Below the pieces are notes generated by a model. The model saw nothing but the letters and a program-made list of their open reading frames with translations. It was not told the origin of the DNA and did not search any database. Shown here in pieces: positions 1-41,442 of a stretch of DNA of 41,442 nt. Each line of letters starts with the position of its first letter. Position 1 is the stretch's first letter. The position numbers and the translations under genes were made by a program. The DNA lies in the sequence record DRR378314_69, one strand, 5' to 3'.

Positions 1-292
1 TTTGCAATCAATGCCTTGCCTAAATCGCTTCTAATTCCAACGACGCTCGCACCTGGAGGTGGCCTGAGTATATTATCAGGCAGCTAACTTAGACACTCGC
101 TGAATAAAACACTTTTAGATGCATTTTATAGTCCTACTGTAGCTAACTGGCAACACGCTAAGCGATTAGTTTAAAAGGTGTTTTTTATTTACACCCTTAC
201 CTTGTTGCAAAAAAGACACGCCACTGAGTATTTTTTTCTTACCTTACACTTCATGAAAAATTAACCACCTGATTTATAAGAAAAAATATTAT

Positions 293-308
293 TGGCACTA
301 TTCTTGTT
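293..308 (+). promoter_or_regulatory. Candidate sigma-54 promoter upstream of the EF-hand gene cluster
   Basis: TGGCAC-TATTC-TTGTT versus consensus TGGCAC-N5-TTGCW. The -24 element is perfect; the -12 element has GT instead of GC. An IHF-like site (AATCAGGTGGTTA on the minus strand, 262-274) lies just upstream. Confidence 0.4.
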
Positions 309-347
309 ATCACTATCAATTAAATACAACATGTATCATTAAAAAGG

Positions 348-581
348 ATGTTTATGAGCACTCGTGTAATCACACTATTTTGCCTAAGTGCAATACTAAG
401 CTTTAGTGCAACTGCTTTAGACAGCAAGGCCATCTTCGCCGAGCTAGATAAGGATGGTAATGGGATGCTAAGCGAAGGAGAGGCATATGAGGATGCCATG
501 CTTTATAAAAATTTTGAGCAAATAGATAAAGACCACAGTGGTCAAATTTCATATGCCGAATTTAAATTATTTATTCAGTAA
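348..581 (+). CDS. Small secreted EF-hand Ca-binding protein 1 (start may be ATG 354)
   Basis: Signal peptide ending SFSATA; two 12-residue EF loops, DKDGNGMLSEGE and DKDHSGQISYAE. The AAGGA Shine-Dalgarno overlaps ATG 348, which favours 354. Confidence 0.88.
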   Translation: MFMSTRVITLFCLSAILSFSATALDSKAIFAELDKDGNGMLSEGEAYEDAMLYKNFEQIDKDHSGQISYAEFKLFIQ

Positions 582-600
582 TCAATGTTAAGGAAACAAG

Positions 601-828
601 ATGAAACAATTAATAAGTGCATTTGCATTAATGTTTTTGGCCATTAGTGCGTCCGTTTTAGCCTCTCAACTCAATGTTAAATTTGCGCAATTTGACATTA
701 ATTCAGATGGCGAAATATCACGTTTAGAAGCTAAAAAGAGCGATAACCTGTTTAAACAATTTAGCGATCTTGACGAAAACGGTGACGAAATGCTTTCTGA
801 GCGCGAATTTGAACAACTAAAGCGTTAA
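601..828 (+). CDS. Small secreted EF-hand Ca-binding protein 2
   Basis: Signal peptide ending ASVLA; EF loops DINSDGEISRLE and DENGDEMLSERE; AAGGA RBS. Confidence 0.88.
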   Translation: MKQLISAFALMFLAISASVLASQLNVKFAQFDINSDGEISRLEAKKSDNLFKQFSDLDENGDEMLSEREFEQLKR

Positions 829-835
829 GCAAATT

Positions 836-910
836 AAAGTATTTGCCATAATCCCGGAGGGATTGTGTAAATGGATTTAATGTTGGGATTTAAATTATGG
901 CAAATACTTT
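836..910. repeat. Perfect 17-bp inverted repeat (long stem-loop) between EF-hand genes 2 and 3
   Basis: AAAGTATTTGCCATAAT (836-852) and ATTATGGCAAATACTTT (894-910) enclose a 41-nt loop. Confidence 0.85.
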
Positions 911-939
911 ATCTTTAACATTCATTAAAGGAATAAATA

Positions 940-1176
940 ATGAAAAACAAAGCACTTATTTGTGGATTAATGATCAGTGTTAGCTTTGGTGCATCGGCAC
1001 TCGATGTAAAGCAGCGCTTTGACCACTTAGATAAGGACAAAGATGGATTTTTAATAAAATCGGAACTTGATCCTCAACCGCAGTTACTTAATGATTACCA
1101 GCGCTGGGATAAAGACAGAGACAACCGTATATCCTTACTTGAATTTAAACACTATTTAACGAATAGCTTGTATTAA
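940..1176 (+). CDS. Small secreted EF-hand Ca-binding protein 3
   Basis: Signal peptide ending FGASA; EF loops DKDKDGFLIKSE and DKDRDNRISLLE; AAGGA RBS. Confidence 0.88.
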   Translation: MKNKALICGLMISVSFGASALDVKQRFDHLDKDKDGFLIKSELDPQPQLLNDYQRWDKDRDNRISLLEFKHYLTNSLY

Positions 1177-1179
1177 AAT

Positions 1180-1416
1180 ATGAACAAACAAAATATCATC
1201 GTATTGCCCCTGCTATTACTGACTAGCCTCAGTGGTTTTGCTATTACCAATACACAGGCAGATACGTTCAAAGCATTGGACAAAAATGAAGATGGCCTAT
1301 TAACACGTGCAGAAACAGCGAGAGATCCTGCGCTTTGGTCGCGCTTTAATAGCTATGATACCGACAAAGACAGTCGTTTATCTCTTGCAGAGTTCAGCGT
1401 ATATGCCAATAAATGA
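1180..1416 (+). CDS. Small secreted EF-hand Ca-binding protein 4
   Basis: Signal peptide ending LSGFA; EF loops DKNEDGLLTRAE and DTDKDSRLSLAE; starts 3 nt after gene 3. Confidence 0.88.
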   Translation: MNKQNIIVLPLLLLTSLSGFAITNTQADTFKALDKNEDGLLTRAETARDPALWSRFNSYDTDKDSRLSLAEFSVYANK

Positions 1417-1556
1417 GCACATTTAAAGTTTTGCATATGTAATGGTGCTTTACTAATTAATACATAAGCATATGCTTTTATAAGGAATCTTAAAAGTAAC
1501 ACAAATATTTTGCAGCACAGAGATTCTCTGTTAATGTTTATAAAAACAACAATTAG

Positions 1557-3233
1557 ATGACTCTCACAATGAAAAACTTGCTCGCATTATCCCTCTTTCT
1601 TCCTTTAATAGCAGTTGCTAATACAAAGGTTATTTACAATGCAAATGGTTACACCCCAACCTACAAAGGCGAGCTGACACAATTTTCAACCCTTGTGATA
1701 AAAGATGGTAAAGTGGTTAAGGTGGGTTCTGATGAGCTAAAAAACAGCTTTCCTGATGCTCAAAAACTCGATGCAAAGCAAAGAACACTTTTACCAGGGC
1801 TGATAGATGCCCATGGCCATGTTATTGGTTTAGGTCAAAACTTATCTCAACTGGATTTACGCGGCAGTGAATCTGTAAAAAGTGTTCAAGCCAAGTTAGC
1901 TGATTTTGCGAAAGGCAAATCGGGCTGGATAATTGGCCGAGGTTGGAACCAAGAGCTTTGGCCTTCGAAGCAGTTTCCAACCGCTGCTGACTTAGATAAA
2001 ATTATAAAAGATATACCAGTTGTACTTTCTCGCGTTGACGGTCATGCAATTTGGGTTAATAGTAAAGCAATGGCTTTGGCAAATATAACCGCATCAACTA
2101 AAGCCCCTACTGGTGGAGAAATTATTCGCACCCCAAGTGGCGCACCCAGTGGTATTTTTATAGATAAAGCAGAGGGATTAATTACTCACTTTATTCCTTC
2201 ACCTTCTGAGGCTGATATCAATCAAGCGCTCGATAAAGCAGGTAACCACCTATTAAGCCTCGGCATAACTTCCACTCACGATGCAGGTATCGATAAACAA
2301 ACATGGCAAACCTATAAACAGCGCGCTGAACAAGAAACGTTACCTTTGCGGATTGTTGCGATGCTTAGCGCGACGGATCCATCACTTGAAACAATGCTCA
2401 AGGCTGGTCGTTTTAAGGATATTAATGATTATATGTCTATTCGCAGCGTTAAAATTTACGCTGATGGCGCATTGGGTAGCCGAGGTGCCGCGTTAATTGA
2501 GGATTATGCTGACAGAAAAAATCACAAAGGTTTAATGTTAGAAACTCAGCAAAAATTAGAGGCATTATTTACCTTGAGCTTTTCTAACGGGTTTAGCGCT
2601 AATACACATGCAATCGGTGATCAAGCAAACAAAACGGTGCTTAATGCTTATGAAAACGTATTTAAACAAACCGGTGGGATTTTACTTCGCAACAGAATTG
2701 AGCACGCACAAATCGTTGCCCCGAATGATATTCCTCGATTTAAAGCACTAAAAATTATTCCGTCAATGCAGCCCGTCCATGCGACTTCTGATATGCATAT
2801 GGCAGAGCAACGTTTAACGCCAGAGCAACTCACTGGCGCTTATGCTTGGCAAACTTTCTTAAATCAAGGCTCTGTTGTTGCCGCCGGTTCCGATTTTCCT
2901 GTAGAGCTGGCCAACCCTTTTCATGGTTTGTTCTCAGCAATTACAAGAATGGATCATCAACTACTTCCCAAAAATGGCTGGCGAGCAGATGAAGCGTTAA
3001 GCCGAGAAGACGCATTGCGAGCTTTTACTCTTGGAGGAGCATACGCTGCGCATCAAGAGTTTAAACTAGGCAGCTTAGAACAAGGAAAGTGGGCAGACTT
3101 TATTTTAGTTGATAAAGATTATTTCAAAGTACCAGTAGAAGACATTTATAACATTAACGTTGAACAAACTTGGATAGCAGGTGAACTAAAATACCAAAAG
3201 ACAAATGTTAATAGAGTGGATACTGCAGAGTAA
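1557..3233 (+). CDS. Secreted metal-dependent amidohydrolase (YtcJ-like, Amidohydro_3)
   Basis: Motifs PGLIDAHGH, KIYADGALGSRGA, HAIGD, RIEHAQ, AGSDFP and GKWADF; N-terminal signal peptide (start could be the second Met, 1569). Confidence 0.9.
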   Translation: MTLTMKNLLALSLFLPLIAVANTKVIYNANGYTPTYKGELTQFSTLVIKDGKVVKVGSDELKNSFPDAQKLDAKQRTLLPGLIDAHGHVIGLGQNLSQLDLRGSESVKSVQAKLADFAKGKSGWIIGRGWNQELWPSKQFPTAADLDKIIKDIPVVLSRVDGHAIWVNSKAMALANITASTKAPTGGEIIRTPSGAPSGIFIDKAEGLITHFIPSPSEADINQALDKAGNHLLSLGITSTHDAGIDKQTWQTYKQRAEQETLPLRIVAMLSATDPSLETMLKAGRFKDINDYMSIRSVKIYADGALGSRGAALIEDYADRKNHKGLMLETQQKLEALFTLSFSNGFSANTHAIGDQANKTVLNAYENVFKQTGGILLRNRIEHAQIVAPNDIPRFKALKIIPSMQPVHATSDMHMAEQRLTPEQLTGAYAWQTFLNQGSVVAAGSDFPVELANPFHGLFSAITRMDHQLLPKNGWRADEALSREDALRAFTLGGAYAAHQEFKLGSLEQGKWADFILVDKDYFKVPVEDIYNINVEQTWIAGELKYQKTNVNRVDTAE

Positions 3234-3235
3234 TA

Positions 3236-3466
3236 TTATTCTGCAGTTTTTGACTTTTTACGCTCAAGTTTAATTAAGTGATATAAGTTAACAAAGGTCA
3301 GTAACCCATTTGTTATTGCGACTGGCCATGCACTTATTGCAACACCATAGAGTGTAAATGCTATACACCCAGCAAAATTTAACCAGCGCAGTTTGACTAC
3401 ATCGCTCATCGTTAAAGAAGCAACAAGTAAAGCAGAAGCTATATAACCTAAATATTCCCAACTCAT
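3236..3466 (-). CDS. Small three-TM inner-membrane protein, YgjV-like
   Basis: 76 aa with three hydrophobic segments; pattern LGYIAS...KLRWLNFAGC..F..YG...AWPV...N. Confidence 0.7.
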   Translation of the reverse strand: MSWEYLGYIASALLVASLTMSDVVKLRWLNFAGCIAFTLYGVAISAWPVAITNGLLTFVNLYHLIKLERKKSKTAE

Positions 3467-3716
3467 TTGTTTTCCTAACTATTAAGATTAACACTATGGG
3501 TATTGCGATTTAGGTGCAATAGCGACACAATGTAGTACTGTATAAAAAACTAACTTACTTAAAACCTAAAGTAAGCTAAATGCATACTTTTAAATAATCG
3601 TTACACGGGATATAAAGGTGTCAAACTTGTATAAGTGCTGAGGCGCTTAAGCAAGCTAGTAAGTTAGTGTAAATTCTTAGAGTTTTAATGCTATCGCCAT
3701 TAAGATGTAATAAATA

Positions 3717-3728
3717 GGACAATTGTCC
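3717..3728. promoter_or_regulatory. Palindrome GGACAATTGTCC, candidate operator of the adjacent Crp/Fnr regulator
   Basis: Perfect 12-bp palindrome 11 nt upstream of the regulator ORF. Confidence 0.45.
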
Positions 3729-3739
3729 GAAGAGCATAT

Positions 3740-4399
3740 TTGATGTTTCAATATCATTTTTCGAGTTATCTAGTTGAGCAACTTCTCACATTTGCTGGTA
3801 GTCGATACCAGCAATCAAAAAAAGAAGTACTAATTCACCAAGATCAGCCTTTAACAAAGCTTGTGTTAGTACGTAGTGGCACGGTGTCATTTAGCTATGA
3901 TGTGGGTAACGGCAGACGTCTGTTGCTAGGACAGCTTGATTGTAATAATACACTAATTGGCGAAATTGAAGCTCTAAACAATAACCCGTGTATTTATACT
4001 GTCACTTGTTTTAGTGACGTAAGTTATAACTTAATCGAATTGAGACATTGGCGAGCTTTATTATTGGACAAGCCCGAGTTGAGCTTATATACAGCACAAA
4101 CTATTGCTGCAAAATTTCAAGAAAATCAAAAAATAAACTTGGATAAGCTATTACTTCCTCTTGGTTACAACATCGCTAAAGACTGTTTATTAAGAGCAGA
4201 AAATAATAACCCAACGTTACTGCGTGCTTACCCAACAGTCAACGCCGAAGCGGAGCGGTTTGCAACAACCGAGAGAGCCTATCGTCGTGTCGTATCAGAG
4301 CTTGTAGAGAAAGGCTTAGTAGAAAGGTCTAACAATGGTTTGAAGGCCGTTAACCTTGATAAGCTCAGTGATTACGTGGATAGCTTTTCACAAATCTAA
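3740..4399 (+). CDS. Crp/Fnr family transcriptional regulator (start may be ATG 3743)
   Basis: cNMP-binding-type domain (LVRSGTV...LIGEIE) plus a C-terminal winged HTH (AERFATTERAYRRVVSELVEKGLV). Confidence 0.85.
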   Translation: MMFQYHFSSYLVEQLLTFAGSRYQQSKKEVLIHQDQPLTKLVLVRSGTVSFSYDVGNGRRLLLGQLDCNNTLIGEIEALNNNPCIYTVTCFSDVSYNLIELRHWRALLLDKPELSLYTAQTIAAKFQENQKINLDKLLLPLGYNIAKDCLLRAENNNPTLLRAYPTVNAEAERFATTERAYRRVVSELVEKGLVERSNNGLKAVNLDKLSDYVDSFSQI

Positions 4400-4436
4400 T
4401 AATAAAAAAGGCCTGTTAAAGGCCTTTTTTATTATT
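4397..4436. terminator. Bidirectional Rho-independent terminator
   Basis: AATAATAAAAAAGGCCT-GTTAA-AGGCCTTTTTTATTATT between convergent genes. Confidence 0.85.
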
Positions 4437-4450
4437 TAGTAATGCTTAAT

Positions 4451-5017
4451 TTACTTTTCTAGCAATAAATCATGTATTTTTGCAAGGTCAGTTTTACCTT
4501 CTATGATCTCATCAGGCGTTAACCCTGAAAGTTCATGCGGAAACACGAGCCACTCTTCAGATTCATGAATGTAATAATCTGGTTTCATATCAACTTTTGA
4601 GTTTTTCGGCTTGTAGTATGGGCATGCTACCCGAATATCTTTTGGTAAATTTAAACGCATTAACTCTGAAAGTTTTTCTTTTAATGCAAAAATACTGCGG
4701 CCAGAGTCAAAAACATCATCAACAATTAATAACGAATCACCAGCGTTGGCGTTTTCAATAATGTAATGTAAACCGTGAACTTTGATCTCTTTTGATTGCT
4801 GATTAATACCGTAATACGAAGACGTACGTACTGCGATATGATCAGTTTCTATGCCCTTATAGTCATAATATTCTTGCACAGCTATACCAATTGGTGCACC
4901 ACCGCGCCAAATACCAATAATAAAATCAGGACGAAAGCCGTCTTGGTAAACTTGTGCGGCAACGCGAAAAGAATCTTCAAGCAATTGCTGCGCCGTGATG
5001 TAAGTCTTATCAGACAT
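4451..5017 (-). CDS. Type I phosphoribosyltransferase (purine PRTase / gpt-like)
   Basis: IGIWRGG motif, PRPP-binding motif LLIVDDVFDSGRS, C-terminal WLVFPHE. Confidence 0.88.
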   Translation of the reverse strand: MSDKTYITAQQLLEDSFRVAAQVYQDGFRPDFIIGIWRGGAPIGIAVQEYYDYKGIETDHIAVRTSSYYGINQQSKEIKVHGLHYIIENANAGDSLLIVDDVFDSGRSIFALKEKLSELMRLNLPKDIRVACPYYKPKNSKVDMKPDYYIHESEEWLVFPHELSGLTPDEIIEGKTDLAKIHDLLLEK

Positions 5018-5198
5018 AATAGAAACCCCAGTGTAAGTAGTTCAATCAAGTGTAGTCTAAGCAAGACAAAGTTAACCACCTGAAAAGCTGTGGGGCGAGA
5101 TTTTAGCGTAAATTAGGATAAAAAGCTTGTTTGCGGGGAATTTTTAATGGTTTGCAGCTAAAAACGAATCTAAACGTACAGCACAATGAGCCCTTTAT

Positions 5199-5230
5199 AA
5201 AAATAGCACCTTATTTTCACAAGGTGCTAT
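5199..5230 (-). terminator. Terminator of pepB
   Basis: ATAGCACCTT-ATTTTCAC-AAGGTGCTAT hairpin followed by a U-tract on the minus strand. Confidence 0.7.
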
Positions 5231-5269
5231 ATTTATCTAGAGTGCTTATCTAGCCGCTTATAGACTAAA

Positions 5270-6565
5270 TTATGCTTTTTCAAGTAATGTACGTGCAACG
5301 GTACGCATACCAACGGTGGTTGCGCCAGCAGCCCATTGGCCAGTGCTACCCATATTAAACGCAGCCGCTAAGTCAATGTGCACCCAGCCTTTACCATCGT
5401 TTGGTACAAAACGCGATAAGAAACCTGCGGCATTTGATGCACCGCCATAACCGCCCCCTTTTTGCGCACGGCTGTTTGCGGTATCAGCATAAGGCGATGG
5501 GCAGTTTTGTTGGTGCCACTTTTCAAGAGGTAATGGCCAACCAGCTTCCATTTCTTGCTCTGCAAAGCCTTCAACTTCACGTACAAACTCTTTATCAAGA
5601 CCAAATAAGGCATTGTACTCTTGACCAACGGCAACCAGTGCAGCGCCTGTTAGAGTTGCAGCATTGATAATAAGCGGTGCACCTGTTTCACCTGCAGCCA
5701 TAAGACCATCGGCAAGCACTAAACGCCCTTCAGCATCGGTATTTACAATTTCAACTGTTGTGCCATTTTTATAAGTCAAAATGTCACCTAGCTTGTAAGC
5801 ATGGCCCGAAATCATGTTCTCTGCGCAGCATAAAAATAACTTGATACGTTTGTTGATACCGCGGCTAATAGCCAAGGCAAGACCTGCAGTAACCGTGGCT
5901 GCACCGCCCATATCGCACTTCATGCCCAGCATGCCTTCACTTGACTTAATTGAGTAACCACCTGAGTCAAACGTGATCCCCTTCCCCACTAATGCCGAAT
6001 CAACAGGTGCATTGTCGTCCCCAGTTGGGTTGTAATCTAATGCTAGTAATACTGGCGGGCGCTCACTGCCACGACCAACAGCATGAATACCAATCCATTG
6101 CTGCTCAAGTAACGCATCGCCTTTAATAATCTGGTAGCTGACATGCTCTGGCGCAAGTGATTGAATAAACTCAGCCGCTTTACCTGCAAGGCTTTCAGGG
6201 AAAATATCATCTGCTGTGCCGTTGATCATTTCACGCGCCCATGTGGCAGAGCGTAATAATGAATTTAGCTCTTGGCTGTCCGTTTTTGCATTTTGTGCAA
6301 ACTCAACGCCTGCTAACGTTTTCGGAGAAACAAAGCCTTGGTAAAACGCCCATTGTGTTTCAGTACACCAGCAGTCGCCAGCTAAAACTACATTTTTAAC
6401 ACCTTGATTGGCAATCGTACGCGCCGCTTTTTGCACGTTTTTTAAAGTCTCTTGCTCGGCTAGGTGAACTGTTGCACCGTGCTCATTAAATGAAAGTGTG
6501 GCGTTTTCGCCCCAATGAGATGCAGCCGCTTGTTCGCTTAATTGAACAACAAATTTTTCAGACAT
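5270..6565 (-). CDS. pepB: Aminopeptidase B (M17 leucyl aminopeptidase family)
   Basis: VGKGITFDSGG, MKCDMGGAA and NTDAEGRL motifs; PepB-type N-terminus (HWGENATLSF). Confidence 0.93.
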   Translation of the reverse strand: MSEKFVVQLSEQAAASHWGENATLSFNEHGATVHLAEQETLKNVQKAARTIANQGVKNVVLAGDCWCTETQWAFYQGFVSPKTLAGVEFAQNAKTDSQELNSLLRSATWAREMINGTADDIFPESLAGKAAEFIQSLAPEHVSYQIIKGDALLEQQWIGIHAVGRGSERPPVLLALDYNPTGDDNAPVDSALVGKGITFDSGGYSIKSSEGMLGMKCDMGGAATVTAGLALAISRGINKRIKLFLCCAENMISGHAYKLGDILTYKNGTTVEIVNTDAEGRLVLADGLMAAGETGAPLIINAATLTGAALVAVGQEYNALFGLDKEFVREVEGFAEQEMEAGWPLPLEKWHQQNCPSPYADTANSRAQKGGGYGGASNAAGFLSRFVPNDGKGWVHIDLAAAFNMGSTGQWAAGATTVGMRTVARTLLEKA

Positions 6566-6645
6566 GTTAGAATACTCTTTGCGCTAATTAGTGGCATTGA
6601 GTCTACTATAGCTGGCACAACTTCCCAACCGATTGAGACCAAATA

Positions 6646-7365
6646 ATGAAATTTGCTAAGCCATTACAACCAGCCACATTAATCAAACGCTACAAACGAT
6701 TTTTAGCCGACTTACGCTTAGCCAATGGCACTGAGTTTACTGCGCATTGCGCTAACACCGGTAAAATGACAGGCTGCGCAGAGCCTGATTTCAATGCATT
6801 TTACTCAACCAGTGATAATACAAAACGTAAATACCCACATTCTTTAGAACTCACTCAAAACCAATTTCAACACCTCATATGTGTTAATACAGCAATGGCA
6901 AATAAAGTAGTCGAAGAGTCTATTCAAGCAAATTTTATTAGTGAGCTTAGCGGTTACCAGCAATTACAAAGCGAAGTAAAATATGGCCAAGAAAACAGCC
7001 GTATCGACTTTTTACTTAGCGACCCTAATCGCCCAAATTGTTATGTTGAAGTAAAATCAGTCACGTTATTAAGCCAAGATGCGCCAGAGACAGGCCAAGG
7101 CTATTTTCCTGATGCGCAAACATTACGCGGGCAAAAACATATTCGCGAATTAATAGAAATGGTTGAACAAGGCCATCGTGCAGTATTATTGTTTGCAGTT
7201 TTACATGAGGGCATAACCCAAGTGAGTGCAGCAAAACATATCGATGAAAAGTACGCACAGTTATTAACAGAGGCGATTGCTAAAGGTGTTGAGGTATTGG
7301 CTTACAAAGCGAAAATTTCGGCCAGAGAAGTTACTCTAGCCGAAAGAGTGACATTTATTCCTTAG
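6646..7365 (+). CDS. sfsA: DNA/RNA nuclease SfsA (sugar fermentation stimulation protein)
   Basis: [34 protein letters not shown] and [12 protein letters not shown] motifs. Confidence 0.96.
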
Positions 7366-9901
7366 TTAGTGAAACATCCATTTCAGCAATCAAATTAAGG
7401 TTAATATCTTCGTCTTTAAATAATAATGGTCTGAGTGTGGCATTTTCAGAGTAAAAACGTGATTGATCATCAAAATGATCCGACGTTGAGTCTGAGCTTT
7501 GCGACATCGTTAGTAGTCCTTTGGCAACCGGACCATCGTCGGTGAAGTTCATCACAAACATCCAACTAGAACCATAATTGACCGGATAACCTGCACTACT
7601 TAGGTTTGAGCGTAGTGGTTGACCCGTAATAGCATCATTTAATGCTTGATGATCAATATAAGGGATCAAAGTTGAACGAGTTGTGCCGCTACGATCGAAT
7701 CGAAACACATTGAATCCACCTTCAACATGCATAGGGCCGCTCCACGGTAGTTTTTCCCCTGAGGCATCACCCCCTGCAAGCGTTTTCTCTACAAATTGCA
7801 TTTGTGCAAGGGTTGCATCAAGTGCGACCCCATTACTTTGCAATGTAGCCACAGCATGTGCCAAGGTAACCAAGGCAGAGCCGTCAAGGCGTAGGGTATT
7901 AGGTGTATTCGCAGGGTTTGTGACATCAAAATTATCTGCAAGCAACGTATTTGCATCAAATAAATGGGCAAACTCACGGATTAGGGCTGCACCTTTAGTC
8001 TCTAGATTCATTGCGCCATTCCACTGCGCTAACACACTGCACGCTTGCGTTAAGTCGATACTATCACCATTACTTAACATGACTGGTGTGTCACCTTGCG
8101 CTTGGCACTGAGCAACCAGCTGTTCAAACACCAGTTCACCAAGGTAAATACGATCGCCAACAAGCGCTGTTTCAAGCTCATCAAGGGTGAATAAACCATC
8201 TTCACCACCGCCATCTTTTAATAGCTGTAGGCCCATTCGGGTTCGTAATGAAAGCGGTTTGTGTACATCACCATATTGTGCGGCAAAACCGAGTAATGGT
8301 TGCTCTGGATTGGTTACCCAATAACTATCGTTAGAATTTTGCACATAGTCGGTACGGTTTAACTGCGGCGCTTTTTCAAAAGGTACATTGCCATCAGCTT
8401 CAAACAATTTTAAATTACCGGGTACTAAATCAAACCCGGTCGATTCGCGCAGTGCAACGAGTTCAGGCTGAATACGAATCGCCATATTAGCGGTATCACC
8501 CACATTAAGCACTGTACTGTCATCTACGAAGAATACATTACCGTCTTTATCCGTTGCCATTGTATTGTTAAACGACACGCCATCAAACTGCGCAAACGAG
8601 GCTTTCATATCATCTAAGCTACGCGCTTGGTTTAATGCTGACCACTGAGCAACTACGTCCATGTTGAACTCGTTGGCATCTTTAATAGTAAACGCTTGGC
8701 TATCATCCCAACCTAAGCCGTTTGCAGCCGGTGTTTCAATCATCAAGCCGTGATGACTGTAATAAAAGTCTTTTTCCAGCTCGATTGTCATACCCGGTGC
8801 GACCGCGACTTCAACCGAGATTTTTTTGCTGGTTATCGCATATTGATCATCTTCAACGCTATAACTCATTCGGTCGTTTTCATTTAGCGCTAATTGATAG
8901 ATTAAAAAATGCCGTGCTGTTGAAAATGTGTGCGTCCAGGCAACATGTTCATTAAAGCCAATATTGATTACCCCTGGCATCCCTTGCAAACTGCCGCCCA
9001 TCACATTCATAGCACCAGGAATGGTTAAGTGTGACTGCCAAAACCGTAGATTACCTTCGTGAGGAAAGTGCGGATTCGCTAATAAGCCCCCTTTGCCATT
9101 GGCCATTTTATCTTTACCCACACCCCAACCATTCGAACCTAAGTGTTGAAATTTTTTCTCTAGTTTAAAGCTTTTAGCTTGTTGATTTATATTTTTAACA
9201 ACACTTGAAACTGCACTAGGTTCTGATGCTTTTGGGGTCGGTAAATATTCACCGCCGTCACCTGGATTGGCTAAAAATGCAAGATCTAAAAAGTTAGCTG
9301 AGCTTGCAAGCTGCACTGTTGCCATGGCGTATGCCAACATATCTTCTGGGGTTAATTCAAACACCCAAGGTTGGGAAGCGCACTCTGGGGCTAAGTTATC
9401 AGTGCCAGTATCGCTTACATATTTATTAAAACCTTGCACAAAGCCTTCATAATGCGCGCGGCTATCGTCGTTAAGCTCGTTATAATGCTCATTTGCATAG
9501 GCATTAACCCCAAGGGCTTTATAGCCAAAGTCAGAAATTAAATGCGCAGAATCACCACTGCCAGGGACTTTGTCAGGGCCAAAATACTTAGCTCGCTCGC
9601 CACGCGTTTTTACAATTTGATCCAGTAATAAACAACTATGATCTTTGGCATAGGCATAGCCACTACCAAACGCTAAGCTTTCTAAGTTATCAGCCTTAAT
9701 GTGTGGCACCCCAAAGGTCGTCCAGCGAATATTTGCATCGAGCTTATTATCGTCATCAAATGCTGTAATTACAGGTGCGGGTTCTGGGTTTGGCTCAACG
9801 ACTATAGGTGGCGGCTCAACAGTATTTTTGTCATCATCTGAGCCGCATGCGGTTAATAATAAGGCTGCAGCAATACTAATAGAGAGTGTGTGAAGTTTCA
9901 T
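7355..9901 (-). CDS. Lipoprotein Ntn-hydrolase acylase (penicillin acylase / PvdQ / AHL-acylase family, peptidase S45)
   Basis: Lipobox [24 protein letters not shown], catalytic [25 protein letters not shown] and QNSNDS motifs. Confidence 0.92.
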
Positions 9902-10020
9902 TGTGGTTCCTTGTTGGTTAATCTGAATGCATAGACAATAAGCTGAAGCTATTACCCTTAATTCTGATTACTTTTTGTTTTTATCCAATGGATACCATGC
10001 CTTATAAAATTGTCTAAATC

Positions 10021-10057
10021 TTGACTCCTCACGCAAAAAATTGACTTTACGCGCCAA
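10021..10057. promoter_or_regulatory. Tandem direct repeats, candidate AraC-family binding sites for the acylase promoter
   Basis: TTGACTCCTCACGCAAA (10021) and TTGACTTTACGCGCCAA (10041), 20-bp period, between the divergent acylase and AraC genes. Confidence 0.5.
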
Positions 10058-10100
10058 CTAATGCAGCTTGATGTTATCTATTTATTAAAAAGTAACTAAA

Positions 10101-11090
10101 ATGTATTTTGTTAGTAGCCAAATAATTCGCTCCTTAGTGCACTTTTTGATAGCACAAGGGCTTGCTCCAGAAGCAGTAAATAAACGTTTACTAAATCGTG
10201 CAAACCACCTTGATGATAGCCGCTATAAATATCCAGTTTCAGATTACGAACAGCTAATGACATTTGCAGCACAACACCTTTGCTGCGATCATATCGGATT
10301 AAAGTTCGGTCAATCTTTAAAAACGCAAAGCTGGGGTTTACTGGGTCACATTGCGCTAGTGAGTGATTCTTTAGGCAAGGTGCTGCAACACGCTTTACAA
10401 CTTAATACATTAGTAAGGAATGTGGGGATTATTCAACTGCACCATGAGCACCAAACAAGTCATTTAAGCTGGTACCCAAGTACTAAAATACAGCATTATA
10501 TGGTTGATGAGCTATTTAGTAGTTGGCTCTCTTTCGCAAAATATTGCAGTTTCAAAAACACAGATTTATCGCTTATAAAGGTACAACTTACTAGATCTGA
10601 ACCCAAGCCCGAGAGTTTGCGCGCATATAAAGCCGTATTTAATTGTCCTATAGAGTTCCACGCAACAACCAATACGCTTAGCTTTAAAAGTAACATGCTT
10701 AGTAGTCCACTTAATTCAGCAAACCAAGAACTAGAGCAATTATTGTCAGCACAAGCAATTGAGCTTATTAGTGAAAATGACCGTATAAACCAGCTTAAAG
10801 CATACATAACCGCACACTTTCCCAATGTACCTAATGTTGAACAAGCAGCAACACAGTTTGGTTTTAAAAAACGCAGCTTACAACGTTATTTAACTGAACA
10901 AGGCTGTAACTATTCAATGCTGGTTGATGAACTTCGCAAATACCATGCGAAGCGTATGTTGCTTAATAAGTTAAGTGTATTGGAAGTAAGTAACCGATTA
11001 GGGTTTTCAGAACAGAGTGTATTACAACGCGCATTTAAGCGTTGGTATGGTTGCTCACCAAAAAAGTTTTTAACACAAATAAAAAATTAA
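10101..11090 (+). CDS. AraC family transcriptional regulator (OruR/VqsM-like N-terminal domain)
   Basis: C-terminal double HTH (RSLQRYL...RLGFSEQSVLQRAFKRWYGCSPK); N-terminal WGLLGH and FNCPIEF segments. Confidence 0.9.
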   Translation: MYFVSSQIIRSLVHFLIAQGLAPEAVNKRLLNRANHLDDSRYKYPVSDYEQLMTFAAQHLCCDHIGLKFGQSLKTQSWGLLGHIALVSDSLGKVLQHALQLNTLVRNVGIIQLHHEHQTSHLSWYPSTKIQHYMVDELFSSWLSFAKYCSFKNTDLSLIKVQLTRSEPKPESLRAYKAVFNCPIEFHATTNTLSFKSNMLSSPLNSANQELEQLLSAQAIELISENDRINQLKAYITAHFPNVPNVEQAATQFGFKKRSLQRYLTEQGCNYSMLVDELRKYHAKRMLLNKLSVLEVSNRLGFSEQSVLQRAFKRWYGCSPKKFLTQIKN

Positions 11091-11307
11091 GTTGTATTAA
11101 TTATTTTTGCCCATATAACAAGGCCAGTAAAAAAATCACACTGTGATTAAAAAGCAATCAAAATAATCGCCTGATACCTTTTAAAGCAGTAAAAACAAAT
11201 TAACCACAGCTAATTAATTAAAAATAAATTTGCCTAGGCCATAGGATTCTGTTATTTATAGCCGCCGGCTAAAGCTGGGCATTATATTAAGGATTTAGGA
11301 GAAAGTT

Positions 11308-11751
11308 ATGCCAGACCAAAAAAAATTAGGGTTATTGGCTCAGGCCGGATTAGAACCGTACCAAGAAAAACCGGGCGAAGAGTATATGAATGAAGCACAA
11401 CGTGCTCATTTTAAAACTATTTTGGAAGCATGGCGCAACGATTTACGTAACGAAGTAGACCGCACGAAGTCGCACATGCAAGACGAAGCTGCTAACTTTC
11501 CTGATCCAGTTGACCGCGCTGCACAAGAAGAAGAGTTCTCTTTAGAACTTAGAACACGTGACCGTGAGCGTAAACTGATCAAAAAAATTGAAAAAACAAT
11601 TATCCTTATCAAAGAAGATGATTTTGGATTTTGTGAATCATGTGGAATTGAAATTGGTATCCGTCGTTTAGAAGCACGTCCTACAGCTGATTTATGCGTA
11701 GACTGCAAAACACTTGCCGAAATCAAAGAAAAACAAGCTGGACGCGGTTAA
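11308..11751 (+). CDS. dksA: RNA polymerase-binding transcription factor DksA
   Basis: [27 protein letters not shown] coiled coil; C4 zinc finger CESC...CVDC; AGGAG RBS. Confidence 0.98.
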
Positions 11752-11769
11752 TAACTTTTAAGTTAAACC

Positions 11770-12717
11770 ATGTCGATAACCACAGCCGTTACTGCGCCAC
11801 TGCGCAATTATCGCGGACGCTTTGCGCCGTCACCTTCTGGGCCTCTTCACTTTGGCTCCTTGGTTGCGGCTGTGGGCAGTTACCTAGATGCAAAACATAA
11901 TCAAGGCAGCTGGTTAGTTCGTATTGAAGATATAGATACAACCCGAGTTGTAAAAGGCGCCGCTGACGACATTCTCAAAACACTAGAGGCCTACGGCTTG
12001 TATTGGGATGAGCAAGTTGTTTATCAAACTCAGCGCCATGAATTATATCACCACTATGTAACAATGCTAAAAGAGCAGCACTTGGTTTATGCGTGTGACT
12101 GTTCTCGTAAACAAATAAAAGCACTTGGCGGAATATACCAAGGTCACTGTAAAAACCGCTTTGTGGATGCAAGTAAGTACGCACTTCGCCTCACTCAATG
12201 CCACCCCACAATTCGTTATTTTGACTTGATTCAAGGTAATGTTGTTGTAGATTCAGCCCTCGCCCATGAAGACTATATTATTAAACGCAGCGATGGATTA
12301 TTTGCTTATCAACTTGTGGTTGTTGCTGATGATATTGAGCAAGGGATCACTGATGTAGTACGAGGCGCAGATTTATTAGAACCAACTGCAAGGCAGTTAA
12401 GCTTATTTAAGCAGCTTAAAGCTCCAATTCCTAATTACGCGCACTTACCTTTGGCCGTTGCAAAACCAGGATTTAAATTATCTAAGCAAAATTATGCACC
12501 CGCCATTTGTAAACAAAATCCAAAGCCCAGTTTATTCAATGCATTTGAGTTTTTAGGGTTAGCACCTACACCAGAAATATCCACACTCAGTGTAGAGAAA
12601 ATGATGGCATGGGCTGTCAATCGCTATGACCTCCAACACGTACCAAAAGTACCACAAATTCAGGTTTCTCAAGCTGACGCTAACCAAGCAACCGTTTTTA
12701 AGCAACTAATTAAGTAA
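11770..12717 (+). CDS. gluQ: Glutamyl-Q tRNA(Asp) synthetase
   Basis: GRFAPSPSGPLHFGS, KLSKQN; truncated GluRS paralogue directly downstream of dksA. Confidence 0.95.
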   Translation: MSITTAVTAPLRNYRGRFAPSPSGPLHFGSLVAAVGSYLDAKHNQGSWLVRIEDIDTTRVVKGAADDILKTLEAYGLYWDEQVVYQTQRHELYHHYVTMLKEQHLVYACDCSRKQIKALGGIYQGHCKNRFVDASKYALRLTQCHPTIRYFDLIQGNVVVDSALAHEDYIIKRSDGLFAYQLVVVADDIEQGITDVVRGADLLEPTARQLSLFKQLKAPIPNYAHLPLAVAKPGFKLSKQNYAPAICKQNPKPSLFNAFEFLGLAPTPEISTLSVEKMMAWAVNRYDLQHVPKVPQIQVSQADANQATVFKQLIK

Positions 12718-12911
12718 TTAATACCTAAATAGCGTTTATTTTAAAGCCACCAACTTAATTTTTAAGCTGCGCTGGTATATTATAAGCCACGCAATACGTT
12801 TATCGCCAAGTATGCACATTCCTCGTGCAGTTAATATCAAAATACAGCTATACTTGGTTTGATTTTTGATGGATATGCCGTCAATTAACAGAATTCTGTA
12901 GGAGACAGATT

Positions 12912-14306
12912 ATTATTTCCAAGCTTTTTCAATTTTGTCGGCAAATTATTGGGCCAAATGGCACTCAAACATCTCAACCAGAACAAGCGCAAAGCTTGCC
13001 TTTGGTTATTGGACGTAATGAGCACGGTATTTCTCGTAAACAATTTAGTCCAAATGCAATTAAGGTATTATATCGCCTGAAAGATGGAGGATTTGATGCC
13101 TACCTTGTGGGTGGTTGTGTTCGTGATATTTTGCTAGGGCAACAGCCAAAAGACTTTGATGTTGTAACTAATGCCACACCAGAACAAGTAAAAAAGCTAT
13201 TTCGTAACTGTCGTTTAATTGGTCGCCGATTTAGATTGGCACATATTGTTTTTGGCCGAGAAATTATTGAAGTTGCAACAATGCGCGGACACCATGAAGC
13301 CGCTGAAGATAAAAATCAAATCAGTCAATCTAGCGATCAAGGTCAATTGCTGCGAGATAATGTTTTTGGCAGCATTGAAGAAGATGCCGAGCGCCGCGAT
13401 TTTACAATCAATGCCTTATATTACTCTATTAATGACTTCTCAATTCATGACTTTGCCAACGGTATTGCCGCGATTAATGCAAGGCAAATAGAGTTAATTG
13501 GCGACCCACAAACTCGCTATAGAGAAGACCCAGTTCGAATGTTGCGCGCAGTGCGCTTTGCCACCAAGCTTGATATGACGATTGCACCTGCAACTGAAAA
13601 GCCAATTAAAGAGCTAGCAAGTCTGCTTGATAATATTCCTCCAGCGCGGTTATTTGAAGAAACATTAAAGCTTTTCTTAAACGGCAAAGCCGAAGAGAAC
13701 TTTCTTATGTTGCGCCGCTATGGTTTATTTAAGTCATTATTTCCAGCGCTTGATAAAATCTTAGATAAAAATACTGAGGGATTAGAGCATTCTCTTATTC
13801 AACAGATGTTCCGCAATACAGATGAACGCATTAACGCGGATAAAAAAGTCACACCAGCTTTCATCTTTGCTGCTCTATTATGGTTCCCGTTATTAAAAAT
13901 AGCGAAACAGCTACAACTGAGTGAACAACTTTCAGAGTATGATGCGTACACCCAAGCAATGAATAAAGTGCTCAGTGAAAACGCACAACACATTGCCGTG
14001 CCTAAGCGTTTCACCTTGGGTGCCCGTGATATTTGGCATATACAGCAGCGCTTAGACAAACGCTCAGGCCAACGTGCATTTAGGTTGACTCAACAACCGC
14101 GCTTTAAAGCCGCTTATGACTTTTTGCTCTTACGCGTGCAAGCGGGTGAACATCAACACCAAGAACTTGCAAATTGGTGGAGCGAATACCTAAGTAAAGA
14201 CGTAAATGGCCAGAAAGATATGGTTAGAGCATTAGGTAGCCAAGGTGCACCTAAAGGCCGACGCCGATCACGTCGTCGTAGCAGCCCAAAACCGGCAACT
14301 GAGTAA
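12912..14306 (+). CDS. pcnB: Poly(A) polymerase I, probably starting at an AUU codon (ORF track begins at 12996)
   Basis: YLVGGCVRD, KDFDV, RLIGRRFRLAHI, RRDFTINAL and REDPVRMLRA motifs. In-frame ATT-ATT-ATT at 12909-12917 follows an AGGAG SD (12900-12904); the extension ISKLFQFCRQII resembles the E. coli PAP I N-terminus. Confidence 0.93.
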   Translation: MISKLFQFCRQIIGPNGTQTSQPEQAQSLPLVIGRNEHGISRKQFSPNAIKVLYRLKDGGFDAYLVGGCVRDILLGQQPKDFDVVTNATPEQVKKLFRNCRLIGRRFRLAHIVFGREIIEVATMRGHHEAAEDKNQISQSSDQGQLLRDNVFGSIEEDAERRDFTINALYYSINDFSIHDFANGIAAINARQIELIGDPQTRYREDPVRMLRAVRFATKLDMTIAPATEKPIKELASLLDNIPPARLFEETLKLFLNGKAEENFLMLRRYGLFKSLFPALDKILDKNTEGLEHSLIQQMFRNTDERINADKKVTPAFIFAALLWFPLLKIAKQLQLSEQLSEYDAYTQAMNKVLSENAQHIAVPKRFTLGARDIWHIQQRLDKRSGQRAFRLTQQPRFKAAYDFLLLRVQAGEHQHQELANWWSEYLSKDVNGQKDMVRALGSQGAPKGRRRSRRRSSPKPATE

Positions 14307-14310
14307 CAAA

Positions 14311-14796
14311 ATGGCAACTGTATATCTTGGTCTAGGGGCTAATTTAAACGCCCCTCGTGAGCAGTTAAACAACGCTATTTTAGCCTTACAAACGCTTCCC
14401 CATTGCGAGCTTATTAGTGTGTCTCATCACTATGCTAGTAAACCGATGGGCCCACAAGATCAGCCGGATTATGTCAATGCCGTTGCGGCTATAAAAACAT
14501 CTCTACTTCCCGAGCAGCTTCTTGATTTTACACAAAAAATTGAGCTAGACCACGGGCGTGTTCGTAAAGAAGAGCGTTGGGGTCCACGCACGCTGGATAT
14601 AGATATTTTATTATTTGGAAATCAAGTAATTGATACTGAACGGCTAACAGTTCCCCATTATGGTTTGACTGAGCGTGAGTTTGTTGTCTATCCATTACTT
14701 GAAATTGCGCCTGATATTACCTTGCCAACTGGCAAAAGATTAACAGATATTACCGCAACATTAGCATTAAACGAATTACAACAATTACCTCTGTAA
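14311..14796 (+). CDS. folK: 2-amino-4-hydroxy-6-hydroxymethyldihydropteridine pyrophosphokinase
   Basis: YLGLGANL, QPDYVNAV, RWGPRTLDIDIL and PHY motifs; ATG 14311 just after the pcnB stop. Confidence 0.95.
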   Translation: MATVYLGLGANLNAPREQLNNAILALQTLPHCELISVSHHYASKPMGPQDQPDYVNAVAAIKTSLLPEQLLDFTQKIELDHGRVRKEERWGPRTLDIDILLFGNQVIDTERLTVPHYGLTEREFVVYPLLEIAPDITLPTGKRLTDITATLALNELQQLPL

Positions 14797-14827
14797 TTAA
14801 TTTCAGGGCGTTGCCTACGAGGATATT

Positions 14828-15622
14828 ATGTCTAAAATAACAGTCTCTACTCTCAATAAAATGAAAGCAGAACAGCAAAAAATAACCGCTTTAACCGCTT
14901 ACGATGCCAGCTTTGCTAAGCTCTTTTATGATAACGGTGTTGACGTTGTTTTAGTAGGTGATTCACTTGGTATGGTACTACAAGGTGGTGACGATACCCT
15001 TGCAGTAACAAATACAGATATCGCCTATCATACTCGCTGCGTGCGTGCTGGTAGTCGTGATTTATTTGTCATTGCAGATATGCCGTTTATGACCTATTCA
15101 AGCCCACTGCAAAGCTGCGAAAATGCAGCACAACTCATGCGTGCAGGGGCTAACATGGTTAAGTTAGAAGGGGGTGAATGGTTGTACGATTCAATTACGG
15201 CCCTAACACAACAAGGTATTCCTGTATGTGGGCACTTAGGACTCACGCCTCAGTCTGTGCATGTTTTTGGTGGCTTTAAAATTCAAGGCCGCATCGAAGA
15301 GCAAGCTAAAAAGATGATCACAGATGCACAAGCGCTTGAAAAAGCAGGCGCACAAATGATTGTGCTTGAATGTATACCTGCTGAGCTTGCAAAACGTATT
15401 ACAGATGCGGTCGATATTCCGACAATTGGTATTGGCGCAGGAAATCAAACTGATGGTCAAATTTTAGTTATGCATGATTTGGTCGGAATTTCTGCAGGTT
15501 ACATCCCTAAATTCTCGAAAAACTTTTTATTAGAAACAGGTAATATGCCTGATGCCGTTAAAAAATACTGCAATGATGTTAAAAGTGGCACCTTCCCAAG
15601 CGTTGAACATGAGTTTAAATAA
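14828..15622 (+). CDS. panB: 3-methyl-2-oxobutanoate hydroxymethyltransferase
   Basis: [37 protein letters not shown] and DGQILV motifs. Confidence 0.97.
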
Positions 15623-16476
15623 TGCAGTCTATAACTGAAATAAAATCATTACGCAGTCAAATTAAAGCTTGGCGTCAAGTCGGCCTTAGTGTTGCATTGG
15701 TTCCTACAATGGGAAATCTGCATCAAGGTCATTTCTCACTGGTAGAAAAAGCAAAAACAATGGCTGATAAAGTTGTTGTTAGTATTTTCGTTAATCCAAT
15801 GCAGTTTGGTGAAAGTGAAGACTTAGATAGTTATCCGCGTACGTTGAATGCTGATAAACAAGGACTAGCTGAGCTGGGCACCGATATTGTTTTTACTCCC
15901 ACTGTAGAAACCATTTATCCAAACGGTTTAGGCGCACAAAGTTATGTTGATGTACCCAATATTTCAATGGGTTATTGTGGTGGGTCTCGCCCAGGTCATT
16001 TTAAAGGTGTTGCAACCGTAGTAACTAAGCTATTTAATTTGGTTCAACCTGACTTTGCCTGTTTCGGTGAGAAAGACTTTCAGCAGTTACAAGTTATCAA
16101 AACGATGGTGCGCGATTTATCTATCCCTGTTGAAGTGATCGGCGTTGCAACTACTCGTGAAGTCTCAGGACTTGCGATGAGTTCTCGTAATGGTTATTTA
16201 TCTGATCAACAAAAAGCTACTGCGGCTAATTTATTTAAAACATTATCTTACGTTGCAGCGCAGTTAAAAGCTGGCCAAAATGACTTTTCAGCTCTTTGCC
16301 AACAAGCAAAGCAAACGCTGAGCGATGCAGGATTAAAAGCAGATTATTTTGAGATAGCACAGCGCGATACCTTAAAAAGCGCTACAGTAAAAGATGAACA
16401 ATTAGTCATTTTAGCTGCTGCATATTTAGGTAATGTGAGGCTAATCGATAACTTACAAGTTGATATAATAAATTAG
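15622..16476 (+). CDS. panC: Pantoate--beta-alanine ligase
   Basis: [37 protein letters not shown] and RLIDN motifs; TAATG stop/start overlap with panB. Confidence 0.97.
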
Positions 16477-16484
16477 GGATAAAA

Positions 16485-16724
16485 ATGAATTCACTACTTA
16501 AAATAGCCAGTACCACTTTACTTGCAGGACTTTTGCTAGGCTGCCAAAACCAGATAGAAAATCCAGAAATGCAGCAGTGCGCACAACAAAACTACCAATG
16601 TGAGCTTAACTGTGAGCAACAAAGCACAGGGGAAGGCATGGTACACAAAGTATGTAGTACAAAATGCATAGAAACATTCAATCAATGCAAAGCCAATGCT
16701 GAGAAGCTAGGGGAAATGCAATAA
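16485..16724 (+). CDS. Small cysteine-rich lipoprotein, function unknown
   Basis: Lipobox LLGC; six further Cys arranged C-x6-C-x3-C-x13-C-x3-C-x6-C; AGGGA RBS 8 nt after panC. Confidence 0.75.
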   Translation: MNSLLKIASTTLLAGLLLGCQNQIENPEMQQCAQQNYQCELNCEQQSTGEGMVHKVCSTKCIETFNQCKANAEKLGEMQ

Positions 16725-16735
16725 ATAATAGTTTA

Positions 16736-16764
16736 AAGCTTATCAACCTTACTCTGATAAGCTT
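16736..16764 (+). terminator. Hairpin after the pan-lipoprotein operon (possible terminator or stabiliser)
   Basis: AAGCTTATCA-ACCTTACTC-TGATAAGCTT with only a weak U-tract. Confidence 0.4.
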
Positions 16765-16873
16765 CTGTGCTCTGCTTAAGCAAACCCTAACCACAACTAA
16801 CTAACCTAAATTTGAATAACTAATCAAATATTAATAAGTCATTAAAACGAACTTTAAAGAGTGTGTGAAGTTC

Positions 16874-16922
16874 AGGGTCTGCTGACCTTTCAAGGTTAAT
16901 TTTGCAAAGGTCAACAGACCCT
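16874..16922. repeat. 49-bp element with 17-bp terminal inverted repeats; MITE/REP-like remnant
   Basis: AGGGTCTGCTGACCTTT ... AAAGGTCAACAGACCCT (16/17 match), with the right end running into CTAG. Confidence 0.6.
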
Positions 16923-16936
16923 AGTGTTACTAGCCA

Positions 16937-16971
16937 TAAAAAAACCGCCTTTATTTATAAAGGCGGTTTTT
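16937..16971. terminator. Bidirectional Rho-independent terminator downstream of pstS
   Basis: AAAAAAAACCGCCTTTA-TTTA-TAAAGGCGGTTTTT. Confidence 0.88.
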
Positions 16972-16990
16972 ATTATTATCAATTATATGA

Positions 16991-17959
16991 TTATAAAAGA
17001 CCTAGTTTCTTAAGCTCTCTCATTGCCATCGCGCCTGACAATGGCACATAACCGTCTTTCTCTACAATCTTTTGACCGCTTTGAGAAAGTACCATTTTAA
17101 GGAACTCTGCATCAATTGGAGAAAGTGGTTTATTAGGGTGCTTGTTAATGTATACGTACAAGAAACGAGATAACGGGTATTTACCTGTTGCTACGTTATC
17201 CAGGGTAGCATCTACGAACTTGTTTCCTTTTTTAGCCAGTGGAACAGTACGAACACCCGATGTTTTGTAACCGATACCTGAGTAACCGATTGCATTTACA
17301 GAAGATGAAATTGACTGTACAACTGATGCAGAACCCGGTTGTTCATTTACATTGTTACGGAAATCACCTTTACATAAAGCCATTTTCTTAAAGTAACCAT
17401 ACGTCCCTGATACAGAGTTGCGACCATAAAGCTGAACATCTTTAGCTGCCCAATCACCAGTTAAGCCTACATCACTCCAGCGAGATACTTCATCTGATGC
17501 GCCACATTTACGCGTTGATGAGAAGATAGCGTCAACCTGGTCAATACGAAGGCCTTCAATTGGGTTATCTTTGTGAACAAATACAGCAAGAGCATCAATT
17601 GCAACACGCACTTCTGTTGGCTTGTAACCATAACGTTTTTCGAACGATTCAATTTCTTTTGACTTCATCTTACGGCTCATAGGGCCGAAATTTGCAGTAC
17701 CTTCAGTTAAAGCAGGTGGCGCTGTTGAAGAGCCCGCTGCTTGAATTTGAATATTTACATTAGGGTAAAAGCGCTTATATTCTTCAGCCCAAAAAGTCAT
17801 CATGTTGGCAAGAGTGTCAGAGCCCACTGATGAAAAGTTGCCTGAGATACCTGTTGTTTTCTCATACTCAGGAATCGTTTTATCTAAAGCTAGCGCTTGT
17901 GCAGATACTAATGTTGTAACAGCCACACCCATTGCGGCAACTAAACTTTTAAATTTCAT
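16991..17959 (-). CDS. pstS: Phosphate ABC transporter substrate-binding protein
   Basis: [32 protein letters not shown] and [10 protein letters not shown] motifs; signal peptide; downstream of phoBR. Confidence 0.93.
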
Positions 17960-18019
17960 AGGGGTTACTCCGATTTGTTCGTCCCATTTCCTAACTGCTG
18001 ACTACTTTAAAGCCATTAA

Positions 18020-18059
18020 ATGACAGTTAGATTACTTAATTGTTGCACTTTTATGACTT
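18020..18059 (-). promoter_or_regulatory. Tandem Pho boxes of the pstS promoter, overlapping the phoR 3' end
   Basis: Minus strand reads AAGTCATAAAA-GTGCAACAATT-AAGTAATCTAA-CTGTCAT (11-bp period), then 10 nt, then a TAAAGT -10 element. Confidence 0.75.
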
Positions 18060-19378
18060 TCGAGTGTTTTTGAATTACCACTCTCTACAAGCTTCTCTTT
18101 TGAGAACGAAAAAGAGAAACATGAGCCTTCACCAAGCTTACTTTTTATTTGTAAATGGCTATCATGGCGTGTAAGTACATGCTTTGTTATCGCCAAGCCT
18201 AAACCAGAACCACCCGTTGTTCTACTTCTGGCTTTATCTACACGGTAAAATCGCTCAGTGAGGCGGTTAATATGTTCTGGCGCGATACCATCACCATTAT
18301 CAACGACAGAAAAAACGGCTTGACTGTCTACCCGCTGCCAACTTACGGTTATTTTCCCGCCTGGTTTAGTGTAATGAATAGCATTAAACACTAAATTAGA
18401 AAACGCACTGCGCAGTTCATCCTCAGCGCCTTTAATATCAAGCTCTGCATCAACCTCAAATGTGAGCTCATGCCCTTTATCTTGATTAAGTGACTGGGCC
18501 TCAGTGCGAATATACGCCAATAACTGAGGGACATTGATTGCTTTATCATTATCTTGTCGTCTTACGCCTTCAATGCGTGACAATGATAATAATTGATTTA
18601 CCAAGCTATCCATACGCTTACACTGTTCTAACATAGTATTCTGCGCTTTATTCCACATAGCTGGCGGTGGCATCATATCGCCATCAAACATTTCTAAATA
18701 GCCTGTCACTACCGTCAAAGGTGTGCGTAACTCATGCGACACATTTGCAACAAAGTCTTTGCGCATTTGTTCTAGCTGCTTTAAACGAGTAACATCCCTC
18801 ACAACCACCATAAGCTGTGAGCTTGCGTATGGCATGACACGGTATTCCAGTACTTGCTCAACACTGTGTGTATTTTCAAGTTCAAGAGCTTCATCAAATT
18901 TTTCTTGGTGCATATATTTAGCAAATTTAGGATCACGAATTAGATTATCTAAACGTTGTCCATGATCAGCAGGCCACTGCAAACCAAGTATTTTTAACGC
19001 CAATTGATTACACCAAACAATACTAAGATCCCGCTGTAACACTACAACAGCATCAGGGACAGCTTCAGCACCATCACGAAAGCGGCGAATTAGATCTGCA
19101 AGTTCATTTCTCTTTTTGCGATTGCGATGCTGTAGATGATAAATTCCTTCAAAAACTTGTTCCCATGCACCTTCACCTTCCGGTGGATTAAAACTGCGTT
19201 GATTAAGTAGCCAATCACTGAGTCGGTAAAGTTGATGATAATGCCAAACTAATAATGAAAATGAGCCTAAAAATAAAAGCAAAAATGGCGCACCAATAAG
19301 CACGCCAATAAGTAGTAGGGGTAAAAAATAGATAAGCAAACGCTTAGCAAGCGCTTGCTTATTAACAACTCGATACAT
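18032..19378 (-). CDS. phoR: Phosphate regulon sensor histidine kinase
   Basis: PAS domain; H-box DFVANVSHELRTPL; RLTERFYRVDKARSRTTGGSGLGLAI. Confidence 0.97.
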   Translation of the reverse strand: MYRVVNKQALAKRLLIYFLPLLLIGVLIGAPFLLLFLGSFSLLVWHYHQLYRLSDWLLNQRSFNPPEGEGAWEQVFEGIYHLQHRNRKKRNELADLIRRFRDGAEAVPDAVVVLQRDLSIVWCNQLALKILGLQWPADHGQRLDNLIRDPKFAKYMHQEKFDEALELENTHSVEQVLEYRVMPYASSQLMVVVRDVTRLKQLEQMRKDFVANVSHELRTPLTVVTGYLEMFDGDMMPPPAMWNKAQNTMLEQCKRMDSLVNQLLSLSRIEGVRRQDNDKAINVPQLLAYIRTEAQSLNQDKGHELTFEVDAELDIKGAEDELRSAFSNLVFNAIHYTKPGGKITVSWQRVDSQAVFSVVDNGDGIAPEHINRLTERFYRVDKARSRTTGGSGLGLAITKHVLTRHDSHLQIKSKLGEGSCFSFSFSKEKLVESGNSKTLESHKSATIK

Positions 19379-19443
19379 AAACTCACTTTACCTTAGAAAA
19401 ATAAACTTAAGCTAATAAAGTCATTAACTTAACGTTTAAGATA

Positions 19444-20133
19444 CTATAGTTTACTCGAAAAACGGTAACCTGCGCCTCTCACCGTCTGAACCAGTCTATC
19501 ATGTCCCAGCGGAGCTATCGCTTTACGCAAACGACGAATATGCACGTCGACTGTTCTGTCTTCAACATAGACATTAGTCCCCCACACATTATCTAGCAAT
19601 TGTTCTCGGCTATATACGCGCTCAGGGTGAGTCATAAAGAAGTGCAATAATCTAAACTCTGTAGGCCCCATGTCCAGCTCGCTGCCATCAGAAGTTACGC
19701 GATGTGAAATTGGATCTAAGCGTAAACCGTGTACCTCAATCGCCTCTTCTAGCGACGTAGGTGAAACCCGACGGATTACCGCTTTAATGCGCGCCATCAG
19801 TTCTTTCGGTGAAAATGGTTTCGTTACATAATCGTCAGCACCGACTTCTAAGCCTCGGACTTTATCTTCCTCTTCGCCACGGGCTGTTAGCATGATGATA
19901 GGGATTTTGCGAGTATGCTCATTTTGTTTAAACTTTTTAGCAATTTGAATACCACTGCCACCTGGTAACATCCAATCCAGTAGAACCATGTCTGGGTATG
20001 GTTCGACCATGGCTGCAATAGCAGAATCGTAATCTTCGGCCTCAATTGCTTGAAATCCATTTTGTTCTAATACAAAAACTAACATTTCCCTAATAGGCGC
20101 TTCGTCATCGACGACAAGTACTTTACGTGACAT
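19444..20133 (-). CDS. phoB: Phosphate regulon response regulator
   Basis: [11 protein letters not shown] receiver; [25 protein letters not shown]...[13 protein letters not shown]. Confidence 0.98.
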
Positions 20134-20168
20134 TCCAATTCTTCTCTTTCGTTATCGAACTTGTTTTC

Positions 20169-20202
20169 ATTATTATGACTAAGTATGACATTTTTATGAA
20201 AG
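20169..20202 (-). promoter_or_regulatory. Pho box and -10 element of the autoregulated phoB promoter
   Basis: Minus strand CTTTCATAAAAATGTCAT (20202-20185), then 10 nt, then AATAAT; same geometry as the E. coli phoB promoter. Confidence 0.8.
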
Positions 20203-20409
20203 TGTAACGTGTAAATTAAAATGAGCGAAAAAAAAACACAAACAACGCAAAAAAAGTATTAAAACTCATCAATTAGACTTGGTTCAAGCAACCTTTTCTT
20301 ACTTTACTGCAAATGAAGTAGATCAGTAACCAATATAATTAATCTTCAGCTATTAGCTTTTTAGTTTTAAAAATAGCCTCAGCCTATTCCAATGTAAAAA
20401 TAAGTTATG

Positions 20410-20655
20410 GATCAAATTCATACCAAGTAAACAAATTCGGATCATGCTTATACTAACTAACTTGGATCTGGGATCATGATTGTACTAACACAAGAATGTA
20501 AGGCGTTGATCATTTGTACAAACGATACAATTTACGCTGGATTTTCAAACAAAAAACACATATTAGATCGTGATCCTTAGTAAAAGATTGATCTCAAGAA
20601 TAAAGCGTTGGTAAAAACCCGATCTTTTCCTTTATTAGTTAGTAAGGGAATGATC
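20410..20655. repeat. GATC-rich, helically phased array of six 18-bp GATC-N7-TACYAAS repeats (3 forward, 3 reverse)
   Basis: Forward copies at 20410-20427, 20440-20457 and 20472-20489; reverse copies at 20576-20593, 20607-20624 and 20638-20655. Ten GATC sites in 246 bp, plus one at 20321. Confidence 0.85.
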
Positions 20656-20674
20656 TTTCTTAATTGTGCGGGCA

Positions 20675-20708
20675 TAAAAAAAGCCAGCTCTTTGCAGATA
20701 CTGGCTTT
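20675..20708 (-). terminator. Terminator of epd-pgk-fba
   Basis: AAAGCCAG...CTGGCTTT stem with a U-tract on the minus strand, just after the fba stop. Confidence 0.75.
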
Positions 20709-20725
20709 ATTTTCAATCTATTAAG

Positions 20726-21790
20726 TTACTTAACTTGTGGATCTAACTCACCAGATAAGTATTTAAGATGCATTTCATCAAGTGAGATTGGCTTGATCTT
20801 ACTTGCTTGACCCGCAGTGCCAAACGCTTCATAGCGCGCTACACAGATCTCAGTCATTGCTTTCGTTGCTTCAGCAAGGTATTTTCGTGGATCAAAGTTT
20901 GATGGGTTTAGTGCTAAGTGACGACGAATCGCACCTGTTGATGCTAAACGTAAATCTGTATCAATGTTTACTTTACGAACACCAAATTTAATACCTTCAA
21001 CGATCTGCTCAACTGGAACACCATACGTTTCAGGGATTTCACCACCATATTGATTGATAATTTCAAGCCACTCTTGTGGTACTGATGACGAACCATGCAT
21101 TACAAGGTGAGTATTAGGAATACGTGCATGTATCGCTTTAATACGATCGATTGCTAAGATGTCATCCGTTGGTGGGCGTGTAAATTTATAAGCTCCGTGA
21201 GAAGTACCACAGGCAATTGCAAGCGCATCACAGTGAGTTTTGCTAACAAAGTCAGCGGCTTCTTCTGGATCTGTTAGCATTTGATCTGTAGTTAATTTAC
21301 CTTCAGCACCAACACCGTCTTCCTCACCAGCTTCGCCAGTTTCAAGAGAACCTAAAACACCTAACTCGCCTTCAACCGATACACCGCATGAATGAGCAAG
21401 CTCAACTGTTTTACGTGTTACATCAACATTATACTCATAGCTTGAAGGTGTTTTCCCATCAGTCATTAATGAGCCATCCATCATTACAGATGAAAAACCT
21501 AACTGGATTGAACGCTGACAAACGCCAGGTGAAGTACCGTGATCCTGATGCATAACCACTGGGATGTGTGGCCATTCTTCGATGGCAGCTAAAATCATAT
21601 GACGAATAAATGGGGCGCCAGCATAGGCACGAGCACCGGCTGAACCTTGCACAATTACAGGGCTATTTGTTTTATCAGCCGCCATCATAATAGCGCGGAT
21701 TTGCTCTTGGTTATTAACGTTAAAAGCTGGCACGCCGTAACCATTTTCAGCTGCATGATCAAGAAGTTGTCGCATACTGATTAAAGCCAT
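20726..21790 (-). CDS. fba: Fructose-bisphosphate aldolase class II (type B)
   Basis: [36 protein letters not shown] and KVNIDTDLR motifs. Confidence 0.97.
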
Positions 21791-21804
21791 TGGGTATTCT
21801 CCAA

Positions 21805-21989
21805 ATTATCGATAGCTGCGTAAACGCAACACTACCTAGTCGAACGGAATAGTTTAATTCGATGCATTCACTGCATCACGACAGTCTTGGCACTTGCCAA
21901 ACCTACCGCCAACACAAACCAGTAATTAAATAAGGGTGAGAGGTATTTAATTAATGGTGTTAGCCGGTGTAAGTAAATTTACTTACACC
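21805..21989 (-). other. Structured intercistronic RNA (5-6 consecutive hairpins) between pgk and fba
   Basis: Perfect 24-bp palindrome GGTGTAAGTAAATTTACTTACACC (21966-21989) plus further stems whose mismatches are G-U pairs on the minus (mRNA) strand. Confidence 0.65.
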
Positions 21990-22005
21990 AACAAGCATGC
22001 TCGTT

Positions 22006-23181
22006 TTATTTAGCACGCTCTTCTAGCATAGCAACAGCTGGCAATTTTTTCCCTTCTAAAAATTCAAGGAAAGCACCGCCACCGGTTGAAATGTATGAAA
22101 CTTTATCGCCAATACCGTATTTATCAATCGCTGCTAGCGTATCGCCGCCACCAGCAATTGAGAACGCGTTTGAATCAGCAATCGCTTGTGCGATTGCACG
22201 CGTGCCATTACCAAACTGATCAAATTCGAACACCCCAACAGGGCCATTCCAAACAACAGTGCCAGCGTTGGCAATAATTTTAGCTAATTTACTCGCTGTA
22301 TCCGGGCCAATATCAAAAATCATATCATCACTGGTTACTTCACTAACATCTTTTAATGTTGCAACCGTTGATTCTGAAAATTCATTACCCACAACAACGT
22401 CGGTAGGCACTGGTATTTCACCATTGTTACTTTTAGCTGCTGCGCATAATTTATTTGCTTCATCTATCAAATCAGCTTCATAAAGTGATTTACCTACAGG
22501 ATGACCTGCCGCAGCTATGAAAGTATTTGCAATACCGCCACCAGTGACTAGCTGATCAACAATCGTTGAAAGTGAGTCAAGTACTGTTAATTTGGTTGAT
22601 ACTTTAGAACCACCAACAATAGCAACAAGCGGACGTGCTGGGTTATCAAGCGCTTTACCAAGGGCTTCTAGCTCTGCTGCCAATAAAGGGCCCGCACACG
22701 CAACGTCGGCAAATAAACCAACGCCATGGGTTGAAGCTTGTGCACGGTGAGCAGTACCAAAAGCGTCCATTACGTACACATCACATAGTGCAGCAAGCTT
22801 TTTAGATAATGCCTCGTCGTTTTTCTTTTCGCCAACATTAAAGCGTACGTTTTCAAACACAACCACTTCATTATCAGCGATTTCAACACCATCTAGGTAG
22901 TCTTTTTCAAGGCGTACTGTTTGTTCTAGTGCCTCATTTAAATAATCAACAACTGGAGCCAATGAAAACTCTTCGTTGTATTCCCCTTCCGTAGGACGGC
23001 CAAGATGTGACATCACCATTACTTTTGCGCCTTTTTCAAGGGCTAGTTTGATACTTGGTAATGCTGCACGAATACGTGCATCTGAGGTCACTTTACCTGC
23101 TTTGACTGGTACATTTAAATCTTCACGAATTAAAACGCGTTTGCCGTTTAAATCTAAATCTACCATATTAATGACCGACAT
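22006..23181 (-). CDS. pgk: Phosphoglycerate kinase
   Basis: [29 protein letters not shown] and [11 protein letters not shown] motifs. Confidence 0.98.
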
Positions 23182-23235
23182 GGACTTCTCCTTAGTTAAC
23201 GATACTGACTTGAATAAAAATTCTTAATTATATTT

Positions 23236-24252
23236 CTAGTTTTCTGCAACCATCATACACCGTGCGGTGTCGATCATGCGGTTGGCAAATCCCCATTCAT
23301 TATCACACCAGACTAATAACTTTATCAGTCGTTTATGACTAACTCGTGTCTGCGTGCCATCAATAATACATGAGTGTGCGTCATGGTTAAAATCAACAGA
23401 GACCAATGGCTCCTCTGTATAACTTAAAATACCTTCTAATCTATCTCTCGCAGCCGCTTTTAAAGCTTTATTTACTGTAACTAAATCTACGTCTGTATTG
23501 ACTGTGACGCTCAAATCCATCGCCGTAACATTGATAGTAGGCACTCGCACAGCGATGGCTTCAAATCGGCCATGAAATTTGGGTAATATCCGCTCAATAC
23601 CGCGTGCTAACTTTGTGTCTACCGGAATAATTGATTGGCTTGCTGCACGAGTACGGCGTAAATCATGATGATAAGCATCAATGACTTGCTGATCATTCAT
23701 CGAGGCATGAATAGTGGTGATTGCACCCGATTCAATTTCAAATGCATCATCAAGCACTTTAATAACAGGTACAATACAGTTTGTTGTACATGAGCCGTTA
23801 GATACTATTGTGTGCGCAGCGGTTAATTCATCGTCATTGATACCATAAACGATAGTGGCATCTACATCAGCATCCGCAGGTTGAGAAAATAATACCTTTT
23901 TTGCACCCGCATTTAAGTGAAGTTGTGCATGTTCACGAGAATGAAACACCCCTGTGCACTCTAGTACCACATCGATATCAAGTACCTGCCAAGGAAGTTC
24001 ACACGGATTTTCTTCGCAAAATAATGCAATTGAATCGCCGGCAACATTGATACAATCTTCACCGAGTGTAACAGGAAATTTGAAACGTCCATGAGACGTA
24101 TCATATTTAAGGAGGTGAGCGATCCCTTTAGGATCCGCTAATTCATTAATAGCAACAATTTTGATCTCATCGCTTAGCCCTGATTCATACAGCGCTCGGA
24201 CGATATTTCGACCAATTCGACCAAAACCATTAATTGCAAGTTTGATTGCCAT
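23236..24252 (-). CDS. epd: D-erythrose-4-phosphate dehydrogenase
   Basis: GAPDH-family fold ([14 protein letters not shown]) with Epd-specific [17 protein letters not shown] and [12 protein letters not shown]; upstream of pgk. Confidence 0.96.
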
Positions 24253-24316
24253 TCGAAAGAAAATCCACTCTAGTTGCTTGCAGATAAAGGCAATCTGCCT
24301 TTTTGATGGCGGTATT

Positions 24317-24421
24317 GTAATCGACCTTGAGATTGAATATAAGAGCTGAACAGCAGAAACTTAAAATTAACCCTATTTCGATGGCCCACATTTTGGTAAT
24401 CGACCTTGAGATTGAATATAA
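24317..24421. repeat. Perfect 26-bp direct repeat (2 copies, 79-bp period) upstream of epd
   Basis: GTAATCGACCTTGAGATTGAATATAA at 24317-24342 and 24396-24421. Confidence 0.9.
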
Positions 24422-24488
24422 AAGGCAAAGTTAAATAAATGTTTAGCCCTTCCTTTTAACGAAACTAATTTCGCTAACTAGGGCGTAC

Positions 24489-24752
24489 CTATATTCTAAA
24501 AATTTTTCTAATTAAACTGGCCGTTAGTAGTGAAACAACCATAATCACAATGCAATAGGTAACAAGCATCGTTGAAGAGGTCGCAAGCTCAATTAATTGG
24601 TTATTCTCCCCAGTACAAAAGTTAGTTTCATAGTTAAACGTACCACTATTGTCTAAACAACTGTCAGCGAGTAAGAATCCGTGTAGCCACCACACAACAA
24701 CTAAACTGGCTGACACGCCAACTAATGAAGGCAGTAAAGTATTTTTCATCAT
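24489..24752 (-). CDS. Small two-TM membrane protein with a Cys pair in the loop (ORF track extends to 24827)
   Basis: MMKNTLL start; TM - DSCLDNSGTFNYETNFC - TM layout. Confidence 0.6.
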   Translation of the reverse strand: MMKNTLLPSLVGVSASLVVVWWLHGFLLADSCLDNSGTFNYETNFCTGENNQLIELATSSTMLVTYCIVIMVVSLLTASLIRKIFRI

Positions 24753-24816
24753 AAAACCAATTGAATTACTAAATTTCAGTATGTTAGGGTAACAAATAAC
24801 ATTCAATTTAACTGCT

Positions 24817-25461
24817 TTAAAGTGCAACTTTTACTATATCAGCCAGCTTTAGTTCATTTGCACAACTAATATGATGACACTGTGCCAATAACAATTCAGC
24901 TGTAGCAGTCGCATCCGTTAATGCGTGATGGTTAGCGTAATAAGGTAGCCCATAGCGTGCCCTGCATGCTGAAAGCGTTAAGTCATCTAATGCTATTTCT
25001 TGCCCCTGTTGTAGTAGGCGCTTTTTTTCAATTTGGAAGGTATCAACAATTAATTTCGGTTTAGCACTAATACCATGTGCTTTGAAAGCACACTTTAAAA
25101 AACTCCAATCTAAAGTTGCATTATGAAACACTAAAATGGCGTCATCAAAGTGCCTACTGAGCTTGTTTAAAATGTCACTCAAGCTTTGCCCCTGAGCGAC
25201 CTCTTGTTGGGCAATTCCATGAAAAATCGGGCTTTGCTCAAGTTGTTTAACTTCTTTATTAATGTAGTGCTCTGCTTTACTTAACTTTATACACTGCTGA
25301 TCCACCAGCACCCATGCTACAGAGACTATTTCATGCTGCTTTGCGTCTAGCCCTGTTAGCTCTAAGTCAATGACAAGATAACGCTGACTGAACACACTTT
25401 TAGCGAGCAACCTTTGTCGTGATATGTATTCACTTAACCACCGTTTAACCACGTTTAGCAC
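24817..25461 (-). CDS. DEDDh 3'-5' exonuclease (DnaQ-like) associated with DUF294 proteins
   Basis: ExoI IDLELTG, ExoII FHNATLDWSF and ExoIII HHALTDA motifs. Confidence 0.9.
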   Translation of the reverse strand: MLNVVKRWLSEYISRQRLLAKSVFSQRYLVIDLELTGLDAKQHEIVSVAWVLVDQQCIKLSKAEHYINKEVKQLEQSPIFHGIAQQEVAQGQSLSDILNKLSRHFDDAILVFHNATLDWSFLKCAFKAHGISAKPKLIVDTFQIEKKRLLQQGQEIALDDLTLSACRARYGLPYYANHHALTDATATAELLLAQCHHISCANELKLADIVKVAL

Positions 25462-25476
25462 CTAAATTATGAACCA

Positions 25477-27327
25477 TTACAAACTGCCTCGCGCAAATTT
25501 AAAGGCGGCGGCTTGTTGAGCTTGTTTGATTAAATAAAATGCCTCTTTTAGTTGATGGCGTTCTAGTGAATTTAACTTATCAGGGTTTATGCAATTACTG
25601 GGTAAACCCTCTTCGTTAATCTGTGTTCTTAACCGCAACTGAGTTAAAAATCGCCAACAATCCTTTAAGTTATATACATCTTGATTATTAAGCTGAGGGT
25701 ACTTCAATAACGCATCGAGGCGCTCTTGTGTATTTGCCCGGCGAACACCCGCTTTAAGCGCATACAAACGCACAATGTCATTGATGATGACTACACCCCG
25801 TTTTTTTAAATCTATGTACTTATGCTGTTTGGCATCTTTTTCTAACTTAAACTGATTAAACAAACCTATAGGCACTGGCGTCGATTTAATATCGCTGGCC
25901 ATGGCCGCATAAAATAACTCGTCACGCGAAATGCGCGTAAGCTGTTCACAAAAACTGGTATAAAGTGAGTTAGAACCTTCAATAAATCGTAAATCAAAAA
26001 ATATTTTACAGTTAAGCATTGCCTCTGGCGTTGGGCTTTTTATCCACTTAAAAAAACGTTCACACCAATCTGAAATACTCATTCTACACAGCTCACTGCT
26101 GGCCATTATATTACCTGGACAACATCGGATACCGCATTCAACGAGCTGCTCACAAACAAACTCACCCATACGACGGAAATAATCTTGATGAACTTCACTT
26201 AAATCATCAGGTAATAGTAATCCATTGTCTTGATCTGAATGCAGTGTTTGCTCCTCACGCGCTTGCGAGCCAAAACAGATAAAACTAAAACTAGTGGGAG
26301 CTGCACCATTGTCTTCTTGAAATAGATGAATTAATCGTGATGTTAATGCGTCAGTTAAGCCGCTAAGTAACTTACCTATCAATGAAATATCATCGATGTT
26401 GTGTGAAAAACCACGCAATAATTCAGGTATTTCAGCAGCATAACGCTTTAGATCAACAATGCTATGCGCTTTATAAATACGGCCAATTAATTGTACAGGG
26501 TCACTTTTTTGTTGTCTGAGCAAATCTGTACTGGTGATCATACCCAATGCTTTGTGGTGTTCATCGAGTACCGGTAAGTGATGAATATTATGTTTAAGCA
26601 TTAAATGCAGCGCTGAAAAAACCCGATTATTCTCAAAGATGTATTTAGGTTTTTTACTCATTATTGAGTTGATCGCCTCTTTAGGATCAACCTCGTCTGC
26701 AAGTACACGATTACGTAAATCACGATCTGTTACCACCCCCACTAATCTCTCAAACTCAGTGATCATGATTGAGGAAACGCCATATTTTTTCATTTTCTTT
26801 GCCGTTTGGCGAATACTGGCATCAGGGGCTAAAGTAACCGCTTTACGAGACATTAATTCAGAGATCTTACGCTCCGACCAACTTTCGTTCTGACTTTTGT
26901 AATGTGATGAAAGTAATCGATTAGCATGTGCCCGCACAAAATATTGCTCGAACGGTTTATATTCGCGGCGCAAAAAATCAAAGGCATCTTGATTGAGCAT
27001 ATACACAATGCCCTCTTTTTGCGTTTCTAAACGATTTTGTATTGCCTCTCCGGTTAATAAAGATGGGAATCCAAAATAATCTCCCTGCGCTAAACGCGTG
27101 ATAACGTCACCTTTAGCATCCACTAAATCATATAAACCTGAGCGAATCAGAAACAATTTCGGTGATGCTGACTGCAACCACTGAGTCTGGTTTTCACGGG
27201 TTAAATAAATACTATCTAAGTGAGCGACAAAATAATCAGTGGCACTGCTGTCAATCTGACTAAACGGTGTTTGGGCTATAACAAATTGGGCGACTTCCTG
27301 CTGCTCATTATTCATAACTGTACTCAC
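25477..27327 (-). CDS. cNMP-binding / CBS-pair / DUF294 nucleotidyltransferase protein
   Basis: N-terminal cNMP-type domain (IRSG...GDYFG); two CBS domains (GVVTDRDLR, HHLPV); nucleotidyltransferase motif GSQAREEQTLHSDQDN; C-terminal FFDLR and IDLKKRG. Confidence 0.9.
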   Translation of the reverse strand: MSTVMNNEQQEVAQFVIAQTPFSQIDSSATDYFVAHLDSIYLTRENQTQWLQSASPKLFLIRSGLYDLVDAKGDVITRLAQGDYFGFPSLLTGEAIQNRLETQKEGIVYMLNQDAFDFLRREYKPFEQYFVRAHANRLLSSHYKSQNESWSERKISELMSRKAVTLAPDASIRQTAKKMKKYGVSSIMITEFERLVGVVTDRDLRNRVLADEVDPKEAINSIMSKKPKYIFENNRVFSALHLMLKHNIHHLPVLDEHHKALGMITSTDLLRQQKSDPVQLIGRIYKAHSIVDLKRYAAEIPELLRGFSHNIDDISLIGKLLSGLTDALTSRLIHLFQEDNGAAPTSFSFICFGSQAREEQTLHSDQDNGLLLPDDLSEVHQDYFRRMGEFVCEQLVECGIRCCPGNIMASSELCRMSISDWCERFFKWIKSPTPEAMLNCKIFFDLRFIEGSNSLYTSFCEQLTRISRDELFYAAMASDIKSTPVPIGLFNQFKLEKDAKQHKYIDLKKRGVVIINDIVRLYALKAGVRRANTQERLDALLKYPQLNNQDVYNLKDCWRFLTQLRLRTQINEEGLPSNCINPDKLNSLERHQLKEAFYLIKQAQQAAAFKFARGSL

Positions 27328-27363
27328 ATAAATAAGTGTATAAATACTGTACTGCTATCTGTT

Positions 27364-27395
27364 AAAAATAAAAAGCCCGACAAAAGTCGGGCTTT
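27364..27395 (-). terminator. Terminator after actP
   Basis: AAAGCCCGAC-AAAA-GTCGGGCTTT with a U-tract on the minus strand. Confidence 0.8.
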
Positions 27396-27418
27396 GAAAT
27401 ATATTACTAACATAATAT

Positions 27419-29143
27419 TTAGTGAGCGTGGGCTTCACTAGACCCTTTAGGGTTACGTATCCCTTCAACCATTTCTTGGATTTCAACAGGTGTTTCACCG
27501 GTTAGTTTCATTACAATTGCAGCAACACCAAAGTTAACAATCATACCAATCAAACCAATACCTTCAGGTGAAATACCTAAGAACCAATGCTCTGGGCTAT
27601 TTAGTTCAGGGCTAACAAATTTAAAGAAGATAATGTAAGCAGCAGTAAAGGTTATACCTGTTACCATGCCGGCAATTGCTCCCTCTTTATTCATCGATTT
27701 TGAGAAAATACCCATAATGATCGCCGGGAAGAAACTCGCAGCCGCTAAACCGAATGCAAATGCCACCACCGACGCCACAAAGCCGGGCGGGTTTATACCA
27801 AAGTATGCCGAGATAACAATCGCTACCATCGCTGCCAGCCTCGCTGCCAATAACTCTTGTTTATCACTGATGTCTGGTTTTAGGGTTCGCTTGAGTAAAT
27901 CATGCGACACAGAGGTCGAGATAACCAATAATAAACCCGCGGTTGTTGAAAGCGCTGCCGCTATACCACCCGCTGCAACTAATGCAATAACCCACGCTGG
28001 TAAGTTAGCAATCTCTGGGTTTGCCAACACCATAATATCGCGGTCAACTTTGACTTCATTTGCGCTACTTGGATCATCAATTTTGCCTGCGGTATAGAAC
28101 ATTTTGCCATCACCATTTTTATCATTAAAGGTGATAAGCCCTGTTCTTTCCCAGTTTTTAATCCAAGCAGGTGCTTGTGCGTACTCGGTACCACTGCCAT
28201 CTTTACCATTAATGGTATCAATCATGTTTACGCGAGCAAATGACGCAACTGCAGGTGCAGTGGTGTAAACAATCGCAATGAATACTAACGTCCATGCTGC
28301 AGAAATACGTGTATCTTTAACACGAGGAACCGTGAAGAAACGTACAATAACGTGTGGTAAACCCGCTGTACCCACCATCAAGGCACCAGTGATTGCAAAT
28401 ACATCAATCATACTCTTAGAGCCTTCGGTGTATTGGGCAAAACCAAGCTCAGAACTCAAGCCATCTAATTTATCCAACACATACATGCCAGAGCCATCAC
28501 TTAACGTAGCACCAAAGCCAGTTTGTGGGAAAAAGTGACCTGTCATCATCATTGAGATGAAAATTGCTGGCACTAAATAAGCGAATACAAGTACGCAGTA
28601 TTGTGCTACCTGAGTGTAGGTAATACCTTTCATGCCACCTAAAACAGCATAGAAAAATACGATAACCATACCAATATAAACACCCGTTTCAATTTCAACT
28701 TCTAAGAAACGAGAGAATACAACGCCTACGCCACGCATTTGCCCTGCAATATAAGTAAAGCAAATGAAAATAGCACAAAATATTGCCACCAAACGCGCTG
28801 TGCGAGAGTAGTAACGATCGCCAATAAAGTCAGGTACCGTAAATTTACCAAATTTACGTAGATAAGGTGCAAGGCACATAGCAAGTAGTACATAACCACC
28901 CGTCCAGCCCATTAGGTATACGCCACCGTCATAACCTGCGAACGAGATAATACCGGCCATTGAGATAAATGACGCCGCACTCATCCAGTCAGCAGCGGTT
29001 GCCATACCATTTGCAAGCGGCGGTACACCACCACCAGCGACATAAAACTCATTTGTTGAGCCAGCTCGGGCCCAAATTGCAATGCCGATATAAAGCGCGA
29101 AGCTTAAACCAACAATTAAAAACGTGAGTGTTTGAACATCCAT
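27419..29143 (-). CDS. actP: Sodium:solute symporter, acetate permease ActP-like
   Basis: NGMATAADWMSAASF, LGGMKGITYTQ, GTAGLPHVIVRFFT and AAALST motifs; lies in the acs/crbSR cluster. Confidence 0.88.
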   Translation of the reverse strand: MDVQTLTFLIVGLSFALYIGIAIWARAGSTNEFYVAGGGVPPLANGMATAADWMSAASFISMAGIISFAGYDGGVYLMGWTGGYVLLAMCLAPYLRKFGKFTVPDFIGDRYYSRTARLVAIFCAIFICFTYIAGQMRGVGVVFSRFLEVEIETGVYIGMVIVFFYAVLGGMKGITYTQVAQYCVLVFAYLVPAIFISMMMTGHFFPQTGFGATLSDGSGMYVLDKLDGLSSELGFAQYTEGSKSMIDVFAITGALMVGTAGLPHVIVRFFTVPRVKDTRISAAWTLVFIAIVYTTAPAVASFARVNMIDTINGKDGSGTEYAQAPAWIKNWERTGLITFNDKNGDGKMFYTAGKIDDPSSANEVKVDRDIMVLANPEIANLPAWVIALVAAGGIAAALSTTAGLLLVISTSVSHDLLKRTLKPDISDKQELLAARLAAMVAIVISAYFGINPPGFVASVVAFAFGLAAASFFPAIIMGIFSKSMNKEGAIAGMVTGITFTAAYIIFFKFVSPELNSPEHWFLGISPEGIGLIGMIVNFGVAAIVMKLTGETPVEIQEMVEGIRNPKGSSEAHAH

Positions 29144-29154
29144 TACTTAAGCTC

Positions 29155-29418
29155 CTATTCGTCTACGCCGTATTTTTTATCCAACGTATTCATTTTGAAA
29201 ACGTAAACAAAAATCAAAGCCACAAAGGTATAAATAGCGCCTTGCTGGGAGAACCAGAAGCCGAGTTTAAACCCAAAAAAACGTACTTCATTAAGTACAT
29301 CTACCAGTAAAATGCCAAAACCAAACGACACAACAAACCACACTGCTAATAATTTAAATAGCAGCGAAATGTTTTCCGCCCAGTAAGCTTTTGCTTGTTC
29401 TTCATCTTTAAAAGCCAT
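29155..29418 (-). CDS. DUF4212 small subunit of the solute symporter
   Basis: AYW..N...L.VWF.VSFG and GFKLGFWFSQQGAI motifs; directly upstream of the SSS gene. Confidence 0.88.
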   Translation of the reverse strand: MAFKDEEQAKAYWAENISLLFKLLAVWFVVSFGFGILLVDVLNEVRFFGFKLGFWFSQQGAIYTFVALIFVYVFKMNTLDKKYGVDE

Positions 29419-29502
29419 TTTTATTTCCTCTTCAACATCGTTAAAAGTGATGTGTTTTTTATTTTCGTTATTAAACTTAGCAATGCCTTAACAAGATTGA
29501 TT

Positions 29503-29518
29503 TGAGACCATAGTCGTA
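29503..29518. promoter_or_regulatory. Candidate CrbR site (GAC-N4-GTC palindrome), proximal to DUF4212-actP
   Basis: TGAGACCATAGTCGTA; the same motif recurs at 29648, 39997 and 40116. Confidence 0.6.
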
Positions 29519-29525
29519 ACATCAA

Positions 29526-29543
29526 GTTAACGTTTACGTAAAC
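29526..29543. promoter_or_regulatory. Candidate LiuR operator
   Basis: GTTAACGTTTACGTAAAC, one mismatch to the LiuR consensus sTTTACGTwwACGTAAAs. Confidence 0.6.
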
Positions 29544-29647
29544 TGTAAAACGCAACCTGTTAAATTTAAGTTAAAAAGCTTTAATATCATAAACTTAATT
29601 ATTTCCAGCTCCTTAATGACTAAAAAAAATACGCTTTTATGCTGATC

Positions 29648-29663
29648 TTCGACATTAGTCTAA
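29648..29663. promoter_or_regulatory. Candidate CrbR site, distal, in the actP/crbS divergent spacer
   Basis: TTCGACATTAGTCTAA. Confidence 0.6.
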
Positions 29664-29802
29664 TAAAAATACAAAACTAAAATAACTAGATAATTATCAA
29701 CACCTTGAAAATATTGTTAAATAACCATTCCAAATTGACGACGCAAATGACTGACAACTTCTGGTATGGTATGAACTAACATAATAAAAATCGTATTAAG
29801 AC

Positions 29803-32800
29803 ATGACTGCCGCACTGATATTTGTCGCTTTAGCCTACATAGGCGTATTATTTTGGTTAGCTAACTGGGGAGACAAAACGACTCCATTATCAAAACGGAT
29901 TAGCCACCACCCGTTTGTATACTCGTTTTCATTGGGGATTTATTGTACTTCGTGGACCTATTACGGCTCTGTTGGCACCGCAGCAACCAGCAGCTGGAGT
30001 TATTTACCTATTCTGTTGGGGCCCGCATTATTATTTATATTTGGCCAAGGTTTTTTACGAAAGCTGGTGCTAGTCAGTAAAAAACAAAACATCACCACCA
30101 TTGCTGATTTTATCTCCGCACGCTACGGCAAACGTCAAACTACCGCGATCATGGTCACCGTAATTGCCTTACTCGCAACCATTCCTTACATCGCATTACA
30201 GTTAAAAGCCCTCAGTAGTAGCTTTTTGCTGCTTCAAAGCGACAACAAGATATCAGGCTCTATGGTCGCTTTGTCCGCAACACTTGTTATGACCATGTTC
30301 GCCATATTTTTTGGCACTCGAAAAGTCGATGTCACTGAATACCGTTCAGGCCTTATGCTAGCAGTTGCCTTTGAATCTTTAATAAAATTACTTGCACTGG
30401 TCGCTGTGGCTGGTTTAGCGGTATACACCTTATTGAATTTACCCCAAGAGCGTGAAGTATTAACCAGTGAATCGCTCTGGTCACATTGGAATAATTTTAA
30501 CTTTTTTGGCTTTAATTTTATTGGTCAATCATTAATGGCTGCGGCAGCCATTATATGTTTACCAAGACAATTTCATGTCACCGTGGTCGATAATCAAGAT
30601 AAACGGCACTTATTCACAGCGCGTTGGGCATTCCCGCTTTATTTACTACTGACCGCAGCAATGATTTTACCGATAGCAACTGCGGCCATTCACCCTAACA
30701 TTGGTAACGGATTTTCACCTGACAGCTTTGTACTCGCGCTGCCTTTAATGCATGAAAACATCCCCCTTACTACATTCGTGTTTATTGGTGGTATTTCCGC
30801 AGCCACTGCGATGATCGTCGTAGCAACTCTGACCCTCAGCACGATGATCTCAAACGATGTAGTACTACCATTAATGTTGCGTCGTAAATTTAAACGCAAC
30901 CTGATCACCACCAGTTATAAATCGCAGATTTTACTAGTTAGACGCTTTACTATTGCTGGTATTTTAGTTCTGTCATATTTTTATCAGCAATGGTTTGGCC
31001 ATGGAAAAGCACTCGCGAGCATGGGGTTAGTTGCCTTCTCACTTGTTACGCAATTGCTGCCTGCGATTGTCGGGGGATTATATTGGCGAAAAGGCCATGC
31101 TTATGGTGTTTACGCCGGATTATTAGCTGGCTTTAGTTGTTGGGTGTTATTTTTAATGCTGCCAATTTTAGATGCCGGAAACACCCTTGACACAGAGCTT
31201 CAGCAAACGTTAATCACGCGTGGAACACTGATTGCTTTGTTTGCAAATATAGGCTGTTACATTAGCTTTTCATTAGGTGCAGATGAGCGTTTAATTGATA
31301 AAATTCAAGCCGCTGCATTTGTTAACCCAAAAGAGCAAGCTGTCCTTGCTAGGCGCTTAAATAAAAACGTTCAAGCCACTGTTTATGATTTTAAAGTGCT
31401 GCTGCAAACTTTCTTAGGTGTACAACGCAGTCAGCAAGTGATGGCTCAATTCTCGCTCACAAATCCACTTGGCGATAACAACGCTCACCCTTCCCCTGAA
31501 TTCATTGCATATTGTGAACGTGCCCTCACAGGTGTGTTAGGAGCGTCTTCAGCTCAAGCGCTTGTTCATACTGTTGCTTCAGGTAAACGAATGGCGTTTG
31601 AAGAAGTGGTTAACTTTTTTGATGAAACCACACAAGCACTGCAGTTTAATCAAAACTTATTATTTACTTCATTAGAAAACTTGAGCCATGGTATTTCTGT
31701 GGTTGATAAAGACCTCAACCTCGTTGCGTGGAATAAACGATACGCTGAAATGTTTGATTACCCAGCCGACTTTTTAGAAGTAGGTCAACCAATTGAAGAC
31801 ATTATTCGTTACAATGCAGAGCGCGGAGAGTGTGGCCCAGGTGAAATAGATCGACAAGTAGAAAAGCGCGTACAGCATTTAAAAAATGGCACTTCACATC
31901 ACTTCATCCGTCATCGCCGCAATGGCCAAGTATACGAAATGACAGGCAACCCACTGCCAGATGGTGGGTTTGTTACCAGCTTTTCAGACATCACCACACA
32001 CATTGCCACTCAAAATGCGCTTGAAGAAGTAAATATGGACCTTGAAAATCGCATTGAGGCCCGTACGCAAGAGATACGTACTATTAATAAAGATCTCGAA
32101 GCACAAATTGACAGCCGCGTTCAAACAGAGCAAGCACTCACTTTAGCCAAGAGAGAGGCAGAACAAGCAAACGATAGTAAGACACGCTTTTTGGCTTTAG
32201 CCAGCCATGACATTTTACAGCCACTCAATGCTGCGCGGTTATACTTAGCAGCCATTGATGAAAAATCGTTAGCTGACAATAATATTAATAACTTTGAAAA
32301 GCTGGGTGCGAGTCTCGATTCAACCGTGCACCTTATGTCAGCCCTTCTTGAAATTGCGAAGCTGGAACAAGGTGCGATGACACCTTCACCACGCCATTTT
32401 AATATTGACGATATATTAGCGCCGCTGCGAAATGAATACGCTATTTTATCCAGTGAAAAAGGCCTTAAATTACATGTTCGCTCGCAGGGTCAAATTGTCC
32501 ATAGCGACATTACTTACTTGCGCCGCATAATTCAAAATCTGGTATCTAATGCTGTTAAATACACTGAAAGTGGCAAAGTACTCGTTGCATGCCGTAAACG
32601 TAAACACCACCTACGTATTGAGGTTTGGGATACAGGCCCCGGAATTAGTGATAGTGAACAAGCAAAAATCTTCAACGATTTTTACCGCATTGAAGCCGGC
32701 GATAACAAAGGTGTTGGACTCGGTTTAGGTGTTGTAAAACGCATGGTAGATTTACTAAGCTTGCGATTAGAAGTGCACTCAACGGTCAAAAAAGGGAGCC

Positions 32801-33243
32801 GCTTTAGTATTGAAGTTCCTTATGGCGACAATCAATTTGTACAGCAAAAAAAGGCAACTAACAGCTTGTTTGAAAATCGCGCCGCAATGAATGTTATTGC
32901 TGTAGATGATGACCCTGAGAATCTCAATGCCATGGCGAGTTTATTACAAAAATGGCAAGCAAATTATCAGCTCTTTGACCATGTTGAAACGGTGATGGAA
33001 TACGCTAAGCTCCACAGTGCACCTGACGTCATTCTAATGGATTATCAACTTGGCCATGAATGTGATGGCATAACGCTTATTAAAACCTTGCGTGAAATTT
33101 GGCAAAGCCCTGTACCCGCTATTTTGATTACCGCTGTGCGTGATGATGAACTAAAACAAGCAACTAAAGCCGCTGATATTCATTACTTATCCAAACCGAT
33201 AAAGCCAGGGAAATTAAAAGCACTGCTTAATCACAGTACGTGA
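29803..33243 (+). CDS. crbS: Hybrid sensor kinase with SLC5 transporter-like, STAC, PAS, HisKA/HATPase and receiver domains
   Basis: YCTSWTYYGSVG, TIADFISARYGK, CLPRQFHVTVV, H-box ASHDILQPL, GVGLGLG and receiver LMDYQL; in the acs/actP cluster. Confidence 0.9.
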   Translation: MTAALIFVALAYIGVLFWLANWGDKTTPLSKRISHHPFVYSFSLGIYCTSWTYYGSVGTAATSSWSYLPILLGPALLFIFGQGFLRKLVLVSKKQNITTIADFISARYGKRQTTAIMVTVIALLATIPYIALQLKALSSSFLLLQSDNKISGSMVALSATLVMTMFAIFFGTRKVDVTEYRSGLMLAVAFESLIKLLALVAVAGLAVYTLLNLPQEREVLTSESLWSHWNNFNFFGFNFIGQSLMAAAAIICLPRQFHVTVVDNQDKRHLFTARWAFPLYLLLTAAMILPIATAAIHPNIGNGFSPDSFVLALPLMHENIPLTTFVFIGGISAATAMIVVATLTLSTMISNDVVLPLMLRRKFKRNLITTSYKSQILLVRRFTIAGILVLSYFYQQWFGHGKALASMGLVAFSLVTQLLPAIVGGLYWRKGHAYGVYAGLLAGFSCWVLFLMLPILDAGNTLDTELQQTLITRGTLIALFANIGCYISFSLGADERLIDKIQAAAFVNPKEQAVLARRLNKNVQATVYDFKVLLQTFLGVQRSQQVMAQFSLTNPLGDNNAHPSPEFIAYCERALTGVLGASSAQALVHTVASGKRMAFEEVVNFFDETTQALQFNQNLLFTSLENLSHGISVVDKDLNLVAWNKRYAEMFDYPADFLEVGQPIEDIIRYNAERGECGPGEIDRQVEKRVQHLKNGTSHHFIRHRRNGQVYEMTGNPLPDGGFVTSFSDITTHIATQNALEEVNMDLENRIEARTQEIRTINKDLEAQIDSRVQTEQALTLAKREAEQANDSKTRFLALASHDILQPLNAARLYLAAIDEKSLADNNINNFEKLGASLDSTVHLMSALLEIAKLEQGAMTPSPRHFNIDDILAPLRNEYAILSSEKGLKLHVRSQGQIVHSDITYLRRIIQNLVSNAVKYTESGKVLVACRKRKHHLRIEVWDTGPGISDSEQAKIFNDFYRIEAGDNKGVGLGLGVVKRMVDLLSLRLEVHSTVKKGSRFSIEVPYGDNQFVQQKKATNSLFENRAAMNVIAVDDDPENLNAMASLLQKWQANYQLFDHVETVMEYAKLHSAPDVILMDYQLGHECDGITLIKTLREIWQSPVPAILITAVRDDELKQATKAADIHYLSKPIKPGKLKALLNHST

Positions 33244-33293
33244 TGTACTAGGTGCTGGGCAATAAATTAAACAGGCTCGTGCTAAACAACATA

Positions 33294-33323
33294 AGTACAC
33301 CTAGCAATTTTGCTAGGTGTACT
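33294..33323. terminator. Hairpin between convergent crbS and DUF2339 genes
   Basis: AGTACACCTAGCAA-TT-TTGCTAGGTGTACT. Confidence 0.7.
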
Positions 33324-33334
33324 GTTTATTAAAA

Positions 33335-35989
33335 TCAGCTAACTTGCGCTTTACTCCTAAGCTTTTGAAAAAGCCAGCTCAGGCCCACCAGCGATAAGCC
33401 TAAGCCAATAAATGATATGGCTTTGAGTAAACCCGTGAGGCTTGCCATATCAATTAAAAACACTTTAATTATTACTGCACCAAGAATACCTAGCCCAACT
33501 TTTTGTAACAGCAGTTGTTGCTTTAAATGCCCAGAAATGACCACCAGCGCGCCGAGCAATAACCAAGTAATCGAATAGCTATATAACTCAACATCACTGG
33601 TTGTTTTACCTAAGTAGATATAGGCACCTTGCCAATACTGGCGAATAAGTGCGGTAATTGCTAATGCAGCTAAAACGCCCGCTACTGCCAATGTTATTTT
33701 ACTAAGTTGGGTATTAATCGATTTAACTAATTTAGCCAACCACAGCGCTAAGGCACTTGGAATTAACCACATCAATATTACCCAGTTAAACACAGGAGTT
33801 TCACCTACATACAAGGATGTTAGTAATGGATTTTCGTTAAGTGTAGTGTTTAACAGCAGTAGTCCAGCTAAAGCCGATAATATTAAACCTGCTATTGTGT
33901 ATAGCTTACCCAACTGCCCTGCACTTTGCGCGCGATATAAATAAACACAACCTAATGTTAGCCAATTACAACTAAGTAATACTTGCTCATAAAAACTTAA
34001 AGAGCCAAGTTGTGGATAATGCCCAACTAATTGATAGCTTGTTTCAGTGGTGATAAATAAAGCTAAACAATGCAGTGCTGCCCCTTCGAGCCAAATTTTC
34101 ATATCGGTTTTTTGCCATAGCTTTGCAGCAAACCAAAATAGCCCAACAGCAATGGGGTAAACCACTATGCTCCAATGCATTGAAAGAAGCGTTAAATCTG
34201 TATAACTCTCCATCCAGGGTGCAAACGTTAAGCGAGCTAAAACGCCAGCCACTAAGGCTTTAATAGGCCAATGCGGCATAGGTACGTTTTTGCGCTTTAC
34301 TAAGTAGCTGATCACCAATACCTGAATAGCCAACGCAAGCGTGAGGCCACTATCAGCCAATAACATGGTTAAACACAAAGTGACATTAGCATTAGCACCA
34401 ACCCAATAACTAAACTGCTGCCATTGGGTATGGGCATTTTGCGCACATTTGATCAAAACGCCACTGCCAAGCAGTAATAATACTGTCCATAATGAATACG
34501 CTACCGCTAAGTCTTGCTCTGAGGTTAAAGTGTAAAGTGTTGCTATTAATACAAACAGACTAAAGGCAGCCACTAAATGAAAGCTTAAGCGTTTATAATA
34601 ACGCGCACCAAAATACAGCCCGTACACACAAAAACCTATACCGAGTAATAAACCAAGCCCATAGATATTTTTAAATATAAATAAATGGTCGTTACTACCA
34701 ATAGTATAATTATGCTGAGTTACAACCAGTAAAACAGCAATTAGCAACGCTAAACCTTGCCATAGATCCCAACGGCTATTTTGCAGCACCAAAAATAGCA
34801 GCATGACGATTAAACACACCATCACAATTTGCCATTGTACACTCGCCATAGAGATGACGATTGTGAATAATAACGGCACCACAATCGCTAACAATAATGG
34901 GTGATCCGGCTGTAATTTTAATAAACGTTTTAAACTATGTGGGCGGTATTCCAGCAAACGCAAAGTAATACCTAAACGCATCATTGCAATCAAACCTATG
35001 ACAGATAACAGTGCAAAAACACCGACAATCCAATATTGATGTGCGTTAATCACACTTAGTGCCACCCAATACCAGCCAATATGCCCTATCCAAAGTAGAT
35101 ACCACAACCATGGACGTTTTACCCTTTGCGCCACTAACACCGCAGCCAAAGTAACAAAGCCAATGTACATCAACAACGCCATTAAGTTACCGCTGCCAGT
35201 ATTAACCCAAATTGGTACGCTATACGCCCCCACAATCCCTAATACCGCTAACAATGGCCCTAAGCGCAATGCCATTGAGCTTGCAGCCAGTGCAATAACT
35301 GCTAGCATCACAAAAGCAGTCGTGGGGCTTAGCATCGCATAACTTGAGTAAGCAAGCAGCGTTAATGCAAAACAACTAATAAACCCGCCTCCTGCTAAAG
35401 CAGCCGGGATATAGTTATTAAAGCCTTCAAAAACAATGCCTTTTCGATGAAGATATTCAGCACCTGCAATTAACGCTACACCAAATAAGCCACCAAAAGT
35501 GAGCCGTAAACTTGGCGATAATAAACCCGCATCTAAGCTATATTTTGCTAAAAATATCCCACCAAAGGCCAGCGCAATAGCACCAATCCATGTCATCCAG
35601 TTTTGTTGAAACTCGACTTTAAACTTTTTGATAAAAGCATCGACACGGGAAGAAGAGCGTTTTTTAGCGAGTGAGTGGGCAGCACTAGTTTGGTTTGCAA
35701 GAGCAGGCTTTGAGGCAATGACATTAACAGGGTTAGCTTGCTCAACCCGAGGTGAATCTGAGTGATTTTCTTCATTATTACTGACATCTTTTTGGTGTTC
35801 AGTAAAATCTCTTACAACGTATTGTGACTCTTGAATTGAGGTTTTTTTGACTATCTCATTTAATTGTTTTTTTAAAGACGCAACATCATGCTGCAACGCG
35901 CTTACTTTGGTTAACGCAATTAATCCTGCTATTGCACCAGCAATTACCACTAATGCGAATAAGACGATTAGTACTAACACACCATCCAT
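33335..35989 (-). CDS. DUF2339 multi-pass membrane protein
   Basis: NWMTWIGAIALAFGGIFL.KY segment, many TM helices, C-terminal KVFLIDMASLTGLLKAISFIGLG. Confidence 0.85.
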   Translation of the reverse strand: MDGVLVLIVLFALVVIAGAIAGLIALTKVSALQHDVASLKKQLNEIVKKTSIQESQYVVRDFTEHQKDVSNNEENHSDSPRVEQANPVNVIASKPALANQTSAAHSLAKKRSSSRVDAFIKKFKVEFQQNWMTWIGAIALAFGGIFLAKYSLDAGLLSPSLRLTFGGLFGVALIAGAEYLHRKGIVFEGFNNYIPAALAGGGFISCFALTLLAYSSYAMLSPTTAFVMLAVIALAASSMALRLGPLLAVLGIVGAYSVPIWVNTGSGNLMALLMYIGFVTLAAVLVAQRVKRPWLWYLLWIGHIGWYWVALSVINAHQYWIVGVFALLSVIGLIAMMRLGITLRLLEYRPHSLKRLLKLQPDHPLLLAIVVPLLFTIVISMASVQWQIVMVCLIVMLLFLVLQNSRWDLWQGLALLIAVLLVVTQHNYTIGSNDHLFIFKNIYGLGLLLGIGFCVYGLYFGARYYKRLSFHLVAAFSLFVLIATLYTLTSEQDLAVAYSLWTVLLLLGSGVLIKCAQNAHTQWQQFSYWVGANANVTLCLTMLLADSGLTLALAIQVLVISYLVKRKNVPMPHWPIKALVAGVLARLTFAPWMESYTDLTLLSMHWSIVVYPIAVGLFWFAAKLWQKTDMKIWLEGAALHCLALFITTETSYQLVGHYPQLGSLSFYEQVLLSCNWLTLGCVYLYRAQSAGQLGKLYTIAGLILSALAGLLLLNTTLNENPLLTSLYVGETPVFNWVILMWLIPSALALWLAKLVKSINTQLSKITLAVAGVLAALAITALIRQYWQGAYIYLGKTTSDVELYSYSITWLLLGALVVISGHLKQQLLLQKVGLGILGAVIIKVFLIDMASLTGLLKAISFIGLGLSLVGLSWLFQKLRSKAQVS

Positions 35990-36361
35990 TCTTCAATCCC
36001 TGACTAAGTCTATGCCTTTATTTATATCGTAAACTTTAATAATTATAAACAGATAAAAATAATAACCGATTTAAAGTAGTCATTTCACTCTAGCAAAAAA
36101 ATCCCTAAAAGCCGGCGATTATGTACTCCTTATTAATTTATATAAGCAATTAACTTAAATAAGTATTCTGCTTTCGAGCGACCGCTCTCAATACAATATC
36201 TGACATGCTGAATAACGACATTTTTTATATAAAAACACATTATCGGCTTGTGCATCTCCACAACACACATGAGTAATCGTCAATTACTTAATAAAGCTCT
36301 TGCATTGCAGGCTAATTAACAAATAATGGGGCTGATTATCACGGGATTGGAATGAGGACTA

Positions 36362-37192
36362 ATGAACATGATACTAACAACGCAATGTGCCGATGATGTA
36401 GGTTTAATAGCTAAAATCACCGGGCTGTGCCACGAACATAATTTAAATATTACCCGCAATAATGAGTTTGTAGACAAAGACGCTCATCGCTTTTTTATGC
36501 GTACAGAGTTGACAGGACAGCCTAGCGAAGACTTTATTGAGCAACTTGAATCTATTTTACCTAATGGGGCAAAGGTTACTTTACACAACGATGAAAAAAC
36601 AAAAGTGGTGTTACTTGCCACCAAAGAGGCACATTGCCTTGGGGGAGTATTGCTCAAGCAATTTGAGCAAGCATTAAATATTGAGGTGCTTGCTGTAATA
36701 GCTAATTACGCTGATTTAGCACCGCTGGCAAAAGGTTTCAATGTGCCGTTTCATGTTGTCAGCCATGAAGGTTTAAGCCGTTTAGAGCATGATCAACAAG
36801 TGGGCGATTTAATTGCTAGTTACCAGCCAGATATTATTGGTTTAGCTAAATACATGCGGATATTGAGCCCTGAGTTTGTCGCTCGTTTTGACGGTAAAAT
36901 TATTAATATTCATCACTCATTTTTACCTGCCTTTATTGGTGCAAAACCGTATCATCAAGCATTTGAACGTGGTGTTAAAATCATTGGTGCAACGGCACAT
37001 TTTGTTAATAATGAACTCGATGAAGGGCCTATTATTATGCAAGACGTGACACATGTGAGCCATGCAAATACCGCAGAAATAATGGCGAAAATGGGTAAAG
37101 ATGTAGAAAAAACAGTTTTCTGCAAAGCACTCCAATTAGCGTCTGAGCATAAGCTGTTTATAAATGGTAATAAAACGGTGGTGTTTAGCTAA
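36362..37192 (+). CDS. purU: Formyltetrahydrofolate deformylase (start may be ATG 36368)
   Basis: ACT domain (C.D..GLIAKIT, FFMRTE); LAKYMRILS, INIHHSFLPAF.GAKPY.QA.ERGVKIIGATAH and LDEGPII motifs. Confidence 0.96.
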   Translation: MNMILTTQCADDVGLIAKITGLCHEHNLNITRNNEFVDKDAHRFFMRTELTGQPSEDFIEQLESILPNGAKVTLHNDEKTKVVLLATKEAHCLGGVLLKQFEQALNIEVLAVIANYADLAPLAKGFNVPFHVVSHEGLSRLEHDQQVGDLIASYQPDIIGLAKYMRILSPEFVARFDGKIINIHHSFLPAFIGAKPYHQAFERGVKIIGATAHFVNNELDEGPIIMQDVTHVSHANTAEIMAKMGKDVEKTVFCKALQLASEHKLFINGNKTVVFS

Positions 37193-37207
37193 ATTAATAA
37201 GCTAAAT

Positions 37208-37230
37208 GAAGAGGCTATTTGCCTCTTTAT
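37208..37230. terminator. Terminator-like hairpin between convergent purU and crbR
   Basis: AAGAGGC-TATTT-GCCTCTT followed by TATTATT. Confidence 0.6.
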
Positions 37231-37238
37231 TATTGAAG

Positions 37239-37892
37239 TTAAGATGCCGACTCAATAGGTTCTAGTTGTAATTTTGCTGCAATAAGTACAGCTTGAGTAC
37301 GATTGTAAACGCCTAACTTTCTAAAAATTGCAGTAATGTGAGCTTTTACGGTTGCTTCAGAAATATGTAACTCATAAGCAATTTGCTTATTAAGTAATCC
37401 TTCGTGAAGATATTGTAAAACTTTATATTGCTGCGGGGTAAGCGATGCTACTTGTGCCGCAATTTCTTTATCTTCACCTTCGATTGTTGCCACTTTATCT
37501 TTGAGGTCAAGTGGTAACCATACATCACCATCAAGAATTTGATTGATTGCGCCAGCAATATCTTCTGACGACGATGATTTAGGTATAAAGCCCATTGCAC
37601 CATAGCTCATTACCTTGGATACAATATTAATATCTTCGCTCCCCGACACCACAGCGATAGGTAAGCTTGGATAATCTTCTCGGATACGAATTAGGCCGTA
37701 TAAGTCGCCATTACCTGGCATGTGTAGGTCTAGTAATAAGATATCTAAATCTTCTTGCTCGTTAAGCACTTGCAATGTTGTATCAAAGTCGTCAGATTCA
37801 AATACTTCTAAATCAGCAAACTTAGTACTTAATGCCCCTTTTAGTGCTTCACGAAATAACGGGTGGTCGTCCGCTATTAAAAACTGACTCAT
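37239..37892 (-). CDS. crbR: LuxR/NarL family response regulator, CrbR-like
   Basis: IADDHPLFR, LLDLHMPG receiver; LTPQQ...GLLNKQIAYEL.ISEATVKAH HTH; adjacent to acs. Confidence 0.85.
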   Translation of the reverse strand: MSQFLIADDHPLFREALKGALSTKFADLEVFESDDFDTTLQVLNEQEDLDILLLDLHMPGNGDLYGLIRIREDYPSLPIAVVSGSEDINIVSKVMSYGAMGFIPKSSSSEDIAGAINQILDGDVWLPLDLKDKVATIEGEDKEIAAQVASLTPQQYKVLQYLHEGLLNKQIAYELHISEATVKAHITAIFRKLGVYNRTQAVLIAAKLQLEPIESAS

Positions 37893-37910
37893 GGTTCACT
37901 CCTAATAAAT

Positions 37911-37939
37911 TCGGCTGTCATCAATTAGATGACAGCCGA
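37911..37939 (-). terminator. Strong hairpin between acs and crbR
   Basis: TCGGCTGTCATC-AATTA-GATGACAGCCGA followed by AUUUAUU on the minus strand. Confidence 0.6.
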
Positions 37940-37985
37940 TATACTACGTTTAGAATCAACTTCTAATCAAGTTTTTAACGCATAT

Positions 37986-39926
37986 TTAACGATTTAATCT
38001 ATTCTCGATAAGTTCATCAACTACACTCGGATCAGCAAGTGTCGAGGTATCACCAAGCTGTTGGTGCTCATTGGCGGCGATCTTGCGTAAAATACGACGC
38101 ATAATCTTTCCTGAACGTGTTTTAGGTAAACCCGGTGACCATTGAATCATATCTGGCGAGGCTATTGGGCTAAGTTCTTTGCGCACCCAATTACGTACTT
38201 CTTTAGTCAGTTCATCACTTACAGTTACACCTTCATTTGGTGTAATGTAAACATAAATACCTTGGCCTTTAATGTCATGCGGGAAACCAACTACAGCGGC
38301 TTCTGCCACTGCTTCATGAGCAACCAATGCGCTTTCTATTTCAGCGGTACCTAATCGATGCCCTGATACATTAAGAACATCGTCTACACGACCCGTAATC
38401 CAATAATAGCCGTCTTCATCGCGGCGACAGCCATCACCTGTAAAATATACACCTGGATAAGCTGAGAAGTAAGTTTGTTCAAAACGTTCATGGTCGCCAT
38501 AAACTGTGCGAGCTTGTGAAGGCCAGCTATCCAAGATAACTAAATTACCGTCAACTGCGCCTTCTAATGTATTTCCTTCTGCATCAAATAATGCCGGTGC
38601 AATACCAAAGAAAGGACGTGTTGCTGAGCCCGGCTTCATGTCTGTTGCGCCAGGTAAAGGCGTGATCATAATGCCACCGGTTTCAGTTTGCCACCATGTA
38701 TCCACTATAGGGCACTTTTCGTTACCAATTTGCTCGTAATACCATGTCCATGCTTCAGGATTTATCGGCTCACCGACTGAACCTAAAACACGTAGACTAT
38801 CGCGTTTAGAGGTCGATGTAGGCTCATCACCTTTAGCCATCAGTGCGCGAATTGCTGTAGGTGCAGTATAAAGAATGGTAACGCTATGCTTGTCAACCAC
38901 TTCACCCATTCGACCTGCAGTTGGATAAGTTGGCACACCTTCAAATAACACTTGTGTACAGCCATTAACGAGTGGGCCATAAGCAATGTAGCTGTGACCT
39001 GTGATCCAACCTACATCAGCGCTACACCAAAATACATCGTCTTCTTTTAGATCAAATACATATTCATGAGTCATTGACGAATAAACTAAATAGCCACCTG
39101 TGGTGTGTACTACACCTTTAGGTTGGCCTGTAGAGCCTGACGTATAAAGAATAAATAGCGGGTCTTCTGCATTCATTGGTTCTGGTGCACATTCAGCAGG
39201 TACATCTGCAACTAAATCATGCCACCACACATCGTGCTCATTCCAATCAACTTCACCACCGGTTAGTTGATGTACAACAACATGTTCAATGGTTGTTACA
39301 GACTCTTGGGCAACGGCTTCATCTACATTTGCTTTAAGCGGCACTGTATTTCCAGCACGACGACCTTCATCAGAAGTGATCACTATTTTAGCGCCTGAAT
39401 CTTTAATTCTGTCGGCAATAGCTGAAGGTGAAAAACCACCAAACACAACTGAGTGAATAGCGCCTAATCGAGCACATGCTTGCATTGCATAAACGGCTTG
39501 CGGTGACATCGGCATATAAATAGCTATCCGATCACCTTTTTTAACGCCTAATTTTTTAAGACCATTAGCAAACTTTGCCACTTCATCATGCAGTTTCTGA
39601 TAGCTAATATGCTCGCAATGTTCTGGGTTGTCGCCTTCCCAAATTAATGCAGTTTTGTCCGCTTTTGTCGCAAGGTGGCGGTCAATACAGTTGTATGAAG
39701 CATTTAACTCACCATCTTCGTACCATTTAATACTGATGTGGCCTTTATCAAAAGAGGTATTTTTTACTTTAGTATAAGGAGTAGACCAATCAAGTCGTTT
39801 GCCGTGTTCTGACCAAAAACCTTCAGGATCATCAATAGATTGCTTGTAAAGTGTGTTATATTTATCGTTATCAACTAAGGCTGCATTCTTGATATTTGCA
39901 GGAACTGGATAGATACTTTGTGACAT
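37986..39926 (-). CDS. acs: Acetyl-CoA synthetase (ORF track begins at 39938)
   Basis: [34 protein letters not shown] and [11 protein letters not shown] motifs; a GGAGA SD precedes ATG 39926. Confidence 0.97.
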
Positions 39927-39996
39927 AGTCGTCTCCATTTTTAATTACTTGCCAAAGGCCTACTCCAAGGATTACCCAGCAGCGTCAATGAAAGTA

Positions 39997-40012
39997 TTAG
40001 ACCTTAGTTGTA
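39997..40012. promoter_or_regulatory. Candidate CrbR site upstream of acs
   Basis: TTAGACCTTAGTTGTA, embedded in AGTATTA...TAATACT. Confidence 0.55.
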
Positions 40013-40115
40013 ATACTATTTTTATAATTTAGCCATCACACTGTATATAACAGCTATGGCTTTGATATTCACCGTAATGAAGGTTAACTCCCCTGTTTTA
40101 TCAAGTCTACCTGCG

Positions 40116-40136
40116 TGCCACCTTAGTCTAATAGAC
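40116..40136. promoter_or_regulatory. Candidate CrbR site(s) upstream of the porin gene
   Basis: TGCCACCTTAGTCTAA immediately followed by a TAGAC half-site. Confidence 0.5.
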
Positions 40137-40216
40137 CAATAGGTAATTGAGTAAAAAGCGTACATCATCAAAAGTGACTTAAAAGTATAACAACTAAACC
40201 GAATAGGAAATAAATC

Positions 40217-41386
40217 ATGGCAACAAAAACTATTTTACTTAAATCGCTCACTGCGGCTGCTGTTTTGAGTGCGCTTAGTACTGGTGCACACGCTGCAAAA
40301 TTAGGCGACACAAATGTCAGCTACGGTGGCTATGTCAAACTTGATGCGATGTGGAGTGATTATTCAGACGGCGTACCTGCCGGTGGAAGTATTGGTCGTG
40401 ATTTTTATGTACCTGGCACAACTCCCGTAGGCTCAGGTGTTGACAGTGATGCAGTATTTGATATGCATGCCCGTCAATCTCGCTTCTTTTTTGGTACTGG
40501 GACCAAGCTTGATAACGGCAAAGAAATAAAAACTAAAATTGAGATCGACTTTATCGCCTCAGCCCCAGGCGGCAATGAGCGAGTCAGTAACTCATATGCA
40601 CCTCGTATTCGCCAAGCGTTTATCACCTACGACGGCTGGTTGTTTGGTCAAGCGTGGTCAAACTTTCAAAACGTGGGGGCTTTGCCTGAAACACTTGACT
40701 TTGTAGGCCCAGCTGAAGGCACAGTGTTTGTGCGCCAAGCTCAAGCGCGGTATACATCAGGTAATTTTTCATTCTCAATTGAAAATCCAGAAAGCACAAT
40801 AACTGACGTGGGCGGCGCACGTGTTGCTACGGATGATGCCTCTCTACCCGACTTTACTGCACGCTACACAATGAACGCTGATTGGGGCCAATTTGTAGTA
40901 ACAGGCCTTGCTCGCCAATTAACTTATAAACAAAATGGTATTGATGCTGATGAAACTTCGTTTGGTATTAGCGCATCAGGTAAGGTTAACATGGGTAAAA
41001 ACAACCTTAAATTTATGCTAACCCAGGGGCAAGGGTTAGGCCGTTATGTTGGCTTAAACGCAGCACATGGCGCTGTTCTCGATGGTAACAACGACTTAGA
41101 TGCCATTGATTCAACCTCTGGTTTTATTGCTTACCAACAACACTGGAACAGTCAGTGGCGCTCTACGTTCTTATATTCTTTTTTCTCGGCTGATAATAAC
41201 AAAGATTTATTAGTTGTTTCTGGAAACCCAACAAAAGCAAGCCAAAGTTATAGCGCAAACTTACTTTATTCACCGATTAAAAAACTTACCTTCGGGGCTG
41301 AATTCAAACATGCTGAGCGTGAAGTAGAAAGTGGAAGCGACGGAGATATGAAGCGCTTACAGTTTTCTGTTAAGTACGCATTTTAA
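40217..41386 (+). CDS. DcaP family outer-membrane porin
   Basis: Signal peptide (AHA); GGYVKLDA, ARQSRF, PRIRQAF, GQAWSNF and PETLDFVG motifs; C-terminal Phe (KYAF). Confidence 0.88.
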   Translation: MATKTILLKSLTAAAVLSALSTGAHAAKLGDTNVSYGGYVKLDAMWSDYSDGVPAGGSIGRDFYVPGTTPVGSGVDSDAVFDMHARQSRFFFGTGTKLDNGKEIKTKIEIDFIASAPGGNERVSNSYAPRIRQAFITYDGWLFGQAWSNFQNVGALPETLDFVGPAEGTVFVRQAQARYTSGNFSFSIENPESTITDVGGARVATDDASLPDFTARYTMNADWGQFVVTGLARQLTYKQNGIDADETSFGISASGKVNMGKNNLKFMLTQGQGLGRYVGLNAAHGAVLDGNNDLDAIDSTSGFIAYQQHWNSQWRSTFLYSFFSADNNKDLLVVSGNPTKASQSYSANLLYSPIKKLTFGAEFKHAEREVESGSDGDMKRLQFSVKYAF

Positions 41387-41415
41387 ATTTACCAATTCTT
41401 TCCTAGTCCTATCCT

Positions 41416-41442
41416 AAAGCGACCTATGGTCGCTTTTATTTT
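41416..41442 (+). terminator. Terminator of the porin gene
   Basis: AAAGCGACC-TAT-GGTCGCTTTTATTTT. Confidence 0.85.

Follow-up and report, generated by a model that had tools for sequence, protein, structure and literature searches.

The spacer between fba and phoB in the 41,442-bp stretch of DNA that we analyzed (the window) contains an array of repeated 18-mers that is real and strongly conserved, and the same repeat is found at the chromid origin, ori2, of Pseudoalteromonas. The array is very probably a set of iterons that bind the chromid initiator RepA, and it probably has some role in controlling chromid replication. The best overall explanation, which we hold with modest confidence, is that a RepA iteron set on chromosome 1 couples the two replicons, and among the candidates now at hand for inter-replicon coupling in Pseudoalteromonas the array is the best.

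The fba–phoB spacer contains two converging triads of an 18-bp repeat

The window was scanned for the 18-mer pattern GATC-N7-TACYAAS, and exactly six exact matches were found, all within 20410–20655, three forward and three reverse, as an earlier note on this DNA had described. The chance expectation for the pattern in the window is 0.06 and the maximum in 100 shuffles was 1; the expectation of 0.06 is on its own post hoc because the pattern was derived from the six copies themselves, and whole-genome scans served as the independent test of the motif. The left triad is composed of iteron F1 (20410–20427, + strand; GATCAAATTCATACCAAG), whose core columns are kept in an alignment of 12 species, F2 (20440–20457, +), which begins 30 bp after F1, and F3 (20472–20489, +), 32 bp after F2. 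The right triad is composed of R1 (20576–20593, − strand), R2 (20607–20624, −), 31 bp from R1, and R3 (20638–20655, −), 31 bp from R2, and these start-to-start spacings, together with the convergence of the two triads, are those originally proposed. A weaker reverse copy, also recognized earlier, is present at 20494–20511 (−) with three mismatches in its 3′ box, and its TAAG...TGAT part is invariant in 12/12 aligned species. The central spacer between the triads (20512–20575) holds extra GATC sites at 20566 and 20572 and is little conserved in sequence among the 12 species; no DnaA box, IHF consensus or marked A+T peak was found in it. With six exact 18-mers and one degenerate copy, the array consists of repeated asymmetric units within the 17–22-bp range of iterons.

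The whole spacer, previously put at roughly 590 bp of non-coding DNA, measures 592 bp from the fba stop (20726) to the phoB start (20133). The eleven GATC sites named between 20321 and 20652 are all present, and eleven within 335 bp is roughly 13 times the average of the window, in which GATC occurs 100 times (about one per 414 bp). No DnaA-box-like sequence was found in the spacer even at up to one mismatch, where the earlier claim had been the lack of a perfect box nearby, and there is no match to the IHF consensus. The array is without an unwinding element or DnaA box, and it is therefore not an origin. On the downstream flank lies phoB, encoding a response regulator (19444–20133, −; Pfam Response_reg and Trans_reg_C), and on the upstream flank fba, encoding a class II aldolase (20726–21790, −; Pfam F_bP_aldolase), with phoR, a PstS-like gene, pgk and a GAPDH-type gene as further neighbors. 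Six ORFs around the spacer (16991–24252) were scanned, and none is a rep or par gene, as had been claimed.

The array is conserved across the genus

All 61 Pseudoalteromonas genomes scanned (61/61) carry 18–41 matches each, versus 0–9 in controls. Finer comparison used the 36 complete genomes among 140 genus genomes, these having at most four contigs. The fba gene, found in 36/36, served as the synteny anchor, and conservation in sister species, which the earlier note had made a condition for function, is borne out: the array lies beside fba in 36/36 complete genomes, at no more than 1.2 kb from the fba stop in 33/36 and 1.5–2 kb off in the other three. The chromid gene repA was likewise found in 36/36, so that the array is a non-coding site on the main chromosome that is conserved wherever the chromid occurs in this set, as would be expected of a checkpoint site. 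Outside the genus the motif is at background: under a stricter pattern, 88 genomes from 58 other genera in the family have 0–3 matches and no clusters, and 3/3 Pseudoalteromonas genomes in the same sample have 21–24 matches by this pattern.

Array copy number varies from 3 to 10 among relatives, counting copies with up to one mismatch. The convergent layout, with forward copies toward phoB and reverse copies toward fba, is kept in most genomes, and a few loci have stray or interleaved copies. Neighboring copies are spaced at 20–22, 30–32, 40–42, 52–53, 62, 83 and 114 bp, values that fall close to multiples of about 10.4 bp, the exceptions being a few larger gaps to outlying copies. In the 12-species alignment, which is partly anchored by the motif and for which the window itself supplied the definition of the core columns, 45/54 core motif columns are invariant versus 21/202 of the other array columns. 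Exact copies elsewhere on chromosome 1 are scattered singles (four in genome G010).

The same repeat surrounds the chromid origin

A genome-wide scan was run in G001, the genome nearest to the window (78% of sampled words in common); statements on ori2 rest on G001 and other Pseudoalteromonas genomes. G001 contains 26 matches to GATC-N7-TACYAAS versus one for a reversed-pattern control. Six are at the homologous fba–phoB locus, one is isolated, and 19 are on one 543-kb chromid contig, where four copies lie between the divergent parA2 and repA (a gene of 410 aa) and four directly past the parB2 stop codon. The earlier note had set a genome scan as the check, with a cluster at the chromid origin near repA and parAB as the supporting outcome; the 19/26 matches on the chromid contig, eight of them flanking parB2–parA2, provide that cluster, and the expectation holds in every complete genome inspected. 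The gene order here is rmuC, an SNF2 helicase gene, parB2, parA2, repA and tus, which is the set of genes described around ori2 in the available part of Xie et al. 2021 (PMC7858055), where repA and ori2 are shown experimentally to constitute the minimal replicon.

The parA2–repA spacer of G001 also contains DnaA-box-like sequences and a palindromic GATC cluster, and the region downstream of parB2 has one perfect DnaA box. Of 24 full-length ori2 loci from complete genomes, most have iterons upstream of repA at −72 (+), −110 (−), −151 (−), −392 (+) and −475 (+), with sites shifted or missing in large-chromid lineages, and the same repeat is seen beside the cognate rep gene at the origin in G001 and in these 24 loci. 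The refined consensus is RGATCAnnwTTTTACTAAS. The ori2 and RepA of the Pseudoalteromonas chromid were reportedly described by Medigue in 2005. Chromid copies also occur inside ordinary genes 50–130 kb from ori2, and not every copy need therefore act on replication; they sit on the parAB side of ori2, which is replicated first, and not between ori2 and dif2. The computation supports the reading in the earlier note of an array for the chromid initiator, with RepA as the putative binder and with a presumed dependence on methylation and a presumed trigger or titration role.

The stretch from 20398 to 20464, which includes the left iteron pair F1–F2 and the spacer between them, aligns with the phased iteron triad downstream of parB2 in G001 over 72 nt at 76% identity. 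Such an alignment would be expected if the array were a functionless relic of an ancestral plasmid origin once integrated into chromosome 1, a reading that we consider very improbable, given that the array is kept in all complete genomes, which span deep clades within the genus, that its core columns have stayed largely invariant though the sequence between them diverged, and that its spacing varies only by steps of about one helical turn.

RepA is the favored binding protein

Three candidate binding proteins are encoded beside ori2: RepA, ParB2 and Tus. No Pfam or NCBIfam family could be matched by sequence to RepA (410 aa). A structure model was built on a 23-sequence alignment (pLDDT 73.7), and its best Foldseek match is to domains 2–3 of RctB (E 3e-8), followed by RepE and pi (E about 1e-3); Rep–iteron complexes come next as well, and the TM-scores of these matches are 0.3–0.5 only. 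RctB, RepE and pi are winged-helix initiators that bind iterons, and RepA is predicted by the model to have the tandem winged-helix fold expected of such an initiator.

Plasmids of the genus link the class of repeat to the initiator. A search of genome contigs with a profile from the RepA alignment gave chromid RepAs at all of the best 80 loci, and the plasmid homologues were for this reason drawn from a plasmid collection. A 144-kb plasmid of G010 encodes a RepA homologue (53% identical), and upstream of its rep are 10 exact direct copies of GATC-N6-CCTCTAT, a repeat found nowhere else in that genome. Three further Pseudoalteromonas plasmids encode Rep homologues 57–61% identical to that of the G010 plasmid, each with 12–20 direct repeats upstream of rep, and the four plasmid Reps are about 50% identical to chromid RepA. 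The repeats on all four plasmids have an AGATC start and a T-rich stretch, followed by a 3′ box specific to each plasmid, such that the repeat sequence co-varies with the Rep protein. The occurrence of GATC-led repeats on four plasmids with RepA homologues indicates that the motif class follows the initiator and not ParB. Chromid-type iterons were sought on four plasmids and at one paralogue locus and were found on one only.

ParB2 is SopB-like, and ParA2/ParB2 are of type Ia; a centromere-like site for ParB2 would link the locus on chromosome 1 with the partition complex of the chromid. Directly at the parB2 stop codon, where a type Ia centromere usually lies, there is one chromid array, another is in the parA2 promoter region, and the scatter of sites over 50–130 kb to the parAB side of ori2, with some in genes, would also suit ParB2. 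From earlier work, one parS2 site is known on Chr1 of V. cholerae. A parS site would be palindromic or otherwise follow ParB; the site observed here is asymmetric with no palindrome, and its motif class is found upstream of rep on four plasmids, none of which is among the matches listed in the ParB2 search (at least 15 Pseudoalteromonas records, comprising 14 chromids and one P. rubra plasmid). ParB2 is also far more variable than the motif (62–79% identical, 5 genomes), whereas RepA is 84–99% identical across the genus, a degree of conservation that would fit a near-invariant site. As for the copies in genes, initiator sites within genes are known for RctB, according to the available part of PMC11711613. 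We mostly reject ParB2 as the binding protein and regard it as improbable.

The association of the motif with ori2 and with Rep homologues also disfavors the alternatives that the earlier note had offered, a SeqA/Dam-controlled switch over phoBR and an unknown DNA-organizing protein. With its many GATC sites and its place 280–520 bp upstream of phoB, the array would suit a chromid-independent Dam/SeqA or transcription-factor switch on phoBR, but conservation covers the full 18-mer and extends beyond GATC alone, chromid copies are clustered around ori2 while the chromosome-1 copies outside the array are solitary, and in three genomes 1.5–2 kb separate fba from the array. We give a phoBR switch scarcely any credence, and RepA remains the favored binder.

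Position of the array relative to replication timing

To place the array on the replication map, dif sites were located by pattern. A first pattern found dif1 in 2/5 genomes and a shorter one was then used, giving a timing set of 32 of the 36 complete genomes; G134 (no match), G025 (no dif1), G136 (dif1 only at one mismatch) and G023 (chromosome 1 split) were left out. By this pattern dif1 is opposite dnaA, and dif2 is 14–156 kb beyond repA/tus in 29/32 genomes and far from it in the other three (412, 778 and 834 kb), a placement that agrees with the one-way and two-way chromid replication reported in the available part of Xie et al. (PMC7858055). The array is 434–947 kb from dnaA, at 0.25–0.45 of the ori1–dif1 arm, and is never at the terminus.

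This position bears on Ter sites for Tus, which would make the array a compact fork barrier. The tus gene adjoins repA on the chromid, and the 3′ box of the array has what we take to be a loose likeness to the E. coli Ter core. The genus also has no known Ter sites, as far as the available part of Xie et al. (PMC7858055) reports. Ter sites would lie near the terminus, oriented to trap forks; the array lies well up the arm, and its sites are in both orientations, so that one triad would block the normal fork. The chromid sites are on the replicated side of ori2 and not between ori2 and dif2. The Tus/Ter reading is rejected on position and orientation, and is to our minds the least credible of all those considered.

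In 32/32 genomes the array-to-dif1 distance is greater than the longest ori2–dif2 arc of the chromid, by 139–695 kb (mean 301 kb, sd 112 kb), the 695-kb value being doubtful since it comes from G054, whose dif1 candidate gives very unequal arms. The array is thus 139–695 kb ahead of the latest ori2 firing point that allows a joint finish with chromosome 1. It is replicated before ori2 must fire for synchronous termination, although this is a weakly discriminating test. The relation of crtS-to-ter1 distance to chromid replication length was used by Kemter et al. 2018 (PMC5854411, in its available part). The corresponding relation here, array-to-dif1 distance versus chromid replication length, has r 0.83 and slope 0.85 over genomes of one genus, which are non-independent points, while replichore arm length alone gives r 0.77 and a hypothetical locus fixed at 37% of the arm has a delay spread of 122 kb versus 112 kb for the array. 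Array distance from ori1 versus chromid size gives r of about 0. When chromid replication length is regressed on arm length, distance from ori1 adds modestly and in the predicted direction (coefficient −0.65, p 0.004, phylogeny ignored). In three genomes chromid length exceeds the array-to-dif1 distance, and these are precisely the ones with displaced dif2. Since the r of 0.83 is mostly covariation with chromosome size, the position is compatible with a timer and is no proof of one, and we dropped it as proof in view of the values for the arm alone and the nearly equal fixed-fraction control.

The main rival to a coupling site is a purely inhibitory sink, in which the array would be a negative copy-control element like P1 incA, F incC or E. 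coli datA, limiting chromid copy number to chromosome level as a sink for RepA or a partner in handcuffing, with fork passage timing nothing. As in control arrays, its iterons point both ways and have neither a DnaA box nor an IHF site nor an A+T-rich unwinding element with them, and in plasmid biology extra iterons in trans usually inhibit and do not trigger replication. The positional fit, which barely beats that of a fixed-fraction locus, also leaves room for a sink, as do the large lineage-associated replicons held at chromosome-like copy number in the available part of a 2026 survey (PMC13342612). Against it, the array precedes the required ori2 firing point in every genome of the timing set, the ori1 distance contributes to the regression as a timer would predict, and termination synchrony in the genus, as given in the available part of Xie et al. 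(PMC7858055), needs a cue from chromosome-1 progress. We consider a purely inhibitory array unlikely and continue with the RepA iteron set as a coupling site.

A proposed mechanism for coupling

In the proposed mechanism, one RepA monomer would occupy each 18–19-bp site, with one winged-helix domain reading the RGATCA box and the other reading the TACTAAS box one helical turn away, and the 21/31/42-bp phasing would set all bound RepA on one face of the DNA. The array would sequester RepA, or handcuff the ori2 iterons, and ori2 would be kept silent. Passage of the chromosome-1 fork is predicted to strip the RepA complex and to leave every array GATC hemimethylated, and hemimethylation, with SeqA at the GATCs, would delay rebinding at the array. 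Release of RepA or of ori2 would then allow the chromid to fire once in each cycle of chromosome 1, in time for the two replicons to end together. Hemimethylated GATCs spaced by 31 bp on one face make good substrates for SeqA. Genes for Dam-family proteins and SeqA occur in 3/3 genomes tested, which is no more than permissive for a methylation role.

We propose a replication-timed positive trigger specifically with some hesitation, the considerations for and against it being close to balanced. That the array would be the replication checkpoint of the genus, an independent counterpart of Vibrio crtS built on a different principle, a methylation-gated iteron sink or handcuff, is a more tentative suggestion still.

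Comparison with known systems

The array shares with ori2/RepA the same 18–19-bp repeat (RGATCAnnwTTTTACTAAS), the same helical phasing and the same presumed binder, and differs in being on the other replicon and without repA, DnaA-box-like sequences or a palindromic GATC cluster. By analogy, it resembles plasmid copy-control arrays. In P1 incA and F incC, iterons outside the origin proper are found in both orientations, with no unwinding element, and act in cis. The array likewise has iterons both ways and no unwinding element and would be expected to titrate or handcuff its initiator, but those elements work in cis on their own plasmid, whereas the array is on a different replicon, so that another origin determines when it is replicated. 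The E. coli datA and DARS loci are chromosomal clusters of DnaA sites that act at a time in the cycle determined by their position; the array would be similar as a chromosomal cluster of putative initiator sites whose position may set timing, while datA and DARS differ in acting on DnaA and on the origin of the same chromosome.

The crtS/RctB checkpoint of V. cholerae was reportedly described by Val in 2016. Both crtS and the array are non-coding main-chromosome sites with a relation to the chromid initiator, a presumed one for the array, and both lie part-way down one replichore and are replicated before ori2 must fire for joint termination. The predicted fold of RepA is closest to RctB domains 2–3, and the distance of the array to ter1 versus chromid replication length behaves as in the logic of Fig 6 of Kemter et al. 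(PMC5854411, available part). Differences are also evident. According to the available part of PMC11711613, crtS has no likeness to iterons or 39-mers, whereas the array is 3–10 iterons with GATC in each; RctB binds crtS independently of methylation (title of PMC6212839); and the Pseudoalteromonas chromid, unlike the Vibrio one, mostly replicates one way. In the available part of Xie et al. 2021 (PMC7858055), Pseudoalteromonas Chr1 is reported to carry nothing crtS-like in sequence, and by that report the array is no member of the crtS class by sequence.

Iteron-like RctB sites on V. cholerae Chr1 have little or no effect on Chr2 copy number in the available part of Niault 2025 (PMC11711613), which counts against a coupling role for the array. 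Like the array, they are GATC-centered initiator sites on the main chromosome, and they also occur in genes (same source). They differ in being single sites, whereas the array is phased, in two converging groups, and genus-wide.

Timing of the second chromosome in Pseudoalteromonas

Control of second-chromosome timing is understood mechanistically mainly in Vibrio, through crtS, and methylation-based control has been reported in Agrobacterium. The Pseudoalteromonas chromosomes finish replication together, by a mechanism stated to be unknown in the available part of Xie et al. 2021 (PMC7858055). In the available part of the Nat Commun 2026 survey (PMC13342612), no timer is known for Pseudoalteromonas, timers in other lineages are an open goal, and Hi-C of strain TAC125 failed quality control. 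Full-text searches on crtS, and on iterons and the chromid, in Pseudoalteromonas gave no account of a chromosome-1 site. The array provides a concrete 250-bp target for the two-chromosome timing question. If the proposed coupling is correct, inter-replicon checkpoints would have evolved more than once, and ordinary plasmid iterons would be usable as a clock on another replicon. A roughly fixed site about 1.0–1.7 Mb from dif1 would in that case help to explain the switch from one-way to two-way replication in chromids larger than that distance.

A likely fba terminator bounds the array

A hairpin followed by a T-run (inverted repeat I8; 20676–20712, −) is positioned just past the fba stop codon and is conserved in the 12-species alignment. 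It is likely the fba terminator, bounding the array on the right, and a simple terminator scan missed it because its loop is 13 nt. An RNA reading of the spacer is unsupported, with nothing above the Rfam threshold. The sole match in an Rfam search of 19000–22000 (E up to 1) was a sub-threshold Thr_leader (E 0.089, below the gathering score), and this weak match is read as the fba terminator hairpin.

Conservation of RepA and iteron modules of the chromid

Over the 36 complete genomes of the genus, RepA sequences share 84-99% identity. This level of conservation is close to that of Fba, a glycolytic enzyme (84-95%), and far above that of ParB2 (62-79%, five genomes compared); conservation this high is unusual for a plasmid-derived initiator. 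An in-frame stop lies within two or three of the repA matches, those of the Pseudoalteromonas genomes G134, G002 and G090. The chromid of another, G020, also encodes a second RepA paralogue, 28% identical and 136 kb from the main repA (G020:C2:15739-16740, locus L108), and no chromid-type iterons, the repeat shared by the fba-phoB spacer array and the surroundings of ori2, were found within 4 kb of it.

Such iterons recur elsewhere on the chromid. Directly 3' of parB2 in G001, the genome nearest to the window, a perfect DnaA box is accompanied by a phased triad of direct iterons, spaced by 32 and 33 bp, and by a fourth copy (G001:C40:339400-339695; positions 7400-7696 of locus L027). The region may act as a second module, either origin-like or for control, and some species with large chromids have an equivalent tandem array of 7-8 copies, 45-60 kb from repA. 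A further conserved cluster, composed of 6-8 iterons 140-950 bp apart, is found at G001:C40:212362-215700, corresponding to 5363-8701 of locus L028, where the copies fall both within ordinary genes and in the gaps separating them (the genes are those for PepSY_TM, DUF3325, lipocalin and YaiI). The same cluster is observed at G010:C2:52673-55733, G047:C2:515588-519212 and G039:C1:54655-57701, with iteron positions kept between species; its distance from ori2 varies by genome from 27 to 130 kb.

Chromid-type iterons on a plasmid

Three exact chromid-type iterons (GATC-N7-TACTAAG) are present on the 144-kb plasmid of P. carrageenovora (NZ_CP027525), at positions 5025-5042, 5276-5293 and 5529-5546 of locus L107 (G010:C3:11000-19000), and because of them cross-talk between this plasmid and the chromid initiator is suggested to be possible. 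They lie downstream of rep within a 3.5-kb stretch in which the only ORFs of at least 70 aa are one of 79 aa and one of 70 aa; 10 or more of the plasmid's own iterons are positioned upstream of rep. The same search of three other plasmids and one RepA paralogue locus found no chromid-type iterons.

Large chromids

Only three of 32 genomes (G002, G090 and G020, counted as about two independent events) have a chromid, here of 1.32-1.62 Mb, that is longer than the distance from the array to dif1, the dif site of chromosome 1. It is also only in these three that the chromid site, dif2, is far from ori2 (412-834 kb), which implies two-way replication.

In the window, an Rfam Thr_leader match (20674-20767, minus strand) overlaps the hairpin of the likely fba terminator and was read as a chance match; it is weak (E 0.089), scoring 25 bits where the gathering score is 55.
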